A DNA stretch of 64,000 nt, taken from a virus. Lineage: Duplodnaviria; Caudoviricetes. Shown piece by piece: positions 1-64,000 of this stretch. Positions within the stretch are counted from its first letter, which is position 1. Every line of letters starts with the position of its first letter. Position numbers and translations under genes: made by a program. Location: positions 1 to 64,000 of IMG/VR virus record IMGVR_UViG_3300033463_000023. One strand, given 5' to 3'. The notes below the pieces were generated by a model that was not told the origin of the DNA, ran no database searches, and saw nothing but the letters and a program-made list of their open reading frames with translations.

Positions 1-482
1 CTGGACGGCTGGGGTGGGTGCCGACCCTCCTTGGAGGGTCGCATATATGCTGACCGACCACCGACCACCGACCTTTGCACCCACTCTCCTCGGAGAGTGA
101 AGCCCCACCGATGCCGACCTCATAGGAGCCGACCGCCAAACTCCATGGAGTTTGAGGGCTTAGCGGTCAGCAGTCGGCAACCGATAGAGGCCACTCCCCA
201 TGGGGAGTGGGGGCTGTATGGGGGTCGCCAGATGGGGTCGGACAGCCCTGCCCCCTAAGGGGCAGAAAAAGCAGGACGAGCCGAGAGCCGAAAGTCATGC
301 GCGAGAGTGTTGTTAATAATTTTTAAGAGAAATTTTTCAAGAAAAATTTATTTTAAAAATTATCAACAAACCGCTTAGACCCTCATAAGAGGGTCTTCCT
401 GCGTGGGCACCCTTTTTGCCGAACTTTGCATCGGCAATCAGCCACCGACGGCTGACCCACAAACGATAAAATTTTCAATTTT

Positions 483-1106
483 ATGAAAACTCAAAATTCA
501 GCACGTAACACCAAGGGTGTTAACACCGAGAGCAAGAACACAGTGAACAACAACGCAGCCAACTCTCCTAAGAGAGTTGTCGTAACCCGAGACGAGTATT
601 CCGTGGTCTACGACCACGCTGTCAGCCTCGTGGTTGCCTACTCCTGTGGGCACAAGGTCGAAGACCCTCGCAAAGGCTTTGCCTTTGGTCCGGCCTCTAA
701 CGGCAGCCACACCCGTAACTACGCCAAATCTTTGATTTGGGGCTTCGCTACTAACAAAGCCCTAAAGGGCTTGAAAGCGCAGGACGGCAAGAAGGACCTT
801 AAGGTCCTTGACGAGCTGACCGACAAGGCTAAGCGCGTTAAGATTGCAATGGCAATCTTAACGGACTGCTCCCTCGTTAAGGGCGATAGCAAAGCTATCG
901 AGGCATCGCTCAACAAAGTTGAGCCAAAGCGCGAGCGAGTATTCGCCGAGTCAGTCCTTGCAGGACTGATGGCCGAGGAGACCAAGGCTACTGCCCCTAA
1001 GGGCAGTAAGGCCAAGAGCGAGACCAAGAAGTCTACCACCAAGGGTGGTAGCAAGTCTAAGAGCAGCAAGCCTGCCACCAAAGGTGGCAAGAAGTCGAGC
1101 AAGTAA
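483..1106 (+). CDS. Hypothetical protein with Lys/Ser-rich basic C-terminal tail
   Basis: 207-aa ORF, AT-rich leader, tail KKSTTKGGSKSKSSKPATKGGKKSSK; no family recognised. Confidence 0.8.
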   Translation: MKTQNSARNTKGVNTESKNTVNNNAANSPKRVVVTRDEYSVVYDHAVSLVVAYSCGHKVEDPRKGFAFGPASNGSHTRNYAKSLIWGFATNKALKGLKAQDGKKDLKVLDELTDKAKRVKIAMAILTDCSLVKGDSKAIEASLNKVEPKRERVFAESVLAGLMAEETKATAPKGSKAKSETKKSTTKGGSKSKSSKPATKGGKKSSK

Positions 1107-1194
1107 GCCCACAAGCGAGGACGTTCACACGAAGTTTAACCCCGAGGGGGTTAAGGGCTAAACCGCCACACCCCCTCATAATTTTTTCAAAATT

Positions 1195-1548
1195 ATGTCA
1201 AACAACACTCAGATTTTCCACATCCTGCTTAATGTCGTAGACATTAACACCCAAATCGTTCTCCCCTCCTACGAGTGGACAGGTTTAGCATCATCAGCAC
1301 TTCGTGCTGAACGCAAGGCAATTCGGGGCTACAAGAGCCTTGCTCTTGCCAAGTGGAGTTACAGAATTTGCGACGAGTATCGCTTAACTGCAAAGCAGTT
1401 AAAGAGGCTCATCAACGACGGCCTCATTACCCCTCCTGACCTCTTCGAGGTCACAGTCGCTAATGTCGAAAGCGAGCCGTATATCCGACCCCCTAAAGGG
1501 GGTCAGGTCATCGGCTTTGAGACGTTCGATTGGGGCGACCAAGCCTAA
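1195..1548 (+). CDS. Hypothetical protein
   Basis: 117-aa ORF with leader TTTTCAAAATT similar to neighbouring genes; followed by a terminator. Confidence 0.7.
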   Translation: MSNNTQIFHILLNVVDINTQIVLPSYEWTGLASSALRAERKAIRGYKSLALAKWSYRICDEYRLTAKQLKRLINDGLITPPDLFEVTVANVESEPYIRPPKGGQVIGFETFDWGDQA

Positions 1549-1573
1549 AGGCTTGACAACCAACCCCATACAG

Positions 1574-1601
1574 CCCTCACCCCTTTGGGGTGGGGGTTTT
1601 T
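1574..1601 (+). terminator. Rho-independent terminator
   Basis: CCCTCACCCC-TTT-GGGGTGGGG stem followed by TTTTT. Confidence 0.75.
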
Positions 1602-1649
1602 CGTTGCTGCCTATATAGGTGGGCGGCCAGGGGCGAAACGCAGGGGCGC

Positions 1650-2376
1650 AAATCGCGTGTCCACACATCGCGGGCGCGAAACGCGGGGTACAGTCTGTTT
1701 TTGTGCCCGCTTGCGTCAGGAGGAATGGTAATCGGGGGACGATGCCTGGGTGGTGCGCTGAGTGGGCGTCCACAATGGGGAGCCGAAACGTGGACGGCCA
1801 CCGATGGGGCGAGGGCTGCCGATGTGGCCGCCCAATGGGGAGCCGAAACGTGGTCGGAATTGGTCGCCCAATACGCATGAGGTGGACGGCCAGAAAACCC
1901 GTGTGGTTCCAATGGGCTGCCGAAGTTTGGACGGCCACCTAACCGCGTAATGGAGGTGGACGGGGTCGGGGAAGTGGAAGCCCCTAACCGCGAGAGTTGG
2001 ACGGACGGGGCCGGCCATGGTGGACGGTGGTGGACGGCTAACGTGGAGCCACAATGGACGGGGATGGTGGCCTAACGTGGAGCCAAGTGGACGCAGATCG
2101 TGGACGGCCAGCTGGACGGGGATGGTGGCCTAACCTGGTCGGCCAGGTGGTCGGGAGTGGACGCAGAACGTGGGGCCAAGTGGACGCAGAATGGCCGCCC
2201 TGTTTTGGACGGCCACCTAACCGCGAAGTGGGCAGCCATGTTGGGCGCAGATTGGGGGCCCATTATTGGGCGGACAGTGGACGGCCATATCGCCCTTGGA
2301 GATGGGCGCAGTTGGAGGCGCGTAAATTGGGCGCCCAGAGTGGGGTGGACGCTTGCGCTAAATCGCGTGTCCACAC
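1650..2376. repeat. Non-coding GC-rich tract of dispersed direct repeats
   Basis: About 16 TGGACG on the + strand; duplicated 17-22-mers at 1650/2360, 1773/1833, 1926/2204, 2055/2113. Confidence 0.8.
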
Positions 2377-2447
2377 GCGCTATTTTTCAAACGTTTTTTT
2401 CACATCTTTGATGTAAAAAAAACTTAATAAAAATCGGCTCGAAAAAG

Positions 2448-2480
2448 TTTGGAGAACCGACGCAAAAAGCATTATATTTG
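2448..2480 (+). promoter_or_regulatory. Bacteroidota primary-sigma promoter (-33/-7)
   Basis: TTTG (2448) - 21 nt - TATATTTG (2473). Confidence 0.75.
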
Positions 2481-2535
2481 CACCGAGATTTTTTAACGCC
2501 ACATGGCACAAGTCAAACTTTCAAAATTTGCAATT

Positions 2536-3534
2536 ATGGCAACACGTAACAACAAGCGCAATGGCGCACAGAACGAGAGCAAGCAGGCTGCAAGCAAGCA
2601 GCAAGTGAAGAACAACGGCAAGAGCAACAACGCTCCTGCTCCCGAGGTAGGCACCCCCGTACCCGCTAAGCTCGAAGAGCTTCAGAACCGCTACGATGAG
2701 TTCACTAAGGGTCTTAGCGAAGCTAAGAAGCAGTCGAAGAAAGCGAGCGAGAAACTTGCTAAAGCAAGCGACCTCGTTCTCAATGAGCGTTACTGCATAG
2801 CAGTAAGCCGCTTCAACATGGGCACGGCAACTGCCGAGGATATGGCAATCATCAGCAGCCGTAAGGCTGAGCAGAATGCTTCCGAGGGCTTGGCAAAGTT
2901 ATTTGCCAAGGAGTACAAGGACTCCGAGGAGGTGCAGAACATGCGTAACCTCGCCAAGGGCGAGGAGGGAACCATCACCTCAGCTATAGCTGAGACGCTC
3001 CGCAACTGGACAAAGTGCTATTGCACTTTGTACAAGACAATCGGCATCTCTTCAAAGAAGAGCCTTACCCCGGCCCTCGTTAAGGACTTATGTCCTTACC
3101 TCATGGTGGCTACCGCTGACGGCCTTAAGGCCGCTACGGTCAACCGGACAGCCGTACGTAAGAACGGCAAGGCCGTTAAGGTCAACGGCAAGAGAGTGTA
3201 CAAGTACACTCTTCGTGAGAAGAGCCGTTGGACCGCCTATGGTCTCTTCGAGACCTTAGAGCGCAACTTCCGTCTCGCTGACCTCTTCGCCGAGGACGAA
3301 CTTAACGTTCGTCGTCAGCTGCTCGACAACCAAGTCGCAGCCCTTGCAGCCCTTAAGGCTGCTAAGGAGGCCGAGAAGTCGGACGTCCCCGAGCAGGCTA
3401 CCGAGGCTGCTAATGCAGCCGACAAGTTGGCTGCTGCTGCTAAGGCAGCAGGTAAGGCAGCCAAGGAGAACATCGACACCACCACTCAGCACACCACCAA
3501 GGGTGGTGAGCTGAAGAAAGTCGCTAACGGCTAA
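2536..3534 (+). CDS. Hypothetical Ala/Lys-rich helical protein
   Basis: Long ORF below the promoter; ATG 2536 preferred over 2503 on leader context. Confidence 0.85.
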   Translation: MATRNNKRNGAQNESKQAASKQQVKNNGKSNNAPAPEVGTPVPAKLEELQNRYDEFTKGLSEAKKQSKKASEKLAKASDLVLNERYCIAVSRFNMGTATAEDMAIISSRKAEQNASEGLAKLFAKEYKDSEEVQNMRNLAKGEEGTITSAIAETLRNWTKCYCTLYKTIGISSKKSLTPALVKDLCPYLMVATADGLKAATVNRTAVRKNGKAVKVNGKRVYKYTLREKSRWTAYGLFETLERNFRLADLFAEDELNVRRQLLDNQVAALAALKAAKEAEKSDVPEQATEAANAADKLAAAAKAAGKAAKENIDTTTQHTTKGGELKKVANG

Positions 3535-3542
3535 CTACCTAC

Positions 3543-3611
3543 GGTAGGGTGTTCCCGAAAGTTGGCGGGACTGACCGATAGGTCAGAGGGGTTCGACTCC
3601 CCTGCTACCCA
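3543..3611 (+). ncRNA. tRNA-like element (no canonical anticodon loop)
   Basis: GGTAG/CTACC closing stem, TCCCG/CGGGA arm, CTGACC-GATA-GGTCAG arm, T-arm AGGGG-TTCGACT-CCCCT. Confidence 0.55.
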
Positions 3612-3629
3612 CAATCCCACGCTTTATCG

Positions 3630-4630
3630 AGGCGACTGCCTCGAATGTGGCCGACGAGTTCCATCGGTTTCCCTTCGGGAAAGAGCGAAACCGAGCCACC
3701 TGCCCCTAAAGGGGAGCCTCGAAAGAGGTCGAGCCAAGTGCCCAGGATGCTCCGACCTATCGGTCGGGTGGTGGACGACAAAGGTCGTTGGTCTTACAGA
3801 CCACACCCCCTAACAAGGGTGCCTGCTCTTTGATAGATTGAACAACTCGCAACCTTTGCCCCTATTGGGTGTGCTTTGCTCGGCAGGGGACTCGCACGAG
3901 AGGTCTATCAACCTCGGCGAGTGTGGACAAGGTGTAAGCAGGAAGATGCAGCCAAGTGGCAAGCGTTATAGGACGGCCATGCGTGGTGGACTCGGAATAT
4001 GGCGGCCTCGTGAGAGGACGGCAAAAAGGACCCACTGCGTAGAGAGCAACCGCCAGGAAACGTAGCGCGAGTCCACATGGGGGCGGACTGAACTGCACCA
4101 TAACGAGGCCAAGGGTGGACGGTGTCCCAGATGGACGCCTAATCCGAGCGAAACGGACGGCGGGAGAGACCGCAGAGGGACTGAGGGTCCATGCGCTGGG
4201 TAGTGGGTGAACACGAAAGCGGTGGGAAGTAGGAGACCTCGGCTATAGACAGCGTTGAGCCAGCCTATTGGCTGCAATGAATAGGCGGAAGAGAGACTGG
4301 AGCTATCGGGCAAAGGGTAGTGTTAGAGGCACGAAAAGCGCGGTAGAAAGGAGACCTCGACGAGCATCGAAGATGCAGTGGTATGCCAAGTTACGGGCGG
4401 TAATGCGTAACGGTGGGTGTATGATGTCCCCACTTGAAAGATGCAAAGCGTTGTATCCACGATTGGCGTCATCGTTTTGGCGGTTACTGAGCGTTACTAA
4501 CCACCATGCAGACTATTGTGCGAGATTCCTATGCACGAGACGAAGCAGAAAACTTCCTATTAACGGAGGAGGAGTGTGTGATAGCGGATGGCTAATCATG
4601 CGTGTTATTATCGCGGCAATGCACCAGGTG
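3630..4630 (+). ncRNA. Candidate large structured ncRNA
   Basis: No credible ORF; tetraloop hairpins (CCTC-GAAA-GAGG, CCTC-GTGA-GAGG, CCGACC-TATC-GGTCGG) and long-range stems (TTGATAGA/TCTATCAA, GTGGACTCG/CGAGTCCAC); boundaries approximate. Confidence 0.55.
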
Positions 4631-4632
4631 GC

Positions 4633-4707
4633 GGAGTGCAACACGTGCGAGGAAACGTTTATGGGCTATTATGGGCGAAAGCTGGCGGTTCGAGTCCGCC
4701 CACTTCA
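4633..4707 (+). ncRNA. Degenerate tRNA-like element
   Basis: GGAGTG/CACTTC closing stem and T-arm GGCGG-TTCGAGT-CCGCC; interior not a clear cloverleaf. Confidence 0.4.
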
Positions 4708-4818
4708 CTATTGAGTTTTGAGTTGCACTATGGGCGGAACGTCGGGAGACGCTGGGCACACGTTGCACGCCCATATATACGGAAAATAATAACGCATATA
4801 TATAATAAGGTGTAAACT

Positions 4819-4983
4819 ATGGCAGCTATTGTGCTACAACTGCGCCCCAAGTTCAAGGAACTTCGGGCGAACGAAACCTACTCGTATGAGCAGGTGATCG
4901 ACATCCTGTGCGAGTTCGCACAGTCCCTCTACCCGGATATGGACGCAGAGTGTATCCGTGAAATCATCATCGACAATTTTTAA
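4819..4983 (+). CDS. Small hypothetical protein (54 aa, MAAIVLQLRP...)
   Basis: Hand translation; fills the gap before the next gene. Confidence 0.6.
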   Translation: MAAIVLQLRPKFKELRANETYSYEQVIDILCEFAQSLYPDMDAECIREIIIDNF

Positions 4984-5007
4984 ACTAAAAATTTGGAGGA
5001 CAGAATT

Positions 5008-5382
5008 ATGAAACAGAGAAAACAGATTACAGGTGCTATTCTGCTGGTGCTGGGGCTCGTGGTGGCTACCGGCGTGGACGTGAACGTATGGCAGGCTCCC
5101 GTGGCAGCGGCTATGCTGCTCGTGGGGGCTGCGTGGATCCAGGGTTATGGCGTGTGGCAGTTCGTGCGCCACCTCTTCGAGGACGAGAAGCGGGGCAGAT
5201 ACGACACTATCCGTCACCGCAGCGGCATCAAGTACAACCAGGCGGCTATCTTCGTGGGCACGGCCTGCCTCTTCATCGGCACGCCCAAGGAGTGCGAGGA
5301 GCTGACGGACGACCTGTGGCACCGAGGCGTGCAGGCGAAGCAGGTGGAGTTGACGGGCAACGAGGTGTTCGACGTGCTCTAA
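5008..5382 (+). CDS. Hypothetical membrane protein
   Basis: Two N-terminal hydrophobic segments. Confidence 0.75.
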   Translation: MKQRKQITGAILLVLGLVVATGVDVNVWQAPVAAAMLLVGAAWIQGYGVWQFVRHLFEDEKRGRYDTIRHRSGIKYNQAAIFVGTACLFIGTPKECEELTDDLWHRGVQAKQVELTGNEVFDVL

Positions 5383-5442
5383 GGTCACACAGATTTCACA
5401 GATAACACAGATTTATAAACGTTCAAAAAACAACAAACAATT

Positions 5443-5652
5443 ATGGCAACAAAAAGAACTAAGGCGATAGTTATCGCCATGGCCGCTATCTGCGGCACGA
5501 CATCGGAGAGTATGGAAAACGTGGCTACTGCCGCATTGCGCGACATCAAGGCAGACCTCGGCAGTGACAAGACCTATAGCATCGCTACGCCCAGTCCGTT
5601 CGACCTGAACTACGACTGGCTCGGCAGCGACGACGGGGACATCTATGCGTAA
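5443..5652 (+). CDS. Hypothetical protein
   Basis: A-rich leader; overlaps the next start. Confidence 0.65.
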   Translation: MATKRTKAIVIAMAAICGTTSESMENVATAALRDIKADLGSDKTYSIATPSPFDLNYDWLGSDDGDIYA

Positions 5653-6004
5653 ACAATGGGAGGACAAGACTATGTATGACGAGACAAAGGCAAAGCTCTA
5701 TGAGCGCGAAGTGGAGTTCGTAGAGACGGAGAGTAGGTTTATCAACGGCGGTCTGGGCCACACGAAAGAGGTGGCGCAGGCTATGGCGCAAGACCACCGC
5801 TATCTGGTGCAGGAACGCTTCAAGCTGATGCTGGAGTACTGGAAAGAATTAGCCAAGAACTATCGCAAGGGGCGGTATGACCCGCGCAACGAGTGGGCCT
5901 GCAGGTGTGCCGGCGTGGCTATCGACGCGCTCATCGAGAGCGGTGACCTGTATATCCCCTGGGACGAGCGTGAGGAATTTGGTATGAACACTAAAGAGGC
6001 ATGA
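5645..6004 (+). CDS. Hypothetical protein
   Basis: 119-aa ORF in operon-like packing. Confidence 0.75.
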   Translation: MRKQWEDKTMYDETKAKLYEREVEFVETESRFINGGLGHTKEVAQAMAQDHRYLVQERFKLMLEYWKELAKNYRKGRYDPRNEWACRCAGVAIDALIESGDLYIPWDEREEFGMNTKEA

Positions 6005-6007
6005 GGT

Positions 6008-6295
6008 ATGAAAGCGAATCTTGAGAATTTAAAGGATGCTATGCAGAGGTGTGCGACGGCCCATGGGGCTAACTTCTGCGACTGGAGTGACGACGACCAA
6101 CTGGCTATCGACAAGGCGAACGTGCCCGTGATGGCCGACGTGCGCATGATCTGCGAGGCATTCTTCGGGACGTTCTCGCCCCTGGACGAGGACTGGGGCT
6201 ATACCGTGGTGTGGCTTCATGTGCCCTTCCTGCATGAAGTAAATGTATCGCTGCTGAACTCCGCCCTGCCTACAGGCATGGCTATGGCGGCATAA
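6008..6295 (+). CDS. Hypothetical protein
   Basis: 95-aa ORF 3 nt after the previous stop. Confidence 0.75.
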   Translation: MKANLENLKDAMQRCATAHGANFCDWSDDDQLAIDKANVPVMADVRMICEAFFGTFSPLDEDWGYTVVWLHVPFLHEVNVSLLNSALPTGMAMAA

Positions 6296-6459
6296 AACTA
6301 TCAAAACGGAACGAATCATGAGACAACATCTGAGCAGAAAGGAGCGCGCCGCAATGGAGCGCTTCATGGAGTCGGTCGGGGCCGGGTACCCCGACGACGG
6401 AAGAAAGCGTGCCGGCCACATGACGGCATGAGTGTTTAACAACTAAAACCTTTACGACT

Positions 6460-7551
6460 ATGGCAAAGGAAGCGATTGTAAAGCAGGTGGACGTGATGGG
6501 CCTGATGGGCGCATTGCGCACCAAGGGCGAGGCGAAGCTGAGCGACTTCGCAAAGCCTATCGAGAGCGACAACAACAACAGTATTAACGATCCAAACAGT
6601 ACAATTATGGCAAATGAGACAAAGGCTGCCGACCTTATCGGCAAGGTGATTATCGTGGGCGAGAACCTCGCCACTATCGAGATTAAGAGAGTGCAGGACA
6701 ACGGCATGCTGGCCTGCGAGTTCAAGCGCGGCGACGCTGCGCCTATATCCATGCCCGTGACCATCCCGAACCTGGAGGCGCAGGTGAAGCGCGGCACGTG
6801 GAAGTTCAAGGACGAGTGCCTCGCCCCCGACTCCTCTCCTACCGGCGAGGTGGAGGTGGCCGAGGTGGTGGATATCACGCCGAAGAAGCCGACTATTAAG
6901 CCTAAGGCTGAGGACAAGCCTAAGGCTGAGAAGCCGAAGAACACGGGCAAGACCAAGATCGTGGTGGCCGGTGTGCCCAAGCCAGGCGAGGTCGGGGACA
7001 AGCCTAAGGCTGCGAGTGAGCGAGAGGAGAGCGGAGCTGGCTCCGGCTCTGCCGAGTGTGAGCAGGCTCGCCCGCAGGGCAAGGGTAAGCTGACCTATTC
7101 GACCTATACGTCGAAGAAGGGCAAGACGTGCGCCAGGATATCGGGCTTCGGCGAGGACGACCCCGCCTATGTGAACGCCACGGAGATCCACGGCAGCGCG
7201 TCGTGGGAGAAGACGAAGAACGGCCAGCGCACCAACTACATCGTGTTCGGCCACCGCTATACGGAGGCTGCCAGGCAGGTGTGCGAGGCGCTCAATGCCG
7301 GCAAGAGCTTCGAGGGCTGCAAGGCTATCGTCGACGGAGCCACGGCCGAGCGCCAGCAGAAGCGCCAGCAGAAGCGCCTCACCCCCAGCCCCTCTCCGAC
7401 TGGCGAGGGGAGCGAGGGCGCAAAGGGGTCAGGCACCGGTGCGTCCAAGACCTATACCCTCGACGAGGTGGCGGCGAAGCTGCGCGGCCTGCTGCCCGAG
7501 GGCGACAAGGCGACGGCCGAGGACATCAGGAAACTGCTGGAGGCGGCATGA
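6460..7551 (+). CDS. Hypothetical protein
   Basis: 363-aa ORF, ACGACT-ATG start, high third-position GC. Confidence 0.85.
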   Translation: MAKEAIVKQVDVMGLMGALRTKGEAKLSDFAKPIESDNNNSINDPNSTIMANETKAADLIGKVIIVGENLATIEIKRVQDNGMLACEFKRGDAAPISMPVTIPNLEAQVKRGTWKFKDECLAPDSSPTGEVEVAEVVDITPKKPTIKPKAEDKPKAEKPKNTGKTKIVVAGVPKPGEVGDKPKAASEREESGAGSGSAECEQARPQGKGKLTYSTYTSKKGKTCARISGFGEDDPAYVNATEIHGSASWEKTKNGQRTNYIVFGHRYTEAARQVCEALNAGKSFEGCKAIVDGATAERQQKRQQKRLTPSPSPTGEGSEGAKGSGTGASKTYTLDEVAAKLRGLLPEGDKATAEDIRKLLEAA

Positions 7552-7629
7552 CGCTCTGCGAGCTAATGAATAGTGAATAACGAATAGTGAATAATTAACG
7601 CTGCGCTATCGGCATGACGGGCAACGACT

Positions 7630-8679
7630 ATGGCAACGAAGAAAGAAAAGTCAAAGGGACTGCGGATGAACGACAACCAGAAGCAGAAGTATGCGGAGCT
7701 GTTCATCAATGCGCTCGACTCTATGGCGGGCGCGAAGTACAAGAAGCCGTGGGTGACGCCGCACGGAGGCCACCCCGCCAACTACAGGCACAAGAAGCCG
7801 TACAGGGGCGTGAACGACCTGTTCTTGAGCCTGCTGTGCGCCATGCGCGGCTGGAAGACGTGCTGCTTCCTGACCTTCGACCAGGTGACGGAGATGGGCC
7901 TGCAGCTGAACATGGTCTACGGCAAGGACGGCATGCCCGAGCTGAACGACAAGGGGCTGCCCGTGTTCGAGCGCCCGTTCCCCGTGGTGAAGAAGCTCAT
8001 GACGGTGTGGCGCGACGGCGTAAAGCTCTCGCCCAAGGAGTACGACGAGCTCTCCGACGAGGAGAAGGAGGACTGCCACAAGGCGTTCTACAACAGGTTC
8101 TACAACGAGTTCAACCTCGAGCAGACGAACTTCGCCGAGGTCTATCCCGAGCAGTGGAAGCAGCTGACGGCCGTGCCGGAGCACGACTATGCCGAGGGCG
8201 TCAGGGACGGGGTGCTCGAGCGTATCATCATGGAGGACGGCGGCTGGCGCTGCCGCATCGAGTTCGGAGGCCAGGAGGCGTTCTACTCGCCCGGCCAGGA
8301 CTATATCCGCCTGCCGGAGCGGTCGCAGTTCCTCGGCGACGAGCAGTTCTACGGCACCGCCCTGCACGAGATGGCGCACTCCACGAAGAAGGACGTGAAG
8401 CGCGACATCGGCGGCGTGTTCGGCTCGGAGGAGTATGCCCGCGAGGAGTTCGTGGCCGAGCTGACGTCGGCCTGCGTGTGCTCGATGCTCGGCATCGGCA
8501 AGCTGCTCGACGAGAACCACGTGGCCTATGTCGCCTCGTGGCGCAAGGCGCTCAAGGACGACACCGACTTCATCCCCAGCGTCATCGACTACGTTCAGAC
8601 GGCCACGAACTACATCCTGCGCCACTACGACAAGGTGCAGAAGTCTATGGAGGCCGGCGAGCTGGCTATCGCAGCGTAA
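7630..8679 (+). CDS. ardC: ArdC-like antirestriction / ssDNA-binding protein with zincin-like C-domain
   Basis: N-terminal KPW...YRGVN...FLTFDQ; C-terminal AFYSPGQDYI, ALHEMAHST (HExxH), YAREEFVAEL, YVASW. Confidence 0.85.
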   Translation: MATKKEKSKGLRMNDNQKQKYAELFINALDSMAGAKYKKPWVTPHGGHPANYRHKKPYRGVNDLFLSLLCAMRGWKTCCFLTFDQVTEMGLQLNMVYGKDGMPELNDKGLPVFERPFPVVKKLMTVWRDGVKLSPKEYDELSDEEKEDCHKAFYNRFYNEFNLEQTNFAEVYPEQWKQLTAVPEHDYAEGVRDGVLERIIMEDGGWRCRIEFGGQEAFYSPGQDYIRLPERSQFLGDEQFYGTALHEMAHSTKKDVKRDIGGVFGSEEYAREEFVAELTSACVCSMLGIGKLLDENHVAYVASWRKALKDDTDFIPSVIDYVQTATNYILRHYDKVQKSMEAGELAIAA

Positions 8680-8685
8680 AAGTAC

Positions 8686-8893
8686 GGCAGCGCACACTGC
8701 CTAACCGCGGCTGCGGGGCGGCGCGTGTTCAGGACATCCTGCCCTGACCGGCAGTCTTCGGCCTGCCTCCATCTCCGGAGGCCCGGCCGCCGACGGCTTA
8801 CCCTGCCCTCCGGAGATGGAGGCGGGCGTCGTCTGCCGGCAGCAGGATGCTGTCATCGAACCGATAGAGAATTGTGCCGGCCGCCCGGCAACC
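8686..8893 (+). ncRNA. RT-associated structured RNA unit 1
   Basis: GGCAG-cgcaca-CTGCC; P2 GGGCGGC/GCCGCCC; TTCA 8728; hairpin 8735-8849; CATCG-N6-TAGAG-N3-TGTGCCG. Confidence 0.8.
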
Positions 8894-8908
8894 CTAAAAC
8901 GAAAAGGA

Positions 8909-9061
8909 ATGATTACAAGATTCAAGCTCTGGGACGGTCGCAAGGTGACCGTGGAGCAGACGATGACGGGCTATACCGCCCAGACAGAGGGAGAGAACGA
9001 GAAGAGGCGCATCACCAGTACGGACTATATGCGCTTAGTGTTGAACGCTCAAATATGTTAG
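8909..9061 (+). CDS. Small protein (50 aa) immediately upstream of RT
   Basis: ATG 8909 after an A-rich leader; stop 3 nt before the RT start. Confidence 0.65.
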   Translation: MITRFKLWDGRKVTVEQTMTGYTAQTEGENEKRRITSTDYMRLVLNAQIC

Positions 9062-9064
9062 GCT

Positions 9065-10678
9065 ATGGACGACAAGATTCTGAAGATGTTCTTTGAGAAA
9101 GAGCGGTGGGAGTATGCCATCGAGAAAGGGTGCGTCAAGGACGTGCCGAAGAACTGGCTCTACCAGCTCTGCAAGCCCGAGGTACGGGTGGCCATGTACC
9201 GGGCCATCGCCAACGGCACGTACGAGATCGCCCCGCCGCACACGGCGAGGATCCCCAAGGAGACGCCTGGCGAGTGGCGCACGGTGTACGTCAACGAGCC
9301 GGCAGACAGGGTGCTGCTGAGCATCGCGAATGATCTACTGTTCGAGCTGATGCCGGACTATGTGCATCCGAGGTGCAAGAGCTACCTGAAAGGGGTGGGT
9401 TGCGGTCGTATCGTCAGGGAGGCGAGCGCCGCTATCACGGCCACAGGGGCCACGGGGAAGATCGGCTGGAAGAGCGACCTGTCGAAGTACTTCGACTCCG
9501 TGCCCGTCGAGTATATCGACGCGGCGTTCGACGGCGTGGAGCAGCGGCACGGGGAGTCGAAGCTGGTTGACGTGCTGCGGAAGTACTACCACAGCGACCT
9601 GTATATCGACGGCCAGACGAAGCGGGTGGAGAGCAAGTACCAGTCGCTGAAGCAGGGCTGCAGCGTGGCCTCGTGGCTGGCCGACGTGATACTCTACCAT
9701 ATCGACGAGAGGCTCTCGCAGCTCGACGGCTACTACGTGCGCTACTCCGACGACATGCTCTTCATCGGGCCGGATGCCGGAAAGGCCATGGCCGTCCTCA
9801 CGGACGAGCTGGCCAGGATGGGCATGTGCCTGAACCCCAAGAAAGTCGAGTGGCTCGACCGGGACCACTGGTTCAAGTTCCTCGGCTACTCCATCAAGGG
9901 CGAGAGCATATCGCTGAGCTCTACCCGCATCAAGACGTTCCAGAAGGAGATCGAGGCGAGGACGGTAAAGCGCAAGGGAGACAGGGGCAAGGAGTTTTTT
10001 GCCAATGCCGTCAGCAGGGTCAACCGCTATCTCTACCGCGGCGACGGGCAGGGCCACTCGTGGGCCACGCAGGTGCTCTCCGTGGTGAACGTCCGCCAGG
10101 ACGTCGACACGCTGAACTGCTTCGTCATGGACTGCCTGCGCGCCGTCCATACGGGCAAGGCGAAGCTCGGCGGGCTGGGCTACGACCGGCAGGGCAGGGT
10201 AGGGTGCATCGTCCGTGGCAGGGGCAGGAATGTCAGCGCCAACCGCCGCAAGACGGGCGACACCATCGACGGCTATCTCACACTGGGATGCATGCAGAAC
10301 GCCATGCGGACCTCCCGTGCTGCCTACGACACGCTGGTGAGGAGCCTCGCCCCCGGCCCCTCTCCGACCGGCGATGGGAGCGGCGGCGGAGAGGTGCTGC
10401 CGGTGTGCAGCGAGACGATAGAGGAGCTCTACGGCGTCTACAAGCACTCGATCCCGAGCGAGAGGACCATGCGCCGCACGGCGCGCTTCAAGGCGCTGCC
10501 GGAGAGCGAGCTCTCCGACGACGACATGCTCTACGGCGTGCCCCGCGAGGAAGCGGAGCGGCAGCTGGAGAAAGCACTCAAGGGCTTCTCTATCCCTGCA
10601 GGCGCAGGGTCGTGGTTCTGGCAGAGCAAGGCCGACCCCGACCTCGTGGTGCTGAAATCATGGACCAGCGCAGCGTGA
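9065..10678 (+). CDS. Reverse transcriptase (not group II intron or DGR; unknown-group/retron-like) with C-terminal extension
   Basis: RT motifs IPK...R.V...DR, KSDLSKYFDSV, LKQGCSVASWLA, YVRYSDD, LNPKK, FKFLGY. Confidence 0.93.
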   Translation: MDDKILKMFFEKERWEYAIEKGCVKDVPKNWLYQLCKPEVRVAMYRAIANGTYEIAPPHTARIPKETPGEWRTVYVNEPADRVLLSIANDLLFELMPDYVHPRCKSYLKGVGCGRIVREASAAITATGATGKIGWKSDLSKYFDSVPVEYIDAAFDGVEQRHGESKLVDVLRKYYHSDLYIDGQTKRVESKYQSLKQGCSVASWLADVILYHIDERLSQLDGYYVRYSDDMLFIGPDAGKAMAVLTDELARMGMCLNPKKVEWLDRDHWFKFLGYSIKGESISLSSTRIKTFQKEIEARTVKRKGDRGKEFFANAVSRVNRYLYRGDGQGHSWATQVLSVVNVRQDVDTLNCFVMDCLRAVHTGKAKLGGLGYDRQGRVGCIVRGRGRNVSANRRKTGDTIDGYLTLGCMQNAMRTSRAAYDTLVRSLAPGPSPTGDGSGGGEVLPVCSETIEELYGVYKHSIPSERTMRRTARFKALPESELSDDDMLYGVPREEAERQLEKALKGFSIPAGAGSWFWQSKADPDLVVLKSWTSAA

Positions 10679-10690
10679 CGGCACGCTGCC

Positions 10691-10884
10691 ACCCCGCACA
10701 GGGTCCGTCCGCGCAGGGCGGCACACTTCAGCAGAAGGCGTCTCTAACCAGAACCGGTAGCTTCAGTACCTCCGGGCATACCAGCGGATTCGCTGGTGTG
10801 CCAGGCGGTACTGAAGCACGTTCTGGCGAACGCCTTCAGTCATCGGACTCCTACAGTCCATGTGCCGGGCCGCAGGGCGCGGAC
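10691..10884 (+). ncRNA. RT-associated structured RNA unit 2
   Basis: ACCC-cgcaca-GGGT; P1 GTCCGCGC/GCGCGGAC; P2 GCGGC/GCCGC; TTCA 10727; hairpin 10734-10837; CATCG-N6-TACAG-N4-TGTGCCG. Confidence 0.85.
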
Positions 10885-10888
10885 ATCT

Positions 10889-11069
10889 GGCGGCGCATAC
10901 CGCCTCCGGCCGTCAGGGCGGAGCGATTCAGCGAAGCTGTACACGACGTCTTCTTGCGATCACCTGCAGACGGTCTGCCGACGGTCGTGCAGGTGATCTC
11001 GAGAAGACCCTTCTACAGCTTCAGTATCGGACGACTAAAGGACTATGCCGGTCCGCAAGGACGGCCGGA
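10889..11069 (+). ncRNA. RT-associated structured RNA unit 3
   Basis: GGCGG-cgcata-CCGCC; P1 TCCGGCCGTC/GACGGCCGGA; P2 GCGGA/TCCGC; TTCA 10927; hairpin 10933-11022; TATCG-N6-TAAAG-N3-TATGCCG. Confidence 0.85.
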
Positions 11070-11137
11070 TTTAATTGACCATTGACCATTGACCATTGGA
11101 CACCGGAAATTATTAACCCATTAAACATTTTAAAGTT

Positions 11138-12253
11138 ATGGCTACAACGAAGAAGAACGAGAGCAAGAACGCTTCCAGGAAGCAGGTTATCAACAACGCT
11201 AACGGCGAGACCAAGGTCGTGTGCCCCGTGTGCGGCACGGAGTTCGACGTGCTCGCCGAGCACGAGCACAAGGAGAGGAACGTGACGGTGCTGGGCGTGG
11301 ACTCCGGCGCCGGCACCATCGTGCTGCCCGTGAGCAGGCGCGGCGAGGCCCTCGAGGCCGCCGGCGTCGACACCTCGAAGTACTTCAGCATCAAGCTCCC
11401 CACGGGCGGCGAGCAGATGATGAAGATGGGCGACGACGGCAAGGCCGTGCCCGTGACGCAGGACGACCCTATCATCAAGGCCATCCTCGGCGCCGGCACC
11501 GTGTCCAACCGCAAGCTGTTCCGCCGGTGGGTGATGTCGCAGGTGTTCCACGGCCTGCTCTACAGGTGCCGCTACTACGGCGACGGCTTCACGGGCTGGC
11601 TGAAGAGCCACGGCTATCCCTACCAGTGGGAGATGCTCGTCGAAGAGCTGCGCGTTCAGGCCACGCTCTACGGCCGTGACATGGAGAACTTCACCGCCCG
11701 CAACCGCTGGTTCGACAAGGCCCTGGCCGTCGCCATGGCCGGCGACTACATCGGGCAGCTCCGCAAGGACGCCAACTCCCGCCCGCGCCACAGGTGCAAG
11801 GGCGTGCCCTACGTCACCGTGGAGCACAAGCACTACTTCGTCGCCGACATCGAGAAGAAGCTCATCGCCCCGCTGTGGGCCTACGTCCGCGCCATCGAGA
11901 AGGCCGGGACCCCGCAGGCACTCTACGGGGCCGTGAAGGCGTTCTGGAGGGCGTGCCCCGTGAAGTCATGGAGCTACGCCCAGTGCCCGGAGTGGAAGGA
12001 CGCCTACAAGGGCATGGGAGCCTATGCCGTGATGCAGAACCTACTGCGCTTCCACGGCTGCACGTTCCCCAGGGACAACGACTTCTACAGCCGCAGCCGC
12101 CGGGGTCTCGACGCCCTGGAGGAAGCCGCCAGCTGCTACGGCGACGGCGAGGGCTGGCGCCTGTTCGGCCTGATGAAGCAGATGCTGTCGGAGAACCACG
12201 TCGACATCGAGAGGAAGATGCAGCAGTGGAGCGAGGCCAAGAGGCTCCGCTGA
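11138..12253 (+). CDS. Hypothetical protein embedded in the RT RNA array (N-terminal CxxC)
   Basis: 371-aa ORF with VCPVCGTEF; flanked by RNA units on both sides. Confidence 0.88.
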   Translation: MATTKKNESKNASRKQVINNANGETKVVCPVCGTEFDVLAEHEHKERNVTVLGVDSGAGTIVLPVSRRGEALEAAGVDTSKYFSIKLPTGGEQMMKMGDDGKAVPVTQDDPIIKAILGAGTVSNRKLFRRWVMSQVFHGLLYRCRYYGDGFTGWLKSHGYPYQWEMLVEELRVQATLYGRDMENFTARNRWFDKALAVAMAGDYIGQLRKDANSRPRHRCKGVPYVTVEHKHYFVADIEKKLIAPLWAYVRAIEKAGTPQALYGAVKAFWRACPVKSWSYAQCPEWKDAYKGMGAYAVMQNLLRFHGCTFPRDNDFYSRSRRGLDALEEAASCYGDGEGWRLFGLMKQMLSENHVDIERKMQQWSEAKRLR

Positions 12254-12264
12254 CCGGACGGCGG

Positions 12265-12427
12265 GGCCGCGCATACGGCCGCCCCGTGCAGGGCGACACC
12301 CGTTTCATGCAGATCAGCCTGAACGGAGATGGCCCCGTGAGACTATGCTACACGGGGCCGTTCTCCTGCGACTGATCTACGCCATCGGAGGACTACAGCG
12401 ATATGCCGCTGTCGCAAGGCACGGGGC
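12265..12427 (+). ncRNA. RT-associated structured RNA unit 4
   Basis: GGCCG-cgcata-CGGCC; P1 GCCCCGTGC/GCACGGGGC; P2 GCGACA/TGTCGC; TTCA 12304; hairpin 12311-12378; CATCG-N6-TACAG-N3-TATGCCG. Confidence 0.85.
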
Positions 12428-12464
12428 TTTCCAGTGCATAATCAATAATGCATAAGGCATAACA

Positions 12465-12644
12465 GGCGGCGTGCGCCGCCGCGTGCTGCCAGACGCGCGA
12501 CGATTCAATGCTTCAGGATTGCAAAGCTCGAAACTCGACTCAGCCGACAGGGTACCCCCTGTGGGCTGAAGTCTCGGTTCGAGCTCTTCATCCTGATTCA
12601 TATCGGGACCGTAAAGACCACGCACCATGCGCGGAGGGCAGCGC
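12465..12644 (+). ncRNA. RT-associated structured RNA unit 5
   Basis: GGCGG-cgtgcg-CCGCC; P1 GTGCTGCC/GGCAGCGC; P2 CGCGCG/TGCGCG; TTCA 12504; hairpin 12513-12596; TATCG-N6-TAAAG-N4-CGCACC. Confidence 0.8.
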
Positions 12645-12745
12645 CATTGACCATTGAACTTTTGGAGCAGCGAGAACCATCGTGCTCGCACGTTTGGCCG
12701 AGTCGTGACAAAAGTCATGGAACGAAGTGACATAACATTGAACAT

Positions 12746-12924
12746 TCCCGGCACAGGGACGGGAGGCGAGGACGGCACGCGTTCAGGCGACCGGCTCCGG
12801 AAAGCCGACGCTCAGTCCGGGTACCCGCGTGTATCAACGCGGGTACCGCCGATGAGCGTCGCCGGATGTCCGGTCGCTGTCATCAGGACGATAGAGACCA
12901 TGTGCCGGGCCGTCACGGCCTCCC
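12746..12924 (+). ncRNA. RT-associated structured RNA unit 6
   Basis: TCCC-ggcaca-GGGA; P1 GGGAGGC/GCCTCCC; P2 GACGGC/GCCGTC; TTCA 12782; hairpin 12787-12877; CATCA-N6-TAGAG-N4-TGTGCCG. Confidence 0.85.
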
Positions 12925-12925
12925 C

Positions 12926-13109
12926 TATGCAGCACAGCATACTACTACAGGCCTGCGGGACGGACACGATTCAAACCTACAGTGAGCACATGGCGGCCGC
13001 CTGGAGGCGCCGTCGTCACTGCCGAAACGACGGCGCCTCCTGGCGACCGTCACTTCTCACTGTATCTTATCGGCGACGTAAAGCCACGTGCCGGGTCCGT
13101 GAGCAGACC
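12926..13109 (+). ncRNA. RT-associated structured RNA unit 7
   Basis: TATGC-agcaca-GCATA; P1 GGCCTGC/GCAGACC; P2 ACGGAC/GTCCGT; TTCA 12970; hairpin 12978-13064; TATCG-N6-TAAAG-N3-CGTGCCG. Confidence 0.8.
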
Positions 13110-13116
13110 ATCCGTC

Positions 13117-13276
13117 GGGAGCGTACCCTATGCTCCGCGAGGCACCCCGAGCTTCAAATTTCCATCTCACAGTTTTCCCTGGATTCCCACTGGGACACTC
13201 CCAGTCTTCATCCAGGGAAGTTGCGATGGAACTTATCGACGCACTAAAGAACTACGCCGGGGGATGCAGGGCGGAG
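13117..13276 (+). ncRNA. RT-associated structured RNA unit 8
   Basis: GGG-agcgta-CCC; P1 CTCCGC/GCGGAG; P2 GCACCCC/GGGG(A)TGC; TTCA 13153; hairpin 13160-13231; TATCG-N6-TAAAG-N3-TACGCCG. Confidence 0.8.
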
Positions 13277-13309
13277 AACAGGCTAATTGAGAATTAAGAA
13301 TTGAGAGAT

Positions 13310-13708
13310 ATGGAGAAACAGAATTTCTACGGACGGATGAAGCTCCTGCACAACGAGATCGTGCTGGAGATAAAGCAGATGATGGCGATGCACCGCGTGA
13401 CTGAGGTGGACCTGCTGGGCAGCAGCTGCGACCACGCCTATGTGACGGGCTGGCCCGGCGACGGCGCCGACGTGATGGAGATGGAGGTGAGCAAGGTGTA
13501 TTCGGTCAACGGCGCATTCGGCGACCTGATGCTTGACGTCATCCTCGACGTCGACACCGAGGAGCTGGCCGCCCGGAACGAGAACGGCGACATCGGCGAG
13601 GCCTACCAGTGCTGGCGCGCCAACGACTTCACCCACTTCAAGCCCTGCGCCGGCATCGAGACGGTCTACGACAGCGTCTGGCAGGTGCTCGAGCAGGGGA
13701 AACGCTGA
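13310..13708 (+). CDS. Hypothetical acidic protein
   Basis: ORF from ATG 13310, high third-position GC. Confidence 0.8.
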   Translation: MEKQNFYGRMKLLHNEIVLEIKQMMAMHRVTEVDLLGSSCDHAYVTGWPGDGADVMEMEVSKVYSVNGAFGDLMLDVILDVDTEELAARNENGDIGEAYQCWRANDFTHFKPCAGIETVYDSVWQVLEQGKR

Positions 13709-13911
13709 CCCCTGCCCAGCAGCGGCCTTGACCTATGCTCTGATGCGACTGCGGGGACTATCTGTTGCCGTGCCACGGCAACACACTCAACAGACTGACA
13801 TAATTGTAAGTTTTTGAAAGTTGAACGTTTGCGGGCTGACCGTCGTGAGGACAGGGCAGCCCTTTGAATGCATAATTCATAATGCATAATGCATAATAAA
13901 ATATAACGCTT

Positions 13912-14121
13912 ATGACAACGAAGCAGATCGAAGAGGCACTGCGCGGGAACAGGCGCGTAGTGCTCCGCGGCGACCCGTGGAAGTGGGTACGCCGGGACCT
14001 GTTCGGCGACCTGGTGGTGGTCGACGTCCGCCACAGCGGCGAGCCTGTACGAAAGGCCACACTCTCTGACAAGCGAAGAGCTACTATCATGGGCACCACG
14101 GTGCCCGCCAAGAAACATTGA
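13912..14121 (+). CDS. Hypothetical protein
   Basis: 69-aa ORF with AT-rich leader. Confidence 0.65.
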   Translation: MTTKQIEEALRGNRRVVLRGDPWKWVRRDLFGDLVVVDVRHSGEPVRKATLSDKRRATIMGTTVPAKKH

Positions 14122-14141
14122 ACACTAAAACCCATACGACT

Positions 14142-15443
14142 ATGGAAGAGAAGAAGAGACTTTACGACGGCACCGTGGGCATCACGGGCCGCAAGGTGAC
14201 CGCCGACCGCACGGCCGACGGCGAGACAGTAACCTACACCCCGCACGGCAGCAGCGGATCCGGGCTCGGTACCAACGAGCTCGTCTACGAGCTGATGCTC
14301 ATCGCCGGGCGCGACATGCTCGAGGCCGGCACGGCCCTCTACGGCGGCGACTATACCGCAGCGGAGCTGGCCGGCAAGGCCGGCTACCTGTACATGTTCA
14401 CGGAGAACGGCAACCCCGGGTGGGAGGACTACAGGACCGTCCGCATCAGGACGGAGGCCTTCGACTGCTCGTTCCACGCCGGCGAGACGTTCGCCCAGAT
14501 CGCGGAGTGGGAGGGCGTGATGGGCCTCCCGGCCCAGAAGTACTACAGGTTCCGCTGCGAGGGCAGGGAGATGCCCAAGGGCACGGTGCTGAAGAAGTAC
14601 ACCCGCTGCCACGGCTACAGGCCCGCGACGGTCTCGGTCGCGGCGGAGAACGACCGCCTCTCCCAGAACTTCAGCGTGCTGGGCCACCTGTGCCAGGCCC
14701 TGTCGGCCGAGGGCATCCGCAAGGCGATGAGCGTGCCGGCCGCCGCAAGGCTGTTCGAGGACAAGGGCTTCGAGGTGCTGGCGATGGTCAGGACGGCTAT
14801 GCGCTGGAAGCTGTGGAAGGACTACGGCAACTGCGAGCGCCTGCACCGCCGCGAGGACTGGCTGAAGGGCGAGATGGGGCGCACGGACAGGACGGGCAGA
14901 CGCTATAAGGAGATGGAGAAGGAGCTGCAGCTCATCCGGTGGAAGTACGCGGCACTGTCGCGGCCCATCCCCTTCGGCGAGCAGGACTTCAAGGACGGGC
15001 CGGAGTGCTACCGTCAGGTGGACGGCAAGTATGTGCAGGTGCTCGTGGACCACTGGAACGGGATGGTGGCCGGGAGCCCCATGCCGGAGTGGCCGAAGCA
15101 GGGCGACGTGGTGATGTTCAGGAACCGAGAGAACATGACGAAGAAGTACCAGGGGAAGTTCCTGTGCAAGGGGCTCGTGGCGAGCCTCTCGGCGTACGGC
15201 GACCGCATCGAGTGGCGTGCCAGCGTCAGGGTGAAAGGGTCCACGAACGAGTACTTTGCTCCGGCACTGCTGGAGCCCGCGCCGGACGACAAGAAGCCCA
15301 AGAAGGCTGCGAAGAAGACAACAGGCAAGGCGAAGCCCAAGGCTTCTACGGCTGCCGTGACACGGCAGCATACCCAACAGGCGGCACAGCCGTCCCTCGA
15401 GGAGCGACTGAGGCAGGCGCTGCTGGCCCGCCTCGCCGCGTGA
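14142..15443 (+). CDS. Hypothetical protein
   Basis: Long ORF; ACGACT-ATG start at 14142. Confidence 0.85.
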   Translation: MEEKKRLYDGTVGITGRKVTADRTADGETVTYTPHGSSGSGLGTNELVYELMLIAGRDMLEAGTALYGGDYTAAELAGKAGYLYMFTENGNPGWEDYRTVRIRTEAFDCSFHAGETFAQIAEWEGVMGLPAQKYYRFRCEGREMPKGTVLKKYTRCHGYRPATVSVAAENDRLSQNFSVLGHLCQALSAEGIRKAMSVPAAARLFEDKGFEVLAMVRTAMRWKLWKDYGNCERLHRREDWLKGEMGRTDRTGRRYKEMEKELQLIRWKYAALSRPIPFGEQDFKDGPECYRQVDGKYVQVLVDHWNGMVAGSPMPEWPKQGDVVMFRNRENMTKKYQGKFLCKGLVASLSAYGDRIEWRASVRVKGSTNEYFAPALLEPAPDDKKPKKAAKKTTGKAKPKASTAAVTRQHTQQAAQPSLEERLRQALLARLAA

Positions 15444-15485
15444 TACGTTGAACATTGAACATTGAACATTAAAACGATTACGGCT

Positions 15486-15887
15486 ATGAGAAGATGTGAA
15501 GCACCCATCGACAACAAGAACCTGCTGGAGGACGCCTTCGAGGACGACGTCTTCCGCGACGGGTTCATGCAGGCCGCCGACCACCGCAGGAGGGACATGC
15601 GCCACCTGGTCGGCATCAAGGAAGTGAGGGACGACGGGGAGTTCGCCGACGTGAGCGGCATCGTGGACGTGCGGTGGTGCTACGGCGACAACTGCGTGGT
15701 GATCAGGCTGCTGGCCGTCTCCGGCGCGGCGGACACCTACGACTGGGAGGACGGCCGCAAGGCCATCTTCGACGACTACCGCAGGACGTTCAAGGCGTGG
15801 GAGGGCCCAGAGAACCCCGACCTCAGGGTGGAGTTCGGGCAGGACTGCGACACCCTGAGCGTGCTGTTCTACTGGGAGTGCGACTGA
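15486..15887 (+). CDS. Hypothetical acidic protein
   Basis: ORF from ATG 15486. Confidence 0.75.
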   Translation: MRRCEAPIDNKNLLEDAFEDDVFRDGFMQAADHRRRDMRHLVGIKEVRDDGEFADVSGIVDVRWCYGDNCVVIRLLAVSGAADTYDWEDGRKAIFDDYRRTFKAWEGPENPDLRVEFGQDCDTLSVLFYWECD

Positions 15888-15917
15888 CGACAACGAACCT
15901 AACGGATTATACGAACT

Positions 15918-16361
15918 ATGAGACAGTACAGGGTATTCATCGACATTACGGTGACGAAGACTCTCAGCATCAGTGCTGAGAGTGAGGAACAGGCCAGGGA
16001 GCAGGCGCTGAAGCAGTGCCGCGAGCGGCCGGACTACTACGCCCGCGACAACGACGGCGTGATAGACGTGAGCGTGTCGGAGTGCGAAGAGGACGGGGAG
16101 CCGGACGCCCGCACGGTGATCGACAAGGCGATTGACTACGTGAAGGAGAATCTGGAGGCCGACGAGCTGGCGGAGATACGGGCACAGGTAGACCGCTCGT
16201 ACCGCTACCACATGATGCCCAGCGACTGCGTGACTGGCACCGACAGGGTGATAGAGCTGCTGGGCGAGTACGGCAGGGACTACGAGGACGTTGGCGAGGA
16301 CAACGCCGACTGCTGGTGGGAGCCGCACATCGACCTCGACGATATTCTATTGAGACTATAG
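15918..16361 (+). CDS. Hypothetical acidic protein
   Basis: 147-aa ORF. Confidence 0.8.
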   Translation: MRQYRVFIDITVTKTLSISAESEEQAREQALKQCRERPDYYARDNDGVIDVSVSECEEDGEPDARTVIDKAIDYVKENLEADELAEIRAQVDRSYRYHMMPSDCVTGTDRVIELLGEYGRDYEDVGEDNADCWWEPHIDLDDILLRL

Positions 16362-16403
16362 ACTACAGACTATTTTAAAACAACGGATTAAAACATTACG
16401 ACT

Positions 16404-17348
16404 ATGGAGACAAGGAAGTTCTGGTGCCACTATGTTGGCAGCGACGGCAATACGCCGAAGAGAAGAATCATGGAGCTGACGGCTATCGGCGAGCTGGTGC
16501 CCGAGCTGAATGGCGTGGGCACTACGCCGCTGTGGTATGAGCGCGAGGAAGAGGACTACTATTCGTCGCACTATGTGTATTACTACCTGTATGCCCAGCT
16601 CTCGGACAAGGTGGCGGTGACGATACAGCGCCGTCTCAGCGACCAGGATCTGGAGATGCTTCGGCTGACGGACGAAGACATCGAGCAGCGTGCCACGAAC
16701 CTGTGGACGAAGGACATCGAGCGCTGCACTACCGAAGAGGCACGCAATCGTATGCAGGAGAACAAGCGATCGTGGAAAGAGAACTGTATTGAGAACCGTG
16801 AACACTACTTCGAGAGGTTGAAGATGTTGTGCAGCTTCGACGAGCTGATGATATCGGGCAGCCACTGGATCAGCAACGCCTGCCTGCGGGCTTTCATGGA
16901 AGCGGAGTCTCCTTACTGCCCCGTGCTGCAGGCCCTGCGTGAACAGAAGCTGGCCGAGCGTGAGGCCGACAGCAAGCGGCGCGAGGAGGAGCACAGGAAG
17001 CGCATGGAGGAGGAAGCGCAGAAGAAGGCCGAGGAAGCCCGCAAGGAGCGTGAGCGGCTGATCGGGGTGGCTGCCGACTTCCGCGACGGCAAGAGCATCA
17101 GCGGCGAGGACGTGGTGGAGCTGTGCCGGCGCTGCAGCATCGGCATCCATCTGCGCACCGTACATAACCTGCAGCAGGTCGTCGCCACCATCAACGGCAA
17201 GGAGGGCACCTGCCGGTACTACAGGCAGCGCGGCAAGCGCCGCCCGCAGCTCGACGGCTGCTACGAGACGGCCGGCAGGCTCTACTATCACCTGCAGGGG
17301 CACTACGACGAGCTGGTGAATTACATGAGGGCATTAAACAAACATTAA
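16404..17348 (+). CDS. Hypothetical protein with central coiled coil
   Basis: 314-aa ORF, ACGACT-ATG start. Confidence 0.85.
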   Translation: METRKFWCHYVGSDGNTPKRRIMELTAIGELVPELNGVGTTPLWYEREEEDYYSSHYVYYYLYAQLSDKVAVTIQRRLSDQDLEMLRLTDEDIEQRATNLWTKDIERCTTEEARNRMQENKRSWKENCIENREHYFERLKMLCSFDELMISGSHWISNACLRAFMEAESPYCPVLQALREQKLAEREADSKRREEEHRKRMEEEAQKKAEEARKERERLIGVAADFRDGKSISGEDVVELCRRCSIGIHLRTVHNLQQVVATINGKEGTCRYYRQRGKRRPQLDGCYETAGRLYYHLQGHYDELVNYMRALNKH

Positions 17349-17555
17349 ACGAATACGACTATGGGAAAGATCGTAAGACATGACTACTGCGCCATACATG
17401 GTGCGCTGAACAAGATGATCGTCGCTGAGCAGCGCGGCAGACAAACTTGTAACGGTATAATTATGCGACGAGGATAGCGCATAGAAAAGGGGAGCAGCGA
17501 GTGCTCTCCTTTACGGGCCGGTAGTGGCCGATGTCCAACCTAAAAGATTACGACC

Positions 17556-17630
17556 ATGATCGAAGTAATTTATTTTAGGGTTTGGAAGGTTCTACTCTTC
17601 CGGATCCGAATCCGGTTGAGGTTCTTCTAA
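17556..17630 (+). CDS. 24-aa hydrophobic/cationic peptide MIEVIYFRVWKVLLFRIRIRLRFF
   Basis: Hand translation; ACGACC-ATG start context; antisense promoter downstream. Confidence 0.55.
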   Translation: MIEVIYFRVWKVLLFRIRIRLRFF

Positions 17631-17679
17631 GACCTCGGGGACGGTGGTACGAACACCGCCCCTTATGGTTTTCAGCCTG

Positions 17680-17711
17680 CAAAGGTACGAAGAATATCTG
17701 AAACGAACAAA
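17680..17711 (-). promoter_or_regulatory. Antisense Bacteroidota -33/-7 promoter
   Basis: Minus strand TTTG (17711-17708) - 20 nt - TACCTTTG (17687-17680). Confidence 0.7.
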
Positions 17712-17740
17712 TGTTTAACGAACTTTAAAACAATACGATT

Positions 17741-20700
17741 ATGGCAACGAAACTACAGAGACTGCGCGACAACATCGCGGCAATAGAGTGTGCCCTGAAG
17801 GGCGAGAACAACAAGGAGGCGCTGAGGAAGTACAGCGGCTTCGGAGGGATGAACTTCATCCTGAACCCCGTGCTCGACAAGAGCAGGTGGAGCAAGGGCG
17901 ACATGGCCTACTACGAGGACACGGCAAGGCTGGTGCATCTGCTGGCGGAGCACTCCCGCACCATGGAGGAGGCGTCGCGCTGGATGACGAGCCTGAAGCA
18001 GAGCGTGCTGACGGCGTTCTATACGCCGCGGGAGATTCCCGGGGCCATATTCAAGAGCATCTTCGGAAACAGGAAGGAGTACCATGCCAAGGGCTTCCTT
18101 CCCGGGACGATGCTCGACCCCGCTGCCGGCATGGGCGTGTTCGGCACGATGTGCAAGTATGTCGACACGGCCTACACGGGCAGCATCAGCGTGACCTACT
18201 TCGAGAAGGACATCCTGACGGCCACCATGCTGAAGGCCCTGCGCGGCGACGGGGGGAGCTTCGTCTATTGCGACGGCTTCGAGAACTTCCCAGGCGACGA
18301 GCTGGGCACCTACGACCTCGTGTCCACCAACGTCCCCTTCGGCGACATCGCCGTGTTCGACCCCGCCTATACGAACGGCGACAGCCAGGTGAGACGCGAC
18401 GCGGCGAAGATGATCCACCGCTACTTCGTGCTCAAGGGCCTGGATGCGCTGCGCGACGGCGGCCTGCTGGCGTACATCATCACCTCGAACTATATCAACA
18501 ACGACCAGGAGCAGCTGCAGGAGGCGCTGAAGCAGAGCCGCCTGATAGGGGCCTACCGCCTGCCGAACAACCTCTTCAAGGAGAACGGCACCGAGGTCGG
18601 CACCGACCTGCTGGTGCTGCAGAAGGACGTGAACAAGAAGGACCTCTCCGACGAGGAGTGCATGCTGCTGACGCCGATGGAGGTGGAGGGCTGCCCGAGC
18701 AGCCTGTACTTCCAGGTCTATCCGCTGCATGAGATCGCCACGAGCCGGACGGCCGGCACGGACGCCTACGGCAAGCCCGGACTGGTGTACTACCACGAGG
18801 ACGGCGTGAAGGGCGTCGCAGACAGCCTGGAGACGATGCTGAGAATCGGGATGGAGAAGTTCGATGTCGCCATCTGGGAGAAGGGGCGTACCAAGGATGA
18901 GAGGCCGGCCGCCAAGGCAAAGTCCGGGAAGAAGCCGACGAAGCAGGAGGCCGACCTGCAGGTGCTGCACGGATGCTATCTGATGCTGTACGAGAACGAG
19001 ATGAAGAGCCATACCGTTGACGAGGAGAACCGCCGTAACCTGAACGAGCTCTATCACGAGTATATCGGCATCTACGGCCATCTGAACGACAAGAAGACCC
19101 GTGATATCGCCAAGCGCCTGAATATGGTGGATGTGCTGGCGCTGGAGGTCAAGGGTGACGACGGGAAGTGGCAGAAGGCCGACATCTTCTATAAGCCCGT
19201 GGCCTTCTCCACCGAGGAGCGAACGGGACCTATGACGGCGCAGGAGGCGCTGGCAACGAGTCTGAACGACACCGGCATCGTGAACATCGGCCCGATGATC
19301 CAAATGACGGGACTGGACGAGAGCGAGCTTGTGGAGCAGCTGAGAGGAGAGATATTCTATAACCCTCTGGTGAAAGAAGAATCGACAGGCATTGCCCATC
19401 GTTGGGAAATCAAGGCGAAGTTTGTCTGCGGCAACGTGATAGAGAAACTGGCACAGATAGAGCCTATCTATGAAAAGGAGAAGGAAAAGGGTGAGAACCC
19501 ATGCCTGGTGGCCGACCTTCATACGTCCGTGGAAGCCCTGCGCGCCGCCATCCCGACGCCCATCCCCTTCGAGGACCTCGACTTCAACCTCGGCGAGCGG
19601 TGGGTGGACCCGCAGGTCTATGCCGACTTCGCCTCGGAGTTCTTCTCCATGCCCGAGGACCCCGAGTGCTCGTGGCGCGGCGGTGCCGCCAAGGTGACGG
19701 TGAAGCTCGCCGTCGACCAGTACGTCGCGGCGGTCAGCGGCCCGAGCAACGAGCGCATCCGCACGCAGTACAGCGTGACCTCCGAGACCGGCAACAGGCT
19801 CGACGGCATCGACCTGCTGCAGCACGCCCTCAACGACACCACGCCGAAGCTGATGCGCTACAAGCGCAACGAGCGCGGCGCCTACGTCATGACAAGCAGC
19901 GACGAGCTGGCCAAGGAGGAGGACCCCGAGGCCGTGCAGGCCGCCAAGACGAAGATCGACGAGATACGCCAGGGCTATGCCGACTGGCTGCAGCGCCGTC
20001 CGAAGGAGTTCCGCGACAAGCTGGCCGCCAAGTACAACCGCCTGTTCAACTGCACGGTGAAGCCCGTCTATGACGGCTCGCACCTCCGTCTCGACGACGT
20101 GGACTGGAAGGGCGTCAAGGAGAAGTTCGGCTTCGACCGTCCCTACAAGTCCCAGCTCGACGCCATCTGGATGATCATCTGCCTGGGCGGCGGCGTCTGC
20201 GACCACGAGGTGGGCAGCGGCAAGACGCTGATCATGTGCGCCGCGGCCCACATCATGAAGCGCCTCGGCATGGTGCACAAGCCCATGATCATCGGCATGA
20301 AGGCCAACGTCTCGGCCATCGCCGACCTCTACCGCACGATGTACCCGCAGGACAAGGTGCTCTTCGCCACGGAGAGTGACTATTCCGCATCGAACCGCGT
20401 GGACTTCTTCAACCGCATGAAGACCGGCGACTGGAACGCTATCATCATGTCCCACGACCAGTTCGGCAAGATCCCGCAGAGCGACGCCATCCAGCAGGAG
20501 CAGCTCTACGACGCCCTCCGCCAGTGCGACGACGCCCTGGAGGCCGTCTCCGCCGCCGACGGCTACGAGATATCCTCCAAGATGCGCCGCGGCGTGGAGA
20601 AGCGCAAGGCCAACCTGAACGCGAAGCTCCTGAACCTGCAGAACACCATCCGCAACCGCAAGGACAGGGTGACGGACTTCGAGCAGATGGGCATCGACTT

Positions 20701-23101
20701 CCTCCTGTGCGACGAGTACCAGGTGTTCAAGAACGACGCCATCGTCACCCGCCACGACCGCGTGGCCGGGCTGGGCTGCACCGAGGGAAGCCAGCGCGCC
20801 TTCAACTTCCGCATGGCCGTCTATACGATCCAGAAGCGCCGCGACCGCGACCTCGGCGCGGTGTTCTTCTCCGGCACCGTCGTGACGAACTCCCTGACGG
20901 AGCTCTACGTGCTGTTCCGCTACCTGCGTCCCCGTGCGCTGAAGCGCCTGGGCATCACCTGCTTCGACGCCTGGGCCGCGATCTTCACGAAGAAGTCGGC
21001 GGAGTACGAGTTCTCGGTGACGAACACCATCGTCCTGAAGGAGCGCTTCCGCTACTTCATCAAGGTGCCGGAGCTGGCGATGTTCTACAACGAGGTCACC
21101 GACTTCAAGACCGCCGAGGACGTCGGCATCGACCGCCCGAGAAAGCACCCGATGCTGCTGAACATCAAGCCCACCCCCGACCAGGAGGTGTACATCAAGA
21201 CCCTGATGAAGTTCGCCCAGACCGGCGACTTCTCGCTCATCGGCATCGACAACCCGACGGACGCCCAGCAGAAGGCGAAGATGCTCTATGCCACCGACCT
21301 GGCCCGCAAGATGTCGCTCGACATGCGTCTCATCGACCCGCAGTACGGCGACCACCCCAACTCCAAGGCCAGCCGCTGCGCGGAGATCGTCAAGCGCTAC
21401 TACGACGCCTACGACGAGATGAAGGGCACGCAGCTCATCTTCTCTGATTTGAGCACCTGGCAGGGCAAGAGCGTCTGGTCGGTCTACGGCGCCATCCGCG
21501 ACAAGCTCGTCGACGACTACGGCATCCCCGCCTCGGAGATACGCTTCATCCAGGAGGCGAAGTCCGACAGGGCCAAGCAGGAGATCATCCGCCTGACGAA
21601 CGATGGAAAGGTCCGCGTGCTGTTCGGCTCTACCACGATGCTCGGCACCGGCGTCAACGCCCAGAAGCGCGTCGTCGCCGTGCACCACCTCGACACGCCG
21701 TGGCGTCCAGCCGACCTCGAGCAGCGCGACGGCCGTGCCGTCCGCAAGGGAAACGAGGTGGCCTCGGAGTATGCCGGCAACCAGGTCGACGTGATCATCT
21801 ACGCCGTGGAGCGGAGCCTGGACTCCTACAAGTTCAACCTCCTTCACCTGAAGCAGGTCTTCATCAACCAGCTCAAGCGCGGCCAGCTGAACGTCCGTAC
21901 CCTCGACGAGGGGGCCATGGACGAGAAGACCGGCACGAGCTTCGCCGACTACGTGAGCATCCTCTCGGGCAACACCGACATCAAGGACCGCTTCGTGCTG
22001 CAGAAGCGCATCGCCGCCCTCGAGGGAGAGCGGAAGAACTTCTACCGCGACCGCCACGCACAGGAGGCGAAGCGCGACGGCCTGCTGCACGACAACGTGC
22101 GCCACGGGCAGAACATCGCCGAGGCAGGGAAGGACTGGCAGCGGTTCACCGAGAGCCGCCGCGTGGCGGACGGCGTGACGGTGAACGACCTCCAGCTCGA
22201 CAACTTCGCCACCGCCGAGCCGCAGGGCAGCGACGCATGGACGAGGGATATGGCCCGGGAGCTGTGGCGCATCGACAACGACACCGTGCTCACGCCGGGA
22301 GAGTACCGCACGATAGGCTCCGTATGCGGGTTCCCGATAGTGATGCGCACCGAGACGGCCGGCTACAGCCAGGCCGAGGGCGTGCAGCTCTACCAGAACC
22401 GCTTCATGGTGCAGGGATCGAGGATCCTGCACACCGTGAACAACGGCAAGCTGCCGCACAGCTCCTTCGCCGACACGGTGAGCTACTTCGTGGACTGCCT
22501 CGAGCTGATCCCGCAGCGCATCGCCGCCTGGGAGGAAGCCGTGAAGGCCAACCGCAGCGGCATCCGCCAGCTCGAGGAGATTATGAAGGCCGACTGGGGC
22601 AAGGACGGCATGCTCGCCGAGATGAAGCAGCAGCTGGCCCGTCTCGACGAGAAGATCGCCAGGACCGCCGGCAAGACCGAGGACGAGGTGAAGGCGCAGG
22701 CCGGGCAGGAGAAGCCCGCCGAGCTTCCCTATAAGTTCGAGCGCGACCGCGGCGACTACAGCGTGTCGTTCAAGCGCTCGCTGCTCTCGCTCGTCAGCAT
22801 CGGCGAGATGCGGACGATGGCCGACGACATCAGCTACCAGAGCCGCGTCCGCGACTGGAGCGGCTGCTACGGACGGCAGGACGTGAAGCCCGACCGCGAG
22901 ATAGAGGTGGTGTTCCACAACGCCAACTATCCCGACGCCTGGATCCTGAAGGCGATGGAGCTGCAGAGGCACCGCGAGAAGGACGCGTCGTGGCTCGCCG
23001 CCAAGGCCTCCGAGGACACCAGGGGCGGCACCGTCACCCAGGAGAACGAGACCGTCTTCGCCGCCCGCCTCTATCTCTCGGAGATCAGGAAGGCGGCGTG
23101 A
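17741..23101 (+). CDS. DarB-like N6-adenine methyltransferase + SF2/SNF2 helicase fusion
   Basis: MTase motifs LDPAAGMGVF and TNVPFG; helicase motifs HEVGSGKT, LCDEYQVFKN, SGTVVTNS, LGTGVN, QRDGRAVRKGN; 1786 aa. Confidence 0.88.
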   Translation: MATKLQRLRDNIAAIECALKGENNKEALRKYSGFGGMNFILNPVLDKSRWSKGDMAYYEDTARLVHLLAEHSRTMEEASRWMTSLKQSVLTAFYTPREIPGAIFKSIFGNRKEYHAKGFLPGTMLDPAAGMGVFGTMCKYVDTAYTGSISVTYFEKDILTATMLKALRGDGGSFVYCDGFENFPGDELGTYDLVSTNVPFGDIAVFDPAYTNGDSQVRRDAAKMIHRYFVLKGLDALRDGGLLAYIITSNYINNDQEQLQEALKQSRLIGAYRLPNNLFKENGTEVGTDLLVLQKDVNKKDLSDEECMLLTPMEVEGCPSSLYFQVYPLHEIATSRTAGTDAYGKPGLVYYHEDGVKGVADSLETMLRIGMEKFDVAIWEKGRTKDERPAAKAKSGKKPTKQEADLQVLHGCYLMLYENEMKSHTVDEENRRNLNELYHEYIGIYGHLNDKKTRDIAKRLNMVDVLALEVKGDDGKWQKADIFYKPVAFSTEERTGPMTAQEALATSLNDTGIVNIGPMIQMTGLDESELVEQLRGEIFYNPLVKEESTGIAHRWEIKAKFVCGNVIEKLAQIEPIYEKEKEKGENPCLVADLHTSVEALRAAIPTPIPFEDLDFNLGERWVDPQVYADFASEFFSMPEDPECSWRGGAAKVTVKLAVDQYVAAVSGPSNERIRTQYSVTSETGNRLDGIDLLQHALNDTTPKLMRYKRNERGAYVMTSSDELAKEEDPEAVQAAKTKIDEIRQGYADWLQRRPKEFRDKLAAKYNRLFNCTVKPVYDGSHLRLDDVDWKGVKEKFGFDRPYKSQLDAIWMIICLGGGVCDHEVGSGKTLIMCAAAHIMKRLGMVHKPMIIGMKANVSAIADLYRTMYPQDKVLFATESDYSASNRVDFFNRMKTGDWNAIIMSHDQFGKIPQSDAIQQEQLYDALRQCDDALEAVSAADGYEISSKMRRGVEKRKANLNAKLLNLQNTIRNRKDRVTDFEQMGIDFLLCDEYQVFKNDAIVTRHDRVAGLGCTEGSQRAFNFRMAVYTIQKRRDRDLGAVFFSGTVVTNSLTELYVLFRYLRPRALKRLGITCFDAWAAIFTKKSAEYEFSVTNTIVLKERFRYFIKVPELAMFYNEVTDFKTAEDVGIDRPRKHPMLLNIKPTPDQEVYIKTLMKFAQTGDFSLIGIDNPTDAQQKAKMLYATDLARKMSLDMRLIDPQYGDHPNSKASRCAEIVKRYYDAYDEMKGTQLIFSDLSTWQGKSVWSVYGAIRDKLVDDYGIPASEIRFIQEAKSDRAKQEIIRLTNDGKVRVLFGSTTMLGTGVNAQKRVVAVHHLDTPWRPADLEQRDGRAVRKGNEVASEYAGNQVDVIIYAVERSLDSYKFNLLHLKQVFINQLKRGQLNVRTLDEGAMDEKTGTSFADYVSILSGNTDIKDRFVLQKRIAALEGERKNFYRDRHAQEAKRDGLLHDNVRHGQNIAEAGKDWQRFTESRRVADGVTVNDLQLDNFATAEPQGSDAWTRDMARELWRIDNDTVLTPGEYRTIGSVCGFPIVMRTETAGYSQAEGVQLYQNRFMVQGSRILHTVNNGKLPHSSFADTVSYFVDCLELIPQRIAAWEEAVKANRSGIRQLEEIMKADWGKDGMLAEMKQQLARLDEKIARTAGKTEDEVKAQAGQEKPAELPYKFERDRGDYSVSFKRSLLSLVSIGEMRTMADDISYQSRVRDWSGCYGRQDVKPDREIEVVFHNANYPDAWILKAMELQRHREKDASWLAAKASEDTRGGTVTQENETVFAARLYLSEIRKAA

Positions 23102-23178
23102 GCACCAAGGGGCGGCGGCAGGCCGCCGTCCCGCTTCTTTGAGCCGATACGATTATTAACCCCATAAAATTTACGATT

Positions 23179-23790
23179 ATGATTACAACAGCAAACTACA
23201 TCCTCACCGCCCATGTCGGCGGCGAGAAGTACCGCTTCGAGTATGCCGAGGCAAGCATCATGTGGGAAGCCCTCGAGCAGTTCTGGCACGAGGACTATCC
23301 CGAAGTGCTGATAGACAAGGGCGGCGGGCTGTTCCCCATCGACGTGATCGCCATGGACGACGGCAAGGCCATCCGTAAGTACGAGTTCATGTTCAACGGC
23401 GTTGCCTTTGACCACTTCTTCGACAAAGGCTGGAGTGAATCGAGCACCGAACCTGGACAGCGTTATACCCTCGACCAGTTTGCCAAGGACATCGAGCGGA
23501 AGCCGGAGGACAAGCCGGACGTGAAGCAACTCACGGCCATGATGGACCGCTGGGCTGGCTTCTGCTACAACCACCCGCCATACGAAGAGGTGATACTCTG
23601 GATGGTGGGCGGCTCGAAGCAGCACTACCTCTACCAGCACTTCTGCTCGAAGTTCTCTCACCTATGCGATGTCTGCCACGACGACACGATGGGAGCATGG
23701 ATGAAGTTCTACCGGTATCTCGACAGCCAATGGGCCGAGCGACTGATGCAGTATGTGTATTGCGAATGGAAGAAAACAAGTAACGACTAA
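23179..23790 (+). CDS. Hypothetical protein
   Basis: 203-aa ORF, ACGATT-ATG start. Confidence 0.8.
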   Translation: MITTANYILTAHVGGEKYRFEYAEASIMWEALEQFWHEDYPEVLIDKGGGLFPIDVIAMDDGKAIRKYEFMFNGVAFDHFFDKGWSESSTEPGQRYTLDQFAKDIERKPEDKPDVKQLTAMMDRWAGFCYNHPPYEEVILWMVGGSKQHYLYQHFCSKFSHLCDVCHDDTMGAWMKFYRYLDSQWAERLMQYVYCEWKKTSND

Positions 23791-23804
23791 AACATGTAAC
23801 GACT

Positions 23805-23987
23805 ATGACGGAACAGGAAATCATCATGCTCGGCGTGGCGATAGACACCAACGTCAAGATGCTGCTCAACGAGGAGGAAGTCTACAAGCGGAACGGCAAC
23901 ACCGAGGCTGTCAAGGACTGCCTCGATGAAGTCAGGAGATTCAAGGAACTGAAAGAAAAACTGGAGAATTATGGCAAAGACAATTAA
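23805..23987 (+). CDS. Hypothetical protein
   Basis: 60 aa, ACGACT-ATG start. Confidence 0.7.
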   Translation: MTEQEIIMLGVAIDTNVKMLLNEEEVYKRNGNTEAVKDCLDEVRRFKELKEKLENYGKDN

Positions 23988-24165
23988 GATCCGGAACAAC
24001 AGGAAGAACTGCACGGAGTACCTGTACAGGCTCCGCCCGACGAGATTTATTGAAGACATCGTGTACTGCCTGAAGATGGACGAGGCAGAAGCGAAGCGTG
24101 CAAGCGACTGGCTGACGTTCATCGGCATCGCTCACGAGGTCATCGAAGTGGAAGGTAATCATTAA
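23971..24165 (+). CDS. Hypothetical protein
   Basis: 64 aa, overlaps the previous stop. Confidence 0.65.
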   Translation: MAKTIKIRNNRKNCTEYLYRLRPTRFIEDIVYCLKMDEAEAKRASDWLTFIGIAHEVIEVEGNH

Positions 24166-24177
24166 AGCAATACGACT

Positions 24178-24243
24178 ATGATTGAAAACTGGATTCTGGC
24201 TATCCTCTGGATCGCAGCCGCGCTGAAGTGCGGATGGAAGTGA
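24178..24243 (+). CDS. 21-aa hydrophobic peptide MIENWILAILWIAAALKCGWK
   Basis: ACGACT-ATG start; paralogue at 26905. Confidence 0.6.
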   Translation: MIENWILAILWIAAALKCGWK

Positions 24244-24287
24244 GCAACGGACGAACACGGAAGGACACGGACTTCCGAACCTCTCGC

Positions 24288-24326
24288 ACCTCACAGTAGG
24301 GACTCCCTATTGTGAGGTTTTCTTTT
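24288..24326 (+). terminator. Rho-independent terminator
   Basis: ACCTCACAGTAGGG/CCCTATTGTGAGGT followed by TTTCTTTT. Confidence 0.75.
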
Positions 24327-24361
24327 ACGACCACTAATTTTACAATCAAAACAACACGACT

Positions 24362-24985
24362 ATGGCAAAGAGATTCACATACGGAGGCTACACCTTCGTG
24401 GAAGCCGGTACGTTCCAGGACTACGGCATCAGGAAAGGCAAGAAAGAGTTTGTAAACATCACACGCGCACTGCACTATCCCAACAGCGGGAAAGTGGCCG
24501 ACGGCGACGAGCCGTTCGACTACGACGGCTTCTACAAGGCGGCAGACGGCAGCAAGGATGACATCTTCTTCTGCGAGGAGAACCTCGAGCGCTATGTACC
24601 CTGTGCAGCCGTGCTGGCTGTCTTCGACCAGACGTCACCCACAGAAGCGGTATGTGGGAGGTTCAGCCGCCGCCGTGCCAAGCGCGAGGAGCACGAGCGA
24701 TTAGAGAAGCGCAGGGCACTGAAGGACGCGATGTGTATGACCGACAAGCAGCGCGAGGCACTCGACGTCCTGCGTGAGGCCGCCGTCGCCTGTTGTGAGG
24801 CAGGACTGAACTTCGCCGTGGACGGTAATGAGATGTTTGCCTTCCGTGCCGACCTGCTGGCCGACATCACCGACAACATGGTTCCGATGAACGGGCAGGA
24901 GCAGATAACCGAAGGTATGTTCCTCGCCATTGAGAACGCATGGGATGCAAGCGAAGGACTCTATGCCAACGTGAAGGAACCCTAA
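24362..24985 (+). CDS. Hypothetical protein
   Basis: 207-aa ORF, ACGACT-ATG start. Confidence 0.8.
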   Translation: MAKRFTYGGYTFVEAGTFQDYGIRKGKKEFVNITRALHYPNSGKVADGDEPFDYDGFYKAADGSKDDIFFCEENLERYVPCAAVLAVFDQTSPTEAVCGRFSRRRAKREEHERLEKRRALKDAMCMTDKQREALDVLREAAVACCEAGLNFAVDGNEMFAFRADLLADITDNMVPMNGQEQITEGMFLAIENAWDASEGLYANVKEP

Positions 24986-25065
24986 ACAAGGAAAATTCAC
25001 ATTCAGAACCCTGATTTAGTGAGAATCCTACGAATACCGCAATTAAAAACAAACAAAATCGAATT

Positions 25066-25377
25066 ATGACAACAATTATCTGCAAATTCAAGTCTGAGGG
25101 AAAGGACGTCCGCAAGACGGCCATCCTCAATGACGCGCTCAACGAACTCAGCAAGTCGATGAAGAACGAGGCTTACGACATCTACATGGAGGACTACGGA
25201 GAAGGTTACTGGTCGGTGTTCTTCGAGGGAGAACCTGGAACCCAGTACGAAGTCCAGTTCAAGTTCGATATTGAGAACAGGCAAAAGACGCTGGAGCCCA
25301 TCAAGGCCGTTACATGGGGCGGCGATGATGCGGGTGTAGTCACGGACTCACAATTAGTAAGTGTCACAATAAGATAA
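25066..25377 (+). CDS. Hypothetical protein
   Basis: 103-aa ORF, A-rich leader. Confidence 0.75.
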   Translation: MTTIICKFKSEGKDVRKTAILNDALNELSKSMKNEAYDIYMEDYGEGYWSVFFEGEPGTQYEVQFKFDIENRQKTLEPIKAVTWGGDDAGVVTDSQLVSVTIR

Positions 25378-25395
25378 CACCTAAACAATACAACT

Positions 25396-25827
25396 ATGGC
25401 AATACAGTATAATGGAACGACCATCGGCAGGCTGACGCTCTGCCAGGCCAGGAGAGTGAAGAACGACGACGGCAAGTACGTCGAGGTGAAGGACGAGAAG
25501 GGGCGTACGGTCTATAACGAGTACCCCATACAGATACGCGACGGCAACTGCTTCGCGATCTTCCTGCACATCTGGAAGGACCCGGAGCCGGAGGATCCCG
25601 AGCGCCCGTGGCATCACGACCTGCAGATGTTCTTCGTGGACGAGGCACACATGAAACGCTGCCTGAAAGACTACAAGCAGGGCGAGGCATTCGAGAAGGT
25701 TATCTTCGGGAAGCTGAAGAACATCCGTCTCAACATCTACTACAAGAACATGCTGACGCTGGCCAGGTACATGACCCGCGACGGCCTGAAAGTGACATGC
25801 TACTACAAGGAACCGAAAAAGAAGTAA
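25396..25827 (+). CDS. Hypothetical protein
   Basis: 143-aa ORF. Confidence 0.8.
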   Translation: MAIQYNGTTIGRLTLCQARRVKNDDGKYVEVKDEKGRTVYNEYPIQIRDGNCFAIFLHIWKDPEPEDPERPWHHDLQMFFVDEAHMKRCLKDYKQGEAFEKVIFGKLKNIRLNIYYKNMLTLARYMTRDGLKVTCYYKEPKKK

Positions 25828-25832
25828 CGACA

Positions 25833-26267
25833 ATGACAAAGCAGGAATTTATCCAGGAGGCGGCGCTGCGGATACTCGGCTCGCACTTCGCCTGCACAAT
25901 GAGGGAGGTCGCCGAGAACGCCCGCCGTCTCGCAGACGAGATCTACGGGGAGCAGGCCGCGCCTTCCGGTACGGCCGGGACCGCCCCGGACCTGAGCGGG
26001 GAGCCCATAGAGCTCCTGCTGGAGGAGGTGGACAAGGTCGAGCAAGACCGCGTGGAGGACAAGATCCGGCGCCACGGGTGCCGATTCCAGAAGGGCGGCA
26101 TCCACGTGCGGGTCGTGAAGGTGTTCAGCGCCTTCGACATCCGCACCGTCGGCGAGCTGCTGAAGCGGAGCAGGGGATGGTTCGCCAGGCAGCTGACCAT
26201 CGGCCCGTTATGCGTGGAAACCGTCGACCGGGCGCTCGACAACCTGTACGGAATCAAAGAGTGGTAG
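25833..26267 (+). CDS. Protein with RNA polymerase alpha-CTD-like C-terminal domain
   Basis: IHVRVVKVFSAFDIRTVGELL...IGPLCVETV matches the alpha-CTD pattern (LSVR...I.TVGEL...G......I). Confidence 0.6.
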   Translation: MTKQEFIQEAALRILGSHFACTMREVAENARRLADEIYGEQAAPSGTAGTAPDLSGEPIELLLEEVDKVEQDRVEDKIRRHGCRFQKGGIHVRVVKVFSAFDIRTVGELLKRSRGWFARQLTIGPLCVETVDRALDNLYGIKEW

Positions 26268-26437
26268 GCTATGGACGGCATCTATGAACTGACCCTTCTG
26301 GCGGCGGACGGACGGGAGCGGCGCGTGCTCGCCTGGCTCCCCACCGACGCCTGCCGGAAGGACTTCCTCGACAAGGCCCGCCGCCGCGGGCTGGAGATTA
26401 TCGAAAGCAACAATTAATTAAACGGGTTTTGCGAATT

Positions 26438-26731
26438 ATGAAGATGAAACACGACAACACCGGGCCGCTGACCACCGGGCGGCTCATCGAGGCGGTGATG
26501 CGCTACCGCGGCATGGACTACAAGGGTCTCGGGGCGGCCATCGGCTGGCACCCGATGAACGTGTGCAAGCTGCTCAACGGCAGGAAGGACGTGACGCCCG
26601 CCATCGCCATCAGGATTGCGGACGCCCTGCGGATGTCGCCGCCGGTGATCATGCAGAGCATCAGCGTGGAGATTCTCGGCAAGCGCGACAGGAAGCAGCC
26701 ATTACAGGACCCTAAAGCAACGGACCTATGA
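26438..26731 (+). CDS. XRE/HigA-like HTH protein
   Basis: LGAAIGWHPMNVCKLLNGRKDVTPAIAIRIA. Confidence 0.75.
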   Translation: MKMKHDNTGPLTTGRLIEAVMRYRGMDYKGLGAAIGWHPMNVCKLLNGRKDVTPAIAIRIADALRMSPPVIMQSISVEILGKRDRKQPLQDPKATDL

Positions 26732-26904
26732 ACTACCCTGACTATGTAGACCTCGAGATGCGCGAGATCCTCGACGCGCTCGGCACGGCCATCGTGCCGC
26801 AATCGAGACGAAAGGCGCGCTTCCGCACCGACTGGCGCGCGCCTTACTATTCCCGCTCCAGATACAGGAGGATATGATTTCAAACAATATAAACCCAAAC
26901 GGCT

Positions 26905-26964
26905 ATGGAGTATATCGCAACGATCATGTTCCTGCTTGCGCTCATGAAGTGCGGCTGGAAGTAA
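26905..26964 (+). CDS. 19-aa hydrophobic peptide MEYIATIMFLLALMKCGWK
   Basis: Hand translation; paralogue of 24178. Confidence 0.55.
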   Translation: MEYIATIMFLLALMKCGWK

Positions 26965-26994
26965 ACCACAGATTAACAGATTTAACAGATTATG

Positions 26995-27026
26995 CTTGCA
27001 GGGTACGGAAATAATTCGTATCTTTG
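26995..27026 (+). promoter_or_regulatory. Bacteroidota -33/-7 promoter
   Basis: CTTG - 20 nt - TATCTTTG (27019). Confidence 0.65.
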
Positions 27027-27065
27027 CAGGCAGTTACAACGAATTAAAATTTTGGAGGACTGACT

Positions 27066-27326
27066 ATGAGAATTGAAAACGGATTTGAAGACCTGCTTGG
27101 CAGCATAGCTGCAATGGGGGCAGGGGCCTACCTCGTAGAGACCGAGGAACAGGCACAAGAACTTCTGGAATCTATCGAGGGCGCGACAATAGAGCGCGAA
27201 CTTGAGGACGATGAATTCGAGACGGCAAAGCACATCCTCGACCTCGACGGTCATGACGTGGAGCGCATCTGGAGTTTTGTAAACGGCAGCGAGTTCCTCG
27301 TCTGCTTCTCAGACGATTGGTATTAG
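27066..27326 (+). CDS. Small acidic protein with its own promoter and terminator
   Basis: 86 aa, Glu/Asp-rich. Confidence 0.75.
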   Translation: MRIENGFEDLLGSIAAMGAGAYLVETEEQAQELLESIEGATIERELEDDEFETAKHILDLDGHDVERIWSFVNGSEFLVCFSDDWY

Positions 27327-27368
27327 GCGGGAGGATAAGCCCGCACACATATAATATATATACGCGCG

Positions 27369-27412
27369 AGGGAAGGCCCTGCACCGTCTGTGGTGCGGGG
27401 CCTCCCTTTTTT
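27369..27412 (+). terminator. Terminator between convergent genes
   Basis: GGGAAGGCCCTGCACC/GGTGCGGGGCCTCCC followed by TTTTTT. Confidence 0.75.
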
Positions 27413-27426
27413 GTCGCGCGCGCCCG

Positions 27427-28149
27427 TCATCTGTCGGGCCCCTGCTGCGGCAGCGGGTCGGCGGCGACGGAGGCGTAGCCGTCGCGGACGTGGTCGTTGA
27501 AGCGGCCGAGGAGCGCGCGGTGGTCGCCGAGCAGGTCGTCGTACCTCGCCAGCAGGTCGTCGTACTTCGCCGAGAGCGAGGCGACGGCGCTGCCGAGGCG
27601 GCCGACGTCCTCGCGCAGGGCGGCGATCTCCCTGAGCACGGCCGTGCCATTCCGGCGGTCCTTCCTTTCCGGCACGGGCTCCGGGTTCGGGTCGACGAGG
27701 ATCGTGAACGGGTCGATGCCGAAGGCCTCGCAGACGGCGAGGAAGCGGACGACGGGCGTGCGCGTCTCCGACGACAGCGACCTCTGTGCGTGGCGGTAGG
27801 TCATGCCGGCGACCTCCGCGGCGCGCGTCCAGGTGGCGTCGTGCCGGTTGTTGATGTCGTCGCGCAGCGCCTCGCCGAGGTAGTAGCAGTCCGTGTACGG
27901 CTCGGCCACGTAGTCGTCTCGCTTGCCGATGACGTCGGCCTGGCCCGTGGAGAAGAGGCGGCGCACGGGGATGTGCAGGCCGTTGGCGATGGCGAGCAGG
28001 TGCTGTACGGTGATGGTGTCGGGCTTCGACGTGATGTCGTACCAGGTGGAGCGGGCGATGCCTACGGCCTTGCGGAGGTCTGCGGCCTGCATGAGCAGCA
28101 CGCTGTGGAGCGCGCTCAGTAGTCGGGTGTTGAGTCTTGGTTTTTCCAT
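27427..28149 (-). CDS. Repressor-like protein with two HTH-like repeats and a coiled coil
   Basis: DLRKAVGIARSTWY...LLAIANGLHIP and RAAEVAGMTYRHAQ...FLAVCEAFGID; only minus-strand gene in this area; divergent promoters upstream. Confidence 0.7.
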   Translation of the reverse strand: MEKPRLNTRLLSALHSVLLMQAADLRKAVGIARSTWYDITSKPDTITVQHLLAIANGLHIPVRRLFSTGQADVIGKRDDYVAEPYTDCYYLGEALRDDINNRHDATWTRAAEVAGMTYRHAQRSLSSETRTPVVRFLAVCEAFGIDPFTILVDPNPEPVPERKDRRNGTAVLREIAALREDVGRLGSAVASLSAKYDDLLARYDDLLGDHRALLGRFNDHVRDGYASVAADPLPQQGPDR

Positions 28150-28190
28150 AATGCTTCAAATGTTTAATATTACTTAAAACGGTATTAATA

Positions 28191-28275
28191 CCGAGAAAAA
28201 GTTTGGTCAATTCCGAAAATACCTGTATCTTTGCAGCAAAGTTACAACTTTTTTCGGAATTAAACGCCGAAAAAG
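28191..28275. promoter_or_regulatory. Opposed promoters with inverted operator-like sites
   Basis: + strand TTTG 28202 -20- TATCTTTG 28226; - strand TAACTTTG 28244-28237; TTCCGAAAA 28211 / TTTTCGGAA 28251. Confidence 0.65.
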
Positions 28276-28291
28276 CTAATAAATAAAAGAG

Positions 28292-28798
28292 ATGAAGCAA
28301 TATTTCAGGAATTTGGCGATTGCCCTGCGGGGCGGCAACCCGTACCAGGAGGAGCTGGACAGGGTCAGGAAGGAGTACGGTCAGGCGGCCGAGAACGTGA
28401 AGCGGCTCGAGGACGCGTTCCTCGCCGCCGAGGAGAAGAAGGCGGAGGCGGAAGCCCTGCTGGACGAGTACAAGAAGGTGGCGGAGGGCGCCGACGACAG
28501 GCTCGGGAAGTGCGACGGGCTGCTGAAGGAGGCCGAAGGCAGGCTGAGGGAGAAGCAGGACCAGGTCACGAGCCTCCAGACGCTCGTAGAGAACTACCGC
28601 GACCGCCTCGAGGAGAAGGACGCGCAGATGAAGCAGATGAACGAGGAGTTCGCCAGCCTCGAGAAGGGCTACAAGAAGCGCATCGAGGGCTACAGCGAGC
28701 AGATCGCCCGCCTGCAGGCGCAGCTGGATAAGGCGAAGGCCCGCAAGGCCAAGGCCGCGCCGAAGAAGGAGCAGGCCGGGAAGGAGGCCAAGTCATGA
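28292..28798 (+). CDS. Coiled-coil protein
   Basis: 168 aa, E/K/A heptad pattern. Confidence 0.8.
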   Translation: MKQYFRNLAIALRGGNPYQEELDRVRKEYGQAAENVKRLEDAFLAAEEKKAEAEALLDEYKKVAEGADDRLGKCDGLLKEAEGRLREKQDQVTSLQTLVENYRDRLEEKDAQMKQMNEEFASLEKGYKKRIEGYSEQIARLQAQLDKAKARKAKAAPKKEQAGKEAKS

Positions 28799-28902
28799 AC
28801 GGGGACGGGACGACCGGCGGCTGGCCGCGCTACAACGAGCGCTCGGCCTACACCGTCACGATACTAAACCATGTGTGGTACAGCTAACCGATTCAGCAGG
28901 CT

Positions 28903-29190
28903 ATGGACTTCGGACAGGCAATAAGGAGGCTCCGGCAGGAGCGGAACATGACGCAGGCGCAGCTGGCGGAGCGGTGCTTCGTCTCCAACAACACCGTGAG
29001 CGCCTGGGAGACCGGCGGGTCGTACCCGCCGAAGAGCTCGGTTGAGCGGCTGTGCAGGGCCTTCGGCGTGCCGGTGGCCTACTTCGTGCTGGAGAGCATC
29101 GAGGACTGCGACGTCCCCGGGAAGAACCGCGACACGTACATCGCGCTGCTGAGCCCGTTGCGCAACCTCTTACTTGACAGGGAACCGTGA
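28903..29190 (+). CDS. XRE-family HTH regulator
   Basis: IRRLRQERNMTQAQLAERCFVSNNTVSAWETG. Confidence 0.9.
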   Translation: MDFGQAIRRLRQERNMTQAQLAERCFVSNNTVSAWETGGSYPPKSSVERLCRAFGVPVAYFVLESIEDCDVPGKNRDTYIALLSPLRNLLLDREP

Positions 29191-32100
29191 GCGACAACCG
29201 TATAGACACACTCAACGCCGTACCGCTGACCGAGGTCATGAGAGGGTGGGGCCACGTCGCCAGGCGCGACGGCGACCACTCCGCGTCGTACCTCTGCCCG
29301 TGGCACGACGACCACCGTCCGTCGCTGGTGGTGGACAAGCAGCCCCGCAAGGGGGCCGACGACCTCGGCTTCAAGTGCTTCGCCTGCGGCCAGGAGGGCT
29401 ACGGGGCGGTCCAGCTGGCGGCGAGGCTCATGGGCCTGCCCGCAGGCAGGGTGCCCGCGGAGGACCTCCCGCGCGTCCTGGCCGAGCTGGAGACGCGCTG
29501 CGACGTGGAGCTGCCCCCGGAGGAGGGGGAGAGGAAGCGCTACGACACCCTCCGCACGTCGCTCGTGGGCTGGGCGGACTTCTGCAGGGACGAGCCGCAG
29601 TACGCCGGCATGGCCGACGGCGAGGCGCGCTTCGAGCGCGGCGAGTGGACCGAGGAGGGGCTGCGGGCCCTGGGCCTGAAGGTTGAGCTGGCGAGCCGCA
29701 GGGCCAGGAAGAAGGACACGGACGGACAGGGGGAGGCCGCCGAGATCAGGACCGGCGACCTGCTCACGCAGTTCGACCCCGACACCGGCGAGGCGCTGTA
29801 CCGCTGCTCTTTCGGCAGGGACTTCTACCGCGGCCCGCAGAAGGCGGAGACCCGCACGATAGCGCAGTGGGGCGGGGAGATAGAAAGGACGTTCGGCGTG
29901 GAGCCCGTCGCCCGCTTCCTGAAGCGCATCACCCCGGAGAAGGGCGGCGCCGCCGTGCGCGTCGTCCGCGCCACGGGGAACTACCCCATATTCATGTTCC
30001 GCTACCCGTGGGGCGTGAAGAAGTACGAGCCGCGCGACGTCTACGGCAACAAGTGGACGTGGTTCAACGTCAGCGAGGACGCCGACCTCTACCACCAGTG
30101 GTATGCCGACGCGGCGCTGGCCGACGCCCTGGAGGGCGCCGTGCCGGAGCAGGACGAGCGCCACCCCTTCGAGTTCGTGAAGGACAAGGACGGCAAGGAC
30201 ACCAGGAGGGTCCGCTTCTCGCGCGTGGTGCTCTGCAGCGGCCCCCGCGACGCCGTCGCCGTGTTCTCGCACAGCGACGCCCACGTCGTCTGGCTGCACT
30301 CCGAGCAGGCCGGATTCGACCGCAAGGGCGGCAACGTCCGCCCGAACCGCTGGCTCAGGGCGCTCGTCCGCAAGCTGCTCTCCGTCACCGCCGAGGGCGG
30401 GCTTTACGTCTGCTACGACGAGGACGCCACGGGCCTGGCCGCCTCGCAGGCCATCGCCCTGAACTCCCCGCAGGTGCGCTGGCTCCGCCTCCCCAGGGAG
30501 CTCGGGCAGGTACGGTGCGGGCAGAAGCCCCTGAAGGACGTGACGGACTTCGTCACCCGCTTCGCCGAGGTGGAGTCGGGGATGCCGGCCGAGGTGCAGC
30601 ACGACGACCCCGTGGAGTGGTTCGAGAACGCGCTCTTCGACACGCCGACGTGCAAGTTCTGGCAGTTCGAGTCCGCCCGCAAGGAGGAGGACGGCACGAC
30701 GCGCAACCGCTACAAGTTCGACCTGAGGAACACCCCCGTGTTCCTCCGTGCCCGCGGCATGGTCCGCAGGGTCGTGCAGCAGGGCAAGGAGTCCTACTCC
30801 CGCTACTTCCTCCTGGGCAACGACAACCTCTACGCCGAGGTGTTCCCCGGCGCGAAGGGCAGCGGCAGCAGGCTCGTGGCACAGGCCCGCGAGCTCATGG
30901 CCGAGTGGCTCCGCGCGCACAAGGAGTGCAACGACGAGAAGGGCGCCCTGTCGCGCGCCGTCTTCTCCGCGAAGCTGGAGCAGGGCGTCATGGAGTCCAT
31001 CGAGCAGGTGGACTTCGACGACAAGTCCTTCGGCGAGGACTTCGACCACTTCTTCTTCCGCAACTGCGCCGTGCGCGTGACGAAGGACGACATCAGGTGC
31101 GTGCCCTACTCGCAGATGAAGTGGTGGACGAACTCCGAGGCGGTCCTCGACGGCGACTTCACGCCGCTGAAGCGGGCGTGGCACGTGGAGCTGAACCCGC
31201 TCTACCCCGCGGAGCTGGAGAAGCACGAGGCGATCCTGGAGGCCGCCGCCACCAGGGAGGAGCGCGAGCAGGAGAACATGCGGTGGGACTCGTGGGCCAC
31301 GCTGTGGAAGTACCGCCTCGTGACGGAGCTCCCCGCCGGGGAGATGCCCGTGCACTTCCGCTTCTTCTACAACCTGGCCCGCATCTTCTGGGAGAAGGAG
31401 GCGGCGGGGCAGGGGCTGACGGCCGCCGAGCGCCAGGTGCAGGACATGTACTTCATCGCCATGTGCCACGCCCTCGGCAGCGCGCTGGTGCGCCACCGCT
31501 CGGCCAACCGCCAGCAGTTCATACACATCACCGACAACGGCACGCGCCGCGAGGACCTGGCGTCGGGAGGCACGGGCAAGACCGCCGTCCTGGAGATGCT
31601 GGGGCTGGTGCGCCGCGTGCTCTCCATCGACGGCAAGAGCCTCGAGGGCGGCAACATCGTCCTGGAGCAGGAGCTGGGCAAGATCGTGCCCGGCATCCAC
31701 ACCGTCGTATGCCTCGACGAGCTCCCCGACCGCTTCTCGCCGAAGAAGCTGTACAACTACCCGCTCAGCGTCACCTCGCGCGGCCTCTACGAGGGAAGCG
31801 TGAAGCTGACCGGCGACGACCTGCCGAAGCTCGTCATCGCCTCGAACGAGCAGATAGACACCTCCTCCGACTCGACGAGCCGCCGCGACTACGAGGTGCT
31901 CGTCGGCGACTGGTACCACCCGCGCTCGACGGACGGCTCGCGCCCCGCCCACACCCCTGCGGACGACTTCCGCGGGGAGGGCGTCAAGGAGGTGGCCCGC
32001 AACCTGAAGGCCCCGGTGCTCAACGAGGCGCGCAACCACATGCTCTGCTGCGTGCAGCTGTTCCTGCAGCTGCCGGAGGAGACGATACGCCCGCCGAAGG

Positions 32101-32615
32101 ACTCGCGGGCGCTGCTGCGCCAGGCGCTGGCCGCCTCGAGGGACGAGGAGTTCACGCGGTGGATCGACGGCTACCTGAGGGACAGGCGCCACCTCGGCAT
32201 ACCCATCGCCAAGCGCGAGCTGGCGTACTCGCTGCTCGACTACTGCGGCACCGTCATCGGCAGGAAGACCCTCACCGCCGCGCTGAAGCGCATCCGCGAG
32301 AACCTGCCGGACTACATGCGCTCCAGCGTCTACGTGTGCAACCCGAGGAGGGTGCTGCTGACCCAGACCGACGAGGACAGGGGCTTCCGCCGCTGCGCCG
32401 CCTGGGCCCACCAGGAGAACCCCGACGGCACGCTGAAGACGGACGCCGACGGCAACCGCCTGCCGCGCGTGCTCGTCAAGAAGGCGCCCTACCAGGACGT
32501 GTTCTACTTCTACCGTAAGGGCACCATACCCCGCCACAAGTACAGCGAGGCCCACGTCGGCGACCCGGACTACGTCCAGCCCGCCCCGGAGAGGGACCCC
32601 GAGGCGGACGGATAG
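29187..32615 (+). CDS. DNA primase-helicase (CHC2 zinc finger, TOPRIM, P-loop ATPase)
   Basis: CPWHDD...CFAC; TOPRIM-like CSGPRD and CYDEDATG, KDVTDF; Walker A GGTGKT, Walker B VCLDE; GTG start overlapping the previous stop. Confidence 0.85.
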   Translation: MSDNRIDTLNAVPLTEVMRGWGHVARRDGDHSASYLCPWHDDHRPSLVVDKQPRKGADDLGFKCFACGQEGYGAVQLAARLMGLPAGRVPAEDLPRVLAELETRCDVELPPEEGERKRYDTLRTSLVGWADFCRDEPQYAGMADGEARFERGEWTEEGLRALGLKVELASRRARKKDTDGQGEAAEIRTGDLLTQFDPDTGEALYRCSFGRDFYRGPQKAETRTIAQWGGEIERTFGVEPVARFLKRITPEKGGAAVRVVRATGNYPIFMFRYPWGVKKYEPRDVYGNKWTWFNVSEDADLYHQWYADAALADALEGAVPEQDERHPFEFVKDKDGKDTRRVRFSRVVLCSGPRDAVAVFSHSDAHVVWLHSEQAGFDRKGGNVRPNRWLRALVRKLLSVTAEGGLYVCYDEDATGLAASQAIALNSPQVRWLRLPRELGQVRCGQKPLKDVTDFVTRFAEVESGMPAEVQHDDPVEWFENALFDTPTCKFWQFESARKEEDGTTRNRYKFDLRNTPVFLRARGMVRRVVQQGKESYSRYFLLGNDNLYAEVFPGAKGSGSRLVAQARELMAEWLRAHKECNDEKGALSRAVFSAKLEQGVMESIEQVDFDDKSFGEDFDHFFFRNCAVRVTKDDIRCVPYSQMKWWTNSEAVLDGDFTPLKRAWHVELNPLYPAELEKHEAILEAAATREEREQENMRWDSWATLWKYRLVTELPAGEMPVHFRFFYNLARIFWEKEAAGQGLTAAERQVQDMYFIAMCHALGSALVRHRSANRQQFIHITDNGTRREDLASGGTGKTAVLEMLGLVRRVLSIDGKSLEGGNIVLEQELGKIVPGIHTVVCLDELPDRFSPKKLYNYPLSVTSRGLYEGSVKLTGDDLPKLVIASNEQIDTSSDSTSRRDYEVLVGDWYHPRSTDGSRPAHTPADDFRGEGVKEVARNLKAPVLNEARNHMLCCVQLFLQLPEETIRPPKDSRALLRQALAASRDEEFTRWIDGYLRDRRHLGIPIAKRELAYSLLDYCGTVIGRKTLTAALKRIRENLPDYMRSSVYVCNPRRVLLTQTDEDRGFRRCAAWAHQENPDGTLKTDADGNRLPRVLVKKAPYQDVFYFYRKGTIPRHKYSEAHVGDPDYVQPAPERDPEADG

Positions 32616-32741
32616 GAACAGACCGCGCGGGGCGCCGCGCATCTTTAATTATCTTTATTTTAGTCATAGGTATTATTAATGGTTTTTTCCCGGCCTCACG
32701 CGAGTGCCGCCGGGTTTTGAAAAAAGAGAAAGGGAACGTCA

Positions 32742-33152
32742 ATGAAAAGGATACAGAAGGTTCAGGTCATCGTCAGGTCGTGCCTCACCGGCGTGGCCGT
32801 GTGGGTCTACCGCGGCGCCTCCGAGGAAGCGGCGCGGATCGCCTACTGGCGCGCCTGCCAGAAGGAGCTGGAGCGCGTCAGGCAGTGGCCGGAGACCGTG
32901 GAGCGGCGCAGGGCCGCCATCATGCGGGTGCTCGCCGAGGTCACGGAGGGGCTGCCCGTCACCGCGGAGATGCCGCCGGGGAAGCGGCGGTTCGCGAAAT
33001 GCCTGCTGGCGCAGGCGGAGAGGAAGCTGCCCGCCGGGGGCGAGTTCTACGACCACATCATGGAGACGCGCCGGCGGCGCGAGGAGGACCGCCGGATCCG
33101 CCAGGCGATGCGCGAGCGGGAAAAGGAGCGGAATACCGATTATGATAAATAG
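32742..33152 (+). CDS. Hypothetical Arg-rich protein
   Basis: 136-aa ORF ending 11 nt before infA. Confidence 0.65.
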   Translation: MKRIQKVQVIVRSCLTGVAVWVYRGASEEAARIAYWRACQKELERVRQWPETVERRRAAIMRVLAEVTEGLPVTAEMPPGKRRFAKCLLAQAERKLPAGGEFYDHIMETRRRREEDRRIRQAMREREKERNTDYDK

Positions 33153-33163
33153 GAGACAGTGAC

Positions 33164-33394
33164 ATGGCAAAGAGGAACGACCACGTGACGGCCGACGGCG
33201 TGATAGCGCAGGCCGTGGGATACGAGAACTTCAGGGTGACGCTGGCCAACGGCATGGAGATACTCGCCAGGGTGAGCGGGCAGATGCGCCTGCACCGCAT
33301 CAGGCTCCTGGCGGGCGACAGGGTCAGGGTCGAGATGTCGCCGTACGACCTGACCAGGGGGATGATAACATACAGGTACAAGACGGGGAGGTGA
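33164..33394 (+). CDS. infA: Translation initiation factor IF-1 homologue
   Basis: FRVTLANG.EILARVSGQMR...IRLLAGDRVRVEMSPYDLTRG.ITYRY. Confidence 0.93.
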   Translation: MAKRNDHVTADGVIAQAVGYENFRVTLANGMEILARVSGQMRLHRIRLLAGDRVRVEMSPYDLTRGMITYRYKTGR

Positions 33395-33398
33395 GGAT

Positions 33399-34712
33399 AT
33401 GACCGACAACGAGACCATACTGTTCTGGCGGTTCCTCGACGACAAGGGGATGAGGAAGAACTACGAGTTCTTCTACGCCAACCACCGCTTCGACGGGCGG
33501 GACGTCGGCGCGTTTCTCGCGCAGGTGCCCGCCGAGGACGCCATCCTGACGGCCTTCGACCTGGCCGCCGCGCCGAACAGCATCTTCGGCCCGAAGTACT
33601 GGCTGACGCTCAACGAGAAGTGGTTCCGCCGGCTGGAGGAGTACCGCGCCGACGGGAAAATGATCGAGGCGGCGACCGTCATCTGCGGCCACTGCGGGCG
33701 CGTGCTGCCCCGCTCGGCGTTCGCCTACACCACGAAGGGGCAGCTGCACAAGCACTGCCGCGAGTGCGAGAGCGGCGCCTGGGACCGCCAGCGCAGGGAG
33801 CAGGAGGAGAAGGCCAGGGAGAAGGAGCGGCAGGAGATGGAGGTGAAGGCGCTCGAGGCGGAGATCGCCGAGAGGAAGGCCAGGCTCGACAGCCTGTCCG
33901 CGGCCGCCGGCGACACGGCGGGGACCGTCCCCGCCGCGGAGCCCGCAGGCACGGACGAAAAGCCCGCCGACGACGCCGCCTCCAGGAGCATCCCGAAGCT
34001 CGGCGAGCACGACGCCACGCTGCACTACAGGCCCGAGACGCGGAAGATCGTCTTCAACGCCGTCCTCTCCGCCTACGTCCATACCGCCGGGCTGACGAAG
34101 TGCTACCTCTCCACCGACCGCGACGGCCGCCAGTTCCTCGTCTTCAACGGCGCCGAGGGCGCGAACGTCACGTGGGTCTCCACGAGGACCTCCCGCCTGG
34201 CGCAGGTCTGCTCCACCGCCCACGTCCGCCAGATCGCCGAGCGCTTCCGCCTGGCCGCCGGGGACATCTACTATCTCCACATAACGAGGAACCTCTCGAA
34301 GACCCCGGACGTCATCAACGTAGAGGTCAAGCAGGTGCACACCCGCGAGGAGTTCGCCGCCATCGCCGCCCGCCGCGAGGAGGAGAAGGCGAAGGGGCGC
34401 CCCGTCCCCGGCGGGGACGTGCCGGAGTACGAGGATCCCGCGGACGCGGCGCCGCTCATCGACTTCAGCGGGGAGGCGGAGCCCGAGGAGCAGCAGCCGG
34501 AGCCGAAGCCGGACGTGCGGATCGTCACGAACGCCGCGCCGGGCCAGTCGCTGATGATACCCCTCTCCGGCAGGAAGCCCGCCGACCTCCTGCAGCAGCT
34601 CGTAGACCGCAACCACCTCACGGAGCGCGACATCGCGAAGTTCCTCTACGACAGGGGATGGAAGCTCCAGCAGCCCGTGGTGGTGAAGACCCACAAGAAA
34701 TTCAAGGCATAG
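33399..34712 (+). CDS. Hypothetical protein with CxxC...CxxC zinc motif
   Basis: CGHCG...CREC followed by a coiled coil. Confidence 0.8.
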   Translation: MTDNETILFWRFLDDKGMRKNYEFFYANHRFDGRDVGAFLAQVPAEDAILTAFDLAAAPNSIFGPKYWLTLNEKWFRRLEEYRADGKMIEAATVICGHCGRVLPRSAFAYTTKGQLHKHCRECESGAWDRQRREQEEKAREKERQEMEVKALEAEIAERKARLDSLSAAAGDTAGTVPAAEPAGTDEKPADDAASRSIPKLGEHDATLHYRPETRKIVFNAVLSAYVHTAGLTKCYLSTDRDGRQFLVFNGAEGANVTWVSTRTSRLAQVCSTAHVRQIAERFRLAAGDIYYLHITRNLSKTPDVINVEVKQVHTREEFAAIAARREEEKAKGRPVPGGDVPEYEDPADAAPLIDFSGEAEPEEQQPEPKPDVRIVTNAAPGQSLMIPLSGRKPADLLQQLVDRNHLTERDIAKFLYDRGWKLQQPVVVKTHKKFKA

Positions 34713-34715
34713 GAC

Positions 34716-35450
34716 ATGGAAGAGAACAAGGACATACAGCGGCAGCCAGCCGCCGAGACAGCAGACGAGGCGATCCGCGGGACGCTACGCCCGCAGGACG
34801 ACGTGCCGCAGGAGGTCATAGAGCGCTATATGATACGCGACTACCAGAGGATGTACAACACCTGGTGGGAGTACCGCGAGCTGGCGGGCCTGACCGCCAA
34901 CCAGATCGACGGGCGTGCCCGCCAGCTCATCAGGAAGAGAAGGAAGGACGACTACGTCGTCGCCGACCTGCAGCTGAAGCTGGACGGGAAGAGCCGGAAG
35001 ATCACGGAGATGTACGACTGGCTGAAGCAGAGGGACGCGCTGGTCGGCAGCCTGCGGGAGCACTGCGAGAAGCAGCGCGCCTGCATCGCCGCCTGCGAGA
35101 AGACCATCAGGGCGCAGCGCATGCAGATACAGTCGCTGCTCGGCCACATCGGCGGCGGCGGGGAGGGCTACGAGGCGCTCGCCGGCTGCGACTCCTCGTG
35201 GGACACGGAGCGGTGGAAGGAGGCGATGGTGAACGCCAACGCCGTGCAGGTACAGCTCGGCGAGCTGAACGACGACATCATGCAGCAGCCGCTCGACGAG
35301 GGCGTGAGGCAGGCGATCCTCGCCGCCGTCCAGGTCGTCCGCCGCCATGCCCGCCGGGCCTACAACCGCACCGTCCGCATCGCCTCGCCGCTCCTGCGCA
35401 GGGAGTTCGCCGCGGAGGCCCTGCCGGAGGACGGAGACGGAGAAGAATAA
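34716..35450 (+). CDS. Hypothetical coiled-coil protein
   Basis: 244-aa ORF in tight operon. Confidence 0.8.
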   Translation: MEENKDIQRQPAAETADEAIRGTLRPQDDVPQEVIERYMIRDYQRMYNTWWEYRELAGLTANQIDGRARQLIRKRRKDDYVVADLQLKLDGKSRKITEMYDWLKQRDALVGSLREHCEKQRACIAACEKTIRAQRMQIQSLLGHIGGGGEGYEALAGCDSSWDTERWKEAMVNANAVQVQLGELNDDIMQQPLDEGVRQAILAAVQVVRRHARRAYNRTVRIASPLLRREFAAEALPEDGDGEE

Positions 35451-35471
35451 CAACAACAACGAAGGAAGGAT

Positions 35472-36053
35472 ATGGTATTAGGAAGCCACAACTCATGGAG
35501 CTACCTGCCGCCCCGGCGGTGGTGGATGCGACCGATAGCCTTCATGGCGAAATGCCAGAGGGCTGACATACGCACGCAGTACGAGAAGTACGGCGTAAGA
35601 TGCTTCGACCTCCGCGTGAGGTTCGACAAGTACGGCCTGGGCATCGTGGCCCACGGCATCGTGGAGTACTGCTTCACCGCCCCGAAGGTCTACGAGGACC
35701 TGGCATGGCTCGACGGCAAGGGCGACGTCTATGTGAGGGTCATCCACGAGGTGAGGACGGCGAAGCAGTACAAGAACCGGCATCTCGACACGTTCCGTTG
35801 CTTCTGCCAAGACATCGAGGACACATACAAAGGCATCCGCTTCTGGTGCGGCCGTAATCTCTTATGCTGGGGCTACGACTATCACTTCAAGGGCCTGGAG
35901 CCTACCTGCGGGGAGAAATATGCCTCGGTCTGCCCGCCGAGGAAGGTCGACGACTGGTGGCCGTGGCTCTTCGCCTGGAGGAAGAACCGCGACATCCTCG
36001 CCGCCGGCACGAAGAAGGACATCCTGCTGATAGATTTCGTGGACATCAAATAA
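35472..36053 (+). CDS. PI-PLC X-domain-like phosphodiesterase
   Basis: GSHNS, CQ...I..Q...GVRCFDLRV, AHG. Confidence 0.75.
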   Translation: MVLGSHNSWSYLPPRRWWMRPIAFMAKCQRADIRTQYEKYGVRCFDLRVRFDKYGLGIVAHGIVEYCFTAPKVYEDLAWLDGKGDVYVRVIHEVRTAKQYKNRHLDTFRCFCQDIEDTYKGIRFWCGRNLLCWGYDYHFKGLEPTCGEKYASVCPPRKVDDWWPWLFAWRKNRDILAAGTKKDILLIDFVDIK

Positions 36054-36062
36054 CATACGACT

Positions 36063-36257
36063 ATGGCGACAAGCAACATCTGCAGGGGCGAGCAGTGCCC
36101 CGTGAAGCAGCAGTGCCTCAGGCACAGGCAGTGGGTCAGGACGGTGCAGGGCGGCGAGACCCGCCCGAAGTGCATCGCGAAGTGCCCCGACGGCAAGTGG
36201 TTCACGCGCGACGACAGCCGCGTCCAGCGAGTAACGGCACGCAGGCATGGATCCTAA
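36063..36257 (+). CDS. Small Cys-rich protein
   Basis: C-x4-C-x5-C-x-R pattern; ACGACT-ATG start. Confidence 0.65.
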   Translation: MATSNICRGEQCPVKQQCLRHRQWVRTVQGGETRPKCIAKCPDGKWFTRDDSRVQRVTARRHGS

Positions 36258-37263
36258 GAAGACGTTCCCCGCGCCGCCCGCCTCGTGGAGCGGGCTCTCC
36301 TGGCGGCAGCTCTGCTGCTGCTGGCAGGCGAAGATGCGCTACGGCGGCAACGCCGACGTGGCCAGGGCGGCTGCGCTTCTGGCGCTGCTGGGGCTGGAGG
36401 TCAGGGACCTGGAGCCGGGATCCGGGAGCCGGGAGACTGGCGAGGCCGTCTACACGCTGGCCGACGCCGGCGGCGGCCTCTGGACGGTCACGCCGCGCGA
36501 GCTGTCGCAGGCGGCGAAGGCCGCCCTGCCGTGGTTCGACTTCCCCTACGGCGACCCCGGCGACGAGGCCGTGAGGGACGAGAAGGGGAAGGTGGTGAAG
36601 GAGGCCCGCGACCCCGTTCGCGGGTACGTCAACCCCCACTGGAAGGGCGACGCGATGATGCTCCCGGAGGAGACGGTGAGGGTCGGGCGGCGGAGGTTCG
36701 CCCTGCCGCAGGTCGCCTGTAACAACCTCACGTGGCAGCAGTACAGGAGCCTTCAGGCCATATCCCCGCAGCTCTTCCAGGAGGGGCTGACGGAGGAGCA
36801 GGCGCTTGACCTGCAGGCGCAGTTCCTCTCCCACTCGCTCGTGCCCCGTTCGCTGGCCCTGCTCGACACCAGCGGCAGCTCCGTCCGCCTCCGCCCGCAC
36901 TGGGCGTACACCTACGATGCCGCCCGCGCCGATGGGCTGGCGGGGTTCTGGAAGAGGCAGCTCCGCCGCGACGCGGCCGTGCTCTACCACATCTGCCTGC
37001 AGTGCTACCAGACCGCCCTCACCTACTATGCCGCCGTCTATCCCCTGCTCTTCTCCGACGAGGGTAAGAAGGACACGATGCGCGACGCGCTGCAGGGCGA
37101 GGTGGGCACCATCAACGCCGTGATGAAGTACGCGGGCTACGCCGAGCAGCAGCAGGTCTACGACTCCAACCTCCCGTTCATCCTCGACATCCTGAACACG
37201 ATGGCGAAGGATGCCAAGCAGATAGAGGCGCTGAACGCGAAGATCAGGAATGGGAAGAGATGA
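36247..37263 (+). CDS. Hypothetical phage protein
   Basis: 338-aa ORF. Confidence 0.8.
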   Translation: MDPKKTFPAPPASWSGLSWRQLCCCWQAKMRYGGNADVARAAALLALLGLEVRDLEPGSGSRETGEAVYTLADAGGGLWTVTPRELSQAAKAALPWFDFPYGDPGDEAVRDEKGKVVKEARDPVRGYVNPHWKGDAMMLPEETVRVGRRRFALPQVACNNLTWQQYRSLQAISPQLFQEGLTEEQALDLQAQFLSHSLVPRSLALLDTSGSSVRLRPHWAYTYDAARADGLAGFWKRQLRRDAAVLYHICLQCYQTALTYYAAVYPLLFSDEGKKDTMRDALQGEVGTINAVMKYAGYAEQQQVYDSNLPFILDILNTMAKDAKQIEALNAKIRNGKR

Positions 37264-37270
37264 CGATTCA

Positions 37271-37354
37271 GGTGCGGAAGGCCTGCAGGCGGCGCAGCAG
37301 GCAGGCGGCATCAGGCCGCTTAGGCGAGCGAGGGTTCGAGTCCCTGCCGTACCA
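37271..37354 (+). ncRNA. Atypical tRNA-like element
   Basis: Acceptor GGTGCGG/CCGTACC + A; GCCTGC/GCAGGC arm; GGCGG-CATCAGG-CCGCT arm; T-arm AGGG-TTCGAGT-CCCT. Confidence 0.5.
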
Positions 37355-37687
37355 CTATGCGCGGCGGCGCAGAAATAGCGCAGTCCCCCGGGGCTGCATG
37401 TGAGAGTGACATTATTGAACAACGTTAATTCTACAAACGCCTCGGTCAAGGAGAGGCGGGCGGGTGCAAATCCCGTTTAGGAAGCAACGGTACTGTATCG
37501 CAAACGGGCAATAAACGTCTTGCGGTTTCAGGCGTTCCGGAATAATGCTACGCTATTGACTTATCCTCAAAGGTCACACCGGCGGTGTTCAACGACGAGT
37601 GGACCGGTACTTTGGTAGCCGGAAAGACGGCACCCCTGCGGCCTCACATCCGCAGGTTTTGAAGAGACGACGGTAAAGGAACGAGAT

Positions 37688-37899
37688 ATGACAGAGAAGG
37701 AACGAAACGACAAGGCGTGCCAGGCCTGCGAGGCATTCACGGCACTGACGTTCAGGGAGGCGGTGGCCGGCGGCATCGACACCGGCATCGCCCGCGAGAT
37801 GGCGAAGGTCGTCGGCACGGCACGACGGTCGACTACGAGGCGTGCGCCGTGGACGGCACGAAGATTATGGACGTGTTCGAGACAGGGAAGGAGGGCTGA
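37688..37899 (+). pseudogene. Small gene frameshifted by a 5-nt duplication
   Basis: CGGCA-CGGCA at 37813-37822; removing one copy gives ...KVVGTTVDYEACAVDG...KEG* ending 2 nt before the next ATG. Confidence 0.5.
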
Positions 37900-37901
37900 C
37901 C

Positions 37902-38288
37902 ATGGGCGGCAAGGTATCAGGCATCAGCCCGGATTTCCTGGAGTCCCTGACGGGGACCCGTCCGTGCGAGGGCTGCCCGCTCCAGGAGGGCACCGACCTG
38001 GCGGCGAGAGCCGCCGCCGCCGAGCGCGCAGGCATCGGAAGGGCGGTGTGGAAGGACGGCCAGATCACGGAAGCCCAGATCCTGCCGCTACGGCATGACA
38101 GGGTGACGGCCCTCACATACATCCTGGAGAAGGGCCCGCGGGGGCTTTCTATCAAACAGATGTGCCTCTCCCGGGACCTCGACGAGCACAAGGTGAAGGT
38201 CTACCTGCGCAGCCGTCCCGACGAAGGCGCACCGTGGGGCGCCGGCGGCGGATGGGAGCTGAAGTATACGGTGGAGGTGCCATACTAA
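37902..38288 (+). CDS. Hypothetical protein
   Basis: ORF from ATG 37902. Confidence 0.65.
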   Translation: MGGKVSGISPDFLESLTGTRPCEGCPLQEGTDLAARAAAAERAGIGRAVWKDGQITEAQILPLRHDRVTALTYILEKGPRGLSIKQMCLSRDLDEHKVKVYLRSRPDEGAPWGAGGGWELKYTVEVPY

Positions 38289-38477
38289 GCAGGGGCGTCA
38301 AACAGAAAAGGAAACGATAATGGATAAAGACGGAAACAGCGCGATGCTCAGGCAGCTGGAAGGGGCGAGGGATGCATTCCTCGCCTCGCACCCGGACAGG
38401 CTAAGGGGCTATTACGGTCTGTTAAGGAAATACAGAAAGGGAAAGGACGAGAATGAACGAACTTAAAATGTTGTGAT

Positions 38478-38672
38478 ATGGATTATAGATATACAAGAAT
38501 TTGGAGAGTAGAGCATAAACTTGTTGTCGCTAACACAATAGAAGAAGCAATAGAAGTTTACAAAACTTGGGCTGATTCTGTGGATAATGGAATACCAACT
38601 GATATTACTACCATAAAAGCTGTTGGTGATAACCAAATTCCAGAGAACTTCGATGCTTTAATTAAATATTAA
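38478..38672 (+). CDS. Hypothetical protein (AT-rich island)
   Basis: 64-aa ORF, tight packing. Confidence 0.7.
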   Translation: MDYRYTRIWRVEHKLVVANTIEEAIEVYKTWADSVDNGIPTDITTIKAVGDNQIPENFDALIKY

Positions 38673-38679
38673 TATAATT

Positions 38680-39354
38680 ATGGATTACAAAGAAAAGTGT
38701 GAAAAGGCTTTAAAAATTGCTCGTAAATTATATAACGAGGCAAAAGCCAATGAATATACATTAGATATGGAAGATTATGAGTCTATCTTCCCCGAACTCA
38801 AAGAGAATGAGGATGAGAGTTGGTTTAAAGAAATAGAACTCATGTGTTTAAATTTCAGTAATGATACTGATTATAGAGAAAAATTTTTCACTTGGCTCAA
38901 AAATATCAAAGACAGAGTACAACCAAAGCAAGAGTGGAGTGAAGAGGATGAAAGAATATTTAGCAATATAAATCTTTATATAAGAAAGGCTGGTAATTAT
39001 CCGCATTTTGATAAAGAAAATATAAAAGAAGCAATAAAATGGCTCAAATCCTTTAAAGACAGAGTTCTGCCACAGCAAAAGCAGGAGTGGAGCGATGAGG
39101 ATAATATTATGGTAGAAAATATCAGAAATAGTTTTGGACTTCATTGCGGTCAAATGACAGAGGCTCTTAAAGAACAGTATGATAAATTTTTTAATAAGGT
39201 CAAATCCCTCCGTCCTAAGTCCAATTGGAAGCCGAGTGATGAGCAGATGAGAATACTTGATTTAGCAATTAGATGTGGAATCAACAGAGGTACTACGGAA
39301 GAAACCACCTTAGTCTCGCTATTCAATGATTTAAAGAAATTAAGAGAGGGGTAA
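38680..39354 (+). CDS. Protein with internal WLK..KDRV.P..EWS.ED repeats (AT-rich island)
   Basis: Repeats visible in the translation. Confidence 0.8.
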   Translation: MDYKEKCEKALKIARKLYNEAKANEYTLDMEDYESIFPELKENEDESWFKEIELMCLNFSNDTDYREKFFTWLKNIKDRVQPKQEWSEEDERIFSNINLYIRKAGNYPHFDKENIKEAIKWLKSFKDRVLPQQKQEWSDEDNIMVENIRNSFGLHCGQMTEALKEQYDKFFNKVKSLRPKSNWKPSDEQMRILDLAIRCGINRGTTEETTLVSLFNDLKKLREG

Positions 39355-39356
39355 TC

Positions 39357-39560
39357 ATGGCATTTAAAATTGGTGACATAGTCATGAGAATGGACGGTGA
39401 CAAAAGGCCACATAAGATTGTGGACATAACAGTCCATAACCCTCTTAATCATAATGAGCACACTTTCTTTATGTACCATTATGAGGATGGAGGAAGCGAT
39501 GTAAGCGATTGGAGTTATTTGAAATTGTATGATGGTAAATATAAAAGAATAAAATTATGA
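39357..39560 (+). CDS. Hypothetical protein
   Basis: 67 aa, FKIGD start. Confidence 0.7.
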   Translation: MAFKIGDIVMRMDGDKRPHKIVDITVHNPLNHNEHTFFMYHYEDGGSDVSDWSYLKLYDGKYKRIKL

Positions 39561-39790
39561 GAGTAAACGAAGCACCAGAGAAGATTTATCTGTCGCCAAT
39601 TACTCTTGAAGAAGTAAAAAAAAATGTCATAACAAGACCTACTGATTCAAGAGATATTGAGTACACCCGTACTGATGCCTTTATTGAGAAGGCTTGCGAG
39701 TGGTTAGAACCAGTACTGAAAAATTATGCGGGATATTATGTAGGTGAAGACATCTTAGAAGATTTCAAAGACTATATGAAAGGAGAGTAA
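39557..39790 (+). CDS. Hypothetical protein
   Basis: 77 aa, overlapping start/stop. Confidence 0.7.
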   Translation: MRVNEAPEKIYLSPITLEEVKKNVITRPTDSRDIEYTRTDAFIEKACEWLEPVLKNYAGYYVGEDILEDFKDYMKGE

Positions 39791-39793
39791 GAT

Positions 39794-39913
39794 ATGAAAT
39801 GTCCAAACTGTGGTGGTGAACTTAAAGAAACAGAGGGCGTTGCTTATGGTGGCAAACACTCATATTACTGTATAGTATGTGGTTATAAAAAATGGTTATA
39901 TAAACAAGATTGA
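39794..39913 (+). CDS. 39-aa zinc-ribbon peptide
   Basis: MKCPNCGG...YCIVCGY (hand translation). Confidence 0.65.
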   Translation: MKCPNCGGELKETEGVAYGGKHSYYCIVCGYKKWLYKQD

Positions 39914-39915
39914 TT

Positions 39916-40215
39916 ATGGAACAGTATATAAAGAAATCCGCTATAATAGCGGAGATAGAGAGATTAAAAAACACAAGTCTTGAATATGGCTATAATACTA
40001 TGCAAAAGGTATTAGCAGATTCTGGTAAAGATATATCTCTTGGACAATTGCAATATTTCCTCGACACACTTGAAGTGAAAGAGGTGGACTTTGAGAAAAA
40101 GAAAATAGAATGGATAGAACAATTATGCAAATACTTTAAAGCAAATTATTTGTATGTTAGTGGGCATGAAAGTTTTATATCCGATTTCCGTAGATATGCA
40201 AAGAATTTAAAATAA
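39916..40215 (+). CDS. Hypothetical protein
   Basis: ORF in tight operon. Confidence 0.7.
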   Translation: MEQYIKKSAIIAEIERLKNTSLEYGYNTMQKVLADSGKDISLGQLQYFLDTLEVKEVDFEKKKIEWIEQLCKYFKANYLYVSGHESFISDFRRYAKNLK

Positions 40216-40236
40216 AGCACAGAAAGAAGAATAGTT

Positions 40237-40428
40237 ATGGCACAATTTATTAGGTTATATACTCAAGGCAGACGTGGTGAGATAATGGTCAATGTTGACG
40301 AAATCAGCTCTTGTCACATAGAAGGCGGTTTTAGCTACACAGTCTATATACTTATCCTTAAAAACGGAACAAAGTACAATTTAAATGCGGAATCGTATAA
40401 CAAAGTTACTAACTTAATAGGAGAATAG
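40237..40428 (+). CDS. Hypothetical protein
   Basis: 63-aa ORF. Confidence 0.7.
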   Translation: MAQFIRLYTQGRRGEIMVNVDEISSCHIEGGFSYTVYILILKNGTKYNLNAESYNKVTNLIGE

Positions 40429-40429
40429 T

Positions 40430-40942
40430 ATGAAAGACAAGGTAGAATTGATTCGCAAAGAGATTGAAAGGCGAATAAACAAACTTAATAAGCCGTTTTA
40501 TACGCCAGATACTCCTTGCGGTATTGCATTACAGACATATAAAGAAATGCTTTCTTTTATCGACTCCTTGCCCGAAGAGCGACCAGTGCCTATATCTCCT
40601 GCTGATGTCGGGTTTGAAGCGCTTGGTAAAGCATGGGATGAAAAAGCTAGGAGAGAGCTGGAGGATGAAGAATTGAAAAAAGAGATAAAAGTCTTCTTAG
40701 ATAAGACAGGTGCTCCTTTCTATTGGGCTGGGGACGAAGAACAGCTTGAATGGCTTGAGATTATTGCAAAGCATTTTGCTAACTGGAAAAAGCGGCTGAT
40801 GGCGAAGGAGGCTATTAACGGGGAGGTGTTTGATAGCTACGACAAAGATATATGCCAACACCATTTGGAATTGTTAGTTGATATTCCTAAGCAATACAAA
40901 GATGGCGACAAGGTTAAACTGATAATCATTAAGGAGGAATAG
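40430..40942 (+). CDS. Hypothetical protein
   Basis: 170 aa, ends KDGDKVKLIIIKEE. Confidence 0.75.
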   Translation: MKDKVELIRKEIERRINKLNKPFYTPDTPCGIALQTYKEMLSFIDSLPEERPVPISPADVGFEALGKAWDEKARRELEDEELKKEIKVFLDKTGAPFYWAGDEEQLEWLEIIAKHFANWKKRLMAKEAINGEVFDSYDKDICQHHLELLVDIPKQYKDGDKVKLIIIKEE

Positions 40943-41101
40943 CTATGGCAGCACAGTTTTTTGAAAGGGTCTTAGAGAGGTTCGGCTGGGTAGACTATGT
41001 CTTTCTGGCTTTAATTGCATTCCTTATTGTCTACGGCCTGTATTGGGACAAGGACTATTATTAGGAAGTATTGGGAAGTATTTTGGAAGTAATTGGGAAC
41101 T

Positions 41102-41908
41102 ATGACATTTGAAGAAGTAAAACAAGCGGCACAAGTATTTAACCGCATTAACAGCATTCGCAGCTACGTGACGAAGGAACGCTTCGCAATGGTTGCACAA
41201 ACCCGATTCGGCATTGACGATGAGGACGTGATTGACGTGATGTATGGTATGTTGCACATGACACCGCGAATGGTGTACTACATCGCCAACTTCGGAGAGC
41301 AGGACATGCACGAGCCGAAGCGCATCAAGCATCTGCCAAAGGCTATCGAGATAGCGGAATCTGCCTACTCGATGAAGCCGAGCGACTGGGACGCTGACCA
41401 CGTTCCGCACATCGAGCACAACATCTACAGGCGTGAGGACAAGCGTCGATACTTCTACACCGACAACGACAAACAGCAGACGCTCGATGTCAGCATGTCG
41501 TCACGCGAGGACTTGCTGATCCTGTCGGAACTGCTGCGGCGTGAGGTCAAGATTAACGGCGTGGCTGAACACCTCGGCTATCTGGAAGGCGAACACAACC
41601 GCAACGGGCGTGAGAAGTTCCACTACTTCGAGGGCGACATCTACATGCTCTACGGCGACCCGACCGACCGCGTGTTCTATGACTGGACTCGCGCAAAGGA
41701 TTCTGGCGTTTATGTCGCCACGGAGAAAGGCTGGCGAAAGTTGCTCTACACTCCCACCCGTGGCTATGTCGAGCGCAGTGGTGAGTTGAGCTTCGTCGAT
41801 GACAAGCACTTCTATTCGGACTACATGCTCGAAGCATCGGGCAAAGGATTCCTCTACGTCGGCAACATCCACAACGATATGTCTGTACTATACGAGAGTG
41901 AGCAATAA
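41102..41908 (+). CDS. Hypothetical protein, YopX-like C-terminal half
   Basis: NG....YFEGDI...VGNIHND motifs. Confidence 0.65.
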   Translation: MTFEEVKQAAQVFNRINSIRSYVTKERFAMVAQTRFGIDDEDVIDVMYGMLHMTPRMVYYIANFGEQDMHEPKRIKHLPKAIEIAESAYSMKPSDWDADHVPHIEHNIYRREDKRRYFYTDNDKQQTLDVSMSSREDLLILSELLRREVKINGVAEHLGYLEGEHNRNGREKFHYFEGDIYMLYGDPTDRVFYDWTRAKDSGVYVATEKGWRKLLYTPTRGYVERSGELSFVDDKHFYSDYMLEASGKGFLYVGNIHNDMSVLYESEQ

Positions 41909-41952
41909 GCGAAACAGATATCGTTTTAACAATAAACTTATAAGTGAAGATT

Positions 41953-42249
41953 ATGGAAGCATGGAAAATCAGAAGAGCGAGGAAGAAACTCACTAAGTGG
42001 AATGACTACATTGTCAGCGAGTCGTCGTATGTGTTTGGTGCTCCATACAAACAGATGGGCGGTCGGACGTTCAAAGCCGAGTGTGCAGAGTCGGCTATCC
42101 GTCGTGCTCTGAGACATTGGGAGCGTCAATATCATCGCTTTCACGACAGAGGTGCGTCCGACTTGTGCAACCTATCGCCTACCACTCGACGATTTGGACG
42201 ATTCGAGGCTGTCAACGTTCAAAAGAACTTCGCTTATTATTTCAGATAA
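41953..42249 (+). CDS. Hypothetical protein
   Basis: ORF from ATG 41953. Confidence 0.55.
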   Translation: MEAWKIRRARKKLTKWNDYIVSESSYVFGAPYKQMGGRTFKAECAESAIRRALRHWERQYHRFHDRGASDLCNLSPTTRRFGRFEAVNVQKNFAYYFR

Positions 42250-42260
42250 ACAAAGGCGAT

Positions 42261-43025
42261 ATGGAAAACAAAGAAGAAAAGAAGATTGACAGATGCAAAT
42301 ATGCGCATCATCATTTCAACGGCGACATTTCTTGCATAGAGGCAGGAATGGCAGACGACAAGGCTGTGACGACCAACGAAGCCAAGTGTGAGACCTGCGA
42401 GAAGTACAAGTCGCGCTACATCGAATTTCCGCTGACGATTGACAAAATCGACGTGGAGCCGATAAAGACGGACAGCTTGAATGCCAAGACTGGCGACTTT
42501 GTGGCCGTGCGTCCATGTGGCGAGGAATACGGTGGCAAGACTTATCTCGGTATTTTCATCGGCGACCTGCCGATACAAAGTCTGGTGTCTTTCTACGAAA
42601 AGACAAGGACGCTGCGTGTCTCGACGATGGGCAATCCTGCAATGCTTGTGCCACAGTTGAACAAGATTATCTACGGATGCGGTTCATGGTGGCACAAGAT
42701 CAAGAGCGAGAAAGACCTGCGCGAGATAACCGACGGCGATATCAACGACACGTGGTATGTGAAGATGGCACACCAGATGATGCAGCAGCGCAGGAAGTCG
42801 AGCATTGAACTGAAAGAGGGCGACCGATTCCAGCAGGCATGGAAAGGATGCAAGGAGCCGATGTGGTTCAAGGTGCTCAATATCGACCGTCCGAACAACA
42901 GCCTGCGCGTGGAGTGTCACAGTATTAGCGGAGACATGCACGAAGAGGAATGGGACGAACTCGACGTTACAGAGTCGGCCTTTGATGTTGGCGAATATAA
43001 AATGATAGAAGATATGGAGGACTGA
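42261..43025 (+). CDS. Hypothetical protein
   Basis: ORF from ATG 42261. Confidence 0.8.
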   Translation: MENKEEKKIDRCKYAHHHFNGDISCIEAGMADDKAVTTNEAKCETCEKYKSRYIEFPLTIDKIDVEPIKTDSLNAKTGDFVAVRPCGEEYGGKTYLGIFIGDLPIQSLVSFYEKTRTLRVSTMGNPAMLVPQLNKIIYGCGSWWHKIKSEKDLREITDGDINDTWYVKMAHQMMQQRRKSSIELKEGDRFQQAWKGCKEPMWFKVLNIDRPNNSLRVECHSISGDMHEEEWDELDVTESAFDVGEYKMIEDMED

Positions 43026-43029
43026 CACG

Positions 43030-43380
43030 ATGATGACCCATGACGAAATCTCACGCTTCTTCAGCGAGGAAGACGTAAATAGGGCGTTCCAGTTTCCCGA
43101 TTGGCATGCGGGAACGGAAATAGTGTGCTACTGCCGCTCTACCGACAGCCGCGATACCATTGAGCAGATAGCCCAGCGAGGCGGGTGGAAGATTGTGAAG
43201 TACGTCCACATCGACGAACTGCCGATAGCCCAGCTCTACAAGCCAGGGCAGGCGGTGTTCGCCAAGCGCGAGGCGTTGGAGTGGAAGAAAGATCCAACGA
43301 TGCCGAGTTACGAAGAATGGCGCAATCAGATGCTTGGCGGCCTGCGCCCGTCGGACTGGGATAGATTCATAGTAAGATAA
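43030..43380 (+). CDS. Hypothetical protein
   Basis: 116-aa ORF. Confidence 0.7.
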   Translation: MMTHDEISRFFSEEDVNRAFQFPDWHAGTEIVCYCRSTDSRDTIEQIAQRGGWKIVKYVHIDELPIAQLYKPGQAVFAKREALEWKKDPTMPSYEEWRNQMLGGLRPSDWDRFIVR

Positions 43381-43397
43381 TTAAAAGGAATACGATT

Positions 43398-44030
43398 ATG
43401 AAAGAAGCAAAAGAAATGATGATCAAGTTGCCGATGGTTACGGCAACATCGTATGAAGAACTGAACAAGGCGAGAACCTACCCTCAGTCGGGGCGGTACA
43501 TCGTGAAGATGGACAACGGCGATATCATGGTGGCCGACGTGACGCTACGACCCGTCGAGCAGGGTGAGGCACGTACAATCGACGAGGGCACACAATCGAC
43601 CTGCACCTGCTTTGTCGGTCAGCCCGTAGTGCTCGACCCCGACGAGTGGACATTGGCTATCGACCTGGAGAATGCGAGGCTGGCATACGAGGCAGACCGC
43701 AAGCGGATGGAGGAACAGATGCGGGAAGCCAACGAACGCCACGAGGCTGAGATGGCGGAGCAGAAAGAGAAATGTGAAGCTGTCTGCCGCGAGACAGAGG
43801 AAAACTGCAAGAAGCTGATTGAAGAGAAGGAGAAGGAACTGTCGGCTCACGCAGAGGAAAACGACCGCACACTGGCCATGCGCCGCATGGAACTGGAGCA
43901 GGAGTACGAGAAGAAGATAATGAAACTCGAACTCGACACACCTAAACGCTTTGCACAGGGCGAGTGGGTCAGCGGCAAAACACTGACGGAAATCATCAGG
44001 ACGCTGACAGCAGGAAAGAAGGAGGACTGA
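43398..44030 (+). CDS. Hypothetical coiled-coil protein
   Basis: 210 aa, ACGATT-ATG start. Confidence 0.8.
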   Translation: MKEAKEMMIKLPMVTATSYEELNKARTYPQSGRYIVKMDNGDIMVADVTLRPVEQGEARTIDEGTQSTCTCFVGQPVVLDPDEWTLAIDLENARLAYEADRKRMEEQMREANERHEAEMAEQKEKCEAVCRETEENCKKLIEEKEKELSAHAEENDRTLAMRRMELEQEYEKKIMKLELDTPKRFAQGEWVSGKTLTEIIRTLTAGKKED

Positions 44031-44059
44031 ACACGAATTATCACGAATTGACACGAATT

Positions 44060-44617
44060 ATGGAAGACGAAGTAGCAAAATGTGTAGCAGAAGGCATTGC
44101 AGATAGAATGCTGGATGCTCTCGAAAAGAAGGTAAAAAGACAAATTGGCGATGCCAGTGAAGACGAGATACCTGCAGGACTTGGCAAGTTATATTTTTGT
44201 CTCGTTGAAGACTTGAAGGATAATCCCGATGCACAGCCAATCCCGCTCGGCGAGGCTGTGAGCATCAAGCCTGGAATGCTGACCTGCAAGGATGATGACG
44301 ATGCAAGGCTGGGTTATAGCGCAAAGGGTTTCAGCACCACGTTCACGGGAACGATGGAAGAGCCAAGTGACGAATTGATGGCGCTGCTGAAAAAGCCGTT
44401 GAAGTGTGATGTGAAGTTACAGCGTCAACTGGGACGTATGCCACGCAAGATGAAGAAGGCGCACCGCTCGGACTATCCACGTAACACCAAGTGGAAGCGG
44501 AAGGTGGCCAACTATCTGCGCCGCATGACAATCTATCTTCGCAATGGAGAGTTGGTTGTCACCGAAGAGCAGCTCAATCGTCTGTCGGCAACGATATGCG
44601 GTTCAAAGGTGCAGTAA
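44060..44617 (+). CDS. Hypothetical protein
   Basis: ORF from ATG 44060. Confidence 0.7.
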   Translation: MEDEVAKCVAEGIADRMLDALEKKVKRQIGDASEDEIPAGLGKLYFCLVEDLKDNPDAQPIPLGEAVSIKPGMLTCKDDDDARLGYSAKGFSTTFTGTMEEPSDELMALLKKPLKCDVKLQRQLGRMPRKMKKAHRSDYPRNTKWKRKVANYLRRMTIYLRNGELVVTEEQLNRLSATICGSKVQ

Positions 44618-44679
44618 TTCGTGCAATCCGTGCCATCCGTGGTCAAGAAAAAATAATTAGTGATTAAAAACATGGCGAT

Positions 44680-45444
44680 ATGAAAGAAGTAACATTGTAT
44701 GGCGGCACGATTGACAGCTGCCTGAAGGATTTAAGGGAAATGGCCGCTTCCGACGAGAGCGGCGAGGTGTTGAAGGCTGTGTTCAACGACAAGTATCTGC
44801 TTTCGACCGATACCGACGATGACGCCTATCTGCGCATCACGGGCATGACGAAGGCCGAACACGACGAGTACGTGAGGAAGTGGCAGGAGGACTACGAGGC
44901 CAAGCGGAAGGCGCACGAGGCACGCATCCCCGAGCTGACGGAACACTACCGCAAGGTGGCTCGCGGCGTGATCATCGAGAGCGAACTGGAGTATTGGGAC
45001 GAGATAGTGCCTATCCGTCTCGGCGACCTCTACCGTGGCATGGAGCTTGACCAGGTGCTCGACTGTGCCAGGGTGATGCGCGACGAGACGCTGAGCCGCA
45101 TAGAGCGACTGCGCAAGGCTTACAAGATTTTCAACGATGCAGGTCACAGCGGCATGTCGGCAGGGCTGACGATGGCGATGCTGCGCCGCTTCTGTCCCGA
45201 CGGCAACGAGCTGGCCGATGCCTGCAACGAGTTCCGCTACGAACCCGACCACAAGACGAAGCTGTACGTCAGCCGCGACGGTGACGGCAAGCTGCTCCTG
45301 CACTTTGCCTATCCGCATTGGGGCGACAACCACGATTTCCGCAGCCCGAACCAAGTGGAGCTGAACCCGCTGCTGTTTCCCGAAGTGAAGCCCGGCAGCA
45401 GGGTGGAGTACATCGCAGGCGAAGTGTTTGACACAATCAGATAA
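44680..45444 (+). CDS. Hypothetical protein
   Basis: 254 aa with GHSGMS motif. Confidence 0.8.
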   Translation: MKEVTLYGGTIDSCLKDLREMAASDESGEVLKAVFNDKYLLSTDTDDDAYLRITGMTKAEHDEYVRKWQEDYEAKRKAHEARIPELTEHYRKVARGVIIESELEYWDEIVPIRLGDLYRGMELDQVLDCARVMRDETLSRIERLRKAYKIFNDAGHSGMSAGLTMAMLRRFCPDGNELADACNEFRYEPDHKTKLYVSRDGDGKLLLHFAYPHWGDNHDFRSPNQVELNPLLFPEVKPGSRVEYIAGEVFDTIR

Positions 45445-45498
45445 GGAGGACTGACCACGAATTAAACGAATTATTCACTTAACAAACATTTTGGCGAT

Positions 45499-46905
45499 AT
45501 GAAAGAAAGAGTCATTGAAATCAGTCCTGACGAGAGGGTGTACGCCATCGTCGTCAGGTACCAGGACCGGGACGGTGCCGAGCAGGAGCAGGCGATAGAG
45601 GTAGCCGGCATCAGGCCCATCGACCTCGGCAGCCTGAAGTTCCGCGTCGGCCTCGTGTCCGACCTCCACTTCGACATTGAGGACGCGCACAACTCCGAGT
45701 ACGCGTCGGACCTCGTCAACGCCGTCGGCTACTTCCGGGAGCGCGGCGTGGACTTCATCCTGTGCCCGGGCGACCTCTGCGAGTACAGCGACGGCGACCT
45801 GAAGGCGTTCAACGAGGTGTACAACGCCCACGCGTGGGCGAAGACGGACTGCCAGCTGCGCTTCTTCGCCGCCGTCGGCAACCACGACTACCTGCGCCTG
45901 TTCAAGAAGGGCCAGGACCTGGAGGCCCTGTCCCAGCAGTTCCGGCCGTTCACCGGCGAGGACGCCTTCGCCAAGTACGGCTATGCGGAGAAGACCGACT
46001 ACCTGCAGTTCTTCGAGTATGACGGGGCCTGGGACAGGCAGTACGTCAGGAAGGAGAACCGTACGGTGAAGAGCAAGCTGTCGTACTGGTTCCGCCACAA
46101 GGGCATGATCTTCGTCACCCTCGCCGTCGACTACGGCGACGACACCGGCGAGGTATGGGACGAGCTGGCGCGGGGCTACCACCTTCTCGACCACGGCAAC
46201 AGGTACGTCAAGCAGATGGTGGAGTACGTGCAGGACACGAACTACGCCCGCGAGGACGGCTCCCTGGACTTCCAGTTCTACAACCCGAACGCCCTGGTGT
46301 GGCTGAAGGACATCCTCGAGAACACCAGGGGCACGAGGAAGGTGCTGAACATGCACCACTTCCTCCCCCACAAGGCCGGCGACTCCGACGGCGCCTGCTC
46401 GCGCCTCAGGGTCTGGCCGTACTCGGAATCCAAGGCCGTCCGGCAGAGGTACTACTACGGCAGCAACACCCCGTGCGGCCTGACCTTCTGGTACCTCGAC
46501 AAGCTGACCAACGAGTTCGCCGACGACCTGATCGTCGTCCACGGCCACTCGCACCGCGTGTGGAACGACGTGACTTCGTTCTGCAACAAGGACTACGTCG
46601 TCCGCAAGCCCACTGGCGGCGAGGTGACTCCTTTGGTGGACAACCTCGACTCGCTGAAGGGCACGCAGTACGACTACCGCCTGTACCAGCGGGAGTCTGA
46701 CACCCCCTGCGGCGGCTCCGCGTGGACCATCGGCCTGCCGTCGCTGTCCAAGCCCGTCGACATGGACGGGAGGGTGCTCTACGGCGCCTCCGAGGGCGGC
46801 GTGATGAACGTCTACGAGAACGGCATAGAGATAGAGTGCGTCCGCTTCAAGGAGGAGGGCTCCGCCGCGTATGCCAACGAGACCGTCAAGACCGTGGTGC
46901 TATGA
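45499..46905 (+). CDS. Calcineurin-like metallophosphoesterase
   Basis: SDLH, GDL, GNHD, MHH, HGHSH. Confidence 0.88.
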   Translation: MKERVIEISPDERVYAIVVRYQDRDGAEQEQAIEVAGIRPIDLGSLKFRVGLVSDLHFDIEDAHNSEYASDLVNAVGYFRERGVDFILCPGDLCEYSDGDLKAFNEVYNAHAWAKTDCQLRFFAAVGNHDYLRLFKKGQDLEALSQQFRPFTGEDAFAKYGYAEKTDYLQFFEYDGAWDRQYVRKENRTVKSKLSYWFRHKGMIFVTLAVDYGDDTGEVWDELARGYHLLDHGNRYVKQMVEYVQDTNYAREDGSLDFQFYNPNALVWLKDILENTRGTRKVLNMHHFLPHKAGDSDGACSRLRVWPYSESKAVRQRYYYGSNTPCGLTFWYLDKLTNEFADDLIVVHGHSHRVWNDVTSFCNKDYVVRKPTGGEVTPLVDNLDSLKGTQYDYRLYQRESDTPCGGSAWTIGLPSLSKPVDMDGRVLYGASEGGVMNVYENGIEIECVRFKEEGSAAYANETVKTVVL

Positions 46906-47204
46906 GGCAGGGACGGACGAAGACCTGCGGGACCCCGTCGTTCCAGGAGTTCTGGGACGCCTACGGCCTGAAGCGCGACCGCATCGCCGCCGAGCGGGCG
47001 TGGAACCGCCTGTCGGCAGGGGACAGGCGTGCCGCCGTCGCCGGCATCGCCGCCTACCGCGGGGACTGCCTGCGACGCGGCGTCTCGATGATGTACGGCC
47101 AGGGCTACCTGAGCCACCGCCGCTGGGAGGACGAGCCGGAGGCGCCGGCCGCCGCCCCGGCGCGCCAGGCCCCCGGCGACCTCGACGGCATGGAGATATG
47201 GTAA
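46902..47204 (+). CDS. Small protein resembling phage replication-initiator C-terminal domain
   Basis: FQEFWDAY...AERAWNRL...YLSHRRWEDE; ATGA overlap. Confidence 0.6.
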   Translation: MRQGRTKTCGTPSFQEFWDAYGLKRDRIAAERAWNRLSAGDRRAAVAGIAAYRGDCLRRGVSMMYGQGYLSHRRWEDEPEAPAAAPARQAPGDLDGMEIW

Positions 47205-47224
47205 CACGAAAAAGAAACTACAGT

Positions 47225-47635
47225 ATGAAGGCAAGAGTTAAGAACCTGCAGCCGTGGATGGACTACTTCATGATGCTGCAGCGGTACGAGAGGGACGGCT
47301 TCCTGCAGACGGAGGCCGAGAAGCACGAGGCCTACCTCACCAGGGCGGCGCTCTGCACGCTGGCGGAGGGCGGGAAGGAAGCCGCGGCGCCGGCCGACAT
47401 GGACTACGTGGCCATGCTGTCGCGTGGCACGCCGAGGGTGCTGCGCTGCATACGCACCTACGCCGCGTGGCTCAGCCGCGAGGGGAGGGACTACCTGTCC
47501 CGTCCCTTCGCCCTGCACGTGGTGCACGAGGACGGCCCGCACGACCTGCTATACACGATCGTCCTCACCGGCCGCCGGCGGTGGTGGATGCCCTGGACGT
47601 GGCACGACAGCATGGAGGTGATCGTCTATGACTGA
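47225..47635 (+). CDS. Hypothetical protein
   Basis: ORF from ATG 47225. Confidence 0.7.
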   Translation: MKARVKNLQPWMDYFMMLQRYERDGFLQTEAEKHEAYLTRAALCTLAEGGKEAAAPADMDYVAMLSRGTPRVLRCIRTYAAWLSREGRDYLSRPFALHVVHEDGPHDLLYTIVLTGRRRWWMPWTWHDSMEVIVYD

Positions 47636-47987
47636 GCGCAACGCCAACATCGTCCCGGAGCCCGGGGAGGGGCCGTTCTTCCGCGTGGCCCGCAACATGG
47701 ACCGAGCGCCGCTGCGCGACCACCTGTGGTGGGGCTACGAGGAGAAGTCCGACTTCCGCCTGGCCCTCCGCGGCCTGCTCGACCGCTGGCGCTGCCGCGT
47801 CGGCGAGTGCGTCGGCGAGCGCCACGGCCTCCGCCTCCTGCGCTTCCACGACACCCCCGGCGGCAGGCCAGACGAGGCGTGGCTGCCGGAGTTCCTCCTG
47901 GAGCCGGCCCCCAGGCCCGACTACTTTGACGTCCCGGCGCCGGACCCCGCCCGGCGGGAGCTCGAGGAGGCCTTCGGCTTCGACTGA
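47628..47987 (+). CDS. Hypothetical protein
   Basis: 119-aa ORF overlapping the previous stop. Confidence 0.7.
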   Translation: MTERNANIVPEPGEGPFFRVARNMDRAPLRDHLWWGYEEKSDFRLALRGLLDRWRCRVGECVGERHGLRLLRFHDTPGGRPDEAWLPEFLLEPAPRPDYFDVPAPDPARRELEEAFGFD

Positions 47988-48014
47988 GGCCTCCCGCGCC
48001 GGCTTCCGCAAAGG

Positions 48015-48046
48015 GGGGGCCGCTATCCTCACGGACGGCGGCCCCC
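48015..48046. terminator. Hairpin between convergent gene blocks
   Basis: GGGGGCCGCT/GGCGGCCCCC. Confidence 0.55.
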
Positions 48047-48116
48047 AAGACCAAATAACCTTGAATAACTAAAAACTAAATATGCAATAAGCCTAACATG
48101 AAAAGCATTAATCCTT

Positions 48117-48671
48117 CTATTCCTCCTCCGGCCCGGGCAGCCCGTGCCCCTTCCTGCCGAGATCCTCGACGGCCTCGCCGATCTCGCCGCTCTTCACCTT
48201 TATGAGCCGCCCGATGAACCTCACCGTCGCCCGCCAGGCGTCGGCGGTGCTGACCTCGATGCCCATGTGCACGTACATCACGTGGCCGACTATCGACGCT
48301 ATCTCGCAGCCGCAGCCTATGCCCAGGCCGATGGCCGCCGTCCAGACGTGCGTGCAGACGCCCGTGGGCTCGGTGATGGCCAGCCCTATCAGCGCCCCCA
48401 CGACGAGGTACGTCATGTAGTCCACGAACTTGTTCGCCGTCCGCCTCACGGCGCGGCTCTTGTGCCACTTGAACTTGTCCTTCAGCGTCTCGTTGCCGAT
48501 CTCCCCGGCGTGCTCGTAGTGCTTCCTGGCGGAGCGGTATCCCCACCAGAGGTCGGCCAGTATCAGCGCCAGCGAGCAGATGATCATGTACCTGAGGTCG
48601 AAGACCACCGCCAGCAGCTCGCCGCCGATGCTTCCCCACAGCACCCCCTTGGGGCCGATTGAGCTATCCAT
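48117..48671 (-). CDS. Holin-like membrane protein
   Basis: Three hydrophobic segments; ADLWWG...S.A.RRT..K..DY...EIASI pattern. Confidence 0.7.
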   Translation of the reverse strand: MDSSIGPKGVLWGSIGGELLAVVFDLRYMIICSLALILADLWWGYRSARKHYEHAGEIGNETLKDKFKWHKSRAVRRTANKFVDYMTYLVVGALIGLAITEPTGVCTHVWTAAIGLGIGCGCEIASIVGHVMYVHMGIEVSTADAWRATVRFIGRLIKVKSGEIGEAVEDLGRKGHGLPGPEEE

Positions 48672-49221
48672 TCCGCAGTAACAGTTTTGTCATTATGCCT
48701 ATGAGGAGGGTGGCGTAGCAGAGCACCTCCGCCACGAGCACGCCCTTTCCCCAGAATATCCTCGGTATGTCGCCCTCGGCGACGTCCCACATGAAGAACG
48801 CCATGAACGCCGCCGGCCACGCCAGCAGCAGCCACGGCGAGAGCACCGCCACGCACGCCTGGGAGAACACCCCGGCGGCGACGATCAGCGCGCGGTGGCC
48901 GTTTGTCATGTCGCGGAACACCAGCGGCATGAGCGTTATCAGCAGCATGCACGTGGCGAAGGCGTGGGGCACGGCCTCCAGGCGGTCCGGCACCGCCTCG
49001 AACAGCGCCGGCGTCATCGTGTACACGCACACCCACATCCACAGCGTCCAGAGGTACCGCTGCCTCCTTGGCAGGCGGTAGGCCATCGCCGAGACGCTGC
49101 GGGGCAGCTCGCCGCGCCGGCACAGGTTGTGCCCGATCATCAGCACCACGGCGAACGCCGATATCATCGCAAGCATCGTCATATCCTTCAGTCCCTTAAT
49201 TGTTCGTTGTTCATTGTTCAT
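48664..49221 (-). CDS. Multi-pass membrane protein
   Basis: 5-6 hydrophobic segments; start may be an internal ATG. Confidence 0.7.
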   Translation of the reverse strand: MNNEQRTIKGLKDMTMLAMISAFAVVLMIGHNLCRRGELPRSVSAMAYRLPRRQRYLWTLWMWVCVYTMTPALFEAVPDRLEAVPHAFATCMLLITLMPLVFRDMTNGHRALIVAAGVFSQACVAVLSPWLLLAWPAAFMAFFMWDVAEGDIPRIFWGKGVLVAEVLCYATLLIGIMTKLLLRNG

Positions 49222-49233
49222 TCTCCACTCTCC

Positions 49234-50346
49234 TCATCCCTCCAGCGCCAGCGTCACGGTGAACTCCACGCTGGCGTACTGCTGCTTCGACAGGTCGTAG
49301 ACGGTCTGGCTCTTCTTCGCCGGCGCGACGGTGACGGGCACGTAGTCCGCCGCGTCCATGCCCGGGCCCTGCCAGAGCATCCACCAGCGGCGCGCCATGA
49401 GGAACTCGTGCGTCCACCAGTCCGCCCACTCGCGCGTCTGGTACCCGCTGGACATCTGCCAGGAGCGCCTGCCGCCGGAGGCCACGGCCGTCAGCGACCG
49501 CGACGGGGTGAACGACGGGCGCTCCACGCGGCCGTACTGCTTCGTCTCCACCTCCACCGCCATCGCCTCCTTCGCCTGGCCGCTGCACGTCTCCACGGCG
49601 CCGCGGCGGTTCACGAAGAGGAAGTCCGCGTAGGGCTGGCTGTCGCGCAGCACTATCGGGGCGTGCGCCGACGGGCCGTCCTCCGCGGGCGTCGCGTCCG
49701 CGGGGAAGAACACGCTCCGCGTGCCCTGCGGGTTCACGTCCACCCACGACGTCCTGCTCGTGCTGCCCACGCGCTCCGGCGTGGAGACGGGCTTCGTCGA
49801 GGCGTCGCCGTTGCGGGGGTTCGAGCCCTCCCAGTACGACACGTCGGCGTCGCTCCTGTCCTCTATAAGGCTCCTCTCCCACTCCGTCAGCCCGCCGAGG
49901 CAGCACCGGCCGCCCTCTATCTCCGGGCTGTCCGTGCGCTCGAACACGCCGTCGGCGGCGATGTACTCCGTGTGCACGAAGAGCGAGTAGCTGCGGTAGC
50001 CGCGCTGCTCCTCGCCGGAGCTCGACGCGCCGGCGGCGGCGACCTCGCGGGAGAACCCGTAGTCCGCCCACATCGCCCTGAGGGCGGAGCTGATGTTGAA
50101 GTCGATGCTCCCCTGCCCGCCCGTGTCGGCGTGGAAGTCGCCCACCTTCGTCCTGTTCACGCTGCCGCCGCCGACCTCCTCCAGGTAGACGACGTCCACG
50201 CGGACGATGTTGAACGGCGACGTGGGCTTCCCGCCCGCGTCCGTGGGCCACTCGAGCCCGGACACCGTGATCACGACGGGCGAGTCGGCGAAGTACGTCT
50301 TCCCGCCTCCGAACATCCCTGATACCGTTACCGTGTTTTCAGCCAT
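49234..50346 (-). CDS. Putative tail/structural protein
   Basis: 370 aa, FLFVNRRGAVET motif, late-gene context. Confidence 0.6.
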   Translation of the reverse strand: MAENTVTVSGMFGGGKTYFADSPVVITVSGLEWPTDAGGKPTSPFNIVRVDVVYLEEVGGGSVNRTKVGDFHADTGGQGSIDFNISSALRAMWADYGFSREVAAAGASSSGEEQRGYRSYSLFVHTEYIAADGVFERTDSPEIEGGRCCLGGLTEWERSLIEDRSDADVSYWEGSNPRNGDASTKPVSTPERVGSTSRTSWVDVNPQGTRSVFFPADATPAEDGPSAHAPIVLRDSQPYADFLFVNRRGAVETCSGQAKEAMAVEVETKQYGRVERPSFTPSRSLTAVASGGRRSWQMSSGYQTREWADWWTHEFLMARRWWMLWQGPGMDAADYVPVTVAPAKKSQTVYDLSKQQYASVEFTVTLALEG

Positions 50347-50390
50347 ACCCTCTGTCCGTTATTCATTGTCCATTGTTCATTCTTCATTCC

Positions 50391-53297
50391 CTATATGTAC
50401 ATCACCTCCATCGTCACGCTGCCCAGGCCCGTCCTGTTCGAGACGGTGTACTGCATCTTCCTGACGAACCCCGTCACGTCCCCCACCCTCACGCGCTTCG
50501 TCGTGTCCAGCGCCAGCAGCTGGGCGAGCGTCATCCGCGCCTCGATCCTGGCGATGCGGGCGTTGCGTACCCAGTACGAGTACTCCTTGTAGAACTGGTC
50601 GGCCAGTCCCCGCTGCCGCAGGTCCGCCTTCGAGATCTCCAGGTAGCGGCGGTTGTCGGCACCCTCCGGCCTCGCCGGGTCGTAGTACGGGTTCGGCTTC
50701 TCCGCGCGGAGCTTCAGCGAGAAGCGCCCCTCGGCGCTCTGCTCGTCCTCCTGCCCGTCGGCGGTGTAGTCCCAGAGGTTGCCGTACGAGTCGCAGGTGT
50801 CGGGGTGCGCCGTGACGGTGCTCCCCGGCTGTATCTCCCACGTGCTGTTGCCCTCCCCGTCGTCCGGGTCCGGGCCGTACTTCACCCCCGCGTCGCTGCC
50901 GCTGCCGCGCATGATGCCGAGCGTCAGCCCCCAGTCGTGCGTCTCCACGGGCGGCACGCCGTCGTCGTTGGGCTCGTAGTTGTCCTGCAGGTACAGGCGG
51001 TACCCCTCGTTGACGCAGCCCTCGACCTTCAGGCCGGTGATCCTGCCTATCATGTACACGTACTCGTTGAGCACCGGCGCCACCCTGTCCTCGAAGTTCG
51101 CCTCGAGGGTGGACGTGAGGCCCTCGGCGGAGACCTCCATGTCCGAGGTGATGGCGAACTCGCCCGGCTTCACGGTGCCCTCGGCCATCATCTTCGAGTA
51201 CACGAAGCTCCCGTCGTCGTCCCTGGCGTAGAGCTTCCCGTCCACGTCGTAGAGCGCCGTCGGGTCGTTGAAGTCCGTGTCGCCGGCGGAGGTGTCGGCC
51301 CTGCGGGGCCGCATCTTCTCGTCGACGAAGAGGGCGAAGCGCTGCGCGGCGTCGCCCTCGCGCTCGGCCTCCATGTTCAGGTCGTTCATGATCGCCGGCG
51401 TGAAGCCCGCGCTGACCTCCTCGACGGTGCCCTCCTCGCCGGTGCAGTCGCCGTCCTCGGCGTCCATGAACCCCGCGTACTCGAAGAGCGAGGGGTGCAG
51501 GTCGCGGTAGCGCTTGGCGTCCTTGTCGACCTTCACGCCGTAGGCGTTGCCCGTCACGGGGGTGACGTAGCACGTCTTGTTGAACGCCGACACCTTGTTG
51601 ATGACGCTGCCGTAGTCGGCGTCGAGGTCCCACTGCGAGTAGTCGTGGGTGTCGCTGTTGTCCGGCCACAGCGTCCTCTGGTGTATCAGCTTGTCGTTGA
51701 ATCCCTTGTAGTAGAAGTGCGTGTCCTCCGTGCCGGCGCCGTAGGTCATGCGGAAGCCCCGCACGGGGTTCTCCGTCTTCGTGCAGGAGAAGACGTCGCA
51801 GGCTATGTCCTGCACGCCGCCGTCGCGGAAGATGTTGCGCAGCAGCACGATGCGCACGCGCTTGTAGTCGTCGGAGAACAGGAACCGTATGCCGAAGCCG
51901 GCCTCCAGGGCCCTGACGACCTCCGATATCTCCGTGTCGGGGAAGCACTCGCTGGTGGCGTAGGCGTCGTGGAGCCAGCAGTTCTGGTCCTCGTACTGCT
52001 CCTTCGCCGCGTCGCCGACGGACAGCGCCTCCGCCGCCTCGACCTTCAGGCCGGTGATCCGCGGGATGTCCCCCTCCTCCACGTCCCTGACGTCGTATAC
52101 GAGGTCGGTGAGCGTGTAGTCCGTCACCTTGAACTTGCACTCCTCGGGCTTGATAAGGCTCTTCGGCGCCGTCCACGCGCCGGTCCCGGCGTCGCGGGGC
52201 CCGAGCTGCTCGGGCACGAGGCGGCGGAAGCTCCAGAACCTGTATACGCCGAACTCCGGCCCGAAGCCCGGCCCGGGCTCGCCCGTGCGGATGCGCTTGG
52301 GCACCCTGTAGGCGCACTTCGTGTTGACCATGAACAGCCGGCGCAGGTCCTCCACGCCCATCATCTGGTTCTCGTCGACGTGGATATCGAGGTGCTTCAT
52401 CAGGCACCTGAGCCAGTATATCACGAAGAAGTTCGGCGCGGAGTTCACGCGGTCGGCGGGCATCACCTCGTAGCCGCGCTGCGCCTCCGGCTCGGAGCCG
52501 TAGTCGACGGTGACGTTCCCCGCGGTGTCCGTCTTCTCGTAGCCGTAGCGCTGGTAGCAGAGGGCGACGTTGCAGAACGGGTGCACCGGCGTGCCGTTCT
52601 CGTCCTCCGTGTACGGGCTGTCGGTGTTCAGGTCGTTGACGTGCTTTTCGTAGCCGTCGCCGGCGTCGAACTCCCCCCTGGGGAACACCATGCGCGGGTA
52701 CTTCTGCACGGCGGCGGCCTCGCCCTCGGCCTCGAAGACCACGGGGTCGCCCTCCGGGCCCGTGCCGCCCTGCCGCACGTCCTTGGGGTGTATCTCCTCC
52801 TTCATGAAGCGCCTCGTGAACGAGAACACCGGCGTGGCCTTCAGCTTCAGTCCCACGCGCGTCCACCGCTCCCGCCACAGCGCCACGCCGAAGCGCACGT
52901 CGCCCATCAGCGGCACCTGGCTCGCCTTCGCCCCCTCGACCATCTCGTCGAAGGTCTTCTGCCCGGACTCGAACGTCACGTCGACGTTGCCGTCGTCGCC
53001 GACGTCCGCCTCGTCGCCGAGGGTGAGGTAGCCCAGGTACAGCGGCAGGTCGTCGGCCCACAGGCGGGCGCGGCGGCGGTGCAGCTGCTCGTGCAGCCGC
53101 GAGCCGTGGACGTCTCCGGCGGTGCCGAGGACGGCGGCGTTGGCCCGGACGTTCAGCGCGAACGAGTGCGTCCACACGTCGCCCCTGGCGAAGACGTCGC
53201 TGGTGACGGTGACGGTGACGCTCGCGTCGTCCGGCAGCGCGGCGAAGCGGCTGCCGGTACCCTCCAGGTCGAATATCTCAAGTGCGAGGTGCTCCAT
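50391..53297 (-). CDS. Putative large tail protein
   Basis: ATG 53297 (MEHLALEIF); acidic, beta-rich; late-gene context. Confidence 0.65.
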   Translation of the reverse strand: MEHLALEIFDLEGTGSRFAALPDDASVTVTVTSDVFARGDVWTHSFALNVRANAAVLGTAGDVHGSRLHEQLHRRRARLWADDLPLYLGYLTLGDEADVGDDGNVDVTFESGQKTFDEMVEGAKASQVPLMGDVRFGVALWRERWTRVGLKLKATPVFSFTRRFMKEEIHPKDVRQGGTGPEGDPVVFEAEGEAAAVQKYPRMVFPRGEFDAGDGYEKHVNDLNTDSPYTEDENGTPVHPFCNVALCYQRYGYEKTDTAGNVTVDYGSEPEAQRGYEVMPADRVNSAPNFFVIYWLRCLMKHLDIHVDENQMMGVEDLRRLFMVNTKCAYRVPKRIRTGEPGPGFGPEFGVYRFWSFRRLVPEQLGPRDAGTGAWTAPKSLIKPEECKFKVTDYTLTDLVYDVRDVEEGDIPRITGLKVEAAEALSVGDAAKEQYEDQNCWLHDAYATSECFPDTEISEVVRALEAGFGIRFLFSDDYKRVRIVLLRNIFRDGGVQDIACDVFSCTKTENPVRGFRMTYGAGTEDTHFYYKGFNDKLIHQRTLWPDNSDTHDYSQWDLDADYGSVINKVSAFNKTCYVTPVTGNAYGVKVDKDAKRYRDLHPSLFEYAGFMDAEDGDCTGEEGTVEEVSAGFTPAIMNDLNMEAEREGDAAQRFALFVDEKMRPRRADTSAGDTDFNDPTALYDVDGKLYARDDDGSFVYSKMMAEGTVKPGEFAITSDMEVSAEGLTSTLEANFEDRVAPVLNEYVYMIGRITGLKVEGCVNEGYRLYLQDNYEPNDDGVPPVETHDWGLTLGIMRGSGSDAGVKYGPDPDDGEGNSTWEIQPGSTVTAHPDTCDSYGNLWDYTADGQEDEQSAEGRFSLKLRAEKPNPYYDPARPEGADNRRYLEISKADLRQRGLADQFYKEYSYWVRNARIARIEARMTLAQLLALDTTKRVRVGDVTGFVRKMQYTVSNRTGLGSVTMEVMYI

Positions 53298-53318
53298 GTC
53301 CCTATGTTCTCTGTGGGC

Positions 53319-53407
53319 AAGATACGGCGCGCGGGCCGCGGGGTCAAGGGCAGCGCCCTTGACGCGCGCCCGCTGCCCTTGACTCCGCCGCCCGCCGGCG
53401 GTATATT
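53319..53407. promoter_or_regulatory. Symmetric divergent promoter pair
   Basis: + TTGACT 53379 -17- TATATT 53402; - TTGACC 53347 -17- TATCTT 53324. Confidence 0.6.
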
Positions 53408-53425
53408 CCGCAAAAAGGACAGTAC

Positions 53426-54787
53426 ATGCCACGCACCTCGCCAGTACACTACCTGCAGCCGTCGGCCGTCAGCATCGTGCCGAACTGCAACCGCTCGGCC
53501 GACGACGTCGCCGTCGCCGTCGCGCGCGGGACGAAGATAAAGGTGTGGTCGCCCGGCGCCGGCATCGACATGGCCGGGGACACCTACCAGGAGTGGGAGC
53601 TCCGCGGCCGCAACCGCCGGCTGGCCGACGGCACGAGGCCGTACACGATCTACGCCCGCATCGGGAAGCCCCGCGGGGGCGGCGGGTCGTCGTTCACGTC
53701 GCCGGGCACGGTCCGGGATCCCGGCTACATCGTCTTCGCCCCGAAGAACGGCAGCGAGGGCGAGGGGTGGCGCGACAAGTACCCGTACGTCGCCCCGGCG
53801 GGGCTCGTCACGCCCGACGGCGCCGCGGACCCCGGCGACTACTGGTACGTCCGCATGGGCTACGTCACCCTCCCCGAGGAGGGGGCGGGCGGGGAGCGGC
53901 TCCGCACCGTCGTCTTCGACACGGGGATCCTGGGCACCGACCGCTTCAACACCGAGTGGGCACAGAACCCCGACCGCCTCAGGATCCCGTCGCGCGTGGA
54001 GAAGGTGGACCGCGGCGAGTGGGCCGCCACGAGGCCCGCCGTGCCGCAGCCCGCCGTGACGTACAACGGCCCGTCCGGCACGTACGCGCCCGACGGCACG
54101 CTCTCCGACGCGGCCCTCGCGGAGGAGGTCGCCGTGGGGAACCTCACCGAGCGCGACGCGGCGGCGGCCAGGGTCCTCAGGACGTGGGGCGGCGCGTACG
54201 TCCGCGGCGCGGAGATCCACGAGCCCTACCACCTCGAGGCGATGACGCGCGCGGGATGGGTGGCCCAGCGCCTCTCCGAGGCATGGGCGGGGTACACGGA
54301 CCTGGAGCTCTACGAGACGCTCCTGCAGTGGAACTTCACCCTCGAGACCAGCCGCGCCTGGAAGGGCGGCATCCTCTGGGAGTGCCTCGCCGACTGCACG
54401 CAGCAGGAGCCCGCCGTCGGCTGCACGGACTGGACGCCCGTCACCGCCGCCGCCGCGGACTACAGGATGGCGTTCTGCGACGCCACGGGGTACCCCTACA
54501 CCGAGGTCATCCCCTGCCGCCCGGGCTACGTCAGCCTGTTCGTCTCGCCGAGGGTCACCTTCGGCGACGAGGACATCACGCAGCAGGCCGACTCCTGGCA
54601 GTGGCACAAGTACGTCAACGCCTCCGAGGACACGGCGTGGTCGGCGACGCACACCTCGCGCGAGGTGATGATCACGGACGCGGACTTCCCCACGGCGTGG
54701 GGGCGCCAGACGGAGGTGGTGTTCGAGTGCGTGGCGACGTACGGCGCGCTCGACGTGGAGATAGCCAAGAAGGTAGGATTCAGATAA
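53426..54787 (+). CDS. Putative structural/tail protein
   Basis: 453-aa ORF, late-gene context. Confidence 0.65.
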   Translation: MPRTSPVHYLQPSAVSIVPNCNRSADDVAVAVARGTKIKVWSPGAGIDMAGDTYQEWELRGRNRRLADGTRPYTIYARIGKPRGGGGSSFTSPGTVRDPGYIVFAPKNGSEGEGWRDKYPYVAPAGLVTPDGAADPGDYWYVRMGYVTLPEEGAGGERLRTVVFDTGILGTDRFNTEWAQNPDRLRIPSRVEKVDRGEWAATRPAVPQPAVTYNGPSGTYAPDGTLSDAALAEEVAVGNLTERDAAAARVLRTWGGAYVRGAEIHEPYHLEAMTRAGWVAQRLSEAWAGYTDLELYETLLQWNFTLETSRAWKGGILWECLADCTQQEPAVGCTDWTPVTAAAADYRMAFCDATGYPYTEVIPCRPGYVSLFVSPRVTFGDEDITQQADSWQWHKYVNASEDTAWSATHTSREVMITDADFPTAWGRQTEVVFECVATYGALDVEIAKKVGFR

Positions 54788-54794
54788 ACGGACG

Positions 54795-56102
54795 ATGAAG
54801 AGGATCAACACATCACAGATGAGCGTCAGCTCGGACATTGCCCCCCTCGACGAGGTGTTCCTCATCGAGAGCGTCGGCGGCAGGCTCATGGAGCAGTGGT
54901 ACTACGTCACCGAGGACGTGTGGTACCCCGACCGCAAGATGTCGAGCGTGCCGCTGCAGCTCCGCCCGTCGCTCCAGCTCACGAACCCCGACACGCGGCA
55001 GCGCTACGTCGTAGACATGTCCGCCGCCACGACGACGGTGCGGTGGTACTACAGGGAGGGCAGCGGCGCCGAGACGCTGGTCACGAACACCGTGGAGAGC
55101 CTGTCGGCGGACTACACCGTCAAGGCCAACGGCGACCTCGTGGTGAGGAAGAACGTCGCCTACAGCAGCCCCGTCACGCTGCGCTGCCAGGTCGCCTACG
55201 CCGAGCCGCGCACCGGCGGCGCGGAGAGCACGGGGAAGAGCGTCGTGCTCCGCACGAACCAGGACGCCAAGACGATGTACTCCGTGCACCTGACGGCCAT
55301 GGACGGCGCGTCGTTCTCGCCGCTGGCCGGCGACGGCCACCTGAAGCGGTTCATGGCGGCGGCGTTCCTCGGCGACGTCGACGTGACGGACGAGGTGTAC
55401 ATGTTCCACTGGTTCCTGGACGACGGCACCGGGGAGCAGGCCGCCGACGGCATGCCCGGCTTCGAGGGCTACTCCGACGAGGCCGGCGAGAGCCGCCGCC
55501 GCTACCTGACGCTCGACATGGACTACATACAGTCGGCGCAGCTGACCCTCCGCGTGAGGGCCCGCAGCACCGACGCGGACCTGAAGCCGTGCAGCGACGG
55601 CGCCGCGCTGGCGTGGCGCGTGCCGAAGCTCATCAGCGGCACCTACTCCCCCGAAGGCAACACCGTGCGCCAGGACGCCTCGGGCATGATGACGTTCCGC
55701 CAGAGCATACGCACCAGCGGCGGCGAGATCCCCGAGGACATCCTCAGGAAGTACGTCGCCGTGGAGTGGACGATGCGCGACGGCAGCGGCCGCGAGACCG
55801 CCGTCGGCACGGGCCCGGAGGTCCGCATCCCGGCGCAGGCGCTGCGCAACGAGCCCGCGGCGCCGTCGGTGGTGACGGAGGACCTGCAGGTGGTCCACGC
55901 CACGGGCGGCGAGACGAGGATGGTCACCGTCGCCGTCTCCGGCGAGACGCGCGCCGTCGTCCACACCGTCACGACGGAGGACAGCGGCATGAAGGCCTCC
56001 AGCGTCAGGGCGGACGTGTACCTCAGGAACGAGTGCTGCCTCGTCACGCAGGGCGGCGCGCAGGTGACGCAGGGCGGGAAGGACGTGATAACGATGGCAT
56101 GA
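54795..56102 (+). CDS. Putative structural protein with Ig-like beta domains
   Basis: Repeated x-W-Y/F strands, Thr/Val-rich. Confidence 0.65.
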   Translation: MKRINTSQMSVSSDIAPLDEVFLIESVGGRLMEQWYYVTEDVWYPDRKMSSVPLQLRPSLQLTNPDTRQRYVVDMSAATTTVRWYYREGSGAETLVTNTVESLSADYTVKANGDLVVRKNVAYSSPVTLRCQVAYAEPRTGGAESTGKSVVLRTNQDAKTMYSVHLTAMDGASFSPLAGDGHLKRFMAAAFLGDVDVTDEVYMFHWFLDDGTGEQAADGMPGFEGYSDEAGESRRRYLTLDMDYIQSAQLTLRVRARSTDADLKPCSDGAALAWRVPKLISGTYSPEGNTVRQDASGMMTFRQSIRTSGGEIPEDILRKYVAVEWTMRDGSGRETAVGTGPEVRIPAQALRNEPAAPSVVTEDLQVVHATGGETRMVTVAVSGETRAVVHTVTTEDSGMKASSVRADVYLRNECCLVTQGGAQVTQGGKDVITMA

Positions 56103-56133
56103 CACAACATAACAAAAGGAAAGGGAAAGCGAT

Positions 56134-56424
56134 ATGGAAGGGAACGCAGTATACCTCGTGACGGAGGAGGTGGCCAGGAGGGCCGGCGTCCAGGACACGG
56201 CCTACGTGACCGCCGACGGGCGGTACGTCATCGACCTCGCCGACTTCAAGCGGCTGAGGATGACGGCGGAGGAGTACATCACCGGCGTCGCCGGCGTGGA
56301 GAGGATCACGGCCGAGGAGTCCAGGGTCCTCGTCATGGAGAACGGCTACCGCCGCGCCGCCGACACGGCGGCGGAGGACGGAGCCGGCAGTACGGAGACG
56401 GACACTAACCAGGGGGAGGAGTAG
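56134..56424 (+). CDS. Hypothetical protein
   Basis: 96-aa ORF. Confidence 0.75.
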   Translation: MEGNAVYLVTEEVARRAGVQDTAYVTADGRYVIDLADFKRLRMTAEEYITGVAGVERITAEESRVLVMENGYRRAADTAAEDGAGSTETDTNQGEE

Positions 56425-56427
56425 CGC

Positions 56428-57633
56428 ATGGGAACGATATCAAGCCAGTTCTGCATCACGAGCATCGTGGACGGCATGACCATCCACGGGTCGCTCTGGA
56501 GCGACAAGTCCCTCACGCAGTACATGGACGCCGAGGGCGCGGCCGTCCCGAAGTGGGACACGAACACCGGCCCCACGATATGGCTCACGGTGCTGAAGGG
56601 CATCCAGGAGGTGTCGCCGATAGACTACACGTGGTACTACAACGGCCAGGAGATCACCGACGACCCGGCCTGGGCGGCGATGTTCGTCAGGCGCGAGCAG
56701 GCCGGCGAGCACGGCGTCGTCGTGCCGACGCTGAAGATCATCAGGGACCTCGCCACGCCGGGCAACCGCGACCTCGACGTGATCACCCTCAAGGGGCGCA
56801 TCGAGTCCAACGGCACGCCCGTGGAGTTCTCCGCGAGCATCGAGGTGAGGATCTGCGCCCTGTCGGGCTCCGGCTACGGCGCGGTGTTCCACTTCCCCGA
56901 CGGCGGCGCCATCAACGACGCCGGCGAGCACATCCGCATCGTCGCCGGCCTGGTGAAGGACATCAGCGAGCTCACCGCCGACTTCCCCGGCCAGGCCGGG
57001 CAGTACACCGTGGAGTGGTACGTCAACTACGACGAGCAGGTGACGCAGTCCTCGCAGCAGGCCGCCGCCTCCTACTACGGCAAGTCGAAGGCCTCCCCGG
57101 GCGACGCCTCGTGGAAGCCGTGCCTGTGGCTCTACGAGGGCGACGTGACGGACAAGACCGTCGTGCGCTGCGTCTTCAAGGACCTCGAGGGAAACGTCCT
57201 CTACTGGGACACGGTGGAGGTCGACGACGAGCAGGACCCCGACCAGCTCTACATCATGTACGACACGGACACCGTCGACGACGGCAGCCCGGTGTCGCTG
57301 CACAGGGGCCAGACGGTGAACCTGAAGTTCTGGGTGGCCACCGGCGACGACCACAAGAACCTCGTCAAGAACGGCCGCTACACGACGTACAAGGCCATGC
57401 TCCTGAAGGCCGACGGCAGCGCCCTGACGCAGGGCACCGGCGGCTGGGTGACGCTGCGCGAGGAGGGCGACACCATCGTCGTCAAGGCCGGCGTCGCCAC
57501 CGGGTCGGTGACGATGAAGCGGCAGACCGTCACCGTCGAGGACGCGGCGCTCTCCGGCGGCACGTGCACCGTCGGCTACGAGGCCGTGACGGGCTGCGGC
57601 GGCACGATAACGGGGCTCATAAAGGCAGAGTAG
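56428..57633 (+). CDS. Putative structural protein with Ig-like domains
   Basis: YTWYYNG and YTVEWY strands. Confidence 0.65.
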   Translation: MGTISSQFCITSIVDGMTIHGSLWSDKSLTQYMDAEGAAVPKWDTNTGPTIWLTVLKGIQEVSPIDYTWYYNGQEITDDPAWAAMFVRREQAGEHGVVVPTLKIIRDLATPGNRDLDVITLKGRIESNGTPVEFSASIEVRICALSGSGYGAVFHFPDGGAINDAGEHIRIVAGLVKDISELTADFPGQAGQYTVEWYVNYDEQVTQSSQQAAASYYGKSKASPGDASWKPCLWLYEGDVTDKTVVRCVFKDLEGNVLYWDTVEVDDEQDPDQLYIMYDTDTVDDGSPVSLHRGQTVNLKFWVATGDDHKNLVKNGRYTTYKAMLLKADGSALTQGTGGWVTLREEGDTIVVKAGVATGSVTMKRQTVTVEDAALSGGTCTVGYEAVTGCGGTITGLIKAE

Positions 57634-57636
57634 CGC

Positions 57637-60600
57637 ATGGAGAAGGTGATAACGAACAAGTTCTGCGTGACGTCCGTCTACGACGGCGAGGACGGCAGGG
57701 ACGCCGCCGCGCTGGAGATATCCCCCAACCCGATCGTCTTCAACGGCGACAGCAACGGCGCCGTCAGCCGCGGCGGCACCGCGACGCCCGTCACCGTGCA
57801 GATGCGCGTCGGCGGCGGCAGCCCCGTGCAGCTCCGCGACATCGTGGCGGTGACCACGCCGCCGGGCGTGGAGTTCAGGACGTACTCCTCCGGCAGCTCG
57901 CAGGGCGGCGCGGCCCCGTCAAACCTCGGCACGCTCCGCTACCGCGTCGGGCTGATCAGCGACCCCCACTACAACGCCGAGGGCGACGACACGGAGTTCG
58001 CCGGCGACATCGAGAACGCCATGGACTACTTCGACTCGCTCGCGTCGATGGCCTTCTCGTGCTGCTGCGGCGACGTCTGCGACACGATGAACGAGGACCT
58101 CGTGATGTTCACGAGGCTCTGGGCGAACAAGGCGAAGTGCCTGAACGGCGCCGGCTGGCCGTCCGGCGGGAAGACGGGCTTCCAGCTGATCAGGCCGCAG
58201 GGCGGAATCATGCCGAAGCCGAGCATGAGGCTGATGACGTGCCTCGGGAACCACGACGTGAGGCAGGTGTTCGGCCAGACGTCGAACGGCTACAACGACC
58301 CCAGGACGGGAAACAAGTGGAACGGCGTGGCGCGCCTGAAGTACCTTCCGGACAGCACGCAGCCGACGTGGGTGACCACGTGGGAGGACGAGGGGCAGCG
58401 GCCGGGGCTCACCGCCTCGGACCAGTGGACCAACGAGTACAACAACCCGACGAACCGCGACTACTCCGTGGAGAACCTCAAGGAGTACATCGGCGAGGGC
58501 AACGCCGGCGAAAGCGACATCTACTTCCTCGGGTACGACGATATATGGAACCCGGGCGCGGGATGGGGCATCTACAACAGCGTGACCGCCGCGTCGGGAG
58601 GCTGGAGCATAAGGAGCATGCGCTCGAAGATGAACTTCTACCACGTGAAGGGCAGCGACCTGTTCGTGTTCATATCCGCGGACTACGGCACGGACCCGAA
58701 CGTCGACCAGTGCTGGAGGTTCGACCACGCGATAAACCTGCTCGACATGAACGACGCCTACGCGCAGCAGGTGGAGAGCTACGTCATCCAGCAGGAGAAC
58801 GCGCTCGGCGACCCGAACAAGTACAGCCGCGCCGCCGAGTACGGCTTCAACTACCAGATATACGACTGCCGCGCGCTCCTGTTCCTGAAGAAGGTGCTGG
58901 AGGACAACTACGCGTCGAAGCGGATATTCGTCTTCTCGCACCACTACTTCCCGCACAAGGCGGGCAACGGCAAGAGCAACGCGCACGTGGACGGCGGTAC
59001 GGGGTACTACTGCTCGAAGGACCACGTCCGCCCGTTCCAGTCGCCCATGGACTACGGCTCGCAGTGCGGCAGCTACGACCTCTGCGGCGTGCAGTTCCAC
59101 TTCCTGAACGTCCTGAACAGGCTCTACCCGAAGGCCGTGTGGTTCACCGGCCACTCCCACTTCATCTGGCAGGACAAGGACAGCGACCCGTTCATGAACT
59201 TCTGCGACGGCGACTTCGACTACAAGAAGCCGACGGCTAACGACAGCGCCACGAACTACAACGGCTCCTCCGGCGTGCCGGCGTTCTACACCAGGACGTC
59301 CGACGACCGGGTGGCGAAGACCGCGTGGAACGTGCACCTGCCGAGCCTTTCGAGACCGAAGACGCTCTCCACGGGCCAGGAGATGAGGAAGGGGAACTGG
59401 AGCCAGGGCGCGGTCATGGAGGTGTACGACGACTACGTGAAGATCATAGGCCTGTCGTTCAAGGACGACGGCAGCGGCGGCGGCTACTACGGCCACACGG
59501 ACGGCAGCGGGAAGTTCGTCCCCGAGCCGAGGGAGATAACGAACCTGATCGTCAGGAAGAGCGACGGCAAGGGCTGGGTGGACGGCTACGAGCAGGAGTC
59601 GGCGTCGTCCTACACGGACACGCCGCTCGTCATCAGCGGCGACACGGCCGCCGGCACCATCACCGCCGAGGGCGCGAGGGACGCCGTCGAGGGGCTGCTG
59701 ACGGTCACGCTGCGGGACGTCAGCGGCAACGAGGCCAGCGGCTCCGCCACCGTCACCGTCCATGCCGACACGGGCGGCCAGGCAGGACCGCCGGGCGCCG
59801 AGTACAAGGTGCTCAGCGAGAAGACCTTCTACTGCCGGACGGCATCGTCGTCCGCGCCCGCGCAGCCGACGACGAAGTCGCCGGGCAGCGGGTTCGTCGA
59901 CGGCTCCGGCAACAGCTGGTCCGTGACGCCGCCGATACCGTACGTGTCGGAGCCCTTCGTCTGGAAGTGCACCTTCACCACCTTCCAGCTGACGGCGGTG
60001 GACTTCAGGTGGGGCGACGTGGAGCCCTTCGAGACCTACCAGCCGCAGACGCGCATCCTCACCTACGTGGAGTGGGAAGCGTTCTTCGCCCCCGGCGCGG
60101 ACAACAGGATATACAGGGGAGACCCCGGCGAGCCGTACAAGGACCTGTACCTCGACACGCACCAGGAGGCGTTCTACGAGTGCATCAAGTCAGGCAACGC
60201 GACGCCGTACATCGCCCCCGGCGGCACCGGCAGCTGGGAGGAGTACTGGAAGGCCGGCACGTACTTCGCCTCCGTCGGCGTGGGCCTGCTGGCCGTCGTC
60301 AAGGCGCACGTGAAGGAGCTCGTCGTGGGCATGCTCCAGACGGAGATGAGCCAGGACGGCATCTGCATCTCCATCTCCGGCGGCCTCATGCGCGCCACCT
60401 ACGCCGCGTCGAACCAGTACGCGGAGTTCGGCGTCAGGGAGACGGCCGACGGCACGAAGATCCTCTGCCTGAACTTCTACAAGGACGGCGACCTGCTGCT
60501 GGCGCTCGGACCCGACGACATCTACAGCCACATGACGGTGAGGGAGTCGGCGTACGAGGCGGTGTCAGCGAAGCGGAGCGCCTCGAGCAACACCGGCGGC

Positions 60601-60954
60601 ACGAAGCTCAACCCGGCAACGACGGGCGACACGATATACCGGTTCACCGAGGGCATCCAGTCCGTCGGCGGCGTGAAGAAGTACGCCGTGTCGCAGTCCA
60701 CGAAGCCCTCCGTCTTCGACGCGAAGTACCTGGCGCAGCAGTACTCCGACGCCACCCTCCGGGGCTCCTCGTCGACGCTCCAGAACAGGAAGGCGCAGGA
60801 CGGCTGGTACCTCTACGAGGCGTCCGGCGGCACCGCCAGGGAGATGCACGTCGTGGACGGCGTGGTGACGGAGCGGAACTACATCAAGTACAACACCAGG
60901 ACGTACGTGATCAACGAATGGGGCCCGGAGATGGACTACGACAGGGAGGCATGA
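57637..60954 (+). CDS. Putative tail protein with embedded metallophosphoesterase domain
   Basis: DGEDG tail-like N-terminus; SDPH, CGD, GNHD, SHH, TGHSH; tail-like C-terminal half. Confidence 0.75.
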   Translation: MEKVITNKFCVTSVYDGEDGRDAAALEISPNPIVFNGDSNGAVSRGGTATPVTVQMRVGGGSPVQLRDIVAVTTPPGVEFRTYSSGSSQGGAAPSNLGTLRYRVGLISDPHYNAEGDDTEFAGDIENAMDYFDSLASMAFSCCCGDVCDTMNEDLVMFTRLWANKAKCLNGAGWPSGGKTGFQLIRPQGGIMPKPSMRLMTCLGNHDVRQVFGQTSNGYNDPRTGNKWNGVARLKYLPDSTQPTWVTTWEDEGQRPGLTASDQWTNEYNNPTNRDYSVENLKEYIGEGNAGESDIYFLGYDDIWNPGAGWGIYNSVTAASGGWSIRSMRSKMNFYHVKGSDLFVFISADYGTDPNVDQCWRFDHAINLLDMNDAYAQQVESYVIQQENALGDPNKYSRAAEYGFNYQIYDCRALLFLKKVLEDNYASKRIFVFSHHYFPHKAGNGKSNAHVDGGTGYYCSKDHVRPFQSPMDYGSQCGSYDLCGVQFHFLNVLNRLYPKAVWFTGHSHFIWQDKDSDPFMNFCDGDFDYKKPTANDSATNYNGSSGVPAFYTRTSDDRVAKTAWNVHLPSLSRPKTLSTGQEMRKGNWSQGAVMEVYDDYVKIIGLSFKDDGSGGGYYGHTDGSGKFVPEPREITNLIVRKSDGKGWVDGYEQESASSYTDTPLVISGDTAAGTITAEGARDAVEGLLTVTLRDVSGNEASGSATVTVHADTGGQAGPPGAEYKVLSEKTFYCRTASSSAPAQPTTKSPGSGFVDGSGNSWSVTPPIPYVSEPFVWKCTFTTFQLTAVDFRWGDVEPFETYQPQTRILTYVEWEAFFAPGADNRIYRGDPGEPYKDLYLDTHQEAFYECIKSGNATPYIAPGGTGSWEEYWKAGTYFASVGVGLLAVVKAHVKELVVGMLQTEMSQDGICISISGGLMRATYAASNQYAEFGVRETADGTKILCLNFYKDGDLLLALGPDDIYSHMTVRESAYEAVSAKRSASSNTGGTKLNPATTGDTIYRFTEGIQSVGGVKKYAVSQSTKPSVFDAKYLAQQYSDATLRGSSSTLQNRKAQDGWYLYEASGGTAREMHVVDGVVTERNYIKYNTRTYVINEWGPEMDYDREA

Positions 60955-60988
60955 CACATCTTTTAATTAACATAGAAACAGCACGATT

Positions 60989-61216
60989 ATGGAAGAGACA
61001 ACGAAACTGAGCAGGCTGACCGTCGACATGGGAGGCCGCATGTACGAGCTCGACGGGGGCGGCGGCGGATCGCAGCCGGGACCTAACACCGTCGGGACGG
61101 AGGAACTGAAGGACGGCGCCGTGGAGATGCAGGACCTCCACGACGACGTGAGGGGCACGATGCTCACCGGCGACGACCGCGTGTCGCAGGGTGACCTTGA
61201 CAGGTTCGAGGTATGA
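60989..61216 (+). CDS. Hypothetical protein
   Basis: 75 aa, ACGATT-ATG start. Confidence 0.7.
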   Translation: MEETTKLSRLTVDMGGRMYELDGGGGGSQPGPNTVGTEELKDGAVEMQDLHDDVRGTMLTGDDRVSQGDLDRFEV

Positions 61217-61231
61217 CGCTATATTGAGGAC

Positions 61232-61522
61232 ATGGACATGCAGACGACAGTGACAAGACCCGCGCCGAAGGCCCCGGCCCCCCGCGGGAGGAAGAAGACC
61301 CACGCCAGGCCCGCCGTGCCCCCCGTGGCAAGGCAGGCGGAGAGAGTGACCGCGCAGATGTACGAGTCCCTGAAGGCCCCCGGCGCCCCGAAGGCGTCGC
61401 CCATGGGGTACATCATGGGGGCGTCGATGGTGCTGAAGCTGCTCATAGACCAGGCCGTGCAGCAGGGCGAGGACCGCGCCGCGCTGAAGGCGCAGGCGAT
61501 GGCGTTCATCGAGTCGATGTGA
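61232..61522 (+). CDS. Hypothetical protein
   Basis: 96-aa ORF. Confidence 0.65.
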   Translation: MDMQTTVTRPAPKAPAPRGRKKTHARPAVPPVARQAERVTAQMYESLKAPGAPKASPMGYIMGASMVLKLLIDQAVQQGEDRAALKAQAMAFIESM

Positions 61523-61585
61523 CACATTCATAGTTTTCGGGGGTGAGAGTCCCCCATAAGTTTCACTAACACAATTTCTAAAGTT

Positions 61586-62575
61586 ATGACTAAAGAGAAG
61601 TACATGGCGCTTGCCGACTTCCAGAGCCTCTGGACGAACTCGATCAAGCCGTACATCGTGGCCGGCTTCATCGCGATGCTGGCAAGTGACGCAGCCAACG
61701 CCAAGAACCTCGTGCTGGCCGACGGCACGAACATCGCACAGTCGACGTTCATCGCCGCCACCGAGAAGGGCGCCAACAGCGGCGTGGCAACCCTCGACGC
61801 GACGGGCAAGGTGCCCAGCTCGCAGCTGCCCAGCTTCGTCGACGACGTGCTGGAGGGCTACCTGAACGCCACCGACGGCAAGTTCTACGAGGAGGACACC
61901 TACCAGACGGAGATCCCCGCAGAGGGAGGCAAGATCTATATCGACCTCTCCAACGGCAAGACCTACCGCTGGGGCGGCTCCACCTACGCAGAGATCTCAG
62001 CAGGCCTGGCACTGGGCGAGACCCAGGGAACCGCCTACGAGGGCTCCAAGGGTAAGGCCAACGCCGACGACATCGCCCTCCTGAAGACCGACAAGGCCAA
62101 CAAGAGCGAGATGGCCATCGAGGCCGTCAGCGGCGACTCCACCAAGAAGACCATCACGCTGAAGGACGGCCTGTCCCAGGACGTGATCGTCGCCCACCAG
62201 GACATCAGCGGCAAGCAGGACGAGATCGACGCATCGGGCATCCTGAAGGGTGACGGCTCGGGCGGCGTGACGGCTGCCGTCGCCGGCACCGACTACCAGG
62301 CACCGCTGGTGGCAGGCACGGACTACCAGACCCCGCTCGTTGCAGGCACCGACTACGTGGTGCCCGTCTCCGGCAAGGGCCTGTCCACCGAGGACTACAC
62401 CACGGCCGAGAAGACCAAGCTCTCCGGCATCGCCGCCGCCGCGCAGGTCAACGTCATCGAGACCGTGAAGGTCAACGGCACCGCCCTGACCCCCGACGCC
62501 AACAAGGCCGTCGACGTGACGTTCGAGATCCCCGAGCGCGTCAGCTCGGCAGACCTGGCCACCTTCGTGGTATAG
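61586..62575 (+). CDS. Tail/head fibre-like protein
   Basis: KGANSGVATLDATGKVPSSQLPS, GKGLSTEDYTTAEKTKL, VNVIETVKVNG modules typical of phage fibres. Confidence 0.75.
   Translation: MTKEKYMALADFQSLWTNSIKPYIVAGFIAMLASDAANAKNLVLADGTNIAQSTFIAATEKGANSGVATLDATGKVPSSQLPSFVDDVLEGYLNATDGKFYEEDTYQTEIPAEGGKIYIDLSNGKTYRWGGSTYAEISAGLALGETQGTAYEGSKGKANADDIALLKTDKANKSEMAIEAVSGDSTKKTITLKDGLSQDVIVAHQDISGKQDEIDASGILKGDGSGGVTAAVAGTDYQAPLVAGTDYQTPLVAGTDYVVPVSGKGLSTEDYTTAEKTKLSGIAAAAQVNVIETVKVNGTALTPDANKAVDVTFEIPERVSSADLATFVV
62279..62356 (+). repeat. 30-nt coding tandem repeat (VAGTDYQ.PL, ~2.6 copies)
   Basis: GGCAC(C/G)GACTAC repeated at 30-nt period. Confidence 0.85.
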
Positions 62576-62665
62576 GCGCACGACAACCGCGGGAGGGGAT
62601 GTCTTTTGACAGGAGACGCTACCCGTCCCCTCCCGTCTTTCCCTAACTCATAACGGAAGAAGACT

Positions 62666-63808
62666 ATGACGAAAGCAAGATACATGGCGCTGGCGGACTT
62701 CCAGTCCCTCTGGGACGGCGCCATCAAGCCGTGGATACGGAGCCTCGGCCTGGACGTGACGGACATCGCGTCCCTCGCCGCGGACTACGTGTTCAGCCCC
62801 GGCGAGACGGTGGCCCTCAACGGGTCGCTGTACCGCTGCACGAGCGCGACGCAGGCCACGCCGCTGACGCTGGCCACCCAGGGCGGCAGCCTCGTGTACG
62901 TGGAGCTGAACGGCCAGCGCGCCTACGCCGTCACCGGCACGACGCTCAACGCGGGGTGGCAGAAGGTGACGGACGTCGACGACAAGTTCTGGGCCGAGCA
63001 GCGCCTGGCCACGAAGGCCGCCAGGGCGACGACGCTCTCCGGCTACGGCATCGGCGACGCCTACACGAAGGCGCAGGTCGACGCCCTGACGAGGCACACC
63101 CGCCTGACCGACTTCGACCTGGCCACGCTGAGGAAGGCCGTCGCGGACCAGAACCTCGAGAAGTACGGGCTGAAGGTCGGCGACCAGAAGACCATCAACG
63201 GCAACGTCTACATCATCGCGGGCCTGAACCCGATGAAGGGCAGCACCCTGCAGACGTACCCGTGCACGGCGGACCACGTCGGCCTGATCGTCGTCCCCGA
63301 CGCCGCCGCCCTGGCGTGGAACGCCAGCGGCAACACCTACACGGGCGCGGGCGGCAGGGGCGCAGGCTACGCGAACAGCGACCTGCACTACTATCTGAAG
63401 AACACGGTACTCCCGCTGGTGAAGGCCGACCTCGGCGAGGACAGGATCCTCTCCCACGGGAAGCTGCTGACCAACGCCGTGAACCAGAGCGGCTACAACC
63501 GCCTCGGCGGGAACACGGGCTGCGCCTCCGGGCACGCCTGGGAGTTCAGCTACATCGCCGCCCTCTCGGAGGCGCAGGTCTGCGGCGGGACGGTATGGAG
63601 CTCCTCCGGCTACGACACCGGCGAGGCGTCCCAGCAGCTGGAGGTCTTCAGGAAATACAAGTACACGGAGCTCTTCGGCGTCAGCGGCGTCTGGCTCAGG
63701 GACGTCGTCTCGGCCACCGAGGCCGCCTTCCTCTGCGAGTACGGCCAGCCGTCCATGCGCGCGGCGACGTACCAGTACAAGGCCGCCGCGCTCGTCCTGT
63801 TCCACTGA
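62666..63808 (+). CDS. Tail fibre / receptor-binding-like protein
   Basis: KATTLSGYGI.DAYTK-like fibre motif; C-terminal LKVGD...GY..S.L...WLRD domain. Confidence 0.7.
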   Translation: MTKARYMALADFQSLWDGAIKPWIRSLGLDVTDIASLAADYVFSPGETVALNGSLYRCTSATQATPLTLATQGGSLVYVELNGQRAYAVTGTTLNAGWQKVTDVDDKFWAEQRLATKAARATTLSGYGIGDAYTKAQVDALTRHTRLTDFDLATLRKAVADQNLEKYGLKVGDQKTINGNVYIIAGLNPMKGSTLQTYPCTADHVGLIVVPDAAALAWNASGNTYTGAGGRGAGYANSDLHYYLKNTVLPLVKADLGEDRILSHGKLLTNAVNQSGYNRLGGNTGCASGHAWEFSYIAALSEAQVCGGTVWSSSGYDTGEASQQLEVFRKYKYTELFGVSGVWLRDVVSATEAAFLCEYGQPSMRAATYQYKAAALVLFH

Positions 63809-63823
63809 TAAAACGACAGAGAT

Positions 63824-64000
63824 ATGGAAGCAATACAGATCATAAGAGACACCGCGCCGTTCCCCGAGACGGAGCGCGTCAGCGAGGCGCAGGTGAACTT
63901 CTACTTCGACCGGTCGGAGCGCCCCTACGGCGACGGCACGCAGTACATGGCCGTCGTGGCGGAGGTTGAGCTCCCCGCCGAGGAAGGCAGGGAGGACGAC
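63824..64000 (+). CDS. Hypothetical protein, truncated by the window end
   Basis: ATG 63824, open to the end. Confidence 0.6.
   Translation, partial: MEAIQIIRDTAPFPETERVSEAQVNFYFDRSERPYGDGTQYMAVVAEVELPAEEGREDD

Follow-up and report, generated by a model that had tools for sequence, protein, structure and literature searches.

Loop-to-tail pairing in the eight ncRNA units of a phage UG27 reverse transcriptase locus

The UG27 locus and its RNA units

Eight tandem RNA units in a phage genome are very probably the template RNAs of an ncRNA array belonging to a UG27 (class 2 UG/Abi) reverse transcriptase (RT), with the pseudoknot that a first-pass annotation of this DNA had proposed. The window, a stretch of 64,000 nucleotides, comes from a 144-kb phage record in IMG/VR (IMGVR_UViG_3300033463_000023). 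All eight units lie on the + strand, spread over three intergenic regions (1 + 2 + 5), and flank the genes for the RT and a large accessory protein. In the following list, P1 is the short 5′ hairpin and PK3′ the 3′ strand of the pseudoknot.

8686..8893, +, ncRNA unit 1 (U1), upstream of RT: P1 8686-8701, loop 8691-8696 CGCACA; TTCA 8728-8731; variable hairpin 8732-8854; ATC 8855; TAGAG 8865-8869; PK3′ 8873-8877 TGTGC
9065..10678, +, UG27 RT fused to the small accessory protein (sORF, cluster 346), from PADLOC profiles and sORF homology
10691..10886, +, ncRNA unit 2 (U2): P1 10691-10704, loop 10695-10700 CGCACA; TTCA 10727-10730; hairpin 10731-10841; ATC 10842; TACAG 10852-10856; PK3′ 10861-10865 TGTGC, 4-nt spacer
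10889..11069, +, ncRNA unit 3 (U3): P1 10889-10904, loop 10894-10899 CGCATA; TTCA 10927-10930; hairpin 10931-11025; ATC 11026; TAAAG 11036-11040; PK3′ 11044-11048 TATGC
11138..12253, +, large accessory protein (bORF, cluster 337), from PADLOC RTas337 (E 2.1e-105)
12265..12427, +, ncRNA unit 4 (U4): P1 12265-12280, loop 12270-12275 CGCATA; TTCA 12304-12307; hairpin 12308-12383; ATC 12384; TACAG 12394-12398; PK3′ 12402-12406 TATGC
12465..12644, +, ncRNA unit 5 (U5): P1 12465-12480, loop 12470-12475 CGTGCG, with competing alternative hairpins; TTCA 12504-12507; hairpin 12508-12601; ATC 12602; TAAAG 12612-12616; PK3′ 12621-12625 CGCAC, 4-nt spacer
12746..12924, +, ncRNA unit 6 (U6): P1 12746-12759, loop 12750-12755 GGCACA; TTCA 12782-12785; hairpin 12786-12881; ATC 12882; TAGAG 12892-12896; PK3′ 12901-12905 TGTGC, 4-nt spacer
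12926..13110, +, ncRNA unit 7 (U7): P1 12926-12941, loop 12931-12936 AGCACA; TTCA 12970-12973; hairpin 12974-13068; ATC 13069; TAAAG 13079-13083; PK3′ 13087-13091 CGTGC, 4 bp only
13117..13276, +, ncRNA unit 8 (U8): P1 13117-13128, loop 13120-13125 AGCGTA; TTCA 13153-13156; hairpin 13157-13234; ATC 13235; TAAAG 13245-13249; PK3′ 13253-13257 TACGC

The UG27 system and its putative ncRNA were first described by Mestre et al. 2022 (PMC9226505), and a preprint (bioRxiv 10.64898/2026.09.22.753630, Sept 2026) has already reported arrays of UG27 ncRNAs in which a basal hairpin and a pseudoknot occur together with the motifs UUYA and AUCN7UANAG. The same preprint, in which five UG27 systems were tested experimentally, maps the start of the cDNA to AUC and its end to just past UUYA, and reports that its synthesis needs all three proteins, the RT and two accessory ones. 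It gives unit length modes of 149 and 167 nt, together with units of ~135 nt, and describes a whole UG27 clade without the pseudoknot, which is thus not universally required and is dispensable in some systems. The first-pass annotation had not identified the units as part of a known UG27 system.

The PADLOC RT_UG27 profile matches RT residues 1-428 over profile positions 1-420 of 420 (E 5.5e-205). Residues 450-534 of the same 537-aa protein match RTas346, indicating that the sORF is present and fused, and residues 452-533 are 48% identical (E 4e-22) to the separate sORF of a typical UG27 locus (L062), whose bORF shares 38% identity (E 1e-74) with the bORF found here. Both UG27 accessory proteins (clusters 346 and 337) are therefore found with the RT, and the fusion of the former supports a physical RT-sORF complex. 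The YSDD motif of the RT lies at 9743-9754. Retron-clade RT profiles gave partial, weak matches (E 7e-08, with an RT_Ec107-like profile, and 2.4e-08), and the score with retron_St85_RT was 33.6 bits where the cut-off is 235. A 50-aa ORF at 8909-9061 was considered as a missing N-terminal part of the sORF and rejected. The array sits between ArdC-like and DarB-like anti-restriction genes.

TTCA at the 5′ base of the long hairpin and the AUCNNNNNNNUANAG motif 3′ of this central hairpin, here as ATCN7TAVAG, are present in 8/8 units; ATCN7TAVAG has nine matches in the whole window against 2.8 expected, eight of them inside the array. Each variable region (P3) gives a long hairpin when folded (z -4.9 to -10.3), and these hairpins fold better in the cDNA sense; for the scaffold stem P2, the + strand was nominally the more stable in 21 cases versus 11 (p 0.2). 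Because P3 occupies 76-123 nt, the units span ~160-208 nt, longer than the ~135-167 nt of UG27 units, the architecture being otherwise alike. P1 stems are merely 3-4 bp in U2, U6, and U8.

Searched across the whole window, Rfam returned no family at gathering thresholds and chance-level matches at E <= 10; it holds no family for the UG27 ncRNA. A covariance model (R1) that we built from 11 related units, the relatives being AT-richer, gave full-length + strand matches to U6 (E 0.006) and U4 (E 0.06), so that 2/8 units were found at E <= 0.06. In the 80 kb of the phage outside the window, R1, a model that is weak on GC-rich units and that we judged too close to its seeds, gave no additional units. 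We abandoned an early interpretation in which a conjugative element carried the units as attC-like sites or ssDNA promoters, the record being a phage and the RT a UG27.

Pairing in the window and in relatives

Loop positions 2-6 of P1 are complementary in 8/8 units to five nucleotides that follow TAVAG after a spacer of 3 nt (U1, U3, U4, U7, and U8) or 4 nt (U2, U5, and U6). The whole 6-nt loop had been proposed to pair with this segment; five bases do, and the first loop base does not. Over the eight units, 39/40 positions are Watson-Crick in four sequence versions, U7 having 4 bp only, as previously noted. The real pairing is the maximum over all partner permutations, and the 48/40320 permutations that also reach 39 are all swaps among units with identical codes. 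Basal hairpin and pseudoknot are present in 8/8 units and probably correspond to those of the preprint, judged by its description.

Related arrays, sampled from 88 loci, agree. There, the RT strand carries 610 copies of the motif and the opposite strand 54, and 305/449 distinct units have an upstream copy of the reverse complement of the +3 5-mer that follows TANAG (111 +/- 8 with permuted partners; 18-132 at slid offsets). In 259 related units, P1 was picked by its stem alone, pairing being ignored, and the hairpin search was confined to the stretch before UUYA because an unrestricted pick often caught the previous unit; taking the best 6-nt-loop hairpin anywhere upstream diluted the signal (2.13 vs 1.56 pairs). 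Perfect 5-bp pairing was found in 169 of the 259, in ten different complementary versions, with a mean of 3.87 pairs against 2.77 +/- 0.06 when permuted. Pairing in the pseudoknot helix amounts to 85.6% in a covariance-model alignment (A4), where four of the five pairs change on both sides; most of the unpaired or gapped cells arise because ~18/73 rows are incomplete in P1. The A4 covariation score was 0.289 vs 0.135, with 0/500 shuffles attaining 0.289 and slid versions scoring 0-0.16. Whole-unit MAFFT alignments (A1 and A2) put the 5′ hairpins in the wrong place and are excluded from the counts. The covarying loop-to-tail complementarity claimed for all eight units is borne out by these results. 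Covariation in the window and in relatives likewise upholds two further proposals of the annotation, that the contact links the 5′ hairpin with the 3′ side of the internal loop next to the variable hairpin, and that each unit functions as a folded single strand.

Two readings would dispense with this pseudoknot. The segments might be conserved protein-binding motifs, or co-inherited by unit duplication, with a complementarity that is only apparent; the prevalence of GCACA/TGTGC (78/259 related units and 3-4/8 here) and one invariant pair among the five in A4 point that way, but the ten complementary versions, the two-sided changes in 4/5 pairs, and the loss of signal with permuted partners and slid registers make this extremely improbable. 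Equally improbable is a nested helix between the 3′ segment and the stretch just before UUYA. Bases before TTCA can indeed pair with TGTGCC in U2, U6, and U7, and in U1 with G-U pairs, and this helix appears in the minimum free energy fold of U2; however, the option is absent from U3, U4, U5, and U8, 0/259 related units have a perfectly complementary 5-mer within 0-7 nt of UUYA, and mean pairing across those 259 units equals the permuted control. Lacking any complementarity signal in the related units, the nested pairing was rejected.

Proposed mechanism and alternatives

Each + strand unit opens with P1 and its 6-nt loop, followed by the closing stem P2, which is long-range, and then by UUCA and the long variable hairpin P3; AUC-N7-UAVAG and a 3-4 nt spacer lead to the 5 nt whose partners are P1 loop positions 2-6. 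The result is an H-type pseudoknot: the 5-bp helix is bridged by a single loop base left unpaired, and it adjoins the P1 stem with zero bases between. Since the pseudoknot 3′ strand is continuous with that of P2, the pseudoknot could stack with P1 and inner P2, which would hold in place the single-stranded stretch of 18-19 nt from AUC to UAVAG. If the five systems of the preprint are a guide, RT-sORF and bORF would begin cDNA at AUC, copy P3, and stop past UUCA, giving predicted ssDNA hairpins of 83-130 nt and of the form 5′-GAT...TGAA-3′. Because the preprint maps the cDNA start to AUC, only 18-19 nt lie between that site and the pseudoknot on its 3′ side, a distance that makes a role near initiation reasonable; plausibly, we infer, it shapes an initiation platform or is recognized by the RT complex.

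The pseudoknot might instead serve mainly as a cis address, by which each unit of a multi-unit transcript folds alone and avoids mispairing with its neighbors, and not as an RT recognition element. Nearly every unit in related arrays has its own 5-mer code (7-8 distinct codes per 8 units, for example), and non-adjacent units of one locus have a code in common in 2/852 pairs. These arrays stem from just two or three independent lineages, however, so the code count is heavily pseudo-replicated, and adjacent units share codes more often than under shuffled order (19 vs 4.0 +/- 1.8). In the window, there are only five codes for eight units, and in U2/U3 and U6/U7 the 3′ strand could just as well pair with the loop of the unit that follows, at a distance of 25-28 nt. 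We regard such a main role as unlikely; it is compatible with the units being pseudoknotted UG27 templates. A retron-like self-priming, in which the pseudoknot and P2 set a conserved 2′-OH (e.g., that of the G of UAVAG) by AUC and the cDNA is a 2′-5′ branched RNA-DNA, appears very unlikely. Its parallels are structural, with P2 in the place of a1/a2, the short 5′ hairpin in that of msr, and the long variable hairpin in that of msd, and with the invariant UANAG 10-14 nt 3′ of the start site; moreover, the protocol of the preprint also recovered retron Ec86 msDNA (bioRxiv 10.64898/2026.09.22.753630), so a branch would have escaped exclusion there. Against it, the RT is a UG27 that retron RT profiles match weakly, no branch has been reported, the need for two extra proteins fits other modes, such as protein priming, equally well, and a position table of related loci gives no conserved pairing of AUC with the N7/UANAG segment.

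The reading of the units as pseudoknotted UG27 templates can be extended to a broader scheme that we consider distinctly doubtful. RNA scaffold and cargo hairpin would form two layers of selection: a private pseudoknot code would enforce folding in cis and position a primer at AUC, either the UAVAG 2′-OH or a residue of an accessory protein, the cargo would be selected to fold as cDNA and not as RNA, and the phage would release folded ssDNA decoys against host defenses.

Relation to known systems

Template RNAs of other systems share parts of this design. In the template/pseudoknot domain of telomerase RNA, a pseudoknot adjoins the short single-stranded template start, and the template boundaries are defined; the proteins and RNAs are unrelated to those of UG27, in which the template is a whole hairpin that is copied once. 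The DRT2 (UG2) ncRNA is, like that of UG27, a structured template containing a pseudoknot and used by a class 2 UG/Abi RT, but it is a single ncRNA copied by rolling circle into long concatemeric cDNA, whereas UG27 has many units and short hairpin cDNAs. Retron msr-msd RNA has a closing inverted repeat, one or more short 5′ hairpins, and a long variable hairpin in common with the units described here, and in retrons and UG27 alike a dedicated RT copies the long hairpin into ssDNA. Unlike retrons, UG27 has an RT of another clade, many units per RT, two required accessory proteins, and a loop-to-tail pseudoknot in its units, with no branching G on record.

The closest counterparts are the published UG27 ncRNA arrays. 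They share with this locus the UG27 RT, sORF and bORF homologs, tandem units on the gene strand, the basal hairpin, pseudoknot, UUYA, variable central hairpin, and AUCN7UANAG, as well as phage carriage and additional units in neighboring intergenic regions. Since hairpin and pseudoknot already appear in the preprint, the present observation is a rediscovery in a new phage; the pseudoknot is already known, and the locus brings nothing new on the pseudoknot itself. It differs from published UG27 in that RT and sORF are fused, the units are GC-rich and ~160-208 nt long as against the published modes, and they are divided among three intergenic regions. What is new here is the RT-sORF fusion, the unit length, and the cDNA-sense folding bias of the variable hairpins. 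Together with the anti-restriction setting, that bias suggests that the system works through folded ssDNA as its product, which may serve in host takeover. UG27 is a recently characterized phage RT system with a known cDNA output, of which this locus is a useful natural variant whose long GC-rich units widen the known length range.

Loop-to-tail pairing in an eight-unit array

The source record, a 144,188-bp IMG/VR virus that is complete by CheckV, carries eight non-coding units (U1-U8) on the + strand at 8680-13290, spread over three intergenic stretches: a single unit precedes the reverse transcriptase (RT) gene, two lie between this gene and the next, and five come after that next gene. All eight contain ATC-N7-TAVAG and a long variable hairpin (P3) with TTCA at its 5′ base. 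ATC-N7-TAVAG has nine matches in the window versus 2.8 expected, eight of the nine inside the array. The P3 hairpins are 76-123 nt long and unrelated in sequence between units, and the remaining fold of each unit consists of a short 5′ hairpin (P1), whose loop has 6 nt, and a long-range closing stem (P2). An Rfam search of the window found no family matching the units.

Variable hairpins and loop/partner codes of the eight units
8732-8854, + strand, U1 variable hairpin; code GCACA/TGTGC
10731-10841, + strand, U2 variable hairpin; code GCACA/TGTGC
10931-11025, + strand, U3 variable hairpin; code GCATA/TATGC
12308-12383, + strand, U4 variable hairpin; code GCATA/TATGC
12508-12601, + strand, U5 variable hairpin; code GUGCG/CGCAC
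12786-12881, + strand, U6 variable hairpin; code GCACA/TGTGC
12974-13068, + strand, U7 variable hairpin; code GCAC/GUGC (4 bp only)
13157-13234, + strand, U8 variable hairpin; code GCGUA/UACGC

Positions 2-6 of the P1 loop are complementary to 5 nt downstream of TAVAG in all units (4 bp in U7), across a spacer of 3 nt in U1, U3, U4, U7, and U8 and 4 nt in U2, U5, and U6. Watson-Crick pairs occupy 39/40 positions, and the 48 of 40320 partner reassignments among units that reach 39 all merely exchange units of identical code. The first-pass annotation had described a covarying pseudoknot in every unit; the complementarity and co-change of loop and partner are confirmed, with minor corrections to spacer and stem length. 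The pseudoknot duplexes have energies of -3.6 to -6.3 kcal/mol. P1 stems are short (3-4 bp) in U2, U6, and U8, and alternative hairpins compete with P1 in U5. The 3′ strands of U2 (10861-10865) and U6 (12901-12905) pair equally well with the loops of U3 (10894-10899) and U7 (12931-12936), respectively, 25-28 nt downstream, and the U6/U7 cross pairing is better than the pairing of U7 with itself.

Pairing and strand bias in related units

Relatives were gathered with the RT protein from 8 genomic and 80 viral loci, in which the motif occurred 610 times on the RT strand versus 54 times on the opposite strand. In 305 of the 449 distinct units derived from the motif matches, the 5-mer at +3 after TANAG had its reverse complement upstream, compared with 111 ± 8 for permuted partners and 18-132 for slid offsets, and these complements fall in 6-nt hairpin loops. 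In a second test, P1 was picked by stem alone inside the stretch preceding UUYA (259 units); perfect 5-bp pairing was found in 169, in ten complementary versions including GCGCA/UGCGC, UUGCG/CGCAA, GAACA/UGUUC, and UUGUG/CACAA, and the mean number of pairs was 3.87, compared with 2.77 ± 0.06 when partners were permuted and 0.7-1.8 when the register was slid. Finally, 73 units were aligned by our own covariance model, built without the pseudoknot. The pseudoknot columns were 85.6% paired, with most unpaired cells coming from ~18 rows in which the model truncated P1; both sides changed in 4/5 pairs, and the covariation score was 0.289 versus 0.135 for shuffles, none of 500 being as high. A nested helix with its partner just 5′ of UUYA was rejected, having no support in related units. 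In two related array lineages (L062 and L001), nearly all units carry distinct 5-mer codes.

Strand stability was compared for the variable hairpins of the window and 251 related units, grouped in 52 sequence clusters. With RNA parameters, the minus strand (cDNA sense) was more stable in 43 clusters versus 9 (p 1.6e-06); with DNA parameters the counts were 44 versus 7 (p 1e-07). G-U/G-T pairs were twice as many in the cDNA sense (108 versus 51). The P3 RNA strand is C-rich (GC skew -0.09), in contrast to the G-rich flanking genes (+0.08 to +0.10). These biases fit the folded cDNA being the selected product.

An RT-sORF fusion and its neighborhood

The ORF at 9065-10678 (537 aa) is a UG27 RT (PADLOC E 5.5e-205) with active site YSDD. 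Residues 450-534 of this protein match the small accessory protein of UG27 systems (sORF; cluster 346), with 48% identity to the separate sORF of the typical related locus L062. This RT-sORF fusion is unusual: the RTs of related loci L062, L027, and L001 are about 421-422 aa and end earlier, and L062 and L027 have a separate ~150-aa ORF 3′ of the array, that of L062 being a confirmed sORF. The junction lies at about 10339-10415, where the linker reads LAPGPSPTGDGSGGGE. A 26-nt element of the linker (10357-10382) has a second, in-frame copy inside an unrelated ORF (6460-7551), at 7389-7414, with 82% identity between both copies over the surrounding 56 nt. A 50-aa ORF (8909-9061) that stops 4 nt 5′ of the RT start codon has no Pfam match, PADLOC match, or sORF similarity. 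The large accessory protein (bORF; cluster 337) is encoded at 11138-12253.

On one side of the cassette is an ArdC-like anti-restriction gene (7630-8679; Pfam ArdcN + MPTase-PolyVal; phrog_7245) and on the other a DarB-like anti-restriction methylase/helicase of 1786 aa (17741-23101; phrog_10089, E 9e-225). The RT of L062 has a DpnD/PcfM-like gene (5719-5946) immediately 5′ of it. Such neighbors suggest that the cassette acts in host takeover or anti-defence. Separately, AT-rich tandem heptamers of 3-4.4 copies occur at seven sites, each with a different sequence and nearly all just 5′ of a gene start within the GC-rich early region; they may act as leaders or in regulation.

Tandem heptamer sites
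7567-7593, TGAATAG
11074-11098, ATTGACC
12435-12462, TGCATAA
13285-13306, AATTGAG
13867-13897, AATGCAT
15448-15470, TTGAACA
16353-16373, AGACTAT

Proposed fold and relation to described UG27 systems

In a classical H-type pseudoknot, a single nucleotide crosses the deep groove of a helix of 5-6 bp, and both helices stack. The loop-to-tail pairing has this geometry: the 6-nt P1 loop is split into one unpaired base and five paired bases that lead directly into the P1 3′ strand. The pseudoknot 3′ strand leads without a gap into the inner P2 3′ strand, as read in U3, which allows P1, pseudoknot, and P2 to pack into a single compact core. The 18-19-nt AUC-N7-UAVAG-spacer strand would then be held between this core and the P3 base. 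By analogy with the preprint systems described below, cDNA synthesis by the RT-sORF fusion together with bORF would begin at AUC and copy P3, giving expected cDNAs of 83-130 nt of the form 5′-GAT...TGAA-3′; folded as DNA, these predicted products form hairpins (z-scores -4.9 to -10.3). By inference, the pseudoknot may shape or mark the site of initiation. The first-pass interpretation of a contact bringing the 5′ end beside P3 as a plausible RT recognition or priming site is partly supported.

UG27 goes back to Mestre et al. 2022 (PMC9226505), who defined it as a class 2 UG/Abi RT that is carried by phages and has a putative ncRNA. A detailed account of the system appeared on bioRxiv on 24 September 2026 (10.64898/2026.09.22.753630); this preprint describes arrays of ~150-nt ncRNA units with a basal hairpin and a pseudoknot, in which UUYA and AUCN7UANAG flank a variable central hairpin. 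In five systems, cDNA starts at AUC and ends after UUYA, yielding 50-100-nt ssDNA hairpins; RT, sORF, and bORF are all required, and some UG27 units and one clade are without the pseudoknot. Judged by the preprint's text, its pseudoknot is very likely the pairing seen here. Because the preprint already describes a UG27 ncRNA pseudoknot, the one in the window is a rediscovery of a feature known at family level, and the locus is a further, slightly variant example of UG27.
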